From: Candidatus Hydrogenedens sp.
Lineage (GTDB): Bacteria > Hydrogenedentota > Hydrogenedentia > Hydrogenedentales > Hydrogenedentaceae
Direction of reading: 5' to 3'
Assembly: GCA_049968235.1 (NCBI GenBank)
Contig: JBMFRC010000009.1
Span: 1 to 64,000 of the forward strand
Length of the DNA: 64,000 nucleotides
Made by a program: the position numbers and the translations under genes
Notes under the pieces: generated by a model
Seen by the model: only the letters and a program-made list of their open reading frames with translations
Database searches by the model: none
What the model was told of the DNA's origin: nothing
Part shown: piece by piece, positions 1 through 64,000 of the stretch
How positions within the stretch are numbered: position 1 is the first letter of the stretch
Layout of the letters: the number at the start of each line of letters is the position of its first letter

Positions 1-3000
1 GGTTCCCTGAACAACAATTTCACCACTGACTGGGTATTGTTCAAATACGACGCCTAAGGGATAAGTATTGCATTCTTCTACTACACTTCCAACTTCCAGA
101 TGTGCAGAATGAATTTCGTTGATAGCATTAACGAGTGTATCCCCGACTAAATAAGGAACCGTAGTGCAAAGACCTAATGATACAACGAAATCAATATTTG
201 AAAATCTAGGCAAATCTAAATTTATAGGAGTCTGTTCTACTATTATTCCTGCGGGATATGACCAATCACATCTTTCTGTACTGGATATAAAGTATCCCCC
301 GTTGGAAAGGTTATTGATAAGAGTATTGTAAACTAATCCTCTGAAATCCCCTATGTATGTATAGTAATCGTTTTGTAAGAAGGGATAGGTGACACCTTCA
401 TTTATTTTCCATTTTGATAAGAAGTCCCATGCTGAAAATGTTGTTTCGGACATCATTTCCGCAGTTGTTTTCCCTTCTCCGCCATCAGATGTTTCTATTC
501 CGCTATATTCTTTATCCCAATAACAGAAATCAATAGAGCCACCGACTTCATTAGAAGCACAGAAACCGCCTAAAATTCCTTTATCTACTGTTATCAAAGC
601 TACTGCATAGGAATTCTCAATATAGCCGCGATTATGGCCTATAAACCCGCCTACATTGCCATATCCGTAAACAGTTCCCCAGAAATAGTTATCATGGTTG
701 CTATCCATAAATAATGTTGAACTTATTGTTCCAATAAGTCCGCCAACATTATATGTTCCTCTAACCTGGGCCACACCGAATGATTCATAAATCAGCCCGG
801 CGTTATTGCCTACTAATCCACCTGTAAAACTGTTATTTCCTACAACTGTCCCATGAACACCGCAATTATGTATCACTCCACGATTCTCTCCTGCTAATAT
901 TCCAACAGCACCTCTTCCTGTAATGTTTGCTTTTGATATATACACATCATAGATTCTTCCTGTATCCTCTACAAAACCGAAAAAGCCGACATAATCTTGA
1001 GAGGGTCTGTTAATGTATAAATCGAATATGAGATAACCATTACCTGCAAATATACCTGTAAAGTTTTGTATAGGTTCGAAACCGGCTCCGCTATTCCAGT
1101 TTATAGTGTCCGAAGCATCAATGTTATTTGTTAACGAATAATTTCCATCTATTGGATATACGGGGCTCTTACCAATTTGGGCGAGTTGATTTATTGAATT
1201 TATGCCAATAGGTGGGCAAAGCCCGTTAGCAATAGTCAGAATCACGGGGTCTGGATGAAATACTTTTATCCATTCTTGTGAGGAGACCGATTGGGATATG
1301 ACAAAATCCTCGGGGATAACATTATGGCACTGGGTAACGATGCTACTCGAAAGACCATAGAATGCTAACCAATCTTCAGCTCTTACATAATACCAGTTTT
1401 GAAGATTGGTCATTATAATCAAGTCATTTTTTAACAAGGGATAACTGATAGTTTCGTTTATGTTCCACACATTTGCAAAGTCCCAGCCTGCAAATGTTGA
1501 TGCTTTTTTCATATTCTCCGTTGTTTCCGGTGTTCCTCCACCAAAGGAAGTAGATACACCAGATTTGTCTTTATCCCAGAACGAATTATTTACTGCAATA
1601 GGTGCGTTCCCATCTCCAATAAGTCCACCCGCAGAAGCAGGTGTGGAGAAATCAGAAGCGGAATATGAATTGTCAAGTTCTGTATTTACATCAGCAAAAC
1701 CAATAAGTCCCCCAATATTTCGACTTAATGGATTGGAATTTTGTATTGATGCGTGAGCGTAACAATTATAAATAGTCGGGGTACTTCCACTTGTAGGGTC
1801 TATTGTGGTATATCCTGCTATACCTCCAAAATTATTTCCCCTTCCTGAACGGATAGCGCCCATATATGAAACCCTTGATATGTAGCAACCTACATCATAA
1901 CCACATACACCTCCAAAGTTAGCATAGTCTATTTTAGATTTAGATATTTCTATTGCATTTATATTCGCACGGATAGAACAGTCATACACGGATATTCCAC
2001 CATAAATAATACCTGCCAGCCCCCCTACAGAATTTAAGCCGAATACTTCTCCACTTGTTGCAATATTTTGTAGGGTTGAAGTTATTTCTGGTTCAGGGGG
2101 AGACTCTATTTTACCGGCTAAAACTCCAACAGGTGCATAACCGTATATTTCTACATTCTCTATGATTAAGTTACTCACTCTTCCGAAATCTCCATTAGGT
2201 TTCTTTATGGTACGGAATAATCCTGTTGGTTCACCGGAAATGTCTGATATGTATAAACCCGATATTTTATGCCCATCACCATCAAGGACACCAGAGAATT
2301 CTTCTATAGGAATAAAACCTCTTCCTCCATTCCATCCTCTTGTAGCAGAAGCATCAATATCATTATTTAGTATATATATATTATCTGCGGGGTAATTTGG
2401 GTCGTTACCAATAAGTTGTAGTTGTTCTATCGTTGATATATAGATTGGTGGATATGGTCCTATAGAATATTTTATAGATACTCCACCAGCGTAAGGGAAG
2501 TAACAATCTTTTTCGGGAACAGTCTCGACAACTTGCCCTGGAGGAATTGTATTGTGATATAAAGGAACTAGTTCAACGGGGTTAAATCCGCTTTCTATCA
2601 GGTTTTTGATAGCCGTCGAAACATCATATCTTGTTACATTAGGAATTAAATTTGATAAATCACAAAGGAACGGATAGGAAATTTCTTTATATATAGACCA
2701 TACAGTAGAACAATTTATACAAGGCTCAGTAGATATTTCCCAACCCATATTAATGTATGTATCGGGATTTTTCATTTCTGCTGTATTATATCCTGTACCT
2801 CCTGAGGATTCTGTTTGTCTACTGGTTTTAATATCCCAAACACTGGCATCGACATAATCAGGGTTATTTGCGTATCCAATAAGCCCTCCTATACCTACAG
2901 AACCGTTGGGAACTTCTCCGACGGAATAACATTTTTCTATATATACTTTATTTGCTAATCTTCCTACCAATCCGCCGACATAATTCATATCACTTATGGA

Positions 3001-3687
3001 AGTCACAATATTCATGTGAGAGAAAGAACTCATTACACTTACCGAGGTAGAGCCAGCATCAATAATTCCGGCAAGCCCTCCAAAATTATATTTTGCCGTA
3101 GGGTCAAAATTCTGCCATGTAAGTTGACCTATTGTGTAACACATATCTATTCCCATATCGGTTAATGAAGGATGGATAATACCTGCAATACCTCCACAAT
3201 TTGAAGATGCCTGTATGGAACCGGATACTATACACCCTTCCATTTCTCCTCCTTCAACCAATCCAGATATACCTCCGACTATGGACTTCCCGCTTATGTT
3301 CACATCCAATAATTTTAAATTTTTAATTGAACCTCCCTCTATATAACTAAATAATCCAACATAGGTTTCTCCCGGTCTATCTATGTAAAGATTGGAGATT
3401 ATGTAACCATTACCATCGAAAGAACCTTTAAAATGACCTGTAGCAGTAAAATCTCCGATAGGGTCAAAACCACCGGGCCAGGTTGCTGTGTCAGAAGCGT
3501 CAATATCATCTGTCAGGATATAATCCGCATCTAATGGTGTTAATACGCCTATATTTCCCAAATCATTTAATGTCGAAATGGGAATAGGTGCGGAGTGAGC
3601 AAATAGCGGAGAAAAAATAATTAATAACACACAAAAAAATGTGTAATAATTTAAACCTATCCCTGCTTGAAAAGTTTTGTTTTCCAT
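1..3687 (-). CDS. Giant secreted GLUG-motif repeat protein (N-terminal ~1229 aa; C-terminus lies beyond the window start). Not in the ORF track because the ORF runs off the window.
   Basis: Open minus-strand frame from ATG at 3687-3685 to the window edge. N-terminal signal peptide (MENKTFQAGIGLNYYTFFCVLLIIFSPLFAHS). At least three degenerate ~400-aa repeats, each with a D/NIDASDT..W..G.GF.PI..F.G.F.GNGY.I..LYI..P module, then multiple GLUG-like (VGGLVG/IGGLIG/FGGLAGI) motifs, ending in W(D/E)F...W.INE...YP(F/L)L. Confidence 0.8.
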   Translation of the reverse strand, partial: MENKTFQAGIGLNYYTFFCVLLIIFSPLFAHSAPIPISTLNDLGNIGVLTPLDADYILTDDIDASDTATWPGGFDPIGDFTATGHFKGSFDGNGYIISNLYIDRPGETYVGLFSYIEGGSIKNLKLLDVNISGKSIVGGISGLVEGGEMEGCIVSGSIQASSNCGGIAGIIHPSLTDMGIDMCYTIGQLTWQNFDPTAKYNFGGLAGIIDAGSTSVSVMSSFSHMNIVTSISDMNYVGGLVGRLANKVYIEKCYSVGEVPNGSVGIGGLIGYANNPDYVDASVWDIKTSRQTESSGGTGYNTAEMKNPDTYINMGWEISTEPCINCSTVWSIYKEISYPFLCDLSNLIPNVTRYDVSTAIKNLIESGFNPVELVPLYHNTIPPGQVVETVPEKDCYFPYAGGVSIKYSIGPYPPIYISTIEQLQLIGNDPNYPADNIYILNNDIDASATRGWNGGRGFIPIEEFSGVLDGDGHKISGLYISDISGEPTGLFRTIKKPNGDFGRVSNLIIENVEIYGYAPVGVLAGKIESPPEPEITSTLQNIATSGEVFGLNSVGGLAGIIYGGISVYDCSIRANINAIEISKSKIDYANFGGVCGYDVGCYISRVSYMGAIRSGRGNNFGGIAGYTTIDPTSGSTPTIYNCYAHASIQNSNPLSRNIGGLIGFADVNTELDNSYSASDFSTPASAGGLIGDGNAPIAVNNSFWDKDKSGVSTSFGGGTPETTENMKKASTFAGWDFANVWNINETISYPLLKNDLIIMTNLQNWYYVRAEDWLAFYGLSSSIVTQCHNVIPEDFVISQSVSSQEWIKVFHPDPVILTIANGLCPPIGINSINQLAQIGKSPVYPIDGNYSLTNNIDASDTINWNSGAGFEPIQNFTGIFAGNGYLIFDLYINRPSQDYVGFFGFVEDTGRIYDVYISKANITGRGAVGILAGENRGVIHNCGVHGTVVGNNSFTGGLVGNNAGLIYESFGVAQVRGTYNVGGLIGTISSTLFMDSNHDNYFWGTVYGYGNVGGFIGHNRGYIENSYAVALITVDKGILGGFCASNEVGGSIDFCYWDKEYSGIETSDGGEGKTTAEMMSETTFSAWDFLSKWKINEGVTYPFLQNDYYTYIGDFRGLVYNTLINNLSNGGYFISSTERCDWSYPAGIIVEQTPINLDLPRFSNIDFVVSLGLCTTVPYLVGDTLVNAINEIHSAHLEVGSVVEECNTYPLGVVFEQYPVSGEIVVQGT

Positions 3688-3885
3688 TTATAGCCCTTTC
3701 TCATTTAGTTTAGATTAAAAAACACACAACCCAGACGCAACTTACATTTATAATATAACATATTTATCACAAAAATTTTGCTTTTTTTGTAAATTGAAAA
3801 TTTTTTATATTGCATAATTTATAAAAAAAAGGATTGTAACTAAATGTTTCTTAATTAAAATGTATTATTACTTACTCAGGTTTCT

Positions 3886-3920
3886 AAAAAAAGTGCCGTC
3901 GGTTCTTTTGAACCGACGGC
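3886..3920 (-). terminator. Rho-independent terminator read on the minus strand (11-bp perfect stem GCCGUCGGUUC / GAACCGACGGC, 4-nt loop, then U7 on the minus strand)
   Basis: Plus-strand sequence aaaaaaagtGCCGTCGGTTCttttGAACCGACGGC. Sits ~200 nt upstream of the giant-protein start. Confidence 0.7.
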
Positions 3921-4175
3921 AAGGGTATATTTTATACCCTCTGCACTACCCTCTTAGTTTGGGGAGCGAAATGTAAGGGAAGATGAGATTTTGGTTTGTT
4001 TTGGAATCGGTTGATTTAAAGTGAGGAATGGAAGGGATTATAAAGCCGGAAACACCATTTTAAGAGCCCACTGGGGAGCAAGCCGCAGCCCTTGTTAAAT
4101 TTTACTTGTTCCAGCGGGCTCTTCATTATTAATCAAAACTCCACTCCTTCCTCAGGAGTCCCGCTTATTTTATTC
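3886..4175 (-). ncRNA. Candidate structured RNA / cis-regulatory leader (unclassified) in the divergent intergenic region
   Basis: Several stable hairpins (3895-3920; 3923-3939; 4143-4159). A 13-bp long-range stem 4062-4074/4111-4123 has one G.U wobble only when read on the minus strand. Minus-strand intrinsic terminator at the 3' end. No match I can assert to tmRNA, RNase P, SRP or 6S conserved motifs. Confidence 0.35.
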
Positions 4176-4297
4176 AATTGTTGTATCTTTTAAATAGCAA
4201 TATATATGCCATAGTTATACATAAATTATAATCTATTGTTATTTAGTATCTTATGTAAAAAATATAAATTCTTAAAATTGGAAATATGATATTGTTT

Positions 4298-4333
4298 TCC
4301 CAATTTGGGAATGCCTTGTTTCCCATTTTGGGA
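4298..4333. promoter_or_regulatory. Two copies of an imperfect palindrome TCCCA-N3-TGGGA (4298-4310, 4321-4333), 23 bp centre to centre, upstream of the sigma54-EBP start; candidate operator
   Basis: Direct reading: tCCCAatTTGGGAa and tCCCAtTTTGGGAa. Lies in the non-coding-looking N-terminal extension of the six-frame ORF. Confidence 0.35.
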
Positions 4334-4393
4334 AAAATAAAAATTGATTTATCTATCTTTTTATTGTATTCTATTAATAAAGGATATTTAACC

Positions 4394-6277
4394 ATGTCAT
4401 ATAAAGAAAATGAAAAGAAAATAAGATTTATTATTACAGCGCGTTCAGGATATATAAAAGGGAATGCGTGGGTTATTCCTGAAGATGGGGAATTAAATAT
4501 AGGTCGAGACCCGACATGTTCGATAATTATTGATGACCCACTTATCTCAAGGCATCATTGCCAGTTGTTTATTAGGGGTGATGAACTAATTATTCGTGAT
4601 TTGGGGAGTAGTAATTCAACATTTGTAAATGGGCATCCTATAAAAGAGAAGGTTCTTCATTCTGGAGATGATATAGGCGTGGGTAGTATTGTTTTTTCTG
4701 TGGGGACGGTAATTCCAGAAGGTAGTGTTACGGGAGATGAGACCAAGAAACTTCGAGCAACACGTCCTATAAAGATTGGTGCTCCTGTGTTTATTGAAGG
4801 GTCTCCACAAAATTTATTTGAAACCGGTAATCCACGTACTGCGGAAGACCTTGCAGGACTTTTTTTGCTTGCCCGTCAGTTAAGTCAATTATTTAAGGTG
4901 GAAGATATTATTAACCATGTATTAAAAGTAGTTCAGGAACGATTCAATCCGAATATTTATTGTTTAATTCAATTTACTCAGGACCCTTCCCAAAACTTTA
5001 TTTATCCTAAAAACGCAACACAAGCCATCACTTCAAATCCACAATTAATACAACTATTATCTCAAATTCGTGAGATGCCACGTGGGGTGCTTTATCCTGA
5101 AAGATTTTATAAGAATGGAGAAACGGTTATTCGCAATACAGTAATTGCTCCTATAGCCCTTGGGAAAGAAGTGATTGGTGCGTTAGTAATGATGGCAGAT
5201 ACACCACATCGATTTTATGAAGAAGCGGATTTAGAATACTTGTTAGCAATGGCACATACATTGGCTCCTTACCTTCGTGCTGCAGAGCGTATGCAACAAT
5301 TAGAATGGGAGAATCAAAGGCTAATTTCCGGAGGTATAAATTTTGACCCATTAATAGGGGAAAGCAAAGCCATACAAAAAGTTCGTTCACTTGCACGTGA
5401 TTGTGCCCATTCAGACCTTTGTGTTTTAATTTTGGGAGAGACAGGCACCGGGAAAGAACTGGTTGCTCGTCTTATTCATAATCTTTCTTACCGTTCTCAA
5501 AAAAAATTGGTAGTTGTGAATTGTGCGGCTATTCCTGAGGAACTTTTTGAAAGTGAACTTTTCGGGCATGAAAGAGGTGCTTTTACAGGTGCTCATGCTA
5601 CCAAAATAGGACTGATGGAAGAAGCCAATAATGGAACATTGTTTCTTGATGAAATTGGTGACCTCAGTCTGAATCATCAGGCACGACTCCTCCGTGCTAT
5701 TGAAACAGGAACATTTAGACGCATCGGTGGAAGTTCTGATATTCGTGTGGATGTGCGAGTTTTGTGTGCTACGAACAAAGATTTACCCTCTGAAGTCAAT
5801 GCGGGTCGGTTTAGAAGAGATTTGTTTCATCGATTAAATGCTTTTGTAATATCAATTCCACCTTTACGCGAACGCATTGAGGATATTCCTTTACTTGCAG
5901 ATTATTTCCTGCAACAAGTTCGACGAAAGTATCCTGTTCGGGCTACCCGATTTTCATCGCAATCTTTGAAATGGCTTCAAAATCAACCGTGGCATGGCAA
6001 TGTGCGTGAATTGCGTAATCTTATTGAACGCGCATCCATCGTTGCTAAAAGTGAGGAAATACAACCCCAGGATTTGGTTTCGGAGTTAACTGTCTATATC
6101 CCCGAAAAATTTCCTACCCTGGAAGAACTTGAAAAAGCCCATATTATTAAAGCATTACAACAGGCACAGGGAAATGTCGTTTCTGCGGCAGAAATGTTAG
6201 GCATAGGTAAAAGCACCCTTTATCGCAAACTTGCAGAGTATCGAATTAATTCTTCTACCTATTTAAATATGAAATAA
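4394..6277 (+). CDS. Sigma54-dependent transcriptional activator with N-terminal FHA domain, GAF-like domain, AAA+ sigma54-interaction domain and C-terminal Fis-type HTH
   Basis: FHA signature (NIGRDPTCSIIIDD...SRHHCQLF...IIRDLGSSNSTFVNG). Walker A GETGTGKE. GAFTGA motif. ESELFGHERGAFTGA. C-terminal HTH (QGNVVSAAEMLGIGKSTLYRKL). Start chosen at ATG 4394 (RBS AAAGGA 9 nt upstream); ORF-track codons 4286-4393 look non-coding. Confidence 0.85.
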   Translation: MSYKENEKKIRFIITARSGYIKGNAWVIPEDGELNIGRDPTCSIIIDDPLISRHHCQLFIRGDELIIRDLGSSNSTFVNGHPIKEKVLHSGDDIGVGSIVFSVGTVIPEGSVTGDETKKLRATRPIKIGAPVFIEGSPQNLFETGNPRTAEDLAGLFLLARQLSQLFKVEDIINHVLKVVQERFNPNIYCLIQFTQDPSQNFIYPKNATQAITSNPQLIQLLSQIREMPRGVLYPERFYKNGETVIRNTVIAPIALGKEVIGALVMMADTPHRFYEEADLEYLLAMAHTLAPYLRAAERMQQLEWENQRLISGGINFDPLIGESKAIQKVRSLARDCAHSDLCVLILGETGTGKELVARLIHNLSYRSQKKLVVVNCAAIPEELFESELFGHERGAFTGAHATKIGLMEEANNGTLFLDEIGDLSLNHQARLLRAIETGTFRRIGGSSDIRVDVRVLCATNKDLPSEVNAGRFRRDLFHRLNAFVISIPPLRERIEDIPLLADYFLQQVRRKYPVRATRFSSQSLKWLQNQPWHGNVRELRNLIERASIVAKSEEIQPQDLVSELTVYIPEKFPTLEELEKAHIIKALQQAQGNVVSAAEMLGIGKSTLYRKLAEYRINSSTYLNMK

Positions 6278-6573
6278 ATAAGCCCTGCAACTTGATGCCT
6301 GACAGTTCCCGATTAATGGTAAATGGTGAAAGTGTTTACTTGTTATTTTTAGTTAATTTTTATAAATTAAATAAAAAGGTGTTATGTCAGAGATATTATA
6401 GAATAATGATTATATTATCTGAAATATTGCTATCGTGAATTATCCCATTCTACCGGCGGATTATAGGTTTGGTCATTCTCATATTCGTTTTTAAAAAAAC
6501 AGTCTTATAGAAAGGGAAGGGGAATTTATGATATTCTATTGTAAAATAATGAGATATGAATGAGGAAAATGGC

Positions 6574-6876
6574 ATGTCTAAAAAAAAAATTAGTCGAGAT
6601 GAAATATATCATATTGCGGATTTAGCATATTTGTATCTTGACAATGAACAAGCAGATAGACTGGCTTCTGATTTGTCGGAAATAATAGATTATGTGGAGA
6701 AACTAAATGAACTATCCATAGAAGATGTAGAACCTATGATGCATGCAGTTCCGATGGAAAATATTTTAAGGGAAGATGATGTCCACATAACCATAACAAG
6801 GGAAGATGCTTTGCGTTGTGCTCCTCTACATGATGGCGAATATTTTTTGGTTCCGAAAATTTTGGAGGTGGATTAA
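6574..6876 (+). CDS. gatC: Asp-tRNA(Asn)/Glu-tRNA(Gln) amidotransferase subunit C
   Basis: GatC-like sequence (ISRDEIYHIADLAYLYLDNEQADRLASDLSEIIDYVEKL). Directly precedes gatA. RBS GAGGAAAA before ATG 6574. Confidence 0.85.
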   Translation: MSKKKISRDEIYHIADLAYLYLDNEQADRLASDLSEIIDYVEKLNELSIEDVEPMMHAVPMENILREDDVHITITREDALRCAPLHDGEYFLVPKILEVD

Positions 6877-6877
6877 A

Positions 6878-8356
6878 ATGTCTGAACATTGGTGGCAAAA
6901 AAGTGCTTCTGAAATAAGTGCATATGTAAGGAATAAAGAAGTATCACCGGTTGATGTTGTTCAAAGTTTTCTTGAGAGAATTCAACAGGTGGATAATAAA
7001 ATAGATGCCTTTACGCAGGTCTGGAGCGAGTATGCTATTCAACAAGCAAGAGCATTGGAAGAGAAAATCGTAAAGGATGGAGATTCTGTGGGACCCCTTG
7101 CGGGAGTGCCCGTGTCTATTAAGGAAGTAATTTGCACAAAGGAGGGGTTTACTACATGTGCTTCTAAAATTCTTGCGGGCTATCGTAGTCCTTATGATGC
7201 AACCGTTGTTGAGAAACTTTATAATGCGGATGCCATTTTGATTGGCAAGGTCAATATGGATGAGTTTGCCATGGGCTCATCTACGGAAAATAGTTCCATA
7301 AAATTAACAAGAAATCCATGGAATCTGGAATGTGTCCCCGGTGGATCTAGTGGAGGTTCTGCTGCGTCAGTGTCTGCGGAAGAGTGTGTTATATCATTAG
7401 GAAGTGATACCGGTGGTTCTATTCGCCAACCTGCATCTTTCTGTGGTTGTGTTGGATTAAAACCGACTTATGGGAGGGTATCCCGTTATGGTTTGGTAGC
7501 ATTTGCTTCTTCTTTAGACCAGATAGGTCCTTTAAGTAAAAATGTTATGGATAGTGCAATAACACTATCTATAATTGGTGGAAAAGACGAGCGAGATACT
7601 ACATCGGTTAATTTGCCTTTAACTGATTATGCTGAAAAAATTAAAAGAGGGATGGATAAAGTTTCGTTTCGAATTGGATTGCCTAAAGAATATTTTACAG
7701 AAGATTTAAACAAAGAGGTGAAAGACCTTATTATGGGTGCGGTGAAGGACCTTGAAAAACAGGGAGCGGAAATTGTAGAGGTGTCTTTACCTCATACCGA
7801 ATTTGCAGTTGCTACTTATTATATAATTTGTACCGCGGAAGCGAGTGCAAATTTAGCCCGTTTTGATGGGGTTCGCTATGGTTTCCGCCATACAGATTCA
7901 AAAAACATTATTGATATGTATAAACGAACCCGTAGTGAAGGATTTGGTCCCGAGGTTCAACGGCGGATATTGTTAGGAACTTATGTGTTGTCCAGTGGTT
8001 ATTATGATGCCTATTACTTAAAAGCCCAGAAGGTGCGTAAATTAATTACGCAGGATTTTGAGAAAGCATTTCAAAAATGTGATGTGATTATAGGACCCAC
8101 TTCACCTACCCCAGCTTTCCGTTTTGGTGAAAAGATACAAAATCCGTTAGAGATGTATTTGAGTGATATTTATACCATATCGGTAAATTTATCCGCATTG
8201 CCTGCAATATCTGTTCCGTGTGGGTTAACGCAAAGTGGTTTGCCTGTAGGTTTGCAATTTATTGGCAAACATTTTGATGAAGAATATCTATTACAGGTAG
8301 CGCATTTGTATGAAGTGAACAGAAGTCAAAAACTGGGAACGCCACCTTTAGAATAA
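6878..8356 (+). CDS. gatA: Glutamyl-tRNA(Gln) amidotransferase subunit A (amidase signature family)
   Basis: Amidase signature (GGSSGGSAASVSAEECVISLGSDTGGSIRQPASFCG). Start MSEHWW at 6878, overlapping the gatC stop. Confidence 0.9.
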   Translation: MSEHWWQKSASEISAYVRNKEVSPVDVVQSFLERIQQVDNKIDAFTQVWSEYAIQQARALEEKIVKDGDSVGPLAGVPVSIKEVICTKEGFTTCASKILAGYRSPYDATVVEKLYNADAILIGKVNMDEFAMGSSTENSSIKLTRNPWNLECVPGGSSGGSAASVSAEECVISLGSDTGGSIRQPASFCGCVGLKPTYGRVSRYGLVAFASSLDQIGPLSKNVMDSAITLSIIGGKDERDTTSVNLPLTDYAEKIKRGMDKVSFRIGLPKEYFTEDLNKEVKDLIMGAVKDLEKQGAEIVEVSLPHTEFAVATYYIICTAEASANLARFDGVRYGFRHTDSKNIIDMYKRTRSEGFGPEVQRRILLGTYVLSSGYYDAYYLKAQKVRKLITQDFEKAFQKCDVIIGPTSPTPAFRFGEKIQNPLEMYLSDIYTISVNLSALPAISVPCGLTQSGLPVGLQFIGKHFDEEYLLQVAHLYEVNRSQKLGTPPLE

Positions 8357-8379
8357 TAAAAAGGATACAGGATAAAAAT

Positions 8380-9813
8380 ATGAAGGAATATGAATCTGTT
8401 ATAGGAATGGAGGTGCATGTTGAAATTAATACGCTTTCCAAGGCGTTTTGTTCATGCAGTACAGATTTTCATGCTCCCCCAAATACTCAGGTATGTCCAG
8501 TTTGTTTAGGAATGCCTGGCGTTTTACCTGTTTTAAATAAAGAGTTTGTGAATAAAGCCATAGCAGTGGGACTTGCATTACATTGTTCCATTGCAAGGTG
8601 GTCTAAAATGGACCGAAAGAATTATTTTTATCCAGATTTAGCAAAAAATTATCAAATCAGTCAGTATGATTTGCCTTTATGCTATGATGGATACATGGAT
8701 ATTGAGGTAAAGGGTGAGAAGAAACAGGTGCGGATACTACGGGCACATCTGGAAGAGGATACGGCAAGGAATACCCATGATTTAGGAGGGGGATATAGTG
8801 GTGTGGATTTTAATCGGAGTGGTGTCCCTTTGCTGGAAATTGTAACTTATCCGGATTTGAGGTCATCGGATGAAGTTTTTGTTTTTCTGACAGAATTAAA
8901 ACAATTACTTGAGTATTTAGAAGTGAGTGACTGTAATATGGAAGAAGGGTCTCTTCGAGCAGAAGCCAATGTAAGTGTTCGCGAAAAAGGTGCAGAACAT
9001 TTAGGAGTTAAGACGGAGATAAAAAATGTGGCTTCGTTTAGTGGGGTTGTAAAAGCAATTGAATATGAAATAGAACGTCAAATACAGGTTTTACAATCGG
9101 GGGGCAAGGTAGTGCAGGAAACACGAGGTTGGGACCCTGACCGTGGAATAACTTTTTCACAAAGACAAAAAGAATCCGCTCATGATTATCGTTATTTTCC
9201 AGAACCAGACCTTGTTCCGCTTGCAATATCCAAAGAATGGATAGAACAGGTAAAGCAGACCATGCCTGAATTGCCTCAAATCCGAAGGAAGCGGTTTCAA
9301 GAAGAATATGGCTTATCGCTATACGATGCTAATGTATTGACTTCTTCTAAGGTTATGGCAGATTATTATGAAAAAACAGTTAAATTAGGAGTAGACCCAA
9401 AACAAACCGCCAATTGGATACAGGTAGAACTCCAATCGGTGCTTGCTTATGAGAATACAAGCATAGAAAATTCTCCTATAACACCCGAACATATGGCTCA
9501 ATTAATAACATTGGTTAAGGATGAAGTCATTAGTGGTAAAATTGCTAAAGAGGTTCTGAGAAAAGTTTATAAAACGGGGAAGTCTCCGGAAGAGATTATA
9601 AAAGAAGAAGGTTTATTGCAGATTACCGATATTGAAACAATACGAAAAATAGCACGAGAAGTGATAGAAAAAAATCCATCTCAGGTGGAGCAGTACCGTA
9701 ATGGAAAAGAAAAACTTTTTGGCTTTTTTGTGGGTCAAATCATGCGTGAAACAGAAGGAAAAGCCAATCCGAAGATGGTAAATGATATTTTGAAGGAAGA
9801 ATTAAATAAATAG
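8380..9813 (+). CDS. gatB: Asp-tRNA(Asn)/Glu-tRNA(Gln) amidotransferase subunit B
   Basis: N-terminus (IGMEVHVEINTLSKAFCSCS...CPVCLGMPGVLPVLN) and C-terminal GatB/YqeY domain. Confidence 0.9.
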   Translation: MKEYESVIGMEVHVEINTLSKAFCSCSTDFHAPPNTQVCPVCLGMPGVLPVLNKEFVNKAIAVGLALHCSIARWSKMDRKNYFYPDLAKNYQISQYDLPLCYDGYMDIEVKGEKKQVRILRAHLEEDTARNTHDLGGGYSGVDFNRSGVPLLEIVTYPDLRSSDEVFVFLTELKQLLEYLEVSDCNMEEGSLRAEANVSVREKGAEHLGVKTEIKNVASFSGVVKAIEYEIERQIQVLQSGGKVVQETRGWDPDRGITFSQRQKESAHDYRYFPEPDLVPLAISKEWIEQVKQTMPELPQIRRKRFQEEYGLSLYDANVLTSSKVMADYYEKTVKLGVDPKQTANWIQVELQSVLAYENTSIENSPITPEHMAQLITLVKDEVISGKIAKEVLRKVYKTGKSPEEIIKEEGLLQITDIETIRKIAREVIEKNPSQVEQYRNGKEKLFGFFVGQIMRETEGKANPKMVNDILKEELNK

Positions 9814-9826
9814 AAGGTAGAAGACA

Positions 9827-10252
9827 TTGAGAAAGAAAACATCAACAGTATCAAATGTTAGAAAAACAATACGTTCATCTCTGACAATAGCGAGGGCTAT
9901 AGCCCGAATAGCATCTGAAAAGAAAGCCAAAGATATTAAGGCATATAATCTGGAAGGTTTAACCCTTCTTGCAGATAGTTTTATCCTTTGCACTGTAACA
10001 AGTGAACCGCAACAAAAGGCTGTTTTTAATGCGGTGTATGAAGGATTGAAGACGAAGGGTATTGTCCCTCTATCCACCGAGGGTAGTTTTCAGGATAATT
10101 GGATGGTAATGGACTATGGTTCTGTAGTTTTTCACATCTTCAAACAAAAAGCACGCGATTACTATGACCTCGATGGAATGTGGGGAGATGCCCCTAAAAT
10201 AGAATTAAAATTGAAAGAAGATAAAACAGTGGGAAAAGGGGATAAGGATTGA
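9827..10252 (+). CDS. rsfS: Ribosomal silencing factor RsfS (Iojap family)
   Basis: Iojap-like core (DIKAYNLEGLTLLADSFILCTVTSEPQQKAVFNAVYEGLK...MVMDYGSVVFHIF). TTG start with GAAGG RBS. Confidence 0.8.
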   Translation: MRKKTSTVSNVRKTIRSSLTIARAIARIASEKKAKDIKAYNLEGLTLLADSFILCTVTSEPQQKAVFNAVYEGLKTKGIVPLSTEGSFQDNWMVMDYGSVVFHIFKQKARDYYDLDGMWGDAPKIELKLKEDKTVGKGDKD

Positions 10253-10256
10253 GTAT

Positions 10257-11099
10257 ATGTCGGATTCTTCCTATGCTCCAGACCGTTCACAGTTATATCA
10301 TATTCGACTTGTGAAAATTTTAGGACAGGGAGGAACGGGAATTGTATATCAAGGAATTGATACCAAGAAAGGAAATGCGGTTGCAGTAAAATTATTCCGT
10401 GAGAATTTTTTCAGGAATAGACTGCATCTTATGGACCTTGTCCAGAATGTTAAGAAGTTTAAAAAACTGAAACACCAAAATCTTGTTCAGATATTTGATT
10501 TTATTGATGGGGATGAAGGTCGGTGCATGTTAATGGAGTTCGTAGATGGACCTAACCTCCGATGGTATCTTACAAATCGTCCCTGGAATTTGCAAGAACG
10601 AGTAAATATTATAATTCAAATTTGTATTGGTTTACAGTTTCTTCACGATAATGGTTTTGTCCATCATGATTTTAAACCTGCGAATGTATTATTTACACGG
10701 AGAGGTATTGTTAAGATTGCGGACTACTCTTTGTTCGGGAATAATTTTATATTGGAATTACTGGACCGAAGTGTCAGTCAGCAAATTACACCTATGTTTG
10801 TTGCTCCGGAAGTGATTCGCGGGGAAAGGGTAACTCCTAAATCAGATTTATATTCTCTGGGTGTTACAATGTATATGATGTTTACAGAAAAATTACCTTT
10901 TCCTGTAGATAATTTACAACAATTGTATCATTGCCATTTGAATTTATTGCCTGAACACCCAACAAATGTAAATCCCAAATGTCCATTTGCGTTAGGTAAT
11001 GTAATTATGAAACTCCTCTCTAAAAAACCAGAAAACCGTTATCGTGATTGTGATGAATTACGAATTGCTTTGTCTAATGTAACTCAAAGTAGAATTTAA
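10257..11099 (+). CDS. Minimal Ser/Thr protein kinase (kinase domain only) with variant catalytic motifs (HHD for HRD; DYS for DFG)
   Basis: G-loop GQGGTGIVY, VAVK lysine, HHDFKPANVL catalytic loop, IADYSLFG, APE (VAPEV). No sensor or TM domains. Confidence 0.75.
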   Translation: MSDSSYAPDRSQLYHIRLVKILGQGGTGIVYQGIDTKKGNAVAVKLFRENFFRNRLHLMDLVQNVKKFKKLKHQNLVQIFDFIDGDEGRCMLMEFVDGPNLRWYLTNRPWNLQERVNIIIQICIGLQFLHDNGFVHHDFKPANVLFTRRGIVKIADYSLFGNNFILELLDRSVSQQITPMFVAPEVIRGERVTPKSDLYSLGVTMYMMFTEKLPFPVDNLQQLYHCHLNLLPEHPTNVNPKCPFALGNVIMKLLSKKPENRYRDCDELRIALSNVTQSRI

Positions 11100-11321
11100 T
11101 TAGACCCCTGTAATACCCCCTGTAGTTGTTCCTGTGTCTACATTTGTATTTGTATCTGTTGTTTCTTCGGTAGGTCCTGTTGCTTTCCAAGGTGCCTGTC
11201 TTGGTACAAGGAGAAGTCGGTCAATAATATCTGTTGTGGCTTGCAGTTTAATCTGGAAATTACTCAACTGCGCCAGCGCAGGTGTTATTGTAATCGGTGT
11301 AATATGTCTATCTTTTTTCAT
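11100..11321 (-). CDS. Small hypothetical protein (73 aa) with Thr/Gly-rich C-terminal tail; paralog of the adjacent 42-aa ORF
   Basis: ATG with RBS AAAGGA (8-nt spacer). Shares a P-A-x-x-Q-[VL]-S-N-F-Q ... T-D-x-I motif with the upstream 42-aa ORF. Tail TGPTEETTDTNTNVDTGTTTGGITGV. Its stop abuts the convergent kinase stop. Confidence 0.4.
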   Translation of the reverse strand: MKKDRHITPITITPALAQLSNFQIKLQATTDIIDRLLLVPRQAPWKATGPTEETTDTNTNVDTGTTTGGITGV

Positions 11322-11338
11322 ATATCCAATCCTTTTTA

Positions 11339-11467
11339 TTAGGATGTTTTTATAAAAACAAACTCAACAATTTGGTCTGTCAATCTGACTAAGAAATCTT
11401 TCCATGCCTGGAAATTGCTTACCTGCATCTTTGCAGGTCTTTTTGTTAAAACCTGAACATGTTTCAT
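11339..11467 (-). CDS. Small hypothetical protein (42 aa; below the ORF-track size cutoff)
   Basis: Minus-strand ATG at 11467 preceded by strong RBS AAAGGAG (10-nt spacer) and a sigma70-like promoter. Peptide MKHVQVLTKRPAKMQVSNFQAWKDFLVRLTDQIVEFVFIKTS. Followed 17 nt later by the 73-aa paralog. Confidence 0.4.
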   Translation of the reverse strand: MKHVQVLTKRPAKMQVSNFQAWKDFLVRLTDQIVEFVFIKTS

Positions 11468-11506
11468 TTTAAATTAACTCCTTTTTGTTTCAATAACAAT
11501 ACTAGT

Positions 11507-11536
11507 ATTTTTATCAAAATATTACAGAAATGTCAA
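11507..11536 (-). promoter_or_regulatory. Sigma70-type promoter (TTGACA-N17-TAAAAAT) on the minus strand, driving the two small ORFs
   Basis: Plus-strand tgtcaa at 11531-11536 and attttta at 11507-11513. 17-nt spacer. Confidence 0.5.
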
Positions 11537-11564
11537 GTTTTTATCTAAGTAATTTTTATCTTAT

Positions 11565-13439
11565 CTATTCTATCAATTTTTCCCACTGCGAGTAAAATGA
11601 ATTAAGAAGTTCTTTTTTCGTTTTTAATTCATGACTGAGTGATTGAATTTTTTGAAAATTTTTCGGATTTATTTGAGAAAAGGAAAGTTCTAAATTTTCA
11701 ATTTCACTTTCAAGGTTTTCAATTTGTCTCTCAATATCTTCTATCTTTCGTTCTTTTTTTCTTTGTTCGCGCTTTATTTGTTTTGCTTCTTCAAAGGAGT
11801 TCGGCTTTTGTGCTTTAGAGATAAAAATTGTTTCTGTGTTTTCAACATTGTTTTTTTCTCGCCATAGATAGTGGGAATAATTTCCCCAGATAAGTTCTGT
11901 TTTCCCATCTTTTAATACAATGAGTCGCTCCACGATTTCGTCCAAAAGTTCACGGTCATGTGTTATGAGAATAATCGCACCATCAAAATTAAGCAGGGCA
12001 TTTTCTAAAGCCTCTCGAGAGGCAAGGTCCATGTGATTCGTTGGTTCATCTAAGAAAAGTAAGTTGGGCTTTTGTAGAATTAACTTGGCTAATGCAAGAC
12101 GGCTTTGTTCACCACCACTTAAATTTTTTACCTTTTTGAAAACATCGTCTCCCTGGAAAAGGAAAGCCCCTAAAAAAGAGCGAAGGGAAGTAGGTATTAC
12201 ATCCGGTCGGACAGATAATGCCTCCTGAAGTATTTCGTTTTCGGGATTTAAATTATTATGATGTTGGTCATAATAGGCAATTTTTACATTGTGTCCATAT
12301 CGAATAATGCCATGAGTTCCTTTATGATAACCTAATAAGTGTTTTAAAAGTGTTGTTTTTCCGGAACCATTAGGACCTATAATTCCCAATCGTTCTCCGT
12401 GATACAACTGGAATGACAAATCTTTATATAGAACATGATTATCATATTGCATACACAAATTTTCAGCGTAAACCACCAAAGAATTGCTTCGTTCTTCAGA
12501 TTCAAAGAAAAAGTTGAGTTTTGGATTATATTGTTGGGGTTCTTCTATTCGCACGATTTTGTTTAATTGTTTAATACGGCTTTGAACCTGTTTTGCACGT
12601 GTTTTTTTATAGCGAAATCGTTCAATCCATTCCTCTTGTTTTTTTAATTCTTTTTCCTGTTGTTTATACATATCCTGTTGTTTTTCATATTGCTGTTCTT
12701 TTATTTCTCGAAAACTTTGATAGGAGCCCGGATAGGAAGTAATTTTTCCGTTTTCAAGTTCAAGTATTCTTTGAGGAAAACGGGATAGCAATCTCTGGTC
12801 ATGGGAAATAATTACAATTGTTTTGGGGGATGATATGAGAAATTCTTCAAGATATTCTTTCCCTTCGATGTCGAGATAATTGTCGGGTTCGTCTAAGAGT
12901 AATACATCTGCATCTTGTAATAGGGACAAGACAAGAAGTAGCCTTGTTTGTTGCCCTCCACTGAGTTCGTGAAATTTTTTTGACCAGCTATCGTGCAGGA
13001 ATCCTAAACCAGAAAGCACTTTTTGGGTAAGGGAAGAGTAATGATAGCCTCCATGTACCTGATAATAGGATTGGAGTTTTGAATACTCATTGAGCCATTC
13101 CGTATTACCCTTAGAAATTTGAACTTCGATTTCCTTTAATTTCTTTTCGATTTCTTTCAATTCCTTGAAAGCAGTTTCTGCAATTTCAAGTAAGGTTAAA
13201 TCTGGAGGGAAATGAGGTATTTGTTCGAGATAAGAGATACGGATATTGCGTTGTCGTTCAATAATTCCTCGGTCAGGTTCTATTCGTTGAGTAATTAATT
13301 GAAAAATAGTTGTTTTCCCACAGCCATTTCTTCCTACAAGGGCTATATGCTCCCCTGCTTCTATCTGAAAATTTACTTCATCTAAAATGACCCTACCTGG
13401 GTATGCTTTGCAGATATTTTCAAAACGGATTAAACTCAT
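11565..13439 (-). CDS. ABC-F family ATPase (two ABC domains, no TMD, coiled-coil linker and C-terminal extension; Uup/YbiT-like)
   Basis: Two Walker A motifs (GRNGCGKTT; GPNGSGKTT), two LSGG signatures (LSGGQQ; LSGGEQ), charged linker and K/E-rich coiled-coil C-terminus. 4-nt start/stop overlap with the upstream GT2 gene. Confidence 0.85.
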   Translation of the reverse strand: MSLIRFENICKAYPGRVILDEVNFQIEAGEHIALVGRNGCGKTTIFQLITQRIEPDRGIIERQRNIRISYLEQIPHFPPDLTLLEIAETAFKELKEIEKKLKEIEVQISKGNTEWLNEYSKLQSYYQVHGGYHYSSLTQKVLSGLGFLHDSWSKKFHELSGGQQTRLLLVLSLLQDADVLLLDEPDNYLDIEGKEYLEEFLISSPKTIVIISHDQRLLSRFPQRILELENGKITSYPGSYQSFREIKEQQYEKQQDMYKQQEKELKKQEEWIERFRYKKTRAKQVQSRIKQLNKIVRIEEPQQYNPKLNFFFESEERSNSLVVYAENLCMQYDNHVLYKDLSFQLYHGERLGIIGPNGSGKTTLLKHLLGYHKGTHGIIRYGHNVKIAYYDQHHNNLNPENEILQEALSVRPDVIPTSLRSFLGAFLFQGDDVFKKVKNLSGGEQSRLALAKLILQKPNLLFLDEPTNHMDLASREALENALLNFDGAIILITHDRELLDEIVERLIVLKDGKTELIWGNYSHYLWREKNNVENTETIFISKAQKPNSFEEAKQIKREQRKKERKIEDIERQIENLESEIENLELSFSQINPKNFQKIQSLSHELKTKKELLNSFYSQWEKLIE

Positions 13440-14239
13440 GGAATATTTGTAGGTATATTAGATGTATCGGAATTGTTAGTGCTTTTTCTCTGCAAATCCC
13501 ACAGTTTTGCATACTTTAAAAATACCGAGAAAGCGGATAATCCACATAGGACAAGTCCATGATAGCCATCCAGAAAGCCGTGTCGTAGAATATACATTTT
13601 GATAAAGCGTGAAATAGGTCGAATTGTTAAATCAAACCAATGGGCTCGTTTTCCCTGTTCATAAGCATCTTCTGCTCCCCATGTTGTAAATCGATGGGCT
13701 GTTCTTAAAAATTCATCAAAATTGCGATAGGTATCATGATACATAACTTCATGAATATAACCTATGGGACCTTCTACAACAACATGACTGTGAACACGTT
13801 TCTTTTTATATTTCCCTTTTCGTGTTCGGAATAGTCGCAAATTATAATCTTTGTGCCATCCGCAGTGTTTAATGAGTTTTCCGAAGAAGTAAGACATTCT
13901 GCGAATATTGTAACCATCGAGACTGTTCGGATCTTTTATAATTTCCTGTATTTTTTTCACAAGTTCTGGGGAGACCCATTCATCCGCGTCTAAAACCAGA
14001 GTCCATTCCGTTGTTATTTGTGGGATTGCCCAATTGCGTTGGTCCGCTGCATTGGTATACTCATGAACAACCACATGATTTGTATATTGTTTTACCAATT
14101 CTTCAGACCCATCATTTGTTTTGGGGTCTACAACACAAAAAATATCATCTGCCCAGGATACACTTCCAAGACAGCGGGGAAGACGGTCTCCCGCGTTAGG
14201 AATTAATATTAAGACAGTGATGCCAGGTTTTATACTCAT
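13436..14239 (-). CDS. Family 2 glycosyltransferase (LPS-core WaaE/KdtX-like)
   Basis: GT-A motifs (VLILIPNAGDRL...; DxD LDADEW). Similarity pattern of LPS core GT2 enzymes. Confidence 0.75.
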   Translation of the reverse strand: MSIKPGITVLILIPNAGDRLPRCLGSVSWADDIFCVVDPKTNDGSEELVKQYTNHVVVHEYTNAADQRNWAIPQITTEWTLVLDADEWVSPELVKKIQEIIKDPNSLDGYNIRRMSYFFGKLIKHCGWHKDYNLRLFRTRKGKYKKKRVHSHVVVEGPIGYIHEVMYHDTYRNFDEFLRTAHRFTTWGAEDAYEQGKRAHWFDLTIRPISRFIKMYILRHGFLDGYHGLVLCGLSAFSVFLKYAKLWDLQRKSTNNSDTSNIPTNIP

Positions 14240-14272
14240 TGTTTTTGCTAATTATCCCTTTGTTTTAAATAA

Positions 14273-15352
14273 TTATTGTATCAATTTTTGATAAACCGAT
14301 ATGGTTTCATCAATCATCCTCTGAACTGTAAAATTATCTTCCACATGTTTTCTACCTTTTTCTGCCATTGCCATGGATTCATCAGGATGCGACAACATGT
14401 AAATAATGGCTTCTGCTAATAATTGGGGATTTTTATTGGGAACCAACAAACCTGTCTTATGATTAATTACCATTTCGGATACACCGCCTGCTTCTGTTGC
14501 GACTACGGGTTTTTTACTTGCCAATGCTTCAAGTATTGAGGTTCCTAATCCTTCAGACCAACTGGAAGATACATACAAATCAGATGTCCGAATAAGTCGA
14601 GGGACATCACTTCTATATCCTAAAAGACGGACATGTTGGGATAAATGAAGTTTTTCTATTTCTGTTTGTATATCATTTTGTAAAGGACCGGAACCCGCGA
14701 GGAGTAATACTATATCATTGAATATTTCTTTAACTTTTACAAACGCATGTAATAAAGTGATGTGGTCTTTATGAGGAACGAGGGCACCTGCATTCAAGAG
14801 AATTTTGGTAGTCTCGTCAATTGCGAGTTCACTTTTTTTATAAGGGGGAACATCAATGTGAGATAAATCTATCGAACTTCGAACAACCTGAATTTTGTTT
14901 TCGGCGACACCATGTTCTTTTAATATTTTTGCTACATAATACGATACAGGGATAATAAGGTCAATATGATTATATTTCCATTGTGAGAAAACATTTTTAG
15001 CAGGGGGAAAACTAACCCTTCGAGAAACGACAATTTTAGGAGTAGCGTAGAAAAAGGTAGAAAGGAGTGCTAAAGAGTGAGCGTGACTTGTATGAGCATG
15101 AATAATATCTATTTTGTTTTTCCTAGTAATGGTCGCTATTTTCCATGCGGAGTATAAATCAAGTTCTGAACGGAGGGGTAGAGTAAATGTGTTAATGTTG
15201 GGAATCTTTCTTATTCGGTTTATGAATTCACTATTTTCTTTTCCAATAGCATATACTTGAAAACCGTGAGAACAAAGTCCCTGCATTAACCAGCAGGCTT
15301 GTTGTTCTCCTCCTCTCCAACTCTGTTGTTCATCAATGTGCAGTATTTTCAC
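14273..15352 (-). CDS. Family 4 (GT-B) glycosyltransferase
   Basis: EX7E-type motif (SEGLGTSILEALASKKPVVATEAGGVSEMV). Confidence 0.8.
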   Translation of the reverse strand: MKILHIDEQQSWRGGEQQACWLMQGLCSHGFQVYAIGKENSEFINRIRKIPNINTFTLPLRSELDLYSAWKIATITRKNKIDIIHAHTSHAHSLALLSTFFYATPKIVVSRRVSFPPAKNVFSQWKYNHIDLIIPVSYYVAKILKEHGVAENKIQVVRSSIDLSHIDVPPYKKSELAIDETTKILLNAGALVPHKDHITLLHAFVKVKEIFNDIVLLLAGSGPLQNDIQTEIEKLHLSQHVRLLGYRSDVPRLIRTSDLYVSSSWSEGLGTSILEALASKKPVVATEAGGVSEMVINHKTGLLVPNKNPQLLAEAIIYMLSHPDESMAMAEKGRKHVEDNFTVQRMIDETISVYQKLIQ

Positions 15353-16499
15353 GGTGAAATTCCAATGCTTTGAAGTATGCTTCTAATGTTTTATTAACAA
15401 ACTGTTCTATGCTAAACATTTGGGTTGCCCGTTCGTGAGATTTTTTCCCCATCTCAATCCTTATATTCGGATTTTTTGCAAGTTCCTTGATTGCCTGAGC
15501 TAGCGGTTCTACAGTCCCTGCAGGAACAATTTTACCTTCAATACCATCATTTATAATTTCAGGAAGTCCACCGTAATTTGATGCAATTACAGGTTTTCCT
15601 TCCGCCATGGCTTCTTTTAAACTGAACGATGATGTGTCGCAGTCAATTGAAGGTAGAACTGCAATATCAAAGGACTGTGTGCAATATGCCATATCTTTAC
15701 GATAACCTGCAAAAACAACTTTATCCGAAATACCTAATTCAACAGATAAATTTTTTAATTCTTTATCCAGTGCACCTGCTCCTAAAACAAGTACCTTTAC
15801 CTCCGGACATTCTTCGGAAATCATTTGTAATGCTTTGAAAAGGAATACATGCCCTTTAGCAGGAGATAATCTCGCAGAGATACCACAAACGACATCTGTG
15901 TCTTTGAAACCGAATTCTTTACGAGATTTATTGCGATGTTCATCGTTGTAATAAAATTCCTTTATGTCAACACCATTGTGAATGGAACATATTCGGTTCT
16001 CAGGGAAGTGATTGTCATGAATTAATTTCTGGCGAACCAATTCACAAACAGCAATATGATAATCAGTACATTTTAAGTTTAGCCATCGGTTTAGTATGTG
16101 ATTGCTGAGTGTATATGTATTATGACGGGTTCGCACAAGGCAAAAACGATGATGAAGCAGTTGATTTGTAATTGCGGAAGTCCAATGGTCTTGAGAGCCA
16201 TTTGTATGGATAATATCAGGATTTATTTCTTGAAGGGTTGCTTTAAAGGTAATTATATCTTCAATCCATTTTTTAGGTCGTAAGCCTCCTGAGAAATGGA
16301 ACCTATTCAAAGGTATATACTGAAATGATTGGGCAAGTTCCACAAAAATACTATTTTTTCGGCAAGCCACATATACTTCATGACCTCGTTTCCGAAGTTC
16401 TTTGGCAAGTCTGCAAACATAAGTTATTTGACCACCACCTTTAATATGGGGGTCTGTAATAAGGATTTTTAATCTTGGGTCAGAAGGAAGATTTGTCAT
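15333..16499 (-). CDS. Family 4 (GT-B) glycosyltransferase
   Basis: GT4 C-terminal motif (FSLKEAMAEGKPVIASNYGGLPEII). N-terminal GT4 Rossmann-like region. Confidence 0.8.
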   Translation of the reverse strand: MTNLPSDPRLKILITDPHIKGGGQITYVCRLAKELRKRGHEVYVACRKNSIFVELAQSFQYIPLNRFHFSGGLRPKKWIEDIITFKATLQEINPDIIHTNGSQDHWTSAITNQLLHHRFCLVRTRHNTYTLSNHILNRWLNLKCTDYHIAVCELVRQKLIHDNHFPENRICSIHNGVDIKEFYYNDEHRNKSRKEFGFKDTDVVCGISARLSPAKGHVFLFKALQMISEECPEVKVLVLGAGALDKELKNLSVELGISDKVVFAGYRKDMAYCTQSFDIAVLPSIDCDTSSFSLKEAMAEGKPVIASNYGGLPEIINDGIEGKIVPAGTVEPLAQAIKELAKNPNIRIEMGKKSHERATQMFSIEQFVNKTLEAYFKALEFHRENTAH

Positions 16500-16577
16500 T
16501 ACAGACGGTAATTCCAGGGATTAATAGGGTTTTAATAATTGCTTATCTATTAACGATTCAGATATTATACTTAATTA

Positions 16578-16787
16578 TTACGAATTAATTTCAGGATTGA
16601 TTCCATTTATGTCAATATTTTCGACAGGTTTTTTTTCGGGTTCTATTTCTTCTTTTTGTGATACTTTTAATGTCTCGAGTATTTTCTGATTTACCGAATC
16701 AAGAAATTGAATGGCACTGTTGAGTTCTTGTTCAATAGATTCCAATGCTTCATCTTTATTTAATTTTATATTTCGTTTTTTATTCAT
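16578..16787 (-). CDS. Small hypothetical protein (69 aa, acidic, helical)
   Basis: ORF downstream of the HDOD gene on the same strand. No recognisable domain. Confidence 0.35.
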   Translation of the reverse strand: MNKKRNIKLNKDEALESIEQELNSAIQFLDSVNQKILETLKVSQKEEIEPEKKPVENIDINGINPEINS

Positions 16788-16809
16788 CTTAAAATCCTTT
16801 TTATAGTTT

Positions 16810-17691
16810 TTAAGATAGACTGTCTGGCTCTATTTTGCTTTGAGAAAGGATTGCTTGTTTAGATTTTTTGATTTCTTCCCATAAATCTTTACAATTTTCA
16901 AAAGTACTGCCGAGTATGTTGAAAGATTTTTGTATGATTTCCTCATAGTTAACGGATTCCTGAATTTCAAGCAAGGAATATCGAGCCAAGCGAAGTAATG
17001 CAGATAATTGGGGGTCAATGGCATTATCTATCGGTAGATATTCTATGTCATATTGGCGCCAGATGGTATCACAAAGGACAGGGGGGATGTCCCAGTCTTC
17101 TAAAAAGATATGTGCTATATCTGTTTGTATAAAGCCGAACTGTTGTTGTTCGAGTTCTAACTGTTTTTTATGATTGTTGTGGGATTGATTCATAAGTTCA
17201 AAATATTTTTGAGGTATTTCACTAAGTAAAATGGATGCCCCAATATTAGCAAGAAGTCCTACAAGGAAATCTTCTCCCTCATAAGGTAATTTTAGTGATT
17301 GTGATAATTCTCGGCAGAAGGAAGCCATAAAAAGACTTTCTCGCCATAGTTTTTTGTAAAGTTCCTGATATTGTAAATTTTTAAATTTCATTAGGTCAAG
17401 AACTGCGGACCCGATAAGGATACATCGGAATTCACGAATGCCGAGTATAACAAGAGCCAGTTGGAGGTTTGTAACACGATGTTTAAGTCCATAATAGGGG
17501 GAATTAGCAATACGTAATAAACGCCCGGACAAATTAGGGTCTTGAGATATAATTTTGATGACTTTATCGTAATTTACAGAAGAGTCTGCGGTAATACGGA
17601 GTGCTTCTGACAATACAACAGGTACAGTAGGTAGTCCTTTAAATTTTTGAAGCATTTCTTTTGCTTTTTTCAAGTTAATATGTGTCTCCAT
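16810..17691 (-). CDS. HDOD domain protein (HD-related output domain, signalling)
   Basis: HDOD hallmark (LPTVPVVLSEALRITADSSVNYDKVIKIISQDPNLSGRLLRIANSPYYG). Start at METHINL (ATG 17691) with RBS AAAGGA; this avoids overlap with the USP gene. Confidence 0.75.
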   Translation of the reverse strand: METHINLKKAKEMLQKFKGLPTVPVVLSEALRITADSSVNYDKVIKIISQDPNLSGRLLRIANSPYYGLKHRVTNLQLALVILGIREFRCILIGSAVLDLMKFKNLQYQELYKKLWRESLFMASFCRELSQSLKLPYEGEDFLVGLLANIGASILLSEIPQKYFELMNQSHNNHKKQLELEQQQFGFIQTDIAHIFLEDWDIPPVLCDTIWRQYDIEYLPIDNAIDPQLSALLRLARYSLLEIQESVNYEEIIQKSFNILGSTFENCKDLWEEIKKSKQAILSQSKIEPDSLS

Positions 17692-17702
17692 AAAACATCC
17701 TT

Positions 17703-18542
17703 TTAACCCAGCCTTGTTAAAATTATCGGACATGTAGATGTGTGTATGACAGAAAAAGTATTGCTTCCCAATAGCCATTCGTGAACACGATTTTTTCCGA
17801 AGGCTCCCATAACAATTAATTCAGCGGAAATTTCACGAGCGGTATTTAATATTCCTGTTGAAGGAGAATTTTCATGAATTATGTGTGCTGAAAAGGAAAC
17901 CTCATTGGATTTTAAATATTTTATTGCGTCATTTATAATTTCTTCTTCAGGTTTGTTCGCGACATAAACAACATGACAGGTAACATTCCATTTTTTTGCT
18001 AACTCTGTAGAGATACGAAGGGCTACTTTTGCTGAGGGTGAACCGTCATAAGCAAGAATAAAGGGTCCGCGTCGAAATTCAGACTGATTCGTTATAATAA
18101 CCGGGCGCTTGGAACGACGAATAACTGCCTGTGTTGTCCCTCCTAAGAAACCTTCTGACCAGCGGGAATGTTCACCTGATTTGCCTATAATAATAATGTC
18201 GTATAGTTCGCTTTCTTCTAAAATTGTTCGTGAAATAATTCCCGTCTTTAATACTTTTTCACAAGAAATTTCGTTTTTATGACACTCTGTTTCACACAGG
18301 CTTAAAATTTGTTTCCCGCGTTCTTCTAACAAAGCATGTATCTGATTTTGATAATTGGTCCATGGGGTTACCCCTAAAATACTACTTACATCGCGTAAAA
18401 GAGGACCTTCTAAAAGTTTAATATCAATAACATAGAGAAATGTTAGTCCTCCATGAACATCTTTTGCCCAATGAATGGCATATTTTAGCCCCTTTAATGA
18501 TTGTTCGCTTCCATCTACAGGGACTAATATTCTTCGGAACAT
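17703..18542 (-). CDS. Tandem universal stress protein (2x UspA domains)
   Basis: Two UspA-like halves (ILVPVDGSEQS...; ILAYDGSPSAK...VMGAFG). Confidence 0.8.
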   Translation of the reverse strand: MFRRILVPVDGSEQSLKGLKYAIHWAKDVHGGLTFLYVIDIKLLEGPLLRDVSSILGVTPWTNYQNQIHALLEERGKQILSLCETECHKNEISCEKVLKTGIISRTILEESELYDIIIIGKSGEHSRWSEGFLGGTTQAVIRRSKRPVIITNQSEFRRGPFILAYDGSPSAKVALRISTELAKKWNVTCHVVYVANKPEEEIINDAIKYLKSNEVSFSAHIIHENSPSTGILNTAREISAELIVMGAFGKNRVHEWLLGSNTFSVIHTSTCPIILTRLG

Positions 18543-19174
18543 CAGCGTTTTTTCCTTTTAATAAACTCTCCAAAGTTTTGTAAAATTTGCAATCCAAATT
18601 GTTGGCTCTTTTCCGGATGAAATTGTACACCAAAAACAGAACCATTTCCTACAATACAGGGAAAAGAAACGCCATAATCACAGGTTGCAAGAACAATCGA
18701 TTTGTCAACGGGTTGCGGATAGTAACTGTGAACGAAGTAAGCAAAGCCTCCCTTACCTGATGGAAGTAAAGGATTGGTTTTATCAGGGACAGGTTGAACG
18801 AAATTCCAACCCATGTGAGGCACTTTAAGTCCCGTTTGTTCTGTAGAAGGAAATCGAATTACTCTTCCCTTAAAGATTCCTAATCCTTCAGAGCCACTTC
18901 CTTCTTCTCCATATTCAAAAAGAAGCTGTAGCCCTATACATATTCCCAATAAGGGTTTTCCTGCCTGGACAAACTCTTTAATAGGTTCAATGAATCCTTT
19001 TTGTTTCAATCCTTCGTAACAATCACGAAAAGCCCCTACACCGGGTAATATTCCTGCATCTGCGTTCTTCAGGTCTTTGGGGTTCTCTGTAATTACTGCT
19101 TTACAACCGACTTTTTCCAGTGCTTTCTGTGCACTGCGAAGATTTCCCATCCCGTAATCTATAATTGCAATCAT
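18542..19174 (-). CDS. hisH: Imidazole glycerol phosphate synthase glutamine amidotransferase subunit
   Basis: MIAIIDYGMGNLRS start, catalytic GICIGLQLL and HPEKS motifs. ATGA overlap with hisB. Confidence 0.9.
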   Translation of the reverse strand: MIAIIDYGMGNLRSAQKALEKVGCKAVITENPKDLKNADAGILPGVGAFRDCYEGLKQKGFIEPIKEFVQAGKPLLGICIGLQLLFEYGEEGSGSEGLGIFKGRVIRFPSTEQTGLKVPHMGWNFVQPVPDKTNPLLPSGKGGFAYFVHSYYPQPVDKSIVLATCDYGVSFPCIVGNGSVFGVQFHPEKSQQFGLQILQNFGEFIKRKKR

Positions 19175-19764
19175 GAATCGATTAGTCCTTTTGTCGAAGA
19201 CCCATAACGGGAATAGTTCGTATTTTCTTCTAACGATTGAGCAAGTGCCCGAGCACATGCCTTGAAAATGGCTTCTACACAGTGATGTGTGTTTTTCCCA
19301 TAACGTAATAGGATGTGTAAAGTTATTTTAAAATGATTTGAGAATGCTCTAAAAAATTCTTCGGTAAGTTCTACATCGAATGTTCCTAATTTAACACGGG
19401 GTAAATCTGCGGAAAAATAAAGATAGGGTCTCCCACTAATATCAATAGCAACTTCGGAAAGAGATTCATCCATAGGGATTACTGCATGTCCATAACGATT
19501 TCTTTTTTCTATATCAGGAAAGAGTTGGGCACAGGCTTTACCCAGACAGATTCCGACATCTTCTACTGTATGATGAGCATCCACTTCTAAATCTCCTTTC
19601 GCTTCCAATTCGATATCCATTCCGGAGTGTTTGGAGAAAAGTGTTAACATGTGGTCCAAAAAACCAACACCTGTATTGATTCTTGTTTGCCCGGTCCCCG
19701 GAAAACGGAGCAGTAATTTAATATTGGTTTCTTTAGATTTACGACTAATTTTGGCTTCGGACAT
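19171..19764 (-). CDS. hisB: Imidazoleglycerol-phosphate dehydratase
   Basis: IGPD motifs (DHMLTLFSKHSGMDIELEAKGD...DAHHTVEDVGI). Confidence 0.9.
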   Translation of the reverse strand: MSEAKISRKSKETNIKLLLRFPGTGQTRINTGVGFLDHMLTLFSKHSGMDIELEAKGDLEVDAHHTVEDVGICLGKACAQLFPDIEKRNRYGHAVIPMDESLSEVAIDISGRPYLYFSADLPRVKLGTFDVELTEEFFRAFSNHFKITLHILLRYGKNTHHCVEAIFKACARALAQSLEENTNYSRYGSSTKGLIDS

Positions 19765-19802
19765 AATTGAAAAACCTTACCGCTTTAGTTAAAAATTAAA
19801 GA

Positions 19803-20546
19803 CTATCTTCCGTGTTGTAGTCGTTCCGCAAGGAAAGGATGTAAACTTGCTTCAAGCACTTTTCTTGCGGTAACTTCTATATTATACTCGACCCGAACCT
19901 GTGTGTAAATATTGGTCTCTGTATCTAAAATTCCAAAAGCGGCGCGCGAATCACCATCGCGAGGTTGTCCTACAGAACCCGGATTAATGAAATAGGTTTT
20001 CCCTCGCTTCATCTTAAAGGTTCCATCTTCATCGGGACTATAGGTTCCGTCGGAGGAAAGGATTACAGGTATGTGTGTATGACCATGAAAACACAAATCA
20101 GTATTTTGTTCTTCAAAAAAGTATAAGAAAGGGTGCACATCCTCCCATGTAAAAATGTATGTATTATGATTTTTAGGAGCTCCATGAACGCCTGCAAAAT
20201 CAACAAAATTCAGTGTATCGGGTAGACGTTGTAGCCATTCTTTATTATCTTCAGTTAGTTCTTTTCGTGTCCAGAGAATCGCAGGAAGAGCCACCGCATT
20301 AAACCCCCATGGTTCTTCTAATTCACAGGCAACGGCATCATGATTCCCTAATATTGTAGGTATATTGCGATCCCTTAAAATATCAATGCATTCGTTGGGT
20401 TCTGCATTATAACCTACAACATCACCTAAACAAATTATCTGTTCAATTTTTTCTCTGTCTATTGTATCTAATACAACTTTTAGTGCTTCTGCATTAGCAT
20501 GTATATCAGAAATAACTGCGTAAATCAAAAGAACAACTCCATTCAC
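19803..20546 (-). CDS. Calcineurin-like metallophosphoesterase (YfcE-like)
   Basis: SDIHAN, GDVVGY, GNHD, GHTH motifs. Confidence 0.75.
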   Translation of the reverse strand: MNGVVLLIYAVISDIHANAEALKVVLDTIDREKIEQIICLGDVVGYNAEPNECIDILRDRNIPTILGNHDAVACELEEPWGFNAVALPAILWTRKELTEDNKEWLQRLPDTLNFVDFAGVHGAPKNHNTYIFTWEDVHPFLYFFEEQNTDLCFHGHTHIPVILSSDGTYSPDEDGTFKMKRGKTYFINPGSVGQPRDGDSRAAFGILDTETNIYTQVRVEYNIEVTARKVLEASLHPFLAERLQHGR

Positions 20547-20741
20547 AAAAATATAATAGTTTACAGTAATATATTTTAATTATTTTGAGACCACAAGTTC
20601 TAATTGTAATATTTTGTAATAAACCTTATGTCAGTTTCAAACTTTGAGTGAAAAGGAACTTTTGATGAGTTAAGGTGTTTAGAAATAATGAAGTCTCAAA
20701 TAGAGACAATGAATATTAAAACCAATAGAAGGAGTAGCAAG

Positions 20742-21659
20742 ATGAAAGAGAAACTTGTATTAACACTGGTTGCCGGATTGTGTGTCGTTTTGATGGCACA
20801 ATGGGCTATGGCTCAACCGCCTGAACAACAAGGGCCTCCACCTCCGGGTGCTATGGATAAAAACAGACCCGGACCGCCTCCAGGGCCTCTACCAAATCGT
20901 CCCGCTATGGAAGATGTTTTTAAGCGAGCAGATAAAAATGCGGATGGTAATCTTTCATTAGAAGAATTTTTAGAAATGCATAAGAACCGTCCTCCACGAC
21001 CTCAGGGTCCGCCTCCGAAGGGTATGTCCCCCGATAGACCTCCGAAGATGGAAAAGGGAGATAGACCTTTCCGAGAAGGTGGTTTGCGTAAAGAAAGCGG
21101 CCCTCCCGAAGAAAAGCCCAATCGTCCTGAAAGACAGAGGATTTCTCCTGAAAAGATGAAAAAGCGGGCAGAAGAGGTTTTCAAAGAAGCAGATAAAGAT
21201 GGTGATGGTAAATTAACGCTGGATGAGTTTAAGTCAATCAGACCGCCCCGTGGACCCAAACCTCCTTTACCACCGGACAAACCTGTTCCACCTGAGGGGA
21301 GACAGAGACCCATGGGACAAAGGATAATAGAATTACTGAAAGAAGCGGATACGAATGGTGATGGAAAAGTATCCTTAGAAGAGTTAAAGGCAGTTCGTCC
21401 GCATATGACTGAAGAGCGATTCCAATTGATGGATACCAACAATGATGGTTTTATTACAAAGGAAGATGTCCATGATTGGGCGGAGCGTGCTCAGGAAAGG
21501 TTTAAAGAAGCGGATACGGACAATGATGGCAAACTTTCCCGTGAAGAAGTGAAAAAAATGTTCCCGAATATGAATGATGAGGTATTCAATCGAAAAGATG
21601 ATAATAAGGATGGTTTTCTAACCCTGGATGAACTGAAACCGAAATTTAGGGGAAACTAA
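20742..21659 (+). CDS. Secreted proline-rich calcium-binding protein with six EF-hand loops
   Basis: Signal peptide (MKEKLVLTLVAGLCVVLMAQWAMA). PPGP-rich region. Six DxDxDG-type loops (DKNADGNLSLEEF, DKDGDGKLTLDEF, DTNGDGKVSLEEL, DTNNDGFITKEDV, DTDNDGKLSREEV, DDNKDGFLTLDEL). RBS GAAGGAG before ATG 20742. Confidence 0.8.
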   Translation: MKEKLVLTLVAGLCVVLMAQWAMAQPPEQQGPPPPGAMDKNRPGPPPGPLPNRPAMEDVFKRADKNADGNLSLEEFLEMHKNRPPRPQGPPPKGMSPDRPPKMEKGDRPFREGGLRKESGPPEEKPNRPERQRISPEKMKKRAEEVFKEADKDGDGKLTLDEFKSIRPPRGPKPPLPPDKPVPPEGRQRPMGQRIIELLKEADTNGDGKVSLEELKAVRPHMTEERFQLMDTNNDGFITKEDVHDWAERAQERFKEADTDNDGKLSREEVKKMFPNMNDEVFNRKDDNKDGFLTLDELKPKFRGN

Positions 21660-21694
21660 ACCCTCTTTTTTACCCTTTCTTTTATCAATAACTC

Positions 21695-21730
21695 CCCATC
21701 GGGGATAGAAATATCCCCGATGGTTTATTT
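21695..21730 (+). terminator. Rho-independent terminator after the EF-hand gene (11-bp perfect stem CATCGGGGATA/TATCCCCGATG, then T-rich tail)
   Basis: ccCCATCGGGGATAgaaaTATCCCCGATGgtttatttt. Confidence 0.7.
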
Positions 21731-21895
21731 TAATGTGTTATAAAAATGACCTGACATTTGACAGGCTCAGGAAATAGTAAAGGCAAGTTATGAATGGATT
21801 CTAAGACACCGAGAAAAAATTTTTTATAACAATATAGTATATACCTTTCAGAACAAAAATTTTGCTTAATCCTCTGAGTAATAATGATAGAGATA

Positions 21896-22969
21896 CTATA
21901 AATAATCTTTGAATAAATCAGGTGCTTGGTTCGTAGAGTTAGATATCTTTTTTGCTGAAGGATGTGTTGATAGTTGTTCAATATATATGCAAATAAGACC
22001 TACAACAATAACACTAATAAAATTAGCTCCATGTGCTAATATAGCAATAGCCCGTGCAATATTAATATCTACGGTTGGGACAGTTAAGACTAATCCTCCG
22101 ATAACTCCTGCATGGAACTGTCCGATAAATCCCGGTGCGCCAGGGACACTTATAAGAATAGATAATAATGTAATACTTACTGGAGGAGTATACCATGGGT
22201 ATTGTATATCAAATGCTTTGAAAAGAAAAATATAAGATAACCAAAAAGTTCCCCATGTAAGACAGGAGAAAAAACCTGCTCCTAAAATGGCTTTTGGATT
22301 TTTTATCATACTGATAGCATCGCGTATATTTTCTGAAATTCGTATTATGAAATGAACAATTTTTTCTCCTAAAATTTTGTTACCTTTGTTAATTAGTGTT
22401 ATAAACCTGCGAGAATATATATAAAAAAGAACGCAGGAAATGATAATTAGGAAGATAATTGTCATTGTTAGAAATGCAGTTTTTTGTATTAAATTGGCAG
22501 GTATCGTTATATTAAGAACATCTGGAGGAAGGATAATATCTTGTTTGGGATGGAATCCAATGAGGGCAAAAATCAGAACCATAAGTAATCCCAATAAGTC
22601 AGAAGTCCTATCCAGTGCAACATAGGTAAGGCTTTTCGACAAGGGTATTAGTGTAAATTTTGTTAGCATACCGGCACGGATTGCCTCACCAATTCGACCG
22701 GGTAGCAGAAAGTTTGCCATAAATCCTATTTGTGTGGAAGTGAATAAATGCCGGAATGAGACATTTTCACTACTGTTTACAATAAAATTCCATCGAATTA
22801 CACGAGTAAAAAAACTTATCAGAATTGAAAAAATACATAAGGCAAACCAGCGTAAATGACAGGACTTTATTGCCTTCCATAGTTCTCCGATATCGGTAGT
22901 GCGAAAAATAATCCAAAATAAAAAAAGACCAATAATTGTTGCTATTAAGAAGCGAAAGATTTTCTTCAT
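21896..22969 (-). CDS. Polytopic membrane protein, lysylphosphatidylglycerol-synthase TM region / flippase-like (UPF0104) family
   Basis: ~8 predicted TM helices. N-terminal MKKIFRFLIATIIGLFLFWIIF... pattern typical of this family. Confidence 0.6.
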   Translation of the reverse strand: MKKIFRFLIATIIGLFLFWIIFRTTDIGELWKAIKSCHLRWFALCIFSILISFFTRVIRWNFIVNSSENVSFRHLFTSTQIGFMANFLLPGRIGEAIRAGMLTKFTLIPLSKSLTYVALDRTSDLLGLLMVLIFALIGFHPKQDIILPPDVLNITIPANLIQKTAFLTMTIIFLIIISCVLFYIYSRRFITLINKGNKILGEKIVHFIIRISENIRDAISMIKNPKAILGAGFFSCLTWGTFWLSYIFLFKAFDIQYPWYTPPVSITLLSILISVPGAPGFIGQFHAGVIGGLVLTVPTVDINIARAIAILAHGANFISVIVVGLICIYIEQLSTHPSAKKISNSTNQAPDLFKDYL

Positions 22970-23017
22970 TAGTTTCCTGTAATAAATTTTTCAATAAAGA
23001 ATAACTAAAACTTACAA

Positions 23018-23494
23018 TTAATGCAAATTATACCCTTTAATCCATGTCAACCCCTGAGTGTGAATATGTCGGGAAGGTTCCATTCTTCTTGTAGATGTAT
23101 AAGCATCATAAGCCCATTGAATTTTTTTAGGGGGGATTGATTTTTTTTCAGAAGATAGTTCTTTTGCAGCGGATTGAAATCCTTTGTACATATCTAAGGT
23201 GCAACTCAAACATAAATCACGGTTGGGGAGTGTGGGATATTTCCCACACATGGAGCAAATACGCCTTTTGACTTTTTTTTCTTCAGTACTATTTTCTTTT
23301 TCATCGTTTGTGATGGCTTCATTTTCATCTGGGGGCGTAAGAATTATTTTGTACTGTGTGAGTTCTTCCCTTTGAAGAGGAACGGTTTTTTGTTGTTTCT
23401 CCATACAGCGGGAACAAAGCGTTACCCCTGTGGTTTTAGACATCAATCTACCGCATTCGGAACATCGTATTAAATGGGTATTATCAAGCGACAT
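23018..23494 (-). CDS. Hypothetical double zinc-ribbon protein
   Basis: Two CxxC...CxxC clusters (CSECGR...CSRC; CSMCGK...CLSC). 11-nt overlap with coaE. Confidence 0.5.
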   Translation of the reverse strand: MSLDNTHLIRCSECGRLMSKTTGVTLCSRCMEKQQKTVPLQREELTQYKIILTPPDENEAITNDEKENSTEEKKVKRRICSMCGKYPTLPNRDLCLSCTLDMYKGFQSAAKELSSEKKSIPPKKIQWAYDAYTSTRRMEPSRHIHTQGLTWIKGYNLH

Positions 23495-24083
23495 TTGAAA
23501 TTTCCTTAATTATTTTTTCTGTTTCTTCTTCTAATTTTAGAAGGTTACCATCATTATGAATTACCCATTGGGCGATAAATTGTTTCTCTTCGGGTATTCT
23601 TTGTGATTGAATTCGTAATCTGGCGTCTTCGTATGAAAGTTTTCGCAGATTCATAAGTCGTTGTATTCTTATTTCTTCCGGGCAAATAACCAGTATAATT
23701 CCATTGAACCACTCCAGCAAACGATTATTATCTTCTCCTATAAGTGCTGATTCAATAACAACTATATTCTGCCCTTGTTGTTGGGCTTGTTGTATCCTAT
23801 TCATTATATCGGCAATAACCAGTGGGTGTATAAGTTCATTGATTCGTTTTCTTTCTTCGGGTTTGGAAAAGACAATTCGTCCTAATTTATCTCGGTCTAT
23901 CTTACCGTCCTTTAATATGGATTCTCCGTAGATACTGATGATTTTTTCTTTAATTTCCGAATTTGCGAGGAAATAATGTCCGATTTCATCTGAATTTATA
24001 ACATAAATTCCATGTCTCTTAAATATTTTTGCGACTTCTGTTTTACCACTGGCTATTCCGCCCGTAAGTCCTATTATTTGCAT
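23484..24083 (-). CDS. coaE: Dephospho-CoA kinase
   Basis: MQIIGLTGGIASGKTEVAKIF P-loop. ATG 24083 with AGGTG RBS (alternative GTG at 24092). Confidence 0.85.
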   Translation of the reverse strand: MQIIGLTGGIASGKTEVAKIFKRHGIYVINSDEIGHYFLANSEIKEKIISIYGESILKDGKIDRDKLGRIVFSKPEERKRINELIHPLVIADIMNRIQQAQQQGQNIVVIESALIGEDNNRLLEWFNGIILVICPEEIRIQRLMNLRKLSYEDARLRIQSQRIPEEKQFIAQWVIHNDGNLLKLEEETEKIIKEISNVA

Positions 24084-24232
24084 AATACACACCTATTTAA
24101 AGAATAACACATTTCCAAGGGGAAAAAATATTCATCTCTCATGATTTTATCAAATAAAGATAATTTGTATCATAAAGGTAAAATATTTTAAGGGAAATTT
24201 AATACAGGTATAATAATAAAAAGAAATTATTT

Positions 24233-25021
24233 TTGATTGAGGGCAAATATATGATTTGTTTATCTGGCTTATTTTCTTATGAAGCAGTTCCTCTAATTCG
24301 TGCGGTTAAAAGAATTTCTTCTATTCAATTTGAATGGTTAACTTTACCTGCTTTGTGTGATAGTTTTATTCAGAAAAAAGTAGATGCAATTTTGTGTCCT
24401 CCATTAATGGCTGTTATTTTCCCTGAAGGTATGATTGTTCCCGGAGTAGGAATTGCTACATCAGGGAGGATCCCTGCACCTGTTTTGTATTCCAAAAAAC
24501 CGATTTATGAAATAAAAACTATTTTTATTAATGACCAATATAAGCACTGGGAAAATTGGTTCAAAGTTGTATGGAGCCTTTTAAATCGGAATTCTATTGA
24601 AAAATTGCTAAGTTTTAATAGGAAAGAGAGTGGAGATGAAGATGCATATCTTGTTGATTTTATTAAGGAAAAGAAAGAACAAGAGGGTATGTATTGTTAT
24701 AATATAGGCGAATTATGGAAACAGGTAAGCATTTATCCTATGGTATGCTGGGTATGGTTGTGTCGTGGTGATTCTGACTATAGACAGATTCGGAATGTTC
24801 TCGGTCATATATGGGATGGCGCCAAAGAAAACTTGACAGAACTGAAACGAGGGATATTAAAAAGTGATGAGATACCTGAAGAGTTCATAACACAAATAGA
24901 TGGTATTAGAGAAATATACTACAATCTTGCCTCATTAGAATTTGAGGGGATACATTGGTTTGTTGAACAGGCACGAAATTGTGGTGTTATTCCGCAAGAT
25001 GCAGAGATACATATTTGTTGA
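24233..25021 (+). CDS. MqnA/MqnD-family protein (futalosine-pathway menaquinone biosynthesis-like periplasmic-binding fold); tentative
   Basis: Size (~260 aa) and motif pattern (LSYxxxPL-like N-terminus, C-terminal YPMVCWVWLCR resembling PFVFAVW of MqnA). Cannot confirm without a search. Confidence 0.4.
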   Translation: MIEGKYMICLSGLFSYEAVPLIRAVKRISSIQFEWLTLPALCDSFIQKKVDAILCPPLMAVIFPEGMIVPGVGIATSGRIPAPVLYSKKPIYEIKTIFINDQYKHWENWFKVVWSLLNRNSIEKLLSFNRKESGDEDAYLVDFIKEKKEQEGMYCYNIGELWKQVSIYPMVCWVWLCRGDSDYRQIRNVLGHIWDGAKENLTELKRGILKSDEIPEEFITQIDGIREIYYNLASLEFEGIHWFVEQARNCGVIPQDAEIHIC

Positions 25022-25528
25022 TTAAATATCTTTTTTATCCAATTCATCTTCTAAATACCGTACCATTAGCACCGCATTTTCCCGTGTCCTTGCGTAATAA
25101 CCCACTCTTATGCCAATTGTATGAAATCCCATTTTTTCATAAAGGAGGCGTGCTGGATGATTCATCTCTCGCACTTCTAATATAATTCGTTGTGCTCCTT
25201 CTTTTTTAACCTGTTCAAAAAGGTAATTCATAAAGAATGTTCCCAGTCCCTTTCTCCGATGTGGAGGAGCAACAGTAAATTTTGTTATATGTGCTTCTTC
25301 TTCTCCTAACCAATAACCTGCATAGCCTATGAGAGAATCTTCAATAAAAAAAACGAAGAATTTTCCTGCTCTATTATTAATTTCAGGCAGAAATAATTCT
25401 CTCGACCATGCGTCTGGGTAAGACTCTACTTCCATAGCATGAACGCTGTCGATATGCTTTTCTTCCAGTAAAAAAACTTTAATTTTAATATTTTGTGGAC
25501 TAATTATTATGTCGTAAGGTTCGGACAT
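25022..25528 (-). CDS. rimI: Ribosomal-protein-alanine N-acetyltransferase (GNAT)
   Basis: GNAT motifs (HRRKGLGTFFMNYL). Overlaps tsaB, the typical tsaB-rimI arrangement. Confidence 0.8.
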   Translation of the reverse strand: MSEPYDIIISPQNIKIKVFLLEEKHIDSVHAMEVESYPDAWSRELFLPEINNRAGKFFVFFIEDSLIGYAGYWLGEEEAHITKFTVAPPHRRKGLGTFFMNYLFEQVKKEGAQRIILEVREMNHPARLLYEKMGFHTIGIRVGYYARTRENAVLMVRYLEDELDKKDI

Positions 25529-26220
25529 TTTTTTCTTTTTTCTTCGGGTTGAGATAAACGCAAATAAATAGGAAGAATCTCATCAATTTCCTTTTTATAG
25601 CCTTTTTGCCACAAAGATAGTGCTTCTATTCCCACTGCAGAAGCCCGTGGATGACTCCACCATGGTTCTCCAAATTTAGCATGGGGAAAGTATTCTGCAA
25701 GGATTTGCTTATATAATAAAGCACCTTCCCCCAGAAACATAATTGCGTAAGTATTGGTATATCCTTTTAATAATTTAATAAAGTCCTCAACACTTCCTAA
25801 AAAATTCTCATAAATTGTTTTACGCTGATTTTCTTCAAAAAAGTAAATTCCTGCAAATATTTCTTTCATTCGGGCATCCAGGATAGGACATACAACGAAG
25901 TTGTTAAAGGGTGCCAATTGGGTCATAGCGTCTAAGGAAGGTACACCAACGAGAGGTAGTCCTTTAGCAAGAGCAATTCCTTTCCATGTAGATAATCCTA
26001 CTCGTAAACCTGTAAATGAACCGGGTCCTATAGAAATTGCTAATAAATGGATGTCATCGATAGAAATCTGAACTTCAGTAAGTAAAGTATCTATTAGTGA
26101 GACGAGTCTTTCAGAATGTCTTTTTCCTGCATTAATAGATATTTCTCCTAATAATTCATTATCGGATAGTATAGCAACGGTATTAACATCGGTGCTTGTA
26201 TCTGCAGACAAAACTCTCAT
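25507..26220 (-). CDS. tsaB: tRNA threonylcarbamoyladenosine biosynthesis protein TsaB (YeaZ)
   Basis: ISIGPGSFTGLRVGLSTWKGIALAKGLPLVGVPSLDAM. Confidence 0.85.
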   Translation of the reverse strand: MRVLSADTSTDVNTVAILSDNELLGEISINAGKRHSERLVSLIDTLLTEVQISIDDIHLLAISIGPGSFTGLRVGLSTWKGIALAKGLPLVGVPSLDAMTQLAPFNNFVVCPILDARMKEIFAGIYFFEENQRKTIYENFLGSVEDFIKLLKGYTNTYAIMFLGEGALLYKQILAEYFPHAKFGEPWWSHPRASAVGIEALSLWQKGYKKEIDEILPIYLRLSQPEEKRKKCPNLTT

Positions 26221-26279
26221 TTTAGTAAGTAATATTGATTGGTTTAATAGATATTTATTAGATATCCTGCAACAAAAGA

Positions 26280-26654
26280 CTATTGCGGTTCTGAGTCAGA
26301 AGATGTTGCATTTATATTTTTAGATAAATCAACCAGGAGTTTTTTAAGTTCTTTACCTGCTTTAAATGTAACTACATATCTATGAGGTACATCTACGACA
26401 ACACCAGTTTTAGGATTTCTTCCTTTACGCGGGGCTCTCTTTTTCACTTCAAATACACCGAAATTGCGTATTTCCCAGCGTTTCCCTTCGCCTAATTTCC
26501 TAGTGATAATTTCCAGTGCTTTCTCAATTGTTTTAGCAACATCGCTTTGTGTGAACCCTAAATCCTCGGATATTTGATTTACGAGGTCTCTCTTCGTTAG
26601 CGTGTTTGCTTGAACTTCTTTTTCCGGTTCCATAGTATGAACTCCTTTATTCAA
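26280..26654 (-). CDS. HU/IHF-family DNA-binding protein
   Basis: RDLVNQISEDLGFTQSDVAKTIEKALEIITRKL...GRNPKTGVVVDVPHRYVVTFKAGKELK. Confidence 0.85.
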   Translation of the reverse strand: MNKGVHTMEPEKEVQANTLTKRDLVNQISEDLGFTQSDVAKTIEKALEIITRKLGEGKRWEIRNFGVFEVKKRAPRKGRNPKTGVVVDVPHRYVVTFKAGKELKKLLVDLSKNINATSSDSEPQ

Positions 26655-26772
26655 GGTTGTTTTTTTCTAAATCCTTTTGTAAAATGTATTTAATCATTAA
26701 TCATAGCCTTTATGCAAGTTTTACTTCGACTAAAAAATATTTTTAATGAAATTTTTTAATGGAGATTTTATT

Positions 26773-27492
26773 ATGGGGAAGAAAAAACTTACTTTATTAG
26801 TGCTTTTAGTTTTGATTTTAGGGATTTATATAGGTGCAAATTTTTTTAATTGGGTAGATAAGATTTACAAAAAACCTATCCCGATTGGAGAGATAACGAA
26901 AGTCCCTGAGGGAGAAGGATGGATAGATTTGCTCTCCTCTGAAAATAGGAGTTATTGGAAAAATGTTACTGATGACATGCATATTTTTGAAATTCAAGAT
27001 GATGGTATCTTACACATATTGGGTAAAACGTGGTATCCACTAAGATATGTGGGGTTTTCTCAAAGAACGTTTACTGATTTTCAGTTACATCTAGAATTTA
27101 AACTTACAAAAAGAGCCAATAGTGGCGTTTTCTTGCGTTCACAGATTAATGACCCTGTGTATCGTGGATTTGAAGTTCAAGTCCTTGAAGATTATGGAAA
27201 ACCACCAAATAAAAACAGTTGCGGTGCTATTTATGATATTACCACGCCTATGTATAACATGTCTTTTCCGGTAGGACAATGGAATTCTTACGATATTACT
27301 GTTCAAGGTTCTGAAATACAGGTTGTGATGAATGGTTGGCTGATAGTTCATACTTTTTTAGATAAAATGACTACACCATTAGGGAAATTTCCAGTGGCAT
27401 ACGCATCATTACCTAGAGAAGGGTATTTATTATTACAAGACCATGGGGGAGAGGTATGGTACCGAAACATTCGTATAAAACCGATGAAGTAA
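26773..27492 (+). CDS. DUF1080 (3-keto-disaccharide hydrolase-like) domain protein, exported
   Basis: N-terminal TM/signal. Conserved SGVFLR, LQDHGGEVWYRNIRIK motifs. Confidence 0.75.
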   Translation: MGKKKLTLLVLLVLILGIYIGANFFNWVDKIYKKPIPIGEITKVPEGEGWIDLLSSENRSYWKNVTDDMHIFEIQDDGILHILGKTWYPLRYVGFSQRTFTDFQLHLEFKLTKRANSGVFLRSQINDPVYRGFEVQVLEDYGKPPNKNSCGAIYDITTPMYNMSFPVGQWNSYDITVQGSEIQVVMNGWLIVHTFLDKMTTPLGKFPVAYASLPREGYLLLQDHGGEVWYRNIRIKPMK

Positions 27493-27903
27493 ATTGGCGA
27501 GTTATTTTGGGAACATCAAAATTTAGTAATCGTGTTTCAATGTAGAAAAAAAGAACAATATTATTACGAATCCGTATTTAAGAATGGGTATTGAGTTTTT
27601 TGATTACAGATGTTGGTAATCCTCCTATAACATCACACGGGGTAAGTGGAGATATCTATTATTATATTGAGTTTGCAGTTTGAACAGATTTGTTTACTTC
27701 CAATCATGTTGCTGGGGAGAATGCTTTTTTATAATCAACATGTAGAATTTTCAGATGAATATATTAAGTTCTATAAACCTATTAATATTTCAGTTTCATT
27801 TTTGTTCTAATTACACTTTATAATCGTATAATTGCTATGCTGATATGAAAAGTATCAGTATTTTTTGTTTTCATGAAATCTCGAATGATAAAGGGATGCT
27901 TCT

Positions 27904-29547
27904 ATGTTAGAGTTTTTAAAAGAGAAAGATGTTCGTTCTCGTTTTAACTTATTGCCTGTCCGTGTTGTGTGGAAAAGTAAATCGTTACAAAATGTTGATT
28001 TGGATGGGTTATTTTCCAACCCTCAGAAACACATTTCTATTAAATTTGATGGGGAAGAACCACCGTCATTTGTTTTGGATTTTGGCAGAGAAATTTATGG
28101 AGGGATTCAATTAGGTCAGGGGATGGTCAAAGATAAAACTCCACTACCTTTGAAAGTCACTTTCGGTGAATCCGTAGTTGAGGCAATGGGAGAACCTGAC
28201 CAGGATCATGCTATCCATAATAGCACCGTTTTACTCCCCTGGTATGGATATAATGAAGTAGGTACAACAGGCTTTCGTTTTGTTCGAATAGAAATGGCAA
28301 AGCCTAAAACAGAATGGCTTTGCACGGGGGTTAAGGCGATTGTTTTAATTCAAGATATAGAGTATTTAGGTAGTTTTAATTCAAGTGATGAGTTCCTAAA
28401 CAAGATATGGAAAACAGGTGCCTACACAGTTCATTTATGCTTACAGGATTATTTATGGGATGGGATAAAAAGAGACCGTCTGGTATGGATTGGCGATATG
28501 CATGTGGAGACAGTGGTATTAAGTCATCTTTTTGGATATAATGCCACTATTGAAAAAAGTCTGGATTTTGTGCGGGATAATACACCTTTGCCTGGCTGGA
28601 TGAATGGTATTAGTTCCTATTCGCTATGGTGGGTGATTATTCAGGAATACTGGTATTTTATGTTTTCCAGGAAAGATTATTTAGAACAGCAGAGAGGTTA
28701 TTTAAAGGGACTGGTTCAACAAATGGTAAAATGTGTTGACGAAAGTGGCAAGGAGATTTTACCGGAAACGAGGTTTTTAGATTGGAGTACAGCAGATAAT
28801 AAAGATGCGATTCATTCGGGACTCCAATCTTTATTGTATTGGGCATTTACTTGTGCAGAGAATTTATTACGAGAGTTAAATGAGACGGAGTGGGTTGCTC
28901 AATGTTCAAAGATAAAAGAACAAATGAGAAAATATCATGCTCCTGAACATCTGGTAAAACAGTCGCGTGCATTAGGAGTTATTGCAGGATTAGAAAATCC
29001 TGTTCGGGTAAATGATGAATGTTTTAAAAAAGAACCTTTGTCCGGATTATCCACTTTCTACGGTTTTTATGTATTGCAGGCAAAGGCAATGGCAGGAGAT
29101 TTATCCGGCGGATTAGACCTAATCCGTAATTATTGGGGTCCAATGTTAAAGATGGGTGCGACAACTTTCTGGGAACATTTTGATATTCGCTGGTTAGAAG
29201 ATTCTGTTCCGGTAGATGAGGTTGTTCCTCAGGGGCGAAAAAGTATTCATAAAGATTTTGGAGAACATTGTTATGTGGGATTGAGACATAGCCTTTGTCA
29301 TGGATGGGCTTCGGGTCCCACAGCATGGTTAATGCAATATATTCTTGGAATTCGCCCTATGGCTCCCTCATGTAAAAAAATACAGATAGTGCCTTATTTA
29401 GGAGATACATTAAATTATGCAGAGGGAACGATGCCTACACCTTTTGGATTGGTTTCAGTTCGTCATGAGAAAGACAAAGAAGGGAAGATAAAAACGCAAT
29501 TTAAAGCACCAAAAGAAGTAGAAATAATCATAGTAGGAAGTAAATAG
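27904..29547 (+). CDS. Six-hairpin glycoside hydrolase, alpha-L-rhamnosidase (GH78)-like
   Basis: DGIKRDRLVWIGDMHVE motif typical of the GH78 catalytic domain. Confidence 0.65.
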   Translation: MLEFLKEKDVRSRFNLLPVRVVWKSKSLQNVDLDGLFSNPQKHISIKFDGEEPPSFVLDFGREIYGGIQLGQGMVKDKTPLPLKVTFGESVVEAMGEPDQDHAIHNSTVLLPWYGYNEVGTTGFRFVRIEMAKPKTEWLCTGVKAIVLIQDIEYLGSFNSSDEFLNKIWKTGAYTVHLCLQDYLWDGIKRDRLVWIGDMHVETVVLSHLFGYNATIEKSLDFVRDNTPLPGWMNGISSYSLWWVIIQEYWYFMFSRKDYLEQQRGYLKGLVQQMVKCVDESGKEILPETRFLDWSTADNKDAIHSGLQSLLYWAFTCAENLLRELNETEWVAQCSKIKEQMRKYHAPEHLVKQSRALGVIAGLENPVRVNDECFKKEPLSGLSTFYGFYVLQAKAMAGDLSGGLDLIRNYWGPMLKMGATTFWEHFDIRWLEDSVPVDEVVPQGRKSIHKDFGEHCYVGLRHSLCHGWASGPTAWLMQYILGIRPMAPSCKKIQIVPYLGDTLNYAEGTMPTPFGLVSVRHEKDKEGKIKTQFKAPKEVEIIIVGSK

Positions 29548-29569
29548 AGCAATGAGAGGATAAAAAGTT

Positions 29570-30379
29570 ATGTTGCAGGATATGGTTAATGCTACATTAC
29601 TCGCAATTGTTGAAGGGATAACCGAGTTTTTGCCAATAAGCAGTACAGGACATTTAATACTTGCGGAAAATTGGTTTCCTTTGCAAGGAGATAAGACTTT
29701 TCAAGACACTTTTCTTGTTGTCATTCAGTTCCCTGCTATATTTGCAGTATTGCTTTACTTTTATAAAACACTACTACCCCCGTTGAATAATAGGGATGAG
29801 ATGAAACAATGGTTTTTTCTCTGGGTTAAAATAGGGATTGCATTTATTCCTGCAGGAATTTTCGGTTTTTTATTGGATGATGTTATTGATTATTACCTTT
29901 TCAATACGACAACGGTGTTTATATCACTTATTATAGGAGGAATTGTTTTAATAGGGATAGAAAGATTACAAATTGGGAATAAAGGATATACTCAAGTAGC
30001 AGAATTAACAATAGTATTCTGTCTCGTAATAGGGTTATTCCAATGCATTGCAATGATACCCGGTGTGTCAAGGTCTGCTGCGACAATTATAGGTGCCATG
30101 ATAATAGGTGCTACACGAAGTGTTGCAGTTGAATTCTCTTTTTATTTAGCTATCCCTACTTTATTAGGTGCCGGTGGATTAAAATTATTAAAACATGGAT
30201 TACATTTTAATTCCAATGAATGGGCTTTATTATTTTTGGGTTCGATAGTTTCCTTTATTACGGCTTTTCTTGTTATTGCTTTTTTCTTGAAATATATAAA
30301 GACACATGATTTTAAGATTTTTGGTATTTATCGGATTTGTTTGGGAATTGTGATTTTTGCACTTTTTTATATACTATAA
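29570..30379 (+). CDS. uppP: Undecaprenyl-diphosphatase
   Basis: EGITEFLPISSTGHLIL signature plus the second conserved AMIIGATRSVAVEFSFYLAIP block. Confidence 0.9.
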   Translation: MLQDMVNATLLAIVEGITEFLPISSTGHLILAENWFPLQGDKTFQDTFLVVIQFPAIFAVLLYFYKTLLPPLNNRDEMKQWFFLWVKIGIAFIPAGIFGFLLDDVIDYYLFNTTTVFISLIIGGIVLIGIERLQIGNKGYTQVAELTIVFCLVIGLFQCIAMIPGVSRSAATIIGAMIIGATRSVAVEFSFYLAIPTLLGAGGLKLLKHGLHFNSNEWALLFLGSIVSFITAFLVIAFFLKYIKTHDFKIFGIYRICLGIVIFALFYIL

Positions 30380-30380
30380 A

Positions 30381-30415
30381 AAACACCTTTTTCTTTCTTA
30401 TCGAAAAAGGTGTTT
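30381..30415. terminator. Bidirectional intrinsic terminator between convergent uppP and the 626-aa gene
   Basis: AAACACCTTTTT-ctttcttatcg-AAAAAGGTGTTT (12-bp stem, A/T runs on both flanks). Confidence 0.6.
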
Positions 30416-30442
30416 AAATTAACTAATTCAGGGAAAGATTCG

Positions 30443-32323
30443 CTATTGAAGGGAACTATATAGTTTTTGTATTGTTGATTTTGGTTCAGAGGAGAGTTGT
30501 TTTTCGGCGAGTTTTACGACAACCTGTTCAAAGTCCGCAGGTCTTGCAGAGGTGATTTCCTGTTCAATCTGGGCTATGACGTTGGGGGGAAGTCCTTCTT
30601 GAAATCCCCAAACAGGCGTAATGGCTTGAGGTTTTAAATTCTGGAATACACCGATATTTTTACCATCAAGTGTTCTGTAATAAACACCCCATGAGCCTTT
30701 CATGAGACATTCTGCCCATTTGTTCACAGGAGTTCCTAATGAGTCCTTTACATTAATTTTTGCATAAAAATATTCCTGTATTTTTCCTATCTCAATTTCA
30801 TCCAGATAAAGTCTTGTAAATTCATTTTGTAGTTCAGGTGTTATCCAGTTGGAAGATTCAGCCCTCTGCCGTAATGATTCTGCTCGTGTTAATCGTTCAT
30901 GGACAGAATATTTTTCTGGAGTTAAGGGTAATGATTCCTTAATCTGGATGATGAGTTTATCAAGGTCAAGTAAAAAGGATTCTTTAATAGCAAGACTTCT
31001 TGCATTGGCCTCTTCAAGTTGTCCTACCTGATTGGTAAGTCGTTCTATCTCTGCTAAAAGCCCTGTTTGACGGGCTTTGATAATCTCCGTTTCATTAAGC
31101 AAATTATCGTATGCTTCTTGAGCCGAAACATATTGCTCATTTTTTGCTGCGATATCTGCTTCAACCGCCTGTAATGCGGATTGCCGTTCCGTTATTTTTG
31201 CGTTTACTCCTTCAAGTTCTTGCTGGGCAGATTTTACTTTATTTGTAATTTCATTTAGTTCACCTTGCAATCGTTGGATTTCCGCAGGGTCTAACTTTGT
31301 TCCGGGCGCACTTTCTTGCATTTGAGTATATTTTTTAATAATTTCGTCTCTTTGGTTTATTTGATTCTGTAAAGAGATGACTTCCTGTTTCGCTGGGTTC
31401 GGAATAGGTAGGTAATTGGAAAGGAATGGACCTGCGAGAATGCCAATAAGCAATGCAATAATTGCAGCAATAGGTGCCATCGGAATTTTAAATTTCCTTT
31501 TCTTTGCTGAAGGAACGGGTTCGCCTGTATCAGTAGGAGGCTGAGTAGAAGTCGTAGGAGCAATCGGTGGTGTGACAGCAACACCTGACCCTGCTGTGAA
31601 TTCCGGAATAGGTGTTTCTAAACCGGGACCTATAGGTGCTCCAAAAATATCCGTTCCTAAACCTCCACCACCGGCAGGAGCAGACACTCCTCCTCCCGGA
31701 ACACCACCAAAGCCCATGTCTGGTGAGCCAAAATCAGGTGACGGGGTTTGAGTACTTCCAAAAATAGGTGTTTCTATAATTTGTGTAGGTGCTGTGGCTA
31801 TCGTTTCAGAAGGAGGTGCAGATTTTAGGTCGAATACGCCCCCTTTGCTACCACTACCAAAAGCACTATCACCTAATGGAGTTTCCAAACCTGATTCAAG
31901 ACTGATAGGACCTGGACCTATTTCTGGAGTTTCAGGAGAGAAGTCACTATCTGCAGCAAGGTCCTGGAATGAGGATTTTTTGACTCCGGGTTGTGAAGGT
32001 GTCGGAATGGAACCTGATGCAGAACCACTTAATTTATCAAATTCTGTTAGGGATGTTTTAATATTCCCACCCGTTGGTTCAGGCACCACAATATCTATAT
32101 CACTTATGGGTGGCAGTCCACCTTCAAAATCATCACTCCCCTGTGATTTTTTGAAAGCGTCAGAATCGAAAGAAGATAGCGGTGGAAGTTGACTACTTAT
32201 GTCAGAAACTTCCCCTGTATCAAAATCGCTCAAAGGAGGAAGATTTCCTAATCCGGAATCTGCACTGGGAATTTCTTCCTTTTTCTTTTTTTCTTCGGAA
32301 GGGTTGTTTTTAAATTCAGCCAT
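30443..32323 (-). CDS. Hypothetical bitopic membrane protein: acidic Pro/Gly/Ser-rich disordered N-terminus with repeated LPP(L/I)S(D/S)FD motifs, one TM helix, long coiled coil, C-terminal globular domain
   Basis: Motifs GLGNLPPLSDFD / QLPPLSSFD / GLPPISDID. TM (MAPIAAIIALLIGILAGPFL). Heptad-rich 330-470 region. No recognisable catalytic motif. Confidence 0.6.
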   Translation of the reverse strand: MAEFKNNPSEEKKKKEEIPSADSGLGNLPPLSDFDTGEVSDISSQLPPLSSFDSDAFKKSQGSDDFEGGLPPISDIDIVVPEPTGGNIKTSLTEFDKLSGSASGSIPTPSQPGVKKSSFQDLAADSDFSPETPEIGPGPISLESGLETPLGDSAFGSGSKGGVFDLKSAPPSETIATAPTQIIETPIFGSTQTPSPDFGSPDMGFGGVPGGGVSAPAGGGGLGTDIFGAPIGPGLETPIPEFTAGSGVAVTPPIAPTTSTQPPTDTGEPVPSAKKRKFKIPMAPIAAIIALLIGILAGPFLSNYLPIPNPAKQEVISLQNQINQRDEIIKKYTQMQESAPGTKLDPAEIQRLQGELNEITNKVKSAQQELEGVNAKITERQSALQAVEADIAAKNEQYVSAQEAYDNLLNETEIIKARQTGLLAEIERLTNQVGQLEEANARSLAIKESFLLDLDKLIIQIKESLPLTPEKYSVHERLTRAESLRQRAESSNWITPELQNEFTRLYLDEIEIGKIQEYFYAKINVKDSLGTPVNKWAECLMKGSWGVYYRTLDGKNIGVFQNLKPQAITPVWGFQEGLPPNVIAQIEQEITSARPADFEQVVVKLAEKQLSSEPKSTIQKLYSSLQ

Positions 32324-32379
32324 GTTTCATCTCCATAATTATAATTCGTTTGTAATCTTCTATTTTAGTTTATTTTTAA

Positions 32380-32408
32380 ATTCTATCATTTTTTATATCT
32401 TTTGTCAA
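32380..32408 (-). promoter_or_regulatory. Near-consensus sigma70 promoter (TTGACA-N17-TAGAAT) with a second TTGACA 12 nt upstream, on the minus strand
   Basis: Plus strand: attcta (32380-32385) ... tgtcaa (32403-32408), second tgtcaa at 32415-32420. ~50-nt leader to ATG 32323. Confidence 0.55.
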
Positions 32409-32484
32409 GAAAATTGTCAACAATTAATAATATATTATTAGTCTATTTTAACAAAAATTGCAATCTATAAACGAATAATTAAAT

Positions 32485-32907
32485 TTAGGGTTTTACTACG
32501 CCAATAGTCAACAATATATTTGCATAAAGGCGTTGGTCCCCTGTAACAATTTGCAGACAGGTATCTGATGAGGATGCACAATCATAAAAGTCAAATCTTT
32601 CTAATTTAATCAATGATAAATGAGGCAGAGATTGACGAAATGCTTTGTAAATTTCAGGTTCGTCTCCGGTATTCGGTGTCATTACATACGCTTCTTCTAT
32701 TTCTACTGCAGTAAGTAAAGTATCAAGAACCTCAGTTACTTTAACGAGTCCCGGAGCTAGGTTCAAGTAGACAGTTTCTGCGGATACCCCTTCTTTTGTA
32801 CTGGCAGGGTAATTACCATCTGTGATTAAAATTTTTGAGCCATGACCAGCACCCGCAATAGCGTAAAGAATTTCAGGATGTAAAAGTCTGTGTTTAAGCA
32901 TATCCAT
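32485..32907 (-). CDS. RbsD/FucU family sugar mutarotase/pyranase
   Basis: HPEILYAIAGAGHGSKILITDGNYP ... YANILLTIGVV. Confidence 0.75.
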   Translation of the reverse strand: MDMLKHRLLHPEILYAIAGAGHGSKILITDGNYPASTKEGVSAETVYLNLAPGLVKVTEVLDTLLTAVEIEEAYVMTPNTGDEPEIYKAFRQSLPHLSLIKLERFDFYDCASSSDTCLQIVTGDQRLYANILLTIGVVKP

Positions 32908-32925
32908 TCCTTTTATTTTATGGTT

Positions 32926-34743
32926 TTAGTTTTCAATAGGCATATATGAAGATACTGACAATTTTCCACCTACAGAAATTTTTTGTATCTCTTTTAATAA
33001 TTTTTTGTCTGCAGTTTGTATTCTGGAAGAAATCATTTGATATGTTTTTATATCGCCTAAGGCAAGGGAAGACTGGGCAATATACCACAATGCTTCAATT
33101 CCATAAGGAACGAAGTTCTTCTGTTTTACCAGAAAACTTACGGGTGTTAGATGTTCGATGGATTCATTAAATTTTCCCATATAAAACAAAGTTTTGCCAG
33201 ATGAAAGCCATGTCTCGATTTCTTCTTCATTCATAAAGGAGATTTGCTTCTCTGAAATTCCAGTTTTTTTCTTAATCCTATCATAAGTTTTTATCAATTC
33301 CTGATATTCCCTTTTTGCTCCGGGATAGTTTTTCATTATTTCTTCGTAAGTTACCGCGAGGTTATATCGAACGCGCGTTGTATTGGGATTATAATGCAAT
33401 GTACTGCGGAATATAGTCTCATTATCTTTCCAGTCCTGATTGCGGAGATAGGTTAGATAAAAATAGGATAGGGTTAGAATAATGAGTAAAATATTCATCA
33501 CAGGCAACATATATTTTGTGTGAGAATTTTGAAAGGATAAAGATTTTATAAAATAGTGAATTAATTCAAAAACACACCACCAGAAACCAATCATCGGTGT
33601 ATACATCCAATGTTCTGCCTGGGGTGCGTTCAATGTGAAAAAACCGGAGATAGGAAACCATGTGATTAAAAACCATAGAATACCTGTCAATATCTGATAA
33701 AGGTTATTTTTCCATGCCCAGTAGCCAATAATACCAATAATTATTAAAAAAGAATATCCAGGTAGTGCTGTCCAATAAGGAGTGTTTTCAAGCGTTTGTT
33801 CCATATGTAAGCCAAAAGGAAAAAAAAGAATTCGAATATAAAAGGCGAAAGATTGTCCAATTTCTACAACTTTATCGCTCCATGTTTTTATAATAGAAAC
33901 CGATTTTTCAGAAAAGTTTAATATGGACATTCGAAGTAGAATATAGATTGTAGAAACTATTATAGAAAGTAAAAGGGGAAACCACTTTTTTATCTGATAC
34001 CCTGTTGCCGGCTGAGAATTCTGGATACGGGATGTTAGGGGTATTATGAACAAAATTAAAAGAGGAAAAATATTGCTGGATTCTTTGCTGAGTAGTCCCA
34101 GAGCAAAAAATAATGGACAGGCAATTAAATATAAATTTTTTCGTAATCTTTTTTCTTCCTGTAAATATTGAATGCATGAAAGAACCCCTCCTAAGAGGAA
34201 AACTGCGGACATCATATCTGCTCTACCACTGATATAAGTAACCGCTTCGGTAGGGATGGGATGAACAGCATAAACTACACTTGTCCAGAAAGAGACAAAA
34301 AAAGGTGCTTTTAATTTGCTTAATAGTAAAAATACAAGGATAACTACACACGCATGCCATAGACTATTTGTGATATGGAAAATTAAAGGAGAAATAACAG
34401 GAATTGAAGAATTTTCTTGTTCATGCTTATAGGATAACAGGTAATCTACCATAAAAGAAACAGAAACCAGAGGACGATAAAAATTGCCCTTCCCTCTTCC
34501 GAATGCATGTTGGTCTTCGAGAAAAAGCTGGAAAATTTTCTCAGGATTCTGCACATGTTTATGCATAAGTACTGACGAAGCATCATCCCAGACCCAGTCA
34601 TTATTTAGTGTATTTGCATAAGCGAGAAATGTTATACAGATTAAAAGAAAACAATAAAAAATCTTTTCATATAAGGAAAGAACTATACCTTCTTTTGTTT
34701 GTTCAAAATGGTTACAAGTCTCTTTCGACAAATCATCAGTCAT
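32926..34743 (-). CDS. Polytopic membrane protein with C-terminal TPR-like region, TMTC/PMT (GT39/ArnT-like, DUF1736-type) family; tentative
   Basis: ~11 TM helices followed by a soluble helical repeat region. Start at MTDDL (ATG 34743); alternative upstream ATG 34806 would overlap the lipoprotein gene by 34 nt. Confidence 0.5.
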   Translation of the reverse strand: MTDDLSKETCNHFEQTKEGIVLSLYEKIFYCFLLICITFLAYANTLNNDWVWDDASSVLMHKHVQNPEKIFQLFLEDQHAFGRGKGNFYRPLVSVSFMVDYLLSYKHEQENSSIPVISPLIFHITNSLWHACVVILVFLLLSKLKAPFFVSFWTSVVYAVHPIPTEAVTYISGRADMMSAVFLLGGVLSCIQYLQEEKRLRKNLYLIACPLFFALGLLSKESSNIFPLLILFIIPLTSRIQNSQPATGYQIKKWFPLLLSIIVSTIYILLRMSILNFSEKSVSIIKTWSDKVVEIGQSFAFYIRILFFPFGLHMEQTLENTPYWTALPGYSFLIIIGIIGYWAWKNNLYQILTGILWFLITWFPISGFFTLNAPQAEHWMYTPMIGFWWCVFELIHYFIKSLSFQNSHTKYMLPVMNILLIILTLSYFYLTYLRNQDWKDNETIFRSTLHYNPNTTRVRYNLAVTYEEIMKNYPGAKREYQELIKTYDRIKKKTGISEKQISFMNEEEIETWLSSGKTLFYMGKFNESIEHLTPVSFLVKQKNFVPYGIEALWYIAQSSLALGDIKTYQMISSRIQTADKKLLKEIQKISVGGKLSVSSYMPIEN

Positions 34744-34772
34744 CTTTAAAATGTGTTTTCTAATCGATTTTA

Positions 34773-35513
34773 TTAACCTTTGTTTTTGGGTCCGGGAACA
34801 ACCCATGTATCATTTGCAGGAATGTAAAGTAGCTCGACGGATTGTTGGTCGCCGATTACCCGAACTATACGAAGTTTCGCTGATTCTTTTTGTTTTGTCT
34901 GTGGATTTACAGGCTCATAAAATTCTTCACCTTCACGGACTTTAAAATTTTCTGTTTTATTTGTTTTTGTATCCGTTACAGTAAGGAATACATATAAATC
35001 ATTTTCTGCTTGAAGAAAACCTGTAACTTCGACACGAGGTCGAGAGAGCATAAGTTCTGCCCGTTCTTTTAATCGAGCATATTTCCCATCCGGTGCTGAC
35101 GCGCCAGGCCTCAAAACATCATAAATATTTATTCCAGCGATAACTAATGCCCATCTCTGTTTGTCCCTTGCCTGCCTTATTGTTTCTTCAATGTCCGGCG
35201 CAATTCGACTCATGGCTATTTTGCCATTCTCAATGGCAGAATATTTCGCTTTGATACCGCGGAAATTATTTACAATTGTATCCTGCTGGTCCTGTGGAAG
35301 ACGGCTATTATTCACAACCGCATCTATCCATGGTTGAATTGCAGAACGCATTTCAGATTGTATTTGTTCTGGACTTGGGGGGGGAGGTTCTTGTGGAGGA
35401 GGGGGGGGAGGTGGTGGTTTAGAGCAGTTTATAGTAGAAAGAGAAATAATTCCAATTGTAATAAGTATAAATGCATAAGAAAATCGTTTTAAAGACAGAT
35501 TCCTTTTCTTCAT
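34773..35513 (-). CDS. Hypothetical lipoprotein with poly-proline stretch (PPPPPPPPQEPPPPSP)
   Basis: Signal peptide with Cys (LSTINCSK). Contains two G8/C8 homopolymer tracts in the Pro-coding region. Confidence 0.55.
   Translation of the reverse strand: MKKRNLSLKRFSYAFILITIGIISLSTINCSKPPPPPPPPQEPPPPSPEQIQSEMRSAIQPWIDAVVNNSRLPQDQQDTIVNNFRGIKAKYSAIENGKIAMSRIAPDIEETIRQARDKQRWALVIAGINIYDVLRPGASAPDGKYARLKERAELMLSRPRVEVTGFLQAENDLYVFLTVTDTKTNKTENFKVREGEEFYEPVNPQTKQKESAKLRIVRVIGDQQSVELLYIPANDTWVVPGPKNKG
35377..35408. repeat. Two G8 (coding-strand C8) homopolymeric tracts within the lipoprotein poly-Pro codons
   Basis: gggggggg at 35377-35384 and 35401-35408. Unusual in a ~40% GC genome. Confidence 0.6.
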
Positions 35514-35733
35514 ATTTTGTCAATCCTCTATTGAAGTTTTTTTCTTCTATTTAATGTTATCATAGAAAAATGTTATATCACAAAATATGAATTGAATTTA
35601 GTAATGAAAGAATTGTATTGGGAATAAATAAACTTAACAAAAAATGATTTTATTATGTATAATTTTGTAAAATCATATGTATTTATAAGTCTTAATTATT
35701 TTTTAATTTAAGATAATTAAAGAAAGGGAACAA

Positions 35734-36666
35734 ATGAGGATTTTAGTTGTTGATGACGATTTCGACTTAGCAGAATTGATAAAGACAAAACTACAAAGTG
35801 AAGGACATCAGGTCGATGTCATAAACACCGGGGAAGGGGCTTTTGAACGGGCGAAAAGTTTTAAGCCTGATGTAGTGCTTCTGGATATCATGCTCCCCGG
35901 TGTGACGGGTTATCAGGTATGTCGTAAAATCCGGAGAGACCCCGAAATTTACAAAACCGCTATACTTATTTTAACAGCATTAGGGGAAGAACCTGAAGTT
36001 TTGCATGGATTGGAACAGGGGGCAGATGATTATCTGGTTAAACCATTTAAATTAGAACGATTAATGGATAAGATTTCATCCTTAGGTGTATTAATAGCCT
36101 CTGTAAATAGTCGAAATCAAATAACAAATTTTCCCGGTACAGATGCAATCAAAAGGGAAATTAACCACAAATTAGCAAGGGGAGAACAAATAGCGGTTAT
36201 ATATATAAACATGACAGGATTTAAACCTTATTGTGTTTCACGGGGTCCGGAAGGACAGAAACGAGCATTAACTTTCCTTTCAGAACTTTTGATAGAGGTT
36301 AAAAAGAGTCTGGGTATATATGAATCTTTTGTGGCACATATGGGAGGAGAACATTTTGTTATATTATTAAATGCTTCGGATGCAGAAAAGTTTTGTGAAG
36401 CCTTAATTTCATATTTTGACCAGAAGAAGAAAGACTTATATACTTCGCAAGAATATGAACATGGATATATTCTCGCAGTAGATAGAAATGGAATGGAAAT
36501 AAAATGCCCGTTGATGGCACTATCGTTAGGGGTTGTACACAACCAATTCCGTCCCTTCCGAAATGCGAAAAAAATGTTTGAAGTCCTTGCACAGGTTCGA
36601 CAAAAAGCTCAGCCTGTAAATGGGAAAAGTGTCTATTTTATAGACCGCAGACATACAGACCGGTAA
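35734..36666 (+). CDS. Response regulator: receiver domain + degenerate GGDEF (GGEHF) domain
   Basis: REC (MRILVVDDDFDLAEL...DVVLLDIMLPGVTG, phospho-acceptor Asp). C-terminal FVAHMGGEHFVILL = GG(D/E)EF site altered to GGEHF. Confidence 0.75.
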   Translation: MRILVVDDDFDLAELIKTKLQSEGHQVDVINTGEGAFERAKSFKPDVVLLDIMLPGVTGYQVCRKIRRDPEIYKTAILILTALGEEPEVLHGLEQGADDYLVKPFKLERLMDKISSLGVLIASVNSRNQITNFPGTDAIKREINHKLARGEQIAVIYINMTGFKPYCVSRGPEGQKRALTFLSELLIEVKKSLGIYESFVAHMGGEHFVILLNASDAEKFCEALISYFDQKKKDLYTSQEYEHGYILAVDRNGMEIKCPLMALSLGVVHNQFRPFRNAKKMFEVLAQVRQKAQPVNGKSVYFIDRRHTDR

Positions 36667-36712
36667 ATAATCTACATATAACTACTAAATACATCAGGAG
36701 AAAACACTTTTT

Positions 36713-37321
36713 GTGTTGAATATCAGAGAAATTCGGGAAGCAGATATAGACAAAGCAGTAGAATCTTTAGTCTATGCTTTTTTTGATGATGGATTGGTTT
36801 GTTATATGTTTCCCGAAGAGAAATTTCGCAAAGAATTTATAACATGGACATATGAGCGTTGGCTTCGACTTTTAATGATATTTAACTCAGTATTTGTAGA
36901 TGAAAATGTCCAAGGTGTTGCAGGTTGTATCCCACCCTCTCTATATCCCCATATCCCTTTTCGCTATATTATGCGGGCAGGATTTTTCCGGGCTATTCCT
37001 AAATTAATATGTCGAAACTTCTGGCGACCTTTGCGTGCCTATTGGGATAATCAGAACAGGACACGAAGTGAAGTAAAAGAACCTGCATGGATTTTGGACA
37101 TTCTGGGAGTTCATCCCTCTGCACAGGGAAAAGGAATTGGTAGTGCTTTGGTTCAGCATGTAATTTCCTGTGCAAATCGGGATAAGGTTCCTGCTTATGT
37201 GATTACTCATAAAGAAAAAAATATTATCTTTTACGAAAAAAATGGGTTCAAACTTCTAAATAAGAAAAATTTCCTCCCTGGGGGTCCTCCCACCTGCTCC
37301 CTGATTTACAAACCTTTCTAA
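36713..37321 (+). CDS. GNAT family N-acetyltransferase
   Basis: QGKGIGSALVQHVI acetyl-CoA binding motif. GTG start with AGGAGA RBS. Confidence 0.65.
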   Translation: MLNIREIREADIDKAVESLVYAFFDDGLVCYMFPEEKFRKEFITWTYERWLRLLMIFNSVFVDENVQGVAGCIPPSLYPHIPFRYIMRAGFFRAIPKLICRNFWRPLRAYWDNQNRTRSEVKEPAWILDILGVHPSAQGKGIGSALVQHVISCANRDKVPAYVITHKEKNIIFYEKNGFKLLNKKNFLPGGPPTCSLIYKPF

Positions 37322-37461
37322 GAATATTTGCGAATTTATTAGACCGCAGAAAAGAAAAAATTTCCTTTGAAAAGGGAAAAAAATATCTTTGTTTTCAAAT
37401 ATGAAAAAAGTGAGTTTGATTAAGTAATTGATTTTTAAGTAGATATGAAAACTTATCTATG

Positions 37462-37477
37462 TGGCATATCATTTGCT
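37462..37477 (+). promoter_or_regulatory. Sigma54 (RpoN) promoter: TGGCAT-N5-TTGCT (GG-N10-GC) ~37 nt upstream of flgB
   Basis: tGGcatatcatTTGCt matches the -24/-12 consensus TGGCAC-N5-TTGCW in 10/11 positions. Confidence 0.65.
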
Positions 37478-37513
37478 AAATAAAAAAACAAAACCGAAAG
37501 GTAATTACAATAA

Positions 37514-37915
37514 ATGGTCAATGGAATAGGAAAAATAAGTGCCGAAACAATGCTAATTTCTGCAATGAAAGTAGCAGAGATTAATCATCGGTATATTGCT
37601 AATAATATAGCCAATGCGGATACCCCTGGATATACGCAAAAGGAATTAGATTTTCAGAAATCTCTCAACGCCGTATTGCAAGGGCGAGGGGGTATCGTTC
37701 TCCGCACGAACCACCCTCGCCATATCCAGGTAGAAAAAGAAGGAGTTGTTGTAGAAAAGAGAAAGAATGTACTGAAAAACGATTTTAATTCTGTGGACAT
37801 TGATGAACAAATTACAAAACTAACAGAGAATACAGGAAAAGTTACTGTTTATACTGCATTGTTAGCCAAGAGATTTAATCAGTTAACAACCATTATTAAC
37901 GACTTGAAGAGATAA
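37514..37915 (+). CDS. flgB: Flagellar basal-body rod protein FlgB
   Basis: ANNIANADTPGYTQKELDF. Confidence 0.9.
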   Translation: MVNGIGKISAETMLISAMKVAEINHRYIANNIANADTPGYTQKELDFQKSLNAVLQGRGGIVLRTNHPRHIQVEKEGVVVEKRKNVLKNDFNSVDIDEQITKLTENTGKVTVYTALLAKRFNQLTTIINDLKR

Positions 37916-37924
37916 GATAATAGT

Positions 37925-38350
37925 ATGCGAGTTGAAGGAATTTCTGCATGGGATATAGCCCTTAGTGGTATACGGGCTCAACGGCTGAGAATGAATATTA
38001 TTTCAAATAATATTGCTAATGCGGAAACAACCCGAACTGAAAAAGGAGGTGGTCCATTTCGCAGGCAGATGGTTCTGTTAAAGGGTTATGAATTAGGCAA
38101 GAATGTAACATCAAAACAAGCAGGAGTAGAAGTAAAGTCTGTAATTTATGATATGTCCCCATTTAAAGAAGTGTATGAACCAGAACATCCCGATGCTAAT
38201 AAACAAGGTATTGTAAAATATCCGAATGTCCAACTTGCGAATGAAATGGCAGACCTTGTGTCTGCACAACGAGCATACGAGGCCAATATTGCGGTTTTTG
38301 TGGCAAATCGGCAAATACGACAAAGAGCATTAGAAATTTTACAAAGATGA
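37925..38350 (+). CDS. flgC: Flagellar basal-body rod protein FlgC
   Basis: ALSGIRAQRLRMNIISNNIANAETTRT ... SAQRAYEAN. Confidence 0.9.
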   Translation: MRVEGISAWDIALSGIRAQRLRMNIISNNIANAETTRTEKGGGPFRRQMVLLKGYELGKNVTSKQAGVEVKSVIYDMSPFKEVYEPEHPDANKQGIVKYPNVQLANEMADLVSAQRAYEANIAVFVANRQIRQRALEILQR

Positions 38351-38439
38351 GTAATATAAGATTTTTTTATGATAAAATAATGATATGATATAGAGTAGAA
38401 ACAAAAAATAAAAAGGAAATAATAACGAGGTAGTATCCC

Positions 38440-38757
38440 GTGGATAATATTGATTCTATTCACCAAATAGGTCCGGTAAAACCTAAAGTAGATATACCCT
38501 CTGTAAGTCCTATTAGGACTACACCGGTTGAAAATAAAACTTCTTTTAAGGATATATTAGTTGATGCTGTATCTGAAGTTCAGAAATTACAGGATGAAGC
38601 AGATACAACTATTAAAAAATTAGTTTCGGGCGAGATAAAAGATGTAACTGAAGTAATGGTGGCGGTTCAACGGGCAGATACTGCTTTTCAAACCCTGATG
38701 GCAGTTCGAAATAAAGTAATAACGGCGTACGAAGAGATAATGCGAATGCAAATTTAG
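38440..38757 (+). CDS. fliE: Flagellar hook-basal body complex protein FliE
   Basis: C-terminal VMVAVQRADTAFQTLMAVRNKVITAYEEIMRMQI. Confidence 0.85.
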   Translation: MDNIDSIHQIGPVKPKVDIPSVSPIRTTPVENKTSFKDILVDAVSEVQKLQDEADTTIKKLVSGEIKDVTEVMVAVQRADTAFQTLMAVRNKVITAYEEIMRMQI

Positions 38758-38859
38758 TATTTGACATGAGGTCAATACCCTGTGATTTGAAAAATCAAAT
38801 CCAGGAAAGAGCGGAGGTAAAAATTGAATAATTTCCCTAAAAAAATTTATTAAAAATTC

Positions 38860-38888
38860 TTGACATGATACACTATATATTGTATTAT
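38860..38888 (+). promoter_or_regulatory. Consensus sigma70 promoter (TTGACA-N17-TATTAT) internal to the flagellar cluster, upstream of fliF
   Basis: TTGACAtgatacactatatattgTATTAT. Confidence 0.5.
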
Positions 38889-38988
38889 ATAAACAAAAGT
38901 GATCTATTAGTTTGGTTTTGTTTGTTGTGTTACATTAAAATATATACAATAAGTTGATGAAAAATAAAAAGAAATATATAGTGTATTT

Positions 38989-40545
38989 ATGGAAACGATT
39001 TTACAATTCATAAATGGAATAAGAGAATTCTGGGCTAAGTTAACACTCAGTGCTAAAGTTATTATCGGGGTTTCTTTCTTTATAGTTTTTTTAGGTCTGT
39101 TATTAATTATATTCATTGGAGCACAGCCCCAATATACGGTTTTATCTGCGGGACTTTCGCCTCAAGAGATTTCTAAAATAACAGATGTATTATCCCGTCA
39201 GGGGATTCGATACCAGTTAGGAGACAACAATACAAGTGTATTAGTTCCCGTAAATGAAAGAAGTAATGCACAATTATTACTGGCACAGAGCGACTTGCCT
39301 GTTGGAAGACCTGTTCCTCCGGGCTGGGAATTATTTTCCACAACGGAATTAATGACCAATCAGTGGTTGCAGAATGTAAAATTTATGAGGGCTCTTCAAG
39401 GAGAGATACAAAAGCAGTTAAATGCTTTTGATTTTGTAAATGATAGTTATGTTCTTATCCGTGAAGCAAAAGAAGAGTTATTTGTGTCGGAACAAAAACC
39501 GTCAGAAGCGGCAGTTACGCTTGATATAAATAGACCCCTAACCAAACAGGAAATAAAGGCTATAGTTAGTATTGTAGACCATGCTGGCGGAGCCAATCTT
39601 CACCCTGGGAACATTACCATAGTGAGCACAAAAGGAGATGTTTTATACTTACCTCCCCAGTCTGGATTTGCTTCTCTTGCAAGTTCCAAATTGGAATTAT
39701 TGACCGAATGGGAGAAACAGCGAGAGATGAAAGTAATGAATAAATTGCGGGAATTAGGAGTTCGGGGGACTGTCTCCGTGAGTGCTAAGATAAACTTTGA
39801 TAGTTCTGAAGAGATAGAAGAAAAAGTAAGTGAAGGAACTGAAATAAGCACTTCAACGACAGAGACAAGCAGTGAGACGAACGAAAAACCACCTGAAGGT
39901 GCTCCGGGTGTAGTTGCTAATGTCCCTGAAGCCACAGTTCCTGGGGCTACTTCTACTAAAGAGACGACGACAGAGGAAATTGCAAACTATGAACCCTCTC
40001 GTTTAACGAGAAAAAAGAAGAAAGAAGGAGGAAATGTTGAGAAATTCCTTGTGACTGTTATTGTGGAAGGAGATTATCAAGAAACACAGGATGAGCAGGG
40101 TAATAAGAAGCGAAATTATATAGGTCTTTCCGAAGAGCGGAAGAAGATGTTTCAAGATTTTGTGATGTCTGCAGTAGGTGAAGGAGAAGTCCCCACAGAG
40201 GTATTGGTTTACGACCAGCCTTTTGGCATTTCGGAATTAGAGACCGGAATTCCCAAATCGGAAGAAATGCCATTCCAGTGGAGAACATGGCTGACACCCG
40301 TTACAGTCATTATTCAACTATTCGTTATTTTTGTAGTCTTTCTATTATTAAGGTCGTTTTTAAGGAGTACAGTAGTGGAGAAGAAAGAAATAGAAGAAGA
40401 AGAGGAACCGGTTGAGTTACCGGGTGTTTCCAAAGAAGATTTACGAAGACAAGAAGTGGCTCGGGAAGTGGCTCGGGTATCTATCGAGGAACCCGAAACC
40501 GCAGCTGCTTTAATTCGTTCATGGTTATCAGAAGGAGAAGAGTAA
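38989..40545 (+). CDS. fliF: Flagellar M-ring protein FliF
   Basis: N-terminal TM, YscJ/FliF fold motifs, charged S/T/E-rich linker, C-terminal TM and FliG-binding tail. Confidence 0.85.
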   Translation: METILQFINGIREFWAKLTLSAKVIIGVSFFIVFLGLLLIIFIGAQPQYTVLSAGLSPQEISKITDVLSRQGIRYQLGDNNTSVLVPVNERSNAQLLLAQSDLPVGRPVPPGWELFSTTELMTNQWLQNVKFMRALQGEIQKQLNAFDFVNDSYVLIREAKEELFVSEQKPSEAAVTLDINRPLTKQEIKAIVSIVDHAGGANLHPGNITIVSTKGDVLYLPPQSGFASLASSKLELLTEWEKQREMKVMNKLRELGVRGTVSVSAKINFDSSEEIEEKVSEGTEISTSTTETSSETNEKPPEGAPGVVANVPEATVPGATSTKETTTEEIANYEPSRLTRKKKKEGGNVEKFLVTVIVEGDYQETQDEQGNKKRNYIGLSEERKKMFQDFVMSAVGEGEVPTEVLVYDQPFGISELETGIPKSEEMPFQWRTWLTPVTVIIQLFVIFVVFLLLRSFLRSTVVEKKEIEEEEEPVELPGVSKEDLRRQEVAREVARVSIEEPETAAALIRSWLSEGEE

Positions 40546-40546
40546 T

Positions 40547-41584
40547 ACGGCACCGAAAAAAGATACAAAAGAACCTGAGAAACTAACAGGTCGAAAAAAA
40601 GCGGCAATTCTGCTGGCATGTTTGGGTCCAGAACATGCGAGTAATATTCTTGCTCATTTAAGAGATGCTGAAATTGACCGCCTCACGCTGGATATTGCTT
40701 CTCTGGGAACTATTGACCCGGAGATTAAGGCAAAAATATTTGATGAGTTTTTCCAGATGGTAGAGGCAAAACGGTTCGTAGCAGAGGGAGGAATTGAATT
40801 AGCCAAGGAATTATTAGAGAAATCCTTTGGTGCACAAAAAGCGGTAGAAATATTGAGTCGTTTACAAAGTTCCTTGCAGGAAGTTCCTTTTCAATTTTTA
40901 AAGAAAGCAGACCCATCACAAATCAGTAGTTTTATTCAGGAGGAACACCCTCAAACCATTGCATTAATATTAGCCCACCTCGACCCTAAAGTTTCTGCTC
41001 TGGCTCTCTCTTCATTACCTCCTGAGACACAAACCGATGTAATTTATCGTATTGCCACGATGGATCGAACCGCTCCTGAAATTATTCATGAGGTAGAACG
41101 GGTTCTGGAAAGAAAAATGGCAGCGGTTTTCACACAAGGATTTACTTTTGCTGGAGGTGTGAAAGAAGTAGCAGAGATACTCAATCTTGTTGAACGGTCT
41201 GCTGAAAAGAGTATTATGGAAAAATTGCAAGAAAAGGACCCGGATTTAGCAAATGAAATCAATAAATTAATGTTTACTTTTGATGATTTGATTTATGTTG
41301 ACGATGCAGGTATTCAAAAGGCATTGAGAGAAATTGATTCTAAGGATTTGGCTTTAGCTTTGAAATCATCTACGGATGAAGTCAAAGACAAAATATTTAA
41401 AAATATGTCAGAACGTGCTCGGGAAATGTTGAAAGAAGAGATAGAATTTATGGGTCCTGTTCGACTTAAAAATGTGGAAGAGGCTCAACAACGAATTGTG
41501 GCAGTAATACGCCGATTAGAAGAAGCAGGTGACCTTATTATCACAGGAAGAGGAGAAGGTGGAGGCGAAGAAATTCTTGTTTAA
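40547..41584 (+). CDS. fliG: Flagellar motor switch protein FliG (apparent non-ATG start: ACG at 40547 after RBS AAGGAG; conservative alternative TTG 40622)
   Basis: Conserved FliG N-terminus (APKKDTKEPEKLTGRKKAAILLACLGPEHASNILAHL) is in frame upstream of the ORF-track start, with no ATG/GTG/TTG available. Middle and C-terminal FliG motifs (MFTFDDL, EFMGPVRLK). Confidence 0.8.
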   Translation, partial: TAPKKDTKEPEKLTGRKKAAILLACLGPEHASNILAHLRDAEIDRLTLDIASLGTIDPEIKAKIFDEFFQMVEAKRFVAEGGIELAKELLEKSFGAQKAVEILSRLQSSLQEVPFQFLKKADPSQISSFIQEEHPQTIALILAHLDPKVSALALSSLPPETQTDVIYRIATMDRTAPEIIHEVERVLERKMAAVFTQGFTFAGGVKEVAEILNLVERSAEKSIMEKLQEKDPDLANEINKLMFTFDDLIYVDDAGIQKALREIDSKDLALALKSSTDEVKDKIFKNMSERAREMLKEEIEFMGPVRLKNVEEAQQRIVAVIRRLEEAGDLIITGRGEGGGEEILV

Positions 41585-41592
41585 CAATCAGG

Positions 41593-42303
41593 ATGGATAT
41601 ATTTATGTCTAAGGTTAAGAAAACACAAAAAGTTATTACTGAAAATACAGAAATAAAGTTTCTATCTCGTAATGATTTGAAAGAATTTCCGAAAGAAAAA
41701 GAGATTTCTGACGACCCTTTAAGCATGTATTCTCCGGAGGAATTGCGTGCTTTAGTGCTAGAACAGGCTCAACTGGAAGCGGAGGAAATGAAACGGAAAG
41801 CCTATGAAGAAGGATACAATGCAGGCAAATTACATGCTGAAAAGGAATTCCAACAATTCCTTGAGGAGATGAATAAAATTGTTCAAGAAAGTATAAAAAC
41901 AATTACTCAAGCAAGAACCAGCTTCCTTGAGCAATTGACTCCTCAAATCCTTAAAATGGTTTTTCAAATTTCTGAACAGGTAATCTCTGCTCAAATCCAA
42001 ATAAAGTCAGATATTGTTGAGGTTATTATAAGAGAAACATTAGAGGAATTAATAGATAGTCAGGAGATATATTTACATATTCATCCGGATGATTATGCAT
42101 TAATTGAAGCGGAAATCAAATCGCAATTGGAGGGTGGTAGCATAATGCAAAAGGTTATTTTTGTCCCGGATGAAACAATAGAAAGGAGTGGATGTATTGC
42201 GGAAACTAAAACACAATTTATAGATAATCAAATTTCTTCACGATTAAAACTAATCATTGAGAAGATAGTTAACCTTGCGAGGGAAAATGGTGTTGACATT
42301 TAA
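41593..42303 (+). CDS. fliH: Flagellar assembly protein FliH
   Basis: Position between fliG and fliI. FliH-like E-rich N-terminus (EAEEMKRKAYEEGYNAGK). Confidence 0.75.
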   Translation: MDIFMSKVKKTQKVITENTEIKFLSRNDLKEFPKEKEISDDPLSMYSPEELRALVLEQAQLEAEEMKRKAYEEGYNAGKLHAEKEFQQFLEEMNKIVQESIKTITQARTSFLEQLTPQILKMVFQISEQVISAQIQIKSDIVEVIIRETLEELIDSQEIYLHIHPDDYALIEAEIKSQLEGGSIMQKVIFVPDETIERSGCIAETKTQFIDNQISSRLKLIIEKIVNLARENGVDI

Positions 42304-43597
42304 GCCTTATATCGATATTGTTCAAGGGACAAAGCCATTTCAAATTTGTGGCAAGGTTAAAAATATTACGGGGTTAACTATTGAAGTTACGGGTCCAGAA
42401 ATGAGAGTTGGGGACCTATGCTATATATCATCAAGGGACAGAAAAAATCTGATACCTGTGGAAGTGGTTGGTTTTAGAAATGACCATTATCTTGTAATGC
42501 CTCTGGATGAGATTCAAGGGTTAGGACCGGGCTATATTTTAATTCCAACTTTTCAGTCACGAAATGTCCCTGTTGGAGATGCCTTTTTGGGAAGGGTTAT
42601 TGATGCTCTCGGTAATCCTATGGATGGAAAGCCTTTCCCTAAAGTTAGTGAAAAGAGGTCGCTATATACATGCCCTCCATCTGCAGTGTTTCGTCCTCGA
42701 ATAACAGAACCATTAGCGACAGGGATAAAATCCATTGATGGATGTACTACCTGTGGTAAAGGACAGCGTGTAGCAATTCTTTCCGGAAGTGGTGTGGGAA
42801 AAAGCAAATTGATTGGGATGATTGCACGGAACACCAATGCGGATATAAATGTAATCGCTCTTGTAGGAGAACGAGGGAAAGAAGTTCGTGAGTTTATCGA
42901 TTTAGATTTAGGAGAAGAAGGACTGAAAAGGTCTGTGGTTGTTGTGGCAACATCACACGAGTCTGCATTAAGACGAATTAGCGCTGGCTATGTAGCAACA
43001 ACAATTGCAGAATATTTTCGTGACCAGGGTGCAGATGTATTGTTGATGATGGATTCTATAACAAGGTTTGCTATGGCACAACGCGAAATAGGTTTATCTA
43101 TTGGAGAGCCTCCAACAACGAAAGGATATACACCGTCCGTGTTCAGTCTTTTGCCCCGTCTATTGGAACGGGTAGGGACATCAAAGAAAGGAACTATAAC
43201 AGGTTTTTATACAGTTCTTGTAGAAGCAGATGATTTGAATGACCCCATAGGCGATGCTGTTCGTAGTATTACGGATGGGCATATTTCTTTATCACGGAGT
43301 TTAGCATCTCGTGGACATTATCCTCCGGTAGATGTTCTGGAAAGTATTAGCCGTTCCATGCTGGAAATTACATCGTCGGAACATCGTGTACTATCAAATA
43401 AAATACGAAGTATTCTGGCTATTTATCGTGATGCCGAAGATCTGGTAAATATTGGGGCTTATGTTACAGGGTCAAATAAGGAGATTGATGAGGCGTTACG
43501 GCTTATGCCGAAAATAAGAAAATTTTTAATCCAGGATTTGTATGAAAAGGTTTCCTGGGACCAAATTTTACCCTTAATGAAGGAGGCACTTGGTTAA
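42275..43597 (+). CDS. fliI: Flagellum-specific ATP synthase FliI
   Basis: Walker A GSGVGKS, Walker B LLMMDS, F1/T3SS ATPase fold. Confidence 0.9.
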   Translation: MRGKMVLTFKPYIDIVQGTKPFQICGKVKNITGLTIEVTGPEMRVGDLCYISSRDRKNLIPVEVVGFRNDHYLVMPLDEIQGLGPGYILIPTFQSRNVPVGDAFLGRVIDALGNPMDGKPFPKVSEKRSLYTCPPSAVFRPRITEPLATGIKSIDGCTTCGKGQRVAILSGSGVGKSKLIGMIARNTNADINVIALVGERGKEVREFIDLDLGEEGLKRSVVVVATSHESALRRISAGYVATTIAEYFRDQGADVLLMMDSITRFAMAQREIGLSIGEPPTTKGYTPSVFSLLPRLLERVGTSKKGTITGFYTVLVEADDLNDPIGDAVRSITDGHISLSRSLASRGHYPPVDVLESISRSMLEITSSEHRVLSNKIRSILAIYRDAEDLVNIGAYVTGSNKEIDEALRLMPKIRKFLIQDLYEKVSWDQILPLMKEALG

Positions 43598-43602
43598 TTG
43601 TC

Positions 43603-44061
43603 ATGAATCCGAGAGAGTATCAACGATATGACCCTTTATTAAGAATTCGTAAAACACAAGAACAACTGTGTGCACAGAAATTGGCAGAAACAATGATGAA
43701 AATAAAAAACATTGAACAGGAAATTAAAAACACGGAGCAATTGCAAAAGGACTATATGTCGCAGGTTCAGACCATGCAAAAAAAATCGCATAAAGTAAAA
43801 GAAATATCAGATTCATTTGAATATATAGTATTTTTAGGGAAGCAAAAGGAGTTGCTAGATAAAAAGAAAGGGGAATTGGAAGATATAGCCCAAAAGCAGA
43901 GAAAAGAATTAGAGCAAATTATGATAGAAGAAAAAATGCTCCAAAAACTAAGAGATAATAGAGAAAGAGTTTTCCGTAATTGGGTGAGAAAGGAAATACA
44001 AAAGGACACAGATGATTTAAGTGGAACACGATTTTCAATGAAGAATAAAGAAGCCATATGA
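43603..44061 (+). CDS. fliJ: Flagellar export chaperone FliJ-like coiled-coil protein
   Basis: Position after fliI, ~150 aa, heptad-rich. Confidence 0.65.
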   Translation: MNPREYQRYDPLLRIRKTQEQLCAQKLAETMMKIKNIEQEIKNTEQLQKDYMSQVQTMQKKSHKVKEISDSFEYIVFLGKQKELLDKKKGELEDIAQKQRKELEQIMIEEKMLQKLRDNRERVFRNWVRKEIQKDTDDLSGTRFSMKNKEAI

Positions 44062-44099
44062 TTATAAATATATGGTATTGAAACATAGGAAACGAGAAT

Positions 44100-44675
44100 A
44101 TGCGATTTCTCTTGATTATTATATTAGCAATTATATCTTTTGTGGGGACACTGGTAGGAATATTAGCCGTTACAGGAAATCTATCCGGAGAATCTCTCCA
44201 GAAATTAGTTGCCCCTTCTCCTGCTACCCCAAAGGTAACAATACCCCAGCACAATATTCATGAAGATTCCATTGCTACATTGATTGAGCAGATTCAGAAG
44301 AAGGAATCTTTATTAAAGCAAAAGGAAGAGGAAATAAAGAAAAAAGAGGAAGAGATAAATGCAAAATCTCAAGAATTGCAACAAATGCAAACGAAAATAG
44401 AGTCCATACAAAAAGAACTGAGTTCCAAATTAGGGGAGGATAAAAAAGAAAAGGCAGTGCAAATGCAAGCCATTGCAGTTACGCTTAGTGGTATGAAGCC
44501 GGATAAGGCGGCAGAACGATTGAAAACAATGAATCCAGATGAAATTGCAGAAATTCTTTCTTATGTCAAACCTAAGGAAAGAGGGAAAATTGTAGAAGCC
44601 TTAGATGCTCAATTAGCAGCACAGGTACTTCAAGCTCTGCAAAAAGTGCAACCTCCTTCTCCTCCCTCCTCATAA
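44100..44675 (+). CDS. YlxF/MotE-like flagellar-operon protein (N-terminal TM, coiled coil, MgtE-N-like C-terminus)
   Basis: Same position and size as B. subtilis ylxF between fliJ and fliK. TM + K/E-rich coiled coil. Confidence 0.55.
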   Translation: MRFLLIIILAIISFVGTLVGILAVTGNLSGESLQKLVAPSPATPKVTIPQHNIHEDSIATLIEQIQKKESLLKQKEEEIKKKEEEINAKSQELQQMQTKIESIQKELSSKLGEDKKEKAVQMQAIAVTLSGMKPDKAAERLKTMNPDEIAEILSYVKPKERGKIVEALDAQLAAQVLQALQKVQPPSPPSS

Positions 44676-44767
44676 AATTCATTCCTTAATAAACTAATCT
44701 AATTCGAATTCAAAACTTATTCCTTGATTTGGTTGAAATATTAACTCTTTTTTTAAGGAGAGGATTT

Positions 44768-46264
44768 ATGATTGATAATATAATGAATGTTCTTTTCCCT
44801 GTAGTGTCCGGGGAAATCACAAAAACAGAACCAGGTGCTCAGGAGAATACAAACCCTAATGGGAGCAATTTCGGGCAGGTCCTGAGTATATTGATGGCTC
44901 AAATGGGATTAATAGCAATACCCGTTCAACAGGATGGTAATACTTCTTTGTCAGAAACAGAAATCCATTCAGATGCACAGGTAAATAATGTCTCTTCATT
45001 TATTACAAACCCGAATAATATAGAATTGCCTTCTACCATAGAAGGTACGGTTACTCAGGAACTAGTTCAATTACCGGATTCTGGTATCGAAATTGATTCT
45101 ATTACAGGACAGGAAGATGTGCAAAACAAAAGTTTACCTGTTGTGGATACAGATGCAAAACAAGATAATCCTATTATTTATGAGTGTCAGGATGAATTGT
45201 TATTGCAATTAGGTACTAATATAGAACAGAGAATTGCAAAAGTACAATCTGGACAACCTAAGACAAAACAATCGGGTGTGGGAATAAAAACTTTAACATC
45301 TCTTAATTCCTCACAAAAAGGAAATTCATCCATTGGTAGTGAAAATGTAATTACACCGATGGATACAGAACAAATGGGCAAAATAGAGACGGTAGAATTA
45401 CCTCAAATTACAGAAAAATTACACATTAAGAATATAGGATTATCTACCATTTTGAATCCTGAAGAACAGCAAGAACAGGTCCTCTTAAAATCAGGACAGG
45501 TATCAAATGATAAAAACATTCAGAATGGTGTGATGGGGACCCCGTCAAATACACAACAAAAATATACAGATATACTGGCAGATTTAAAACACGATTTACC
45601 AGAAAATATGGATGTAGAAATGAAAGGAAATATATTTTCTAAAGTTCCGGAAACGAAATTAATTTCTAATTCCGGTGAACAAACCAATTCAAGCTCTCAA
45701 CATAAATCTGATTTGCCAAACTCAAATCCTCAATTAGGAATTTTCACCGAAAAGTACATGAAGATAGGAAGTGAAGGAGCCTCTGCTAAAACACCTTCTG
45801 TAATCCCGGCAGAATCCAAAGATGTTGTTGCTACATTATCCTCATTGAGGGCTGTTCTGACAGAACAGATAAAGTTTGCAGTTCGCTCAGAGACAAAAAC
45901 GATTACTGTAAGATTAGAACCTGAGTCGTTAGGGCTCATGGAGGTTAAAGTTCAGGAATATTCCGGTAAAATTGGAATTCAACTTACTACTTCTAACAAT
46001 GAAGTCCATAAAATTCTAACACAAGGTCTACCTCAATTAAGGGAAGCCCTGAAACAGGAAGGTATTTTTGTTAAGGATGTACAGGTTATTTCCACAGGGA
46101 CAGCAAGCCTTATGTTAAATCAGGATTTCAGTTCACATTCCTTTTCAAGGGAACTTCACATAGAACCTGTCTTATCTCATTTTAATAGTAACACGCAACA
46201 AATAACAGAGGAAATAAAACCCTTAACAGATTACCATAATGGAACATTAAGTTTATGGGTATAG
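44768..46264 (+). CDS. fliK: Flagellar hook-length control protein FliK
   Basis: C-terminal Flg_hook domain (ITVRLEPESLGLMEVKVQEYSGKIGIQLTTSNNEVHKILTQGLPQLREALKQEGIFVKDVQV). Start ATG 44768 after RBS AAGGAGAGG. Confidence 0.75.
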   Translation: MIDNIMNVLFPVVSGEITKTEPGAQENTNPNGSNFGQVLSILMAQMGLIAIPVQQDGNTSLSETEIHSDAQVNNVSSFITNPNNIELPSTIEGTVTQELVQLPDSGIEIDSITGQEDVQNKSLPVVDTDAKQDNPIIYECQDELLLQLGTNIEQRIAKVQSGQPKTKQSGVGIKTLTSLNSSQKGNSSIGSENVITPMDTEQMGKIETVELPQITEKLHIKNIGLSTILNPEEQQEQVLLKSGQVSNDKNIQNGVMGTPSNTQQKYTDILADLKHDLPENMDVEMKGNIFSKVPETKLISNSGEQTNSSSQHKSDLPNSNPQLGIFTEKYMKIGSEGASAKTPSVIPAESKDVVATLSSLRAVLTEQIKFAVRSETKTITVRLEPESLGLMEVKVQEYSGKIGIQLTTSNNEVHKILTQGLPQLREALKQEGIFVKDVQVISTGTASLMLNQDFSSHSFSRELHIEPVLSHFNSNTQQITEEIKPLTDYHNGTLSLWV

Positions 46265-46276
46265 AGGAGAAATACT

Positions 46277-46903
46277 ATGAATGCAATGGTGCAATTTAAA
46301 TCAAATGTTTTGGGGATAAATTCTCCGACATCTGCTCAACGAACGGAAGTAATCAAAGAAATGAGTTCTTTGTATCAAGCGAAAAGAAAAGGATTACTTC
46401 AAAATTACCTAAAGAAAGTTATTGAATCAACAGATGCAAAAACTTTATCGGTTGCAAAGTCTGTTGATACGCCGTCCACCAGTAATAATACAGGGACAAT
46501 TCGAACTCCATCAAGAGAATTAAGTTCAGATACATTTTTACAATTACTTGTTATGCAAATGCAATATCAAGACCCATTGGAACCTGTTCAAAATACAGAA
46601 ATGCTTGCCCAATTAGCTCAATTTTCAGCACTGGAACAAACCATTAAAACAAATACAAATATAGCATTATTACAGCAAGAAATCCAGACTTTATCCCAGA
46701 ATGTGCAATTTATGTCTATGAACGCCAGTCAACAGATGATTGGTAGATACATTGAAGGTTCTTCACAAGATGGAACATCTGTAAAAGGGAAAGTGGATGC
46801 GGTATCCATTGAGAATGGGACAGTCTTTTTAAATGTAGGTTCGGATAAAGTTCCTATTACTCAGGTTCAAAGTGTCCGAGTAGAACAACCCAATACAAAG
46901 TGA
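46277..46903 (+). CDS. flgD: Flagellar hook capping/assembly protein FlgD
   Basis: FLQLLVMQMQYQDPLEPVQNTEMLAQLAQFSALEQ. Confidence 0.85.
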   Translation: MNAMVQFKSNVLGINSPTSAQRTEVIKEMSSLYQAKRKGLLQNYLKKVIESTDAKTLSVAKSVDTPSTSNNTGTIRTPSRELSSDTFLQLLVMQMQYQDPLEPVQNTEMLAQLAQFSALEQTIKTNTNIALLQQEIQTLSQNVQFMSMNASQQMIGRYIEGSSQDGTSVKGKVDAVSIENGTVFLNVGSDKVPITQVQSVRVEQPNTK

Positions 46904-46977
46904 CGAAACATTCATCTGAAATGAAAAGAAGAGTCCTAAATATAAATTAAACCAATAAACCATAAGGAGATATAACT

Positions 46978-48237
46978 ATGGGAATGGCAATGTTAACAGC
47001 AGTAACAGGCTTACAGTCGCATCAACGACGGTTGGATGTAATTGCAAACAATATTGCAAATGTAAACACTGTAGGTTACCGTTCTTCTCGTGTTCTTTTT
47101 CAGGATTTGTTTTCTCAATTGTTAAGAGGTGGTTCTGCTCCGGTAGGGAATTTTGGAGGTTCCAATCCGCAACAGGTGGGGTTGGGTGTGCGTATCGCAA
47201 GTATTGATGTCAATCATCAACAAGGGTCACTTTTGTCTACCGGAGTTTCTTCGGATTTGGCAATACAGGGCAATGGTTTTTTTGTGTTGAGTGATGGACA
47301 AAAAATTGCTTTTACGCGGGATGGCTCCTTTGATTTAAACTCTAATGGGTTGCTTATTGACCCTGCTACTGGTATGCGCGTGCAAGGATATATTGCAGAT
47401 GATACCGGTGTTGTCAATACAGACCAGCCAGCACAGGATATTTCCATCCCCATTGGAAGTGCAGGGATTGTTCGTTCTACTACCAATGTGTATCTTATTG
47501 GAAATCTAAATGCGAATGCTCCTACGACTCCTACTCCAACTACAGTAACAAGGACAGTAGAGGTTTACGATTCTTTAGGTACTGCACAATTGGTAACTTT
47601 ATCATTTACGAAACAGGCAACCCCTGCAAACCAGTGGACATGGGAAGCTTCATACGACGGAAATACTGTAGGTAGTGGAGCATTAACATTTAGTACTTCT
47701 GGCACATTACCATCAGGCACTACAGGAACGATAACAATTCCTGGTGCATTAATGAATACAACAGGTTCTCAACCCAATGATTTAACATTCAATATTGATT
47801 TTAGTGAAATCACTCAATTGGCAACAGATAGTAGCACAGGTAGTGATGTTACAGTTCGTTCACAGGATGGTTTTCCAAGAGGTGTCCTTGAAAGTTTTAA
47901 TATCGGTGCCAATGGTGAAATTGTAGGAGTATTCAGCAACGGACTTACCCGCGTTTTTGCTCAGGTAGCCCTGGCAACATTTTCCAATGTAGGGGGATTG
48001 GTTCGCGATGGGAATAACATGTTCCTTGAAACCCCTGCATCCGGGGTCGCTCAAGTAGGTCCTCCCCGTTCTGGTAGTAGGGGAACTGTTTCCGGTGGTG
48101 TTCTGGAAAGTTCCAATGTAGATTTAGGTACAGAATTTAGTTCTTTAATTGTAACACAACGCGGATTTCAAGCAAATGCCCGAACCATAACTGCTGCGGA
48201 TACACTTCTTCAAGAGACCGTTAATTTAGGTAGATAA
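46978..48237 (+). CDS. flgE: Flagellar hook protein FlgE
   Basis: N-terminal LQSHQRRLDVIANNIANVNTVGYR and C-terminal SNVDLGTEFSSLIVTQRGFQANARTITAAD. Confidence 0.9.
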   Translation: MGMAMLTAVTGLQSHQRRLDVIANNIANVNTVGYRSSRVLFQDLFSQLLRGGSAPVGNFGGSNPQQVGLGVRIASIDVNHQQGSLLSTGVSSDLAIQGNGFFVLSDGQKIAFTRDGSFDLNSNGLLIDPATGMRVQGYIADDTGVVNTDQPAQDISIPIGSAGIVRSTTNVYLIGNLNANAPTTPTPTTVTRTVEVYDSLGTAQLVTLSFTKQATPANQWTWEASYDGNTVGSGALTFSTSGTLPSGTTGTITIPGALMNTTGSQPNDLTFNIDFSEITQLATDSSTGSDVTVRSQDGFPRGVLESFNIGANGEIVGVFSNGLTRVFAQVALATFSNVGGLVRDGNNMFLETPASGVAQVGPPRSGSRGTVSGGVLESSNVDLGTEFSSLIVTQRGFQANARTITAADTLLQETVNLGR

Positions 48238-48286
48238 TCTTAATACATGATTTCATTAACAAAAAAATCCTACTAATTCCAAATAA

Positions 48287-48320
48287 GGCTGAGGCTTGAA
48301 AACCTCAGCCTATTTTTTTA
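48287..48320 (+). terminator. Rho-independent terminator after flgE (GGCTGAGG-cttgaaaa-CCTCAGCC followed by T7)
   Basis: aaGGCTGAGGcttgaaaaCCTCAGCCtattttttt. Confidence 0.75.
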
Positions 48321-48438
48321 GTAGAATTGTAATAGCAAAGAGAGATTAAATCATGTTAAAATCAGAGACGAAGAGGTGTTTTATGTTGATGAAAAGAAAT
48401 GAAAATTTCTATATGAATAACATAGAAAAGGGAGTTCT

Positions 48439-49212
48439 ATGGATTTAGCAACTGTAATAGGACTGATTGCAGGTATATCTTTGACACTTATATCTATTCT
48501 GATGGGAGGGTCCATTACAATCTTTATAAATATACCTTCTTTCATTCTCGTTGTGGGAGGGACTATTGCATCTACACTAATTAATTATCCATTGAGCGAT
48601 GTGTTAAAGGTCTTTAATACAGTAAAGAATTCATTCATTCAGAAACTTACACCTGTCGAAACTTTGATTGAAAAGATTATTGAATTTGCCACTATTGCAC
48701 GAAGAGAGGGTATCCTTGCTCTCGAAGGACCTGCATCGGAATTAGACGACGAGTTTTTGCAACGAGGTATACAACTTGCGATTGATGGAACCGCACCCGA
48801 ATTGCTTAAAGACATTCTTACGACAGAATTGGCGTTTATGGAAGATAGACATGCGTTGGGGCAATCAGTTCTTTCTGCGATGGCTGCTTATGCTCCTGCC
48901 TTCGGAATGATAGGAACATTAATTGGTTTGGTGCAAATGCTTGCTACAATGGAAGACCCATCTCAAATTGGTATTGGTATGGCTGTTGCAATCTTAACTA
49001 CATTGTATGGAGCATTAATCGCTAACTTAATTATGTTGCCTCTTGCAGGAAAATTAAAAGTCAGAACCGCAGAAGAACTCCTTTTAAGGGAACTTATTAT
49101 TGAAGGTATTTTATCAATTCAATCAGGAGATAATCCTCGTGTTGTGGAACAGAAGTTAAAAGCATTTATTGCTCCTGAATTGCGAAAACGGATTGTAACA
49201 GGGAAAAAGTAG
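48439..49212 (+). CDS. motA: Flagellar motor stator protein MotA
   Basis: Four TM segments with MotA/TolQ/ExbB channel motifs (AAYAPAFGMIGTLIGLVQML). Confidence 0.85.
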   Translation: MDLATVIGLIAGISLTLISILMGGSITIFINIPSFILVVGGTIASTLINYPLSDVLKVFNTVKNSFIQKLTPVETLIEKIIEFATIARREGILALEGPASELDDEFLQRGIQLAIDGTAPELLKDILTTELAFMEDRHALGQSVLSAMAAYAPAFGMIGTLIGLVQMLATMEDPSQIGIGMAVAILTTLYGALIANLIMLPLAGKLKVRTAEELLLRELIIEGILSIQSGDNPRVVEQKLKAFIAPELRKRIVTGKK

Positions 49213-49218
49213 GACATT

Positions 49219-49956
49219 ATGGCAAAGGAAAGAAAAAAGCAACCTGAAGGAGAAGGGGGAGCCCCTGGATGGGTAGTTACTTACGGAGATATGATGAGCC
49301 TATTACTAACTTTCTTTATTCTCCTCGTATCATTTTCGTCTATTAGTGAAGAAGACTTTAAGAAAGCAATGGGCTCATTGGAAGGCGCTTTAAGTGTGCT
49401 TCCAAAGAATGCAGGTGTTTTAGATTTACAAATGTTGAATCGGAGAGAACAGCAAAGAAAAATGCAGCAGGCAGCACAAAAAATAGCGGAAGAATTACAA
49501 ATTTTGGGACAAGATAAACAGGTCAAGGTAGAATATGATGCAAAAGGAGGAATCAAGATAACCTTTCCTGATTCTGTCTTATTTGATAGAGGAAGTGCAG
49601 ACCTGAAACCCGAGTCTTTTCCTATTATTGAAAGTGTGTCAAAGACATTAGAAGAACTTACGGATGTCTTTGTAGAAATAAAGGGGCATACAGATAATAC
49701 CCCTATAGTGAATAATCCTCGATATAGAGATAACTATGACCTGAGTTATTACCGCTCCGACCAGGTTATGCGTAAAATGCTTTCTATTAGTTCTCTTACT
49801 CCGGAGATGTTTGAAATTACTGCTTGTGGTTCAAGCCAGCCTATATCAACAAATTTAACTGAGGAAGGAAGAAAAGAAAATCGTCGTGTTGAGATTTTCG
49901 TGCGAGGTTTTGTGAGTGAGGAAAAGATGGAAATGATACAAAAGGGTATGCCTTGA
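49219..49956 (+). CDS. motB: Flagellar motor protein MotB (OmpA-like C-terminal domain)
   Basis: N-terminal TM plus OmpA-like HTDN...NRRVEI. Confidence 0.85.
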   Translation: MAKERKKQPEGEGGAPGWVVTYGDMMSLLLTFFILLVSFSSISEEDFKKAMGSLEGALSVLPKNAGVLDLQMLNRREQQRKMQQAAQKIAEELQILGQDKQVKVEYDAKGGIKITFPDSVLFDRGSADLKPESFPIIESVSKTLEELTDVFVEIKGHTDNTPIVNNPRYRDNYDLSYYRSDQVMRKMLSISSLTPEMFEITACGSSQPISTNLTEEGRKENRRVEIFVRGFVSEEKMEMIQKGMP

Positions 49957-50022
49957 TTTTATTTTTCAGAATGTGTTTTTCTATTATTACAATGGATATA
50001 AACAGAATAAGGAATAATTTTT

Positions 50023-50571
50023 ATGGCAGATGAAAAACCACCGGAACAACAGGAACAAAAGAAATCATCATCAAGCCTTATAAAATTGCTCCTGATAGGG
50101 GGGGCGAGCGTGCTAATTCCAGCAATTAGTGCAATTGTTGTATTTATGTTTGTTTTACGCCCTATGCTATTAACAGATGACACAGAAGGGAAAGATACAC
50201 CTGCAACTGTTGATACTACTGATGCGATACCTGCAACGGCAGTGATAGTAAAGTTTGATGAGACACAGGCAACGGTAATTACACAAAAGTCAGATGCACC
50301 TGCACCCTTGCTAATTTATCAAGTTGCAATGTCCTGCTCCGGACCCGAGGTATCTGCTGTAATTGAGGGGAAAAAAGAATATTTTACAGCATTGATTAAT
50401 AAAATACATCGGAATCGTTCACGAACCGAACTTAATGACCCCGGTGTCCAGGAAGCATTATTAAGACAGACAAAAAATGAGGCAAATCAATTGTTAAATA
50501 AGTTATCTCCCGGTATTCAGGGGTCTATTCTCGAAGTAATGTATATTAAATATACGATTGTGGACTTATAA
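50023..50571 (+). CDS. fliL: Flagellar basal body-associated protein FliL
   Basis: Single TM then FliL-like periplasmic domain. Position after motB. Confidence 0.7.
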   Translation: MADEKPPEQQEQKKSSSSLIKLLLIGGASVLIPAISAIVVFMFVLRPMLLTDDTEGKDTPATVDTTDAIPATAVIVKFDETQATVITQKSDAPAPLLIYQVAMSCSGPEVSAVIEGKKEYFTALINKIHRNRSRTELNDPGVQEALLRQTKNEANQLLNKLSPGIQGSILEVMYIKYTIVDL

Positions 50572-50573
50572 TA

Positions 50574-50906
50574 ATGGCTATACAAAATCCCGAAAATATA
50601 TCTGATTTTGTTCCTGATGAAGATTTGGAAAAGGAAACGTCTCCTTCCGCTGTTCATCTAACTCTAAATGATTTAGCAATGATTCCTATTAAGGTGAGTG
50701 CGGAGTTGGGAAGATGCTCTATAAAAATAAAAGATATTCTGAAATTAGATAAGGGGTCTATTGTTACATTAAATAAACAAGCAGGTGAATTGGCAGATAT
50801 ATTTTTTAATGGCATCCTTATAGGTAGAGGAGAGATGATAGTTTTAGCGGACACTTTACATATACGTATAGTTGAAATAGAGGGTTTTAAAAGAGATGAA
50901 GAATAG
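50574..50906 (+). CDS. fliN: Flagellar motor switch protein FliN (SpoA domain only)
   Basis: LNDLAMIPIKVSAELGRCSIKIKDILKLDKGSIVTLNKQAGELADIFFNGILIGRGEMIV. Confidence 0.85.
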   Translation: MAIQNPENISDFVPDEDLEKETSPSAVHLTLNDLAMIPIKVSAELGRCSIKIKDILKLDKGSIVTLNKQAGELADIFFNGILIGRGEMIVLADTLHIRIVEIEGFKRDEE

Positions 50907-51705
50907 AAAAAATTTTTTTAGCGTAGTTTTCTTTTTATTCCTGCTATTCTATGGTGTTTATATTTTTGCAGAAAACAATTTTTCATCTGGGAATGACAGT
51001 GTTCTTGACAAATTAAAAGACCCTAAGCAATATGTCGAAAAAAATAATGAAGGCGGTGCCATGTCCACAAAAAATACGGAAGCAGTTCCGGAAAAGGAGA
51101 ATAACCCCTCTAATACGAATACATGGTTTTCCCAACATCAGAAGGTTTGGAGTTCCGAGCAAACAACCACTGGGAATACAGAAGGAGAAAATGTATCTTC
51201 AAATAGTTCCAATACAACGGAGACTTCCTGGATATATTATTTCTTTAGAACACTTGTTGCTCTTATCTTTGTCATCGGTTTAATACTGGTATTATTAGGA
51301 GTACTTCGTTACTTTTCAAACAAAACACATCGAGGGATGAAATCTATTGGAAAAATTGTAGGTGTTCTTTATTTATCTCCGCGTACACGGATTTATTATG
51401 TTCAGGGTGCTGGGAAAGTGTTTGTTCTAGGAGTTTCGGGAGACCAGATGAATTTGTTATTTGTCTTTTCAGAGGATGAATTTTTCGCATCTATTGCAAA
51501 TGAAGATAGTACAGAGTCTTCTTATTCTCAAAAAACATTTAAGAAGGTTCTGGATGATGTAGAAACGAGGATACAATCACAAAGTTCTTCTAAAATGCCC
51601 GAAGTATCAGAGAATATAGACGATGAATTGGCTTCTTTGAAAGTAAATATACAAAGATTACAGCAAGCGATACGAGAAGAAACAAATAATGCATCAGACC
51701 AGTAG
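50896..51705 (+). CDS. fliO: Flagellar biosynthesis protein FliO/FliZ-like (with extended N-terminal secreted region)
   Basis: TM helix (LVALIFVIGLILVLLGVLRYF) followed by FliO-family block (IGKIVGVLYLSPRTRIYYVQGAGKVFVLGVSGDQMNLL). Position before fliP. Confidence 0.65.
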   Translation: MKNRKNFFSVVFFLFLLFYGVYIFAENNFSSGNDSVLDKLKDPKQYVEKNNEGGAMSTKNTEAVPEKENNPSNTNTWFSQHQKVWSSEQTTTGNTEGENVSSNSSNTTETSWIYYFFRTLVALIFVIGLILVLLGVLRYFSNKTHRGMKSIGKIVGVLYLSPRTRIYYVQGAGKVFVLGVSGDQMNLLFVFSEDEFFASIANEDSTESSYSQKTFKKVLDDVETRIQSQSSSKMPEVSENIDDELASLKVNIQRLQQAIREETNNASDQ

Positions 51706-52513
51706 AATTTTTAATATGAGGATAAAAAAAAAGAGTATTTTAAACAATAAAAAAATGGGATTTTTTTTTGTTTGTTTTTCCGTTTTATTGCTATTCGATT
51801 CCTTTGCGCAACCTTCTCGAAATTCAATAACCAATCCCACAGGCATAAATATTGTCGGAACAGCACAGCAAGCAATAGACCCTGAAAATCTATCTACCAC
51901 ATTAACACTGGTAATACTTATTACCGCACTTACATTAGCACCTGCAATTCTCGTATTAACCACATCTTTTACGAGGATAATCGTAGTTCTTGCTTTCCTT
52001 CGACAGGCATTAGCAATACAACAGACCCCTCCCAATCAAGTTTTAATTGGCTTATCTCTATTTTTAACTATGTTTATTATGATGCCAACCTATGAGCGAG
52101 TTAATCGTGAATCGATACAACCTTATATTCAACAGCAAATTAGCCAATCGGAAGCATTTAATCGTGCTTTAATTCCTATCCGCGAATTTATGTTCAAACA
52201 AACAAAGCCTCAGGAACTCAAAACGATGTTGCAAATATCAGGAAGGGGTAGACCCAATACCCCGGATGATGTCCCCACACATGTTCTTATACCTGCTTTT
52301 GTTTTGAGTGAACTTAAAACGGCTTTTATGATAGGTTTTTTATTATATATTCCCTTTTTAATTATTGATATGGTAGTAGCAAGTACATTAATGTCTATGG
52401 GCATGATGATGCTACCTCCAATTTTCGTCTCGTTACCTTTTAAGATAATTCTTTTCGTTCTTGTAGATGGATGGACATTAGTTGTAGGCAATTTGGTAAA
52501 AAGTTTCCAATAG
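51689..52513 (+). CDS. fliP: Flagellar biosynthesis protein FliP
   Basis: FTRIIVVLAFLRQALAIQQTPPNQVLIGLSLFLTMFIMMP and C-terminal FliP motifs. True start may be an internal ATG (51716 or 51755). Confidence 0.85.
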   Translation: MHQTSRIFNMRIKKKSILNNKKMGFFFVCFSVLLLFDSFAQPSRNSITNPTGINIVGTAQQAIDPENLSTTLTLVILITALTLAPAILVLTTSFTRIIVVLAFLRQALAIQQTPPNQVLIGLSLFLTMFIMMPTYERVNRESIQPYIQQQISQSEAFNRALIPIREFMFKQTKPQELKTMLQISGRGRPNTPDDVPTHVLIPAFVLSELKTAFMIGFLLYIPFLIIDMVVASTLMSMGMMMLPPIFVSLPFKIILFVLVDGWTLVVGNLVKSFQ

Positions 52514-52525
52514 AAGGACTATTTT

Positions 52526-52975
52526 ATGGATTTAGCGAAAATAGTTAAAATATTTATAATTTTAGGGATAATTATCATTGGTGTCCCTATTTTAATTCAA
52601 TTTCTCCCTGCTCCACTGAGTATGGAACGTATTATAGAAGGATTTAAAAAATCCGATTTAGGAGTGGTAGAAATACAGAATATTAATCCCCCAATGAATG
52701 AGGCAATTGCTCAAATAAGTTTTAAGGTAGGCGATGCTTTTGTGAATGTGTATCAGTATGATAATGAAGGAACTATTGCACGATATGCGGAGATGTATAA
52801 AAAAGACCCGGGTACTGCAATCGTTGAAGCATGGGGGTTGGCTCAATCATTAGGTGCAGCTCCTTCAAAAAACAAGCCGGAACGCGTAGCACGGCGCAAG
52901 ATGTTTCTTTTAGTTGCACAGGGAGAAGATAAATCGCTATTAGAACATATCGTTAAAATTTTTACAAGTCTGTAA
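52526..52975 (+). CDS. Hypothetical membrane-anchored protein (149 aa) where fliQ would be expected
   Basis: Strong RBS GAAGGA (7-nt spacer). N-terminal TM helix then soluble domain. Not FliQ-like (too long, single TM). Confidence 0.55.
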   Translation: MDLAKIVKIFIILGIIIIGVPILIQFLPAPLSMERIIEGFKKSDLGVVEIQNINPPMNEAIAQISFKVGDAFVNVYQYDNEGTIARYAEMYKKDPGTAIVEAWGLAQSLGAAPSKNKPERVARRKMFLLVAQGEDKSLLEHIVKIFTSL

Positions 52976-53000
52976 AATTGTATCAACAAAATTGTTTTAA

Positions 53001-55040
53001 TTATTCATTCCCCGCTTCACGGGATTTTTCATAGGCAGAGATAATATCTTTCGCAATAAATTCAGGAACTTCATCATAATGGCTGAATTTCAGGTCAAAA
53101 GTCCCTCTACCGCCGGTCATACTTCTTAAATCTGTTGCATAACGGAGAATTTCTGATTCAGGGACCAATGCCCGTATCTGCTGTAGACCACCTCCGATAG
53201 GTTCCATACCTAATATTCTTCCACGACGACTATTTAAATCACCTGTAATATCGCCCATGAACTCTTCAGGAACAGTTACGGAAATCTCCATAATAGGTTC
53301 TAATATACATGGATTTGCTTCACGAACACCCTTTTGTATAGCAAGAGAAGCTGCGATTTTGAAAGCAAGTTCCGAAGAGTCAACCGTGTGATAAGAACCG
53401 AAAAACAAATCAACGACGATATCTACAACAGGATGTCCCGAAATTACACCTTTTGCCAGTGCCTCCTGAGCCCCTTTATCAACAGCAGGAATGTATTGCT
53501 TCGGTACAACACCTCCTACAATGCTATCAACAAATTTATAACCGGCTCCGCGTTCATTCGGTGAAAGTCGAAGATGAACATCGCCATATTGTCCGTGTCC
53601 ACCGGTCTGTTTTTTGTATTTTCCCTGAACTTCTGCTTTACCACGAATGGTTTCTTTGTAGGCAACCTTAGGGAGACGGGTTTCTGCTTCTACATTGTAT
53701 TTCCGTTTCATTCGATTTAATAAAATTTCAATCTGTAAATCGCCCATCCCACGGATTACATGTTCCCCGGTTTCATTATCTCTATAGTGACTGAAGGTAG
53801 GGTCTTCTTCTGCCATACGGTTTAGCGCTTCACCAATACGGTCTTCATCGTTTCTTGATTTAGGAGAAATGGCTAATTTAACCATAGAACGCGGTAATTC
53901 AATTGTAGGAAGTTTTATCTCATTTCCCGAAACAGTCAAAGTATCCCCAAAATGAGTATTCTTCAATTTTGTCATTGCTGCAATATCTCCGGGACCCACT
54001 TCGGCTACCTGCTTTTGTTCCTTTCCTATTAACATTACAATTTTACCAGAACGCTCTTTTGTCTGTGTAGAACTGTTATAAAAATCGGAATCTGACCGTA
54101 GAGTGCCGGAAAATACACGGAAATAAGTAAGATGTCCTACAAATGGGTCCACCATGGAGCGGAATACCTGAGCCACGAAGGGACCATCAGGGTTAGGCGT
54201 TATAACTACATCTTCACCAGCAGAATTCTTCGCCACAACAGTCCGTTCTAATGGATTGGGGAATGAGTTAGCTATAATGTCCAACAATTCTTCATGACCA
54301 ATTCCTTTGGTAACACTGCCTGCGATAATGGGTATAATTTTTCCTGTGCTAATTCCTTTTTGAAGTCCTTTGTCAAATTCCTCCTGAGATAACTCAAAAG
54401 TTTCCAGATATTTTTCCATGAGTGCTTCATCTGTTTCAGCAACCACTTCTACGATGGCTTCTTTTGCCTTTTCTGCTTCAGCACCTAAAACAGATGCATC
54501 TCCTGTAACGATATTAACAACACCACTCAAATTTGCAGATTGTCCTATGGGCATTACAATTGGAACACAGTGTTTACCATAAGCATTCTGAATTTTTTCT
54601 ACAACCTCATTAAAATTGGTATGTTCGCGGTCTAATTTATTAATAAAGATAGCCCGGGGAATTTGTCTCTTTTCTGCATATTTCCATGCTATATCAGTTC
54701 CTACCTGAACACCTGTAGTTGCATCTACTAAAATGACCAATGCATCAAGGACTGTGGAAGATGCACATAATTCCCCGATAAAATCTGTATAACCGGGATG
54801 GTCAATAATATGTATCCGTGTCCCTTTCCAGTCTAAATGAACTAATTTCATAGCAATGGAACACTTGCGTTCTTTTTCATCTTCCAGATAATCACAAACG
54901 GTGTTCCCATCTTCAATGCTTCCTAAACGACTGGTTAATCCTGCGGAATACAATATTCGTTCAATTAACATTGTTTTCCCAACACCACCATGTCCTGCAA
55001 AACCAACATTACGAACTTTTCTCGGGTCAAACTGTGCCAT
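53001..55040 (-). CDS. Elongation factor G-family GTPase paralog (non-canonical G1 motif)
   Basis: EF-G five-domain layout. G1 AGHGGVGKT instead of AHIDAGKTT, DxxG and NKxD (INKLD) motifs present. Confidence 0.8.
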   Translation of the reverse strand: MAQFDPRKVRNVGFAGHGGVGKTMLIERILYSAGLTSRLGSIEDGNTVCDYLEDEKERKCSIAMKLVHLDWKGTRIHIIDHPGYTDFIGELCASSTVLDALVILVDATTGVQVGTDIAWKYAEKRQIPRAIFINKLDREHTNFNEVVEKIQNAYGKHCVPIVMPIGQSANLSGVVNIVTGDASVLGAEAEKAKEAIVEVVAETDEALMEKYLETFELSQEEFDKGLQKGISTGKIIPIIAGSVTKGIGHEELLDIIANSFPNPLERTVVAKNSAGEDVVITPNPDGPFVAQVFRSMVDPFVGHLTYFRVFSGTLRSDSDFYNSSTQTKERSGKIVMLIGKEQKQVAEVGPGDIAAMTKLKNTHFGDTLTVSGNEIKLPTIELPRSMVKLAISPKSRNDEDRIGEALNRMAEEDPTFSHYRDNETGEHVIRGMGDLQIEILLNRMKRKYNVEAETRLPKVAYKETIRGKAEVQGKYKKQTGGHGQYGDVHLRLSPNERGAGYKFVDSIVGGVVPKQYIPAVDKGAQEALAKGVISGHPVVDIVVDLFFGSYHTVDSSELAFKIAASLAIQKGVREANPCILEPIMEISVTVPEEFMGDITGDLNSRRGRILGMEPIGGGLQQIRALVPESEILRYATDLRSMTGGRGTFDLKFSHYDEVPEFIAKDIISAYEKSREAGNE

Positions 55041-55214
55041 CGGATAACTCCATTCTTATTAGGGTTATAGGATTAAAAATTGAATTTAAAAAGAAAAAAC
55101 TGCACGATTATCCATTTTCATTTAAAATCATAGAGTATGTATTATACTTATTACATATACTAATCCTCAAATTCACAAGCAATTAAAAATTTATAATAAA
55201 TAAGGTATAAAAAT

Positions 55215-56237
55215 ATGTCTTCACCTTTTGTTTTAAGAAGAAATACAAAATCAATACTTTGTGTTGCTTCCCTTCTGATGGTATTCCTTACCCCGTTAGG
55301 ATTTTCTGCTGAAAAAATACGACGACCTAATTTTGCCGAGACATTATATCCGGGAGACCCACCGGTACTGAAAGAAACCATTGAAAAATATTTTGCACAG
55401 GTTCCACCATCTCCGAACACAAATCAAAAACTGGTTGCCTGTATTGTTCCGCACTCGGGGTGGGGATTATGTGGAAACCTCATTGCACGTGCTTTTGCAG
55501 AAATTAAAGAAGAGGAATTTGATGATGTGATTATTCTAGCTCCTTCTCATACTGTCAAATTCGGAGGTTGTTCTTTACCTTCTGTGCAGGGTTTTGCTAC
55601 GCCCTTAGGTGTTATTCGCGTTGATTATGGAAAATTAGAGCAGATGGCTCTATCTCCTTACATTGTGATGCAAGCATTGCAAAAAACATTTCGTCAGGGA
55701 AAGACTGCTATTCATGAAAATGAGTATTCTGTAGAAGTCATTTTACCTATGTTACAGTATAAACTAAAATCTACAAAGATTATGCCTGTTCTCGTCGGAG
55801 AATTTATTGATACTTATGGGAAGAAAAGTGAAAATGTTTTTAGAAATATCGTAGAGACTGTGCGGAGATTTATTACCGGGAAAACACTGCTAATTTTAAG
55901 TACGGATTTAACATCGTGGGGTGCATCATTCAATTATACCCCAGCACCTGCAGAACAAATGCTTGAAACTCAAGAGAAACTGGATAAGGAATTAATTGAA
56001 CTCCTGATGAAAAAAGACCTATCAGGTTTGCAAGATTATTTTGAAAGAACAAAGAACCATGTATGTGGGAAAAATGCAATGTATTTATTTGTCGCCCTTT
56101 TGCCTAAGGATGCTCAAGGGACCTTTTTAGGTTATGAACAGTCCGGAAAAAAATTAAATGTCAAAGATACTTCAATAGGATTTACCGCTATTAATTATTA
56201 TCGTTCTATTTCATCCGAAGTGCCTAACAACTATTAA
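55215..56237 (+). CDS. MEMO1-family protein (AmmeMemoRadiSam system protein B-like) with N-terminal signal peptide
   Basis: Memo-like blocks (RRPNFAETLYPGDP; CIVPHSGWGLCGNLIARAF; VIILAPSH). Confidence 0.65.
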   Translation: MSSPFVLRRNTKSILCVASLLMVFLTPLGFSAEKIRRPNFAETLYPGDPPVLKETIEKYFAQVPPSPNTNQKLVACIVPHSGWGLCGNLIARAFAEIKEEEFDDVIILAPSHTVKFGGCSLPSVQGFATPLGVIRVDYGKLEQMALSPYIVMQALQKTFRQGKTAIHENEYSVEVILPMLQYKLKSTKIMPVLVGEFIDTYGKKSENVFRNIVETVRRFITGKTLLILSTDLTSWGASFNYTPAPAEQMLETQEKLDKELIELLMKKDLSGLQDYFERTKNHVCGKNAMYLFVALLPKDAQGTFLGYEQSGKKLNVKDTSIGFTAINYYRSISSEVPNNY

Positions 56238-56258
56238 TCTATGGGTAAATGTGCAATA

Positions 56259-56960
56259 TCAACTGTTAAAAAATTCTTTTATAAGTATATTTCGGAATAT
56301 CTGTTCAAAATGAGAGCATGCTTTCTGAGCATTTGCAACGACCTGTTCATGAGTTAAGGGGAAGGATGCAAAACAATTATTCGTAACACAGGAAAACATG
56401 GATGTTTTTATTCCCAATTGTATAGCCCAATATAACTCCGGTCCTCCGCTCATACCGATAATATCACCCCCTAAAGATGTAAATAAGCGGAGTTCAGATT
56501 CCGTTTCGTAACACGGACCTGTTACCCAGATATAAGTGCCTTTGGGTTCGTAGAAATTAAATACCCACGACGGATACAGTATTGATGGGATTGGGAAAGA
56601 GTTATATTGAATAGAAATAAGTTTTTCGACTAAAACGAAATTTCCCACAGGTATATCTTTGTTCAATCCACCCACAGTATTTATTGAGACTAAATGTGTT
56701 ATCCCTTGTTCTTGAAAATAACTCAAAAAGGATTTAAATTTTTCAAATGTATATCCCTCATAAGCATGTATCCTGCCACTACATAATATTGTAGGTATCG
56801 AACCTATAAAACCGTCAATGATTTGATATTTATGTCCTGCTATTTGTGTGTTGATATCCGGAAACACATCAAACAAGGATTTTTCGTGATAACGAACATC
56901 CAGAATGTTTGTAAAATCCAAACCAGAGCCTGTTATGATTCCTAATTTTATATGTGCCAT
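56259..56960 (-). CDS. Purine nucleoside / 5'-methylthioadenosine phosphorylase family (PNP_UDP_1)
   Basis: LGIITGSGL N-terminus and family fold. Confidence 0.6.
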   Translation of the reverse strand: MAHIKLGIITGSGLDFTNILDVRYHEKSLFDVFPDINTQIAGHKYQIIDGFIGSIPTILCSGRIHAYEGYTFEKFKSFLSYFQEQGITHLVSINTVGGLNKDIPVGNFVLVEKLISIQYNSFPIPSILYPSWVFNFYEPKGTYIWVTGPCYETESELRLFTSLGGDIIGMSGGPELYWAIQLGIKTSMFSCVTNNCFASFPLTHEQVVANAQKACSHFEQIFRNILIKEFFNS

Positions 56961-57988
56961 GGAGAAGGTAAAAACAATTCTTGATATTTATTTAATGCAT
57001 ATTCATCTGTCATACCAGCAAGAAAATCGACAATATTTCTTTCCAGATAATCTTGTGTAGGTTCTTGTTCATTTTTGAATATTTCTTTGGGAGGATTACT
57101 CATAAAATAGTGGAACAATTCTTGAATAATTCTTTGGGCTTTATTAATCTCTCTTACTATTGGTTCTGACGGGTAAAGTTTTTCAAATAAATAGGTTCTT
57201 AATTCAACAATGGCATTCAATACATCAGGAACAATCTGTATATTATCCTGTGTTGAACCTTCAATAACTCCATGAACCATAGTATCAATTTGTTCGGATG
57301 TGGTTTTACCGAGAACGGAAATGGCTTTTGAAGGTAGTTGGTCAATTCTCAAAATTTTTGCACGAATTGCATCATCAATGTCATGGGTAATATAAGCAAT
57401 AACATCGCTTAAACTAACAACAAGAGCCTCATAACTTATATTTTCCGGACAGGGTTGCCCGGAAAGAATGCATTTTCCCCGAGAATGATTTCGAATCCCT
57501 TCTCGAACCTCATAAGTTAGATTTAGCCCTTTTTTACCCTGTCGTCTTTGTTCAAGAACATCCACAACACGCAAACTCTGTTCTGCATGGTTAAAACCCG
57601 ATGATGATAATTCATGAAGCGCCCGTTCCCCTGCATGTCCAAAGGGTGTATGCCCCAAATCATGCCCTAAGGCAATGGCTTCGGTTAAATCTTCGTTTAA
57701 TCTCAGCACACGAGATATAGTACGAGCAATTTGGACGACTTCTAATGTGTGCGTGAGTCGCGTTCGGTAATGGTCTCCTAAAGGGGCAAGAAATACCTGT
57801 GTTTTCCGTTTTAATCGACGGAATGCTTTGGAATGGATTATGCGGTCACGGTCTCGCTGAAAACAGGTGCGAAAAGGGTCTTCCTTTTCCGGTATTTGTC
57901 TTCCTTTTGAATTGATAGCGAGACATGCTGAGGGTGATAGCCATTCTTTTTCTCTTGCTTCATATAATTCACGAAAAAGGAAAGTCAT
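56948..57988 (-). CDS. dGTP triphosphohydrolase-like HD-domain phosphohydrolase
   Basis: HTRLTHTLEVVQIARTISRVL...LGHDLGHTPFGHAGE. Confidence 0.8.
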   Translation of the reverse strand: MTFLFRELYEAREKEWLSPSACLAINSKGRQIPEKEDPFRTCFQRDRDRIIHSKAFRRLKRKTQVFLAPLGDHYRTRLTHTLEVVQIARTISRVLRLNEDLTEAIALGHDLGHTPFGHAGERALHELSSSGFNHAEQSLRVVDVLEQRRQGKKGLNLTYEVREGIRNHSRGKCILSGQPCPENISYEALVVSLSDVIAYITHDIDDAIRAKILRIDQLPSKAISVLGKTTSEQIDTMVHGVIEGSTQDNIQIVPDVLNAIVELRTYLFEKLYPSEPIVREINKAQRIIQELFHYFMSNPPKEIFKNEQEPTQDYLERNIVDFLAGMTDEYALNKYQELFLPSPWHI

Positions 57989-58010
57989 AGAAAATAGTCC
58001 TGTTCAAGAA

Positions 58011-59363
58011 TTAGTTTATATATGAAGCGGAAGGAGATGTTTCAACAATGAACATTCCCTGAGCGGAAGAGAGTCCTAAATATTTTTGATAATATTGTTT
58101 TTCAACATGTTCCATAAAATAATCTACCTTTTCACGCGGAACAAGGTTAACAGTGCATCCTCCAAAACCTGCACCTGTAAGACGCGAACCAATAGCACCA
58201 TATTTACGAGCAATCTGGGTAAGCACGTCCAGTTCAGGGATGCTTATTTCGTAATTTTTCGCACAACTGGAATGAGATTCATTCATCAATCTGCCAAAAG
58301 CATATACATCATTTGCCAATAATGCATCTCGGGATTGTTCTACCCGTCTATGTTCTGTTATGACATGTTGAATTCGCAACCTCAAAGGGAAACCCTTTTC
58401 AGGTTCTTCAATCTCACCTAACCACAACTCACGAACATCCTGAGGGGAAATATCCAGAAGATAGGCAATTTCTTTCAGCGAGAGATAGTCTTTAGGAATA
58501 GCCTGTTCGGTAACATCTAAAATTTCTTTGAAGGTAAGGCAGAGATTACCTGACCACAGGTCCCCCAGTCGTTTGATATGCAAGTCATTACCAAATTCAT
58601 TTTGTAAATGCTTTTCTAAAATAGCACATGCCAGAGAACACATACGCGGTCCTGCATTATACCGATGCAGACAAGTTCCTGTTTTTTGAGCGCGTATGGT
58701 AGAATCGCAAACAATAAAAACATGGTCTTCAAATAAAGGAATAAGAGCAGTTCGAATAGGGAAAAAATCAATTTTACAGGCATGTCCCTTTTCCCCGTTC
58801 AATATAACTGTTTGGTCCATTCCTCCACCTTTAGTCCCTACAAAATGTTCGCCTTCCGCCATGAGTTCTGCCAATTCCAAACGTGATATATCTCTACCCA
58901 ATTCCTTCCTCAATATTTTCAAGTACGCAAGTGATGCAGTAATAACAAGAGCGGATGAAGAACTTAAGCCCGTTGCAATTGGTAAAGTGCTATTTATAAA
59001 CAAATTAAACCCCGGAAATGTCCGAACATTAAATTTTTTATTTAAAGCAGTAACTCCTGCTTTAATATAGTTATCCCATGAGCCTGTAGGTGAAGGTGAA
59101 ATTTTAGGTTGATTTAAAAAAGACAGGGGTTGAAATCGAGGGTCTTCATTGAAGAGATGTATTTCGTTATCATCTCGTCGGGAAAAGGCACAATGAACCT
59201 CTTTTTTGATAGTTACAGGAAGCACAGAAAAACCATTGTAATCTGTATGTTCCCCAATCAGATTAACCCTTCCCGGAACTCTACAGAAACCAATATTTTC
59301 AGAATTAAATAAATGACCTGGTAATTTATTTATCATCATTGTTGTTGTTAAAGTATCTGACAT
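58011..59363 (-). CDS. galK: Galactokinase (GHMP kinase family)
   Basis: GRVNLIGEHTDYNGFSVLP galactokinase signature. GHMP motif PIATGLSSSSAL. Confidence 0.8.
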   Translation of the reverse strand: MSDTLTTTMMINKLPGHLFNSENIGFCRVPGRVNLIGEHTDYNGFSVLPVTIKKEVHCAFSRRDDNEIHLFNEDPRFQPLSFLNQPKISPSPTGSWDNYIKAGVTALNKKFNVRTFPGFNLFINSTLPIATGLSSSSALVITASLAYLKILRKELGRDISRLELAELMAEGEHFVGTKGGGMDQTVILNGEKGHACKIDFFPIRTALIPLFEDHVFIVCDSTIRAQKTGTCLHRYNAGPRMCSLACAILEKHLQNEFGNDLHIKRLGDLWSGNLCLTFKEILDVTEQAIPKDYLSLKEIAYLLDISPQDVRELWLGEIEEPEKGFPLRLRIQHVITEHRRVEQSRDALLANDVYAFGRLMNESHSSCAKNYEISIPELDVLTQIARKYGAIGSRLTGAGFGGCTVNLVPREKVDYFMEHVEKQYYQKYLGLSSAQGMFIVETSPSASYIN

Positions 59364-59530
59364 AAAGGACTCTTCTCTTATAGAAAAATTTGTTATATTT
59401 TTGTTACGAAATGTATTCTTATATGAATATAGAAACTAATTATACAATTTTTTTAAAAGTAAAATTATTATTTTCTTTTGTCCATCCATAGAGAATTGTA
59501 AACAAAGATATTTTATAAGGTAAATATTAG

Positions 59531-60517
59531 TTGAAAAAAAAATTATATATCATTAGCCCCTTTCGTCTGATAGAGTATCCATGGAATTGGAAAGTATATT
59601 ATTGTGTGGAACTTTTTTCAACTTTATTTCAGCAAGGCTACATTATTAATTGGATACAGCCCGGGAAGAACCTTATCAATTTTAGTTTGTTCCCCTCTCT
59701 TTCTCATTGGAAAAATTTTTTTGTGATTAATATTGGAAATTTTTTGACCTATCGCTGGCTAATGCCTTTTTTCCTGTCAAGGTTAAAACAGGTAAGCAAG
59801 GATATAAAACCATTTATGCTGATTGAAATTATCGATGGAAGCCCGTTTCCATTAAATATAGATGAGTCCTTTGTAAATATACCTATTATTTTCTCACTAA
59901 AAAAACAATGGATTGCATCGAACAATTTTCCAGGACCTGTTATTATTCCCGAAAAAAAAATGTTAGAAGATTTAGTCCTCAGGGGAGTACCCGAAAAATA
60001 TTTGAATTATATTCCGATGGGTGTATGTTCTCATAAAAATGAAATAGAACACACAGAAAAACAACTTCAGAAAAGAATACTTATCTTCGATAAAGACCCT
60101 GGAAGACGGTTAAAGCCACTTGCAAAGCAAATAGAAAAGGACAAATCCGATTACGAAGTTGTTTATTTCGGTAATAAAGATTTAAATACTATCCCTGCAG
60201 ATGAATTTTATGTCTGGTTGCATGAGATTATTAAGGATAGAAAAATTATTGTAGTACTAAGTAGAAATATGGAGCATATAGGGATGGAATTTATATCGCA
60301 AGGAGCTATCGTATTTGTTCCCGGGTCCGGATTCTTAGTGAAAGAAGAGAACAAAAATCTATTTTTTTATAACAATCCAATGGACATTCAAGAACAGATT
60401 TATAACTTAATAGAAACACAATCCACATTACTATCTAATAATAAAATATCTTTTCCAACATGGAAAGAACTGTCTATAGAATTGAGCCGGTTATTCGCAG
60501 AATGGATTAACGAATAA
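59531..60517 (+). CDS. Hypothetical protein with GT-B glycosyltransferase-like C-terminal half
   Basis: EX7E-like segment (MEHIGMEFISQGAIVFVPGSG). N-terminal half unrecognised. Confidence 0.45.
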   Translation: MKKKLYIISPFRLIEYPWNWKVYYCVELFSTLFQQGYIINWIQPGKNLINFSLFPSLSHWKNFFVINIGNFLTYRWLMPFFLSRLKQVSKDIKPFMLIEIIDGSPFPLNIDESFVNIPIIFSLKKQWIASNNFPGPVIIPEKKMLEDLVLRGVPEKYLNYIPMGVCSHKNEIEHTEKQLQKRILIFDKDPGRRLKPLAKQIEKDKSDYEVVYFGNKDLNTIPADEFYVWLHEIIKDRKIIVVLSRNMEHIGMEFISQGAIVFVPGSGFLVKEENKNLFFYNNPMDIQEQIYNLIETQSTLLSNNKISFPTWKELSIELSRLFAEWINE

Positions 60518-61535
60518 AAACTTTTTGGTTGGTATGTGCAGATTGATAAATAGCGTCCAATACCTCCATATATCTTAGTCCATCTTCAAAATTGGGATGG
60601 TATTCTCTACCCATAGACACGGCTTCAATGAAATCTTTTTCCACACACCAATTTTTTACATCGTAAAAGTCTTCTTCTTGAGGAATTATAATTTTTCTTT
60701 CCCCATTTTTGTTTAATTCATAAAGTTTATCTTCAATTACATCATAATAAAGTGTTTTATTCTGGCTATGAATTTCGACACTTTCCTGTGGATAGTTCGA
60801 CATACCAGATATCGTTATTTGGACTGTGGCTCCGCAAACAAGTTCTAATTGAGCCTGTACCTGGTCTGGAATCTGTACAACAATAATTTCTCCTTCTGAT
60901 GTTTTTCGCGTGGGAGTAAAAATCTGGTAACTTCCCCAAACACTCTTTGTCCACCCAAACCAGCGATGTATTAATTCAATATACATACCTAAAGTTAGCA
61001 CATTCTGTCCAGATAACCGATGGTCTTTACGCCAGTGTAAAGGTTTAGTAGGGTCAAGATTGAAATCATTAAAACTATTTACCTTTACAAAATAGATTTC
61101 TCCAAGTATTCCTTCTCGCCTCATTCGAGCAATTGTCTTATCAAAAGTCATCCCGAATGGCACCGGACACAACCCAGCCACTTTACCCGTTCGAGAAGCA
61201 GTTTCATACATTTGTTGTGCTTCCAAAAGATTCATTGCCATACGAGCCTGACAAAATACATGTTTCCCTGCTTTTAATGCGGAAATACTCACCGGTGCAT
61301 GAAGATAAGGCCAGGTACCAACCCAAACTATATCTATTTCCGGGTCGTTTACTAATTGTTCCCATGACGAATATACACGAGAAATTTTATACTCCTGAGC
61401 CACTTTTTTACTTGACTGTTCTGTGCGATTTATAACGCCGATAATGTTTACATGTGGTAATTTCATTAATCCGGGGATATGTCTCTCTCTGCAAATATTC
61501 CCCAGACCTACAAAAGCAACATTAAATTTTCTCAT
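60507..61535 (-). CDS. Gfo/Idh/MocA family NAD(P)-dependent oxidoreductase
   Basis: N-terminal Rossmann VAFVGLGNICRERHIPG. Family-typical central EKP-like region. Confidence 0.75.
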   Translation of the reverse strand: MRKFNVAFVGLGNICRERHIPGLMKLPHVNIIGVINRTEQSSKKVAQEYKISRVYSSWEQLVNDPEIDIVWVGTWPYLHAPVSISALKAGKHVFCQARMAMNLLEAQQMYETASRTGKVAGLCPVPFGMTFDKTIARMRREGILGEIYFVKVNSFNDFNLDPTKPLHWRKDHRLSGQNVLTLGMYIELIHRWFGWTKSVWGSYQIFTPTRKTSEGEIIVVQIPDQVQAQLELVCGATVQITISGMSNYPQESVEIHSQNKTLYYDVIEDKLYELNKNGERKIIIPQEEDFYDVKNWCVEKDFIEAVSMGREYHPNFEDGLRYMEVLDAIYQSAHTNQKVFIR

Positions 61536-61559
61536 AGATTAAATTCTCAATAGATACAT

Positions 61560-62369
61560 TTAGTTCCTTTTATTCATTAAAAATTCAGATAACCGTTTTG
61601 GAAAATCTGTATTCAAAAAATCCACGCCTTCATTATACAGAACTTCCCAACATTCCAGAGTTTGATGGGCTCCCCAAAAACGGACTTTTCTGCCTTGTTC
61701 ATGTGATTTTGAGACAATCTCTTTTAATGTATTCAATTCCTGTGGAGGAATTTCTCCTTTGCCTTTCCATGAAAAAATAGATGACCAGTTATTACTTATC
61801 CAGGGAACAAGGTCATTAGAAGGATTTATTTCTAAATCCTGCAACCTCCCGTCAATAAAAACATAACGGTTCTTTTCTTTTTGTATCATTTCTCGCGGAA
61901 CAGCACCAGAAATGACAATGGTTACTGCACCATCCACTTTTTTCCCATTTTCTATGCGAGTAAGGTATTTCTTATAAGGTAATAATTGTTCTTTTAAAAG
62001 GGTATATGTGCTTTCTGGCTCACTTTTTATATCTATCAATAACCAGAATTCAGAAGGGCTTACATACACATGTCCGTTATTTTTCTGGACACGCTTAAAA
62101 ACGGGGTTTAAATACATATTAACAAGGTTCTTTTCGGGTTTGCACTTATCTAAATCATGAGCAACCAATAAATCACCATTAACGATATGTATATCCGCTT
62201 CAACACTACAAAAACCGTTATTTAATGCATCAAAAAGAGGTTGCGGGCGTAAATAATCATTATGTGAATGTGCCCGTTTTAAAGGAACAACATTTTTGTC
62301 CGCAGAACTGGTGAAGGGTATATACAAAAGGATAGAAATAAAAAAATGGATTAATATTTTTTTTTGCAT
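61560..62369 (-). CDS. Secreted PLC-like phosphodiesterase (PI-PLC X / GDPD superfamily)
   Basis: Signal peptide. Catalytic-type block KRAHSHNDYLRPQPLFDALNNGFCSVEADIHIV. Confidence 0.55.
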   Translation of the reverse strand: MQKKILIHFFISILLYIPFTSSADKNVVPLKRAHSHNDYLRPQPLFDALNNGFCSVEADIHIVNGDLLVAHDLDKCKPEKNLVNMYLNPVFKRVQKNNGHVYVSPSEFWLLIDIKSEPESTYTLLKEQLLPYKKYLTRIENGKKVDGAVTIVISGAVPREMIQKEKNRYVFIDGRLQDLEINPSNDLVPWISNNWSSIFSWKGKGEIPPQELNTLKEIVSKSHEQGRKVRFWGAHQTLECWEVLYNEGVDFLNTDFPKRLSEFLMNKRN

Positions 62370-62389
62370 AATATTCTTTTTGTTGTTTG

Positions 62390-62848
62390 TTATTCTGAGG
62401 TGTTTGAAACAGAATAAGGAGTTACAATTGCATTCGCAAGAGCATGCACTTTCTCACGATAATTCTTGGCTTTTCCCATAAGTAATAATAATTTTCGACT
62501 TTTTGCCGATATAGAGATTTCAAGAGTGAGGGAAGATGAATTGATTGGAATAGGATTAATTAAAGAAAAATTTGTTTGAATGGGAATACATGGACGATTT
62601 GCAAGAGAAAAAGCAAAGCAATAGAAGGCTTCAGTAAATGCAAAGGATAAATATCCCGGATGTAAAAAACCCATGCAATCTTGAAAATGAGGATTGCATG
62701 GTAGAATAAATGAAATACTTTTTCCTACTTGAACTCCAGCCACACTCATTTTCATTTCTAAAAAAGAATGTGATGGCCATTTCAAACTAAGCCCTTCAAC
62801 TTGATATTGGTCAAGAGCCTTAAAAAATTGTTCACTTAAATTATCCAC
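62390..62848 (-). CDS. Hypothetical protein (152 aa), GTG start
   Basis: ORF only. Weak resemblance to hotdog-fold thioesterases; not assertable. Confidence 0.3.
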   Translation of the reverse strand: MDNLSEQFFKALDQYQVEGLSLKWPSHSFLEMKMSVAGVQVGKSISFILPCNPHFQDCMGFLHPGYLSFAFTEAFYCFAFSLANRPCIPIQTNFSLINPIPINSSSLTLEISISAKSRKLLLLMGKAKNYREKVHALANAIVTPYSVSNTSE

Positions 62849-62927
62849 ATCTCATATCCCATATTCAATATTTTAATTTTACTATGAGATGTAATTATAA
62901 TCTATTTTTACACATTTGTCAAATATT

Positions 62928-64000
62928 TTATATCTTAGTTATATCAACCTCAGGAGCATCTATTTGTTCATAAACGGGCAAGGGTCCAATTAAAGGACGG
63001 AGATAATTGATATATTCCGCTGTTACTCCATTACCGGTTTCATTAATAAATGCATCGCTCATATATTTGGTCTTATTTGCAATCTCTTCTAATGCTTTTA
63101 ATTCATAGCGAACGACATAATCTGCTATTCGTTGAATAGAGACGGAACCTGTTTTGTTTTGTCCTGCAGAGAATTGCACTGCTTTTTCACCAACTTCTCG
63201 GGCTTCTCGCTGGTCTACTTCACTTACACAGCCTAAGAAACTTCTCTGAGGATAGCCTAATGTATCTGCACGGGCTCTGACTTTCTCGATTTTTAATTCT
63301 TTAAATCTTTCTTTCAAATATATGACCAGGTCATCTCCTAATGCTCCTGTTCCTGATAATTGAACATGTCCAAAGGAATCCATTTCTCCTTTTGTAAAGC
63401 GTTCTGCAATTGTTGTTCCACTTTCATCGTGAACACCTTCAGAAACTGCAACTAAACAACGCCCTAAACGGTCATATACTTCTTTAACATCTTTAAAGAA
63501 CTGGTCAAGTTTTAAGGGTCTTTCTGGTAGGTAAACTAAATGAGGACCATCGTCATTATACTTCTTGGCGTAAGCAGAAGCGGCGGTCAAAAATCCTGAA
63601 TGTCGTCCCATAACTACAACAATGTGAATACCTGGCAGTGCTTTGTTATCCAGATTAATTCCTGCAAATGCTTGTGCCACATATTTCGCCGCAGAAGGGA
63701 AACCGGGACAATGGTCATTAAGGACGAGGTCATTATCAATTGTTTTAGGAACATGGATGAGTCTTAAGTCATAATTTTCACTTTTGGCAGATTCGTCGAT
63801 AATTCTGCATGTCTCAGAACTATCATTTCCGCCGATGTAACAAAAATAACGTATATTATATTTTTTGAATACATTAAAAATTTTTTTACAAAATTCGGCA
63901 TCAGGTTTCTTACGGGTCGATAACAAAGCAGAAGAAGGAGTTTTTGCCACTGCTTCTAATTGATAAGAGGGTAATTCCGTTAAGTCTAATAATTTTTCAT
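62928..64000 (-). CDS. pfk: Pyrophosphate-dependent / ATP 6-phosphofructokinase (N-terminus beyond window end)
   Basis: GGDGS-type motif (YIGGNDSSET), MGRHSGFLTAASA, PFK family blocks. Reading frame stays open to the window edge. Confidence 0.8.
   Translation of the reverse strand, partial: EKLLDLTELPSYQLEAVAKTPSSALLSTRKKPDAEFCKKIFNVFKKYNIRYFCYIGGNDSSETCRIIDESAKSENYDLRLIHVPKTIDNDLVLNDHCPGFPSAAKYVAQAFAGINLDNKALPGIHIVVVMGRHSGFLTAASAYAKKYNDDGPHLVYLPERPLKLDQFFKDVKEVYDRLGRCLVAVSEGVHDESGTTIAERFTKGEMDSFGHVQLSGTGALGDDLVIYLKERFKELKIEKVRARADTLGYPQRSFLGCVSEVDQREAREVGEKAVQFSAGQNKTGSVSIQRIADYVVRYELKALEEIANKTKYMSDAFINETGNGVTAEYINYLRPLIGPLPVYEQIDAPEVDITKI

What the first reader, a model, noticed from the sequence alone, without database searches (positions are those of the whole stretch)
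40532..40624. fliG appears to initiate at ACG (or carries an ATG to ACG substitution) directly after a perfect Shine-Dalgarno
The conserved FliG N-terminus (...KK..LTGRKKAAILLACLGPEHA...) is encoded in frame upstream of the first available canonical start (TTG 40622). Between the fliF stop (40543-40545) and that TTG there is no ATG, GTG or TTG in frame. One nucleotide after the fliF stop sits ACG (40547) at an ideal 9-nt distance from AAGGAG (40532-40537). If ACG were ATG, the protein would begin MAPKKDTKEPEKLTGRKKAA, a textbook FliG start. The options are non-canonical initiation, translational coupling or reinitiation, a sequencing error, or a truncated FliG lacking the FliF-binding N-terminal helix.
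Basis: seen in the sequence. Interest (0 to 1): 0.5.

Follow-up and report, generated by a model that had tools for sequence, protein, structure and literature searches.

The report
Conserved ACG start codon of fliG
In this Hydrogenedens genome, and in many relatives across the phylum Hydrogenedentota, the flagellar motor gene fliG has no normal start codon and most likely starts at an ACG placed 1-5 bases after the stop of the preceding gene fliF, a start codon that I did not find reported for any natural bacterial gene.

Summary
The fliF stop is TAA at 40543-45. ACG at 40547-49 is in the fliG frame, 9 nt after AAGGAG. There is no in-frame ATG, GTG or TTG before TTG 40622.

It is not a sequencing error or a recent mutation. 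Two near-identical independent assemblies carry the same ACG. So do 31 different fliF-fliG junctions from Hydrogenedentota genomes and metagenomes, with 38-65% GC and FliG identity down to 65%. In all of them ACG lies 1-5 nt after the fliF stop and 5-12 nt after a Shine-Dalgarno-like motif.

The flanking bases are not conserved. Two lineages have ATC or CTG at the same place. The reading frame relative to fliF varies, which argues against frameshifting or readthrough.

Codons 2-25 are under purifying selection (pN/pS 0.14; 0.03 for codons 13-25). They encode the start of the FliF-binding FliG_N domain. TTG 40622 is not conserved.

No other gene in the DNA examined shows this arrangement. Public gene calls truncate or omit fliG.

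Best explanation: ACG is the real, selectively kept weak start codon. It is probably used by ribosomes that have just terminated on fliF (translational coupling); that step is inferred, not shown. I found no report of a natural bacterial ACG start codon.

The parts
38989..40545 (+). fliF (flagellar MS-ring protein), 518 codons plus TAA stop
   Evidence: ORF list. Pfam YscJ_FliF 1.6e-38 and YscJ_FliF_C 7.5e-19. The identical protein occurs in two NCBI MAG assemblies.
40511..40513 (+). TAA stop in the fliG reading frame; it sets the upstream limit of the fliG ORF
   Evidence: Translation of 40511-40700. Between this stop and ACG the codons are TTC GTT CAT GGT TAT CAG AAG GAG AAG AGT AAT. None is a canonical start or one of the better near-cognate codons; AAG is the poorest class.
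40532..40537 (+). Shine-Dalgarno-like AAGGAG inside the last codons of fliF, 9 nt before ACG
   Evidence: Sequence. An equivalent GAGGA/AGGAG/AGGAGG motif lies 5-12 nt before the ACG in all ACG-type junctions. SD-like 4-mers precede 20 of 55 gene models in the window, against 11% background.
40543..40545 (+). fliF stop codon TAA, 1 nt before the fliG ACG
   Evidence: In the ACG-type junctions the stop is TAA or TAG and lies 1, 3, 4 or 5 nt before ACG.
40547..40549 (+). ACG, the proposed fliG initiation codon
   Evidence: It is the only near-cognate codon between the in-frame stop and the conserved FliG_N motif. It is invariant in 16 representative lineages of 38-65% GC while the flanks are not conserved. 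ATC (L019) and CTG (L102) replace it at the same position.
40550..40621 (+). fliG codons 2-25, the N-terminal segment upstream of the first canonical start
   Evidence: pN/pS is 0.14 overall and 0.03 for codons 13-25, against 0.076 for the rest of the gene, among 9 Hydrogenedens-clade sequences. Residues 11-25 align to residues 4-18 of T. maritima FliG_N in the FliF complex 5tdy_B and to residues 3-17 of Salmonella FliG 8umd_B.
40622..40624 (+). TTG, the first canonical in-frame start codon; not the start
   Evidence: It is not conserved: TTA in L003, ATT in L005, CTT in L007. No protein with this N-terminus is on record.
40547..41584 (+). fliG (flagellar motor switch / C-ring protein), 345 codons plus stop when started at ACG
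   Evidence: Pfam FliG_N 1.2e-40, FliG_M 1.4e-36, FliG_C 4.5e-47. PDB FliG matches.
37514..38757 (+). Upstream operon genes flgB (37514-37915), flgC (37925-38350) and fliE (38440-38757), all with canonical starts
   Evidence: ORFs. Precomputed Pfam Flg_bb_rod, Flg_bbr_C and FliE on the near-identical locus L001.
41593..43597 (+). Downstream operon genes fliH (41593-42303) and fliI (42275-43597), both with canonical starts
   Evidence: Pfam FliH 2.1e-20; ATP-synt_ab 2e-88 plus T3SS_ATPase_C 3e-23.

Best explanation
ACG 40547-49 is the genuine initiation codon of fliG. Initiator fMet-tRNA (anticodon CAU) would read it with a mismatch at the middle position. The ribosome would be positioned by the AAGGAG formed by the last Glu/Gly codons of fliF. 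ACG sits 1 nt after the fliF stop here and 1-5 nt after it in every ACG-type relative. The ribosome that starts FliG is therefore most likely the one that has just finished FliF (termination-reinitiation, or hand-over to the adjacent SD). The weak codon keeps independent initiation low, so FliG output is tied to FliF output. The two proteins form a 1:1 interface in which the FliF C-terminus binds the FliG N-terminal domain.

Shown: ACG is the only conserved candidate start. The N-terminal segment is translated. The feature is old, specific to this gene and kept across very different base compositions.

Inferred: decoding by fMet-tRNA, dependence on fliF translation, and the selective reason.
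For: 1. No alternative start exists. In seven genome-derived junctions (L011, L012, L014, L016, L017, L020, L021) the fliG frame opens at the fliF stop itself, one codon before ACG; the metagenome junctions L090 and L097 show the same. In the Hydrogenedens clade ACG is the only start-like codon upstream of the conserved RKKAAILL motif.
2. The segment is translated. pN/pS is 0.14 for codons 2-25 and 0.03 for codons 13-25. Pfam FliG_N starts at residue 12. Residues 11-105 align to FliG_N of the FliF-FliG complex 5tdy.
3. The conservation goes beyond a threonine codon. ACG is invariant in 16 lineages of 38-65% GC with unconserved flanks. The product of the ACG shares among Thr codons is 9e-7. ATC and CTG replace it in L019 and L102, which keeps 'one mismatch from AUG' but not the amino acid.
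4. The breadth is large. 27 of 47 unique Hydrogenedentota-level junctions have ACG. Four more came from a prospective test on PGAP-shortened FliGs, and all four have ACG at +4. The minimum pairwise FliG identity among ACG bearers is 65%.
5. The position fits coupling. Every ACG, ATC or CTG start is 1-5 nt after the fliF stop with an SD 5-12 nt upstream. Canonical starts in sister lineages range from -11 to +66 nt. Distances of -8 to +10 nt are the range taken as predictive of termination-reinitiation, and such pairs are enriched for subunits of complexes (PMC10666635).
6. It is gene-specific. No other gene among about 55 in the window, nor in about 330 kb of related loci, shows it.
7. ACG can initiate with Met in E. 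coli, at about 0.7-1% of AUG (PMC3643588). Another study places it in the group of codons initiating at 0.1-1% of AUG, with N-terminal Met found by mass spectrometry (bioRxiv 10.1101/063800).
8. The second codon is mostly NCN, that is Ala, Ser, Pro or Thr. From general knowledge, this is typical of N-termini that undergo Met excision.
Against: There is no experimental N-terminus, ribosome profiling or transcript data for any of these uncultured organisms.

ACG is among the weakest near-cognate codons in E. coli. Whether it can supply enough FliG is unknown, and dependence on fliF translation is untested.

SD-like motifs precede only 36% of gene models in the window.

Some lineages have a canonical codon shortly after the ACG that might be the real or a second start: TTG at +7 in L009, and ATG 13 codons downstream in L163/L164.

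Several nested lineages replaced ACG by ATG or GTG (at least 8 state changes), so the weak codon is not indispensable.

The tree is a single-protein NJ tree and the lineages are not statistically independent.
Confidence: 0.8

Rival explanations
1. Independent, SD-driven initiation at ACG without coupling. 30S subunits bind the AAGGAG directly and start at ACG at a low rate. The closeness to the fliF stop would then only reflect the SD being built from the acidic C-terminal codons of fliF.
For: An SD-like motif at 5-12 nt is present in all ACG-type junctions. FliF ends in Glu-rich codons in the canonical-start lineages too. Flagellar proteins are needed in low copy number, and ACG gives about 1% of AUG in E. 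coli.
Against: FliF and FliG are needed in about equal numbers (established knowledge of the MS-ring/C-ring interface). A roughly 100-fold weaker start for fliG alone would unbalance them unless coupling compensates. All 33 near-cognate starts (31 ACG, one ATC, one CTG) lie within 5 nt of the stop, while canonical ones spread from -11 to +66.
Confidence: 0.25
2. The true start is a downstream codon: TTG 40622, or the CTG, ATT or ATC chosen by annotation pipelines. FliG would then lack its first helix.
For: Public gene calls start there: P0001 MACLGPEH, P0022 MKGRRKAAILL, P0002 with 311 aa. Table 11 allows those codons.
Against: Those codons are not conserved. The excluded segment has pN/pS 0.03-0.14 and no indels in the clade. 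It forms Pfam FliG_N positions 1-14 and aligns to structured residues of FliG_N in the FliF complex. Lineages with canonical starts begin at the homologous upstream position, 13-20 codons before the motif.
Confidence: 0.04
3. Recoding at the fliF stop (+1 frameshift or readthrough) makes a FliF-FliG fusion protein, and no separate fliG initiation occurs.
For: In the window an SD-like element lies 2 nt before the last sense codon and the stop, as at the prfB +1 frameshift site (own knowledge). FliF-FliG fusions can assemble into rings (PDB 8z4d, a FliF-FliG fusion chain).
Against: The frame of fliG relative to fliF is +1 (offsets 1 and 4), 0 (offset 3) or +2 (offset 5) in closely related lineages. 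No single recoding mechanism fits, and there is no conserved slippery codon. This rival also does not explain why ACG is invariant.
Confidence: 0.03
4. C-to-U RNA editing converts ACG to AUG in the mRNA, as at ACG start codons of plant organelle genes.
For: It would explain strict conservation of ACG rather than any other near-cognate codon. The literature hits for 'ACG start codon' are dominated by such organelle cases.
Against: I know of no comparable site-specific C-to-U mRNA editing system in bacteria. ATC and CTG at the same position in L019 and L102 cannot be edited to AUG by one C-to-U change. No conserved sequence surrounds the ACG to act as a recognition element.
Confidence: 0.03
5. 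Sequencing or assembly error, or a decaying pseudogene.
For: A single-base difference from ATG. fliG is not called at all in one public assembly (L001).
Against: The same base is found in more than 30 independent assemblies from different studies. The ORF is intact at 345 codons with pN/pS 0.076.
Confidence: 0.01

Closest known systems
AUU start codon of infC (IF3), and of pcnB, in E. coli and relatives
   Same: A near-cognate codon one mismatch from AUG that is conserved among orthologs, is preceded by an SD, and is kept because weak, factor-sensitive initiation is useful.
   Different: The codon is ACG, with the mismatch at the middle position. It is about 5-fold weaker than AUU in E. coli reporters and is not in the table-11 start set. 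The gene is a flagellar structural gene, not a translation factor. There is no evidence of IF3 autoregulation. The codon is glued to the preceding stop codon.
Translationally coupled gene pairs using termination-reinitiation (e.g. trpB-trpA; pairs studied in PMC10666635)
   Same: Same-strand genes for interacting subunits, an intergenic distance within -8 to +10 nt, and an SD inside the upstream gene.
   Different: Known pairs use ATG, GTG or TTG, typically as ATGA or TAATG overlaps. Here the restart codon is ACG and never overlaps the stop.
ACG start codons of eukaryotic viruses (AAV VP2, Sendai C')
   Same: A weak ACG start is used to set the low relative amount of one component (own knowledge; the AAV literature is listed).
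   Different: That is eukaryotic scanning initiation with Kozak context, not an SD-positioned bacterial ribosome.
ACG start codons of plant chloroplast and mitochondrial genes (psbL, ndhD)
   Same: Genomic ACG at the position of a start codon in a bacterial-type translation system.
   Different: Those are edited to AUG by PPR-type factors. No such system is known in bacteria, and the ATC and CTG variants here argue against editing.
FliF-FliG fusion proteins of Salmonella (PDB 8z4d/8z4g)
   Same: They show that physical linkage of the FliF C-terminus and the FliG N-terminus is compatible with ring assembly. That is the same interface whose two halves are encoded on either side of this junction.
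   Different: Those are covalent gene fusions. Here the genes are separate, with a stop codon and variable frame.

Membership tests
FliG, flagellar motor switch protein | FliG_N, FliG_M and FliG_C domains in order | tested here: met
   Pfam E-values 1.2e-40, 1.4e-36 and 4.5e-47. PDB FliG chains match down to 7.7e-79.
FliG, flagellar motor switch protein | Encoded directly downstream of fliF in a flagellar operon | tested here: met
   flgB-flgC-fliE-fliF-fliG-fliH-fliI-fliJ-(MgtE_N protein)-fliK.
FliG, flagellar motor switch protein | Complete N-terminal domain that binds the FliF C-terminus | tested here: met
   Met only with the ACG start. Residues 11-105 align to 5tdy_B residues 4-98, and the Pfam FliG_N profile 1-104 starts at residue 12.
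Conserved near-cognate (non-ATG/GTG/TTG) bacterial start codon | No canonical start can account for the conserved N-terminus | tested here: met
   In several lineages the ORF opens one codon before ACG.
Conserved near-cognate (non-ATG/GTG/TTG) bacterial start codon | Codon one mismatch from AUG with an SD at functional spacing | tested here: met
   ACG with AAGGAG 9 nt upstream. The spacing is 5-12 nt in all ACG-type junctions.
Conserved near-cognate (non-ATG/GTG/TTG) bacterial start codon | Codon conserved among orthologs beyond what a sense codon would show | tested here: met
   ACG is invariant over 38-65% GC, with probability about 9e-7 under Thr codon usage. ATC and CTG are the only substitutes at that position.
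Conserved near-cognate (non-ATG/GTG/TTG) bacterial start codon | Protein N-terminus or initiation complex mapped experimentally to the codon | not testable with these tools
   The organisms are uncultured and no proteomic or Ribo-seq data were accessible.
Translational coupling by termination-reinitiation | Unidirectional pair with an overlap or a distance of at most about 10 nt | tested here: met
   +1 nt in the window and +1 to +5 nt in all 31 ACG junctions. The criterion comes from PMC10666635.
Translational coupling by termination-reinitiation | Downstream translation depends on translation of the upstream gene | not testable with these tools
   This needs reporter constructs with premature stops in fliF.
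Translational coupling through unmasking of an RNA structure | Stable, conserved hairpin sequestering the SD or start | tested here: not met
   Folding of six junctions gave z-scores from -0.29 to +1.49 against shuffles. There is no Rfam match in the window.
Programmed frameshift or readthrough fusion | Fixed frame relation and conserved shift or readthrough site | tested here: not met
   Offsets of 1, 3, 4 and 5 nt give all three frame relations among related lineages.
ACG-to-AUG RNA editing site | cDNA shows U; a cis recognition element and an editing factor are present | not testable with these tools
   No transcript data were available. The flanks are not conserved, and ATC and CTG variants exist.

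The most novel reading that the evidence does not exclude
ACG is maintained by selection as an obligate re-initiation codon. It would be too weak for free 30S subunits but usable by the ribosome that has just released FliF. Each FliG would then be made next to a fresh FliF C-terminus, and the two halves of the MS-ring/C-ring interface would be produced 1:1 and fold together. This would be the first phylogenetically conserved natural ACG initiation codon described in Bacteria, and an example of a start codon chosen to enforce coupling.
Probability: 0.4. Interest if true: 0.8.

Novelty: new variant of a known kind. Interest (0 to 1): 0.65.

Why it matters
1. Start-codon rules. ACG is outside the start set of genetic-code table 11, and it was absent from the annotated starts in the 79 genome and plasmid sequences surveyed in bioRxiv 10.1101/063800. 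A case conserved across a phylum shows that natural bacterial initiation uses it, and gives a clean natural system for asking how a very weak codon is made productive (coupling, IF3 discrimination).

2. Annotation. Gene finders and PGAP cannot call this gene correctly. FliG is missing from one assembly and N-terminally truncated in others. That can lead to wrong conclusions about motility, and the deposited proteins lack the FliF-binding helix.

3. Flagellar assembly. The junction separates the two halves of the FliF-FliG interface, so the arrangement suggests a testable link between translation order and ring assembly.

Tried and rejected
- Exact look-up of a TTG-started FliG: nothing on record.
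- RNA secondary structure at the junction as a coupling device: six junctions fold no better than shuffles.
- Rfam scan of the whole window: no family reached its threshold.
- tRNA scan for an unusual initiator: only one 95-nt 'tRNA-Arg' call, inside an amidase gene and with no Rfam support, so probably spurious.
- Genome-wide use of ACG: scans of the window and of about 330 kb of related loci found no other candidate gene.
- Frameshift or readthrough fusion: rejected because the frame relation varies.
- Literature searches for natural bacterial ACG starts, for fliF-fliG coupling and for Hydrogenedentes flagella found no prior description. One search failed on term length. PMC4648390 turned out to concern Xenopus oocytes and is not relevant. 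PMC11497404 does not mention ACG.
Full report
**The observation.** The region reads ...TCAGAAGGAGAAGAG TAA T ACG GCA CCG AAA AAA GAT....
- fliF runs from 38989 to 40545 (518 aa; Pfam YscJ_FliF and YscJ_FliF_C) and ends with TAA at 40543-45.
- ACG at 40547-49 is in frame with the long ORF whose product has FliG_N, FliG_M and FliG_C domains (E-values 1e-40 to 4.5e-47).
- That frame opens after TAA 40511-13. It holds no ATG, GTG or TTG until TTG 40622.
- AAGGAG at 40532-37 ends 9 nt before the ACG.
- The Pfam FliG_N profile starts at residue 12 counted from the ACG, so a TTG start (residue 26) would remove 14 profile positions.
- Residues 11-105 align to residues 4-98 of Thermotoga FliG_N in its complex with the FliF C-terminus (5tdy_B). 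Residues 12-337 align to residues 3-327 of Salmonella FliG (8umd_B).

Every statement in the finding is correct.

**Not an error and not recent.** The identical FliF protein is encoded in two other NCBI MAG assemblies, GCA_049971155.1 and GCA_049969095.1. Their contigs differ from the window by 2 and 1 nucleotides and carry the same TAATACG.

A scan of one genome per GTDB species identified the organism as Candidatus Hydrogenedens, phylum Hydrogenedentota. FliG is 96% identical to that of Ca. H. terephthalaticus. Species whose DNA is only 74-87% identical to the window have the same junction.

**Comparative anatomy of the junction.** I collected fliF-fliG junctions from the genome scan and a metagenome scan. 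For each I located the fliF stop, the conserved FliG motif (R/K-K-A-A-I-L-L) and all candidate starts.

Among 47 distinct junctions whose FliG is at least 63% identical to the window's:
- 27 have an in-frame ACG 1, 3, 4 or 5 nt after the fliF stop, with GAGGA, AGGAG or AGGAGG 5-12 nt upstream and no usable canonical start.
- One has ATC (L019, +3) and one has CTG (L102, +4) at that same position.
- 18 have ATG, GTG or TTG, at distances from -11 to +66 nt.

In seven genome-derived junctions (L011, L012, L014, L016, L017, L020, L021), and also in L090 and L097, the fliG frame is closed by the fliF stop itself one codon before ACG. Nothing upstream can be the start there. All of the roughly 60 junctions from other phyla in the same scans (Bacillota, Armatimonadota and others) have canonical starts.

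As a prospective test I took four Hydrogenedentes FliG proteins that NCBI annotates with shortened N-termini (P0021, P0025, P0045, P0099) and fetched their DNA. All four have ACG 4 nt after a TAG stop of fliF. That gives 31 distinct ACG junctions.

**ACG is conserved as a codon, not as a threonine.** In 16 representative lineages with 38-65% GC, ACG is invariant while no flanking position is conserved. The one exception is that the middle base of the next codon tends to be C. If this were an ordinary Thr codon, the chance that all lineages use ACG, given their own Thr codon usage in fliG, is about 9e-7. That figure treats the lineages as independent, which overstates it, but the pattern is clear.

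The only substitutes seen at the position, ATC and CTG, encode different amino acids. Like ACG, they differ from AUG at one position.

The ACG-bearing FliGs are as little as 65% identical to one another (median 73%) and fall into six single-linkage clusters at 80% identity. On an NJ tree of FliG they are spread over the crown of the phylum with canonical-start lineages nested among them. Parsimony needs at least 8 changes between near-cognate and canonical states. The tree rests on one protein and is only indicative.

**The upstream segment is translated.** Among nine Hydrogenedens-clade sequences the figures are as follows:

| Region | pS | pN | pN/pS |
|---|---|---|---|
| Codons 2-25 (ACG to TTG 40622) | 0.51 | 0.073 | 0.14 |
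| Codons 13-25 | not restated | not restated | 0.03 |
| Rest of the gene | not restated | not restated | 0.076 |

There are no indels in the segment. TTG 40622 is TTA, ATT or CTT in close relatives. The downstream CTG, ATC and ATT codons chosen by gene callers lie inside the most conserved helix and are not conserved as codons.

**Specific to fliG.** Among about 55 gene models of the window, all others have ATG (44), GTG (7) or TTG (4) close to where their ORF opens. fliG has the longest stretch without a start, 36 codons, and the only SD-preceded ACG.

I then scanned both strands of the window plus all Hydrogenedentota loci, about 330 kb, for 'end of a long ORF, at most 8 nt, SD, codon X, at least 8 codons without a start, ORF of at least 100 codons'. 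With X = ACG there were 26 hits, all at fliG. Twelve control codons gave 0-4 hits each. A relaxed scan of the window gave no further candidate.

**Mechanism.** What is shown is that ACG is the only conserved candidate start and that the product must begin at or very near it.

From the literature, ACG can be read by the native initiator tRNA in E. coli at roughly 0.7-1% of AUG. CAT activities were 48 against 7314 and 78 against 7838, about five times weaker than AUU, AUC or AUA (PMC3643588). Another study places ACG in the group of codons initiating at 0.1-1% of AUG, found N-terminal Met by mass spectrometry, and did not find ACG among annotated starts in its survey (bioRxiv 10.1101/063800).

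All 33 near-cognate starts (31 ACG, one ATC, one CTG) lie 1-5 nt after the fliF stop, whereas canonical starts in sister lineages wander from -11 to +66. I therefore infer that the restarting ribosome is the one that has just terminated on fliF. Distances of -8 to +10 nt are the range taken as predictive of termination-reinitiation. Coupling is almost abolished by about 20 nt, and closely spaced pairs are enriched for subunits of complexes (PMC10666635). FliF and FliG form such a complex through exactly the two protein ends encoded at this junction (5tdy).

A weak codon that is productive mainly for a terminating ribosome would tie FliG output to FliF output. This last step is inference. Direct low-level SD-driven initiation is a serious alternative.

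I found no stable or unusual RNA structure at six junctions (z-scores -0.29 to +1.49) and no Rfam element in the window.

**Rivals.**
- Frameshift or readthrough fusion is unlikely, because the frame of fliG relative to fliF is 0, +1 or +2 in related lineages.
- RNA editing to AUG cannot be tested here. It is not known in bacteria as far as I am aware, and it does not fit the ATC and CTG variants or the lack of conserved flanks.
- A downstream start, a sequencing error and a pseudogene are all refuted by the data above.

**Comparison with known cases.** The nearest bacterial parallel is the conserved AUU start of infC. The nearest mechanistic frame is termination-reinitiation at tightly spaced gene pairs. 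ACG starts are familiar from eukaryotic viruses and from plant organelles, where they are edited. Seven literature searches (one further attempt failed on term length) found no natural, conserved ACG start in Bacteria and nothing on fliF-fliG coupling or on this feature in Hydrogenedentes. The library is incomplete, so this is absence of evidence. I classify the finding as a new variant of a known kind.

**Practical consequence.** Public annotation mishandles the gene. No fliG is called in L001. Other pipelines output FliG starting at internal CTG or ATC codons or even later (MACLGPEH, MKGRRKAAILL, 275-311 aa versions).

Noticed in passing
window 7341-7435 (+): ARAGORN calls a 95-nt tRNA-Arg (anticodon GCG) inside the ORF 6806-8356. 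That ORF is a full-length Pfam Amidase (E 3e-157), and no Rfam tRNA match reaches threshold anywhere in the window. The call is most likely a false positive.
   Followed up: partly
L001 3076-4134 (the same sequence as window 40546-41604); proteins P0001, P0002, P0006, P0022: Public gene calls for this fliG are missing (no gene called in GCA_049971155.1) or N-terminally truncated at internal CTG or ATC codons or later codons (275-333 aa instead of about 345). The deposited proteins therefore lack part of the FliF-binding domain.
   Followed up: yes
All ACG-type junctions (L003-L021, L031, L083-L106, L163-L167) compared with canonical-start junctions: The fliF stop codon is TAA or TAG in all 31 ACG-type junctions and never TGA, even in genomes of 57-65% GC. 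In contrast, 4 of 18 canonical-start junctions use TGA (L018, L093, L095, L096). This may be chance or shared ancestry; it was not analysed further.
   Followed up: no
L014 (OW818658.1), about 410 nt upstream of the fliF-fliG junction: A second sequence resembling the 3' end of fliF plus the junction (...agttggatgagtcaagacgatgatTAAgctggatcaccc...) lies upstream of the real junction. It may be a local duplication or an assembly chimera. The ACG is replaced by GGA in that copy.
   Followed up: no
L086 (Ga0116168_1000079) from position 2001: The fliG ORF starting at the ACG is open for only 106 codons in this contig, although it is about 96% identical to the window. This is probably a frameshift or stop in that assembly.
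   Followed up: no
L163/L164 (GCA_019637335.1) and L009 (OY782877.1): Some ACG-type junctions also have a canonical codon shortly downstream: ATG 13 codons after ACG in L163/L164, and ACG-ACG-TTG in L009. These lineages may use two starts or may be in transition to a canonical start.
   Followed up: partly
window 37514-46264 (+): The gene order flgB-flgC-fliE-fliF-fliG-fliH-fliI-fliJ-(MgtE_N-domain protein, 44100-44675)-fliK matches the Bacillus-type fla/che operon. The nearest non-Hydrogenedentota FliG relatives in the scans are Bacillota and Armatimonadota.
   Followed up: partly
window 42275-42303 (+): The first canonical start of fliI (TTG 42275) overlaps the end of fliH by 29 nt. An ATG four codons later (the product begins MRGKMVLTF...) may be the real start. 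Not examined.
   Followed up: no
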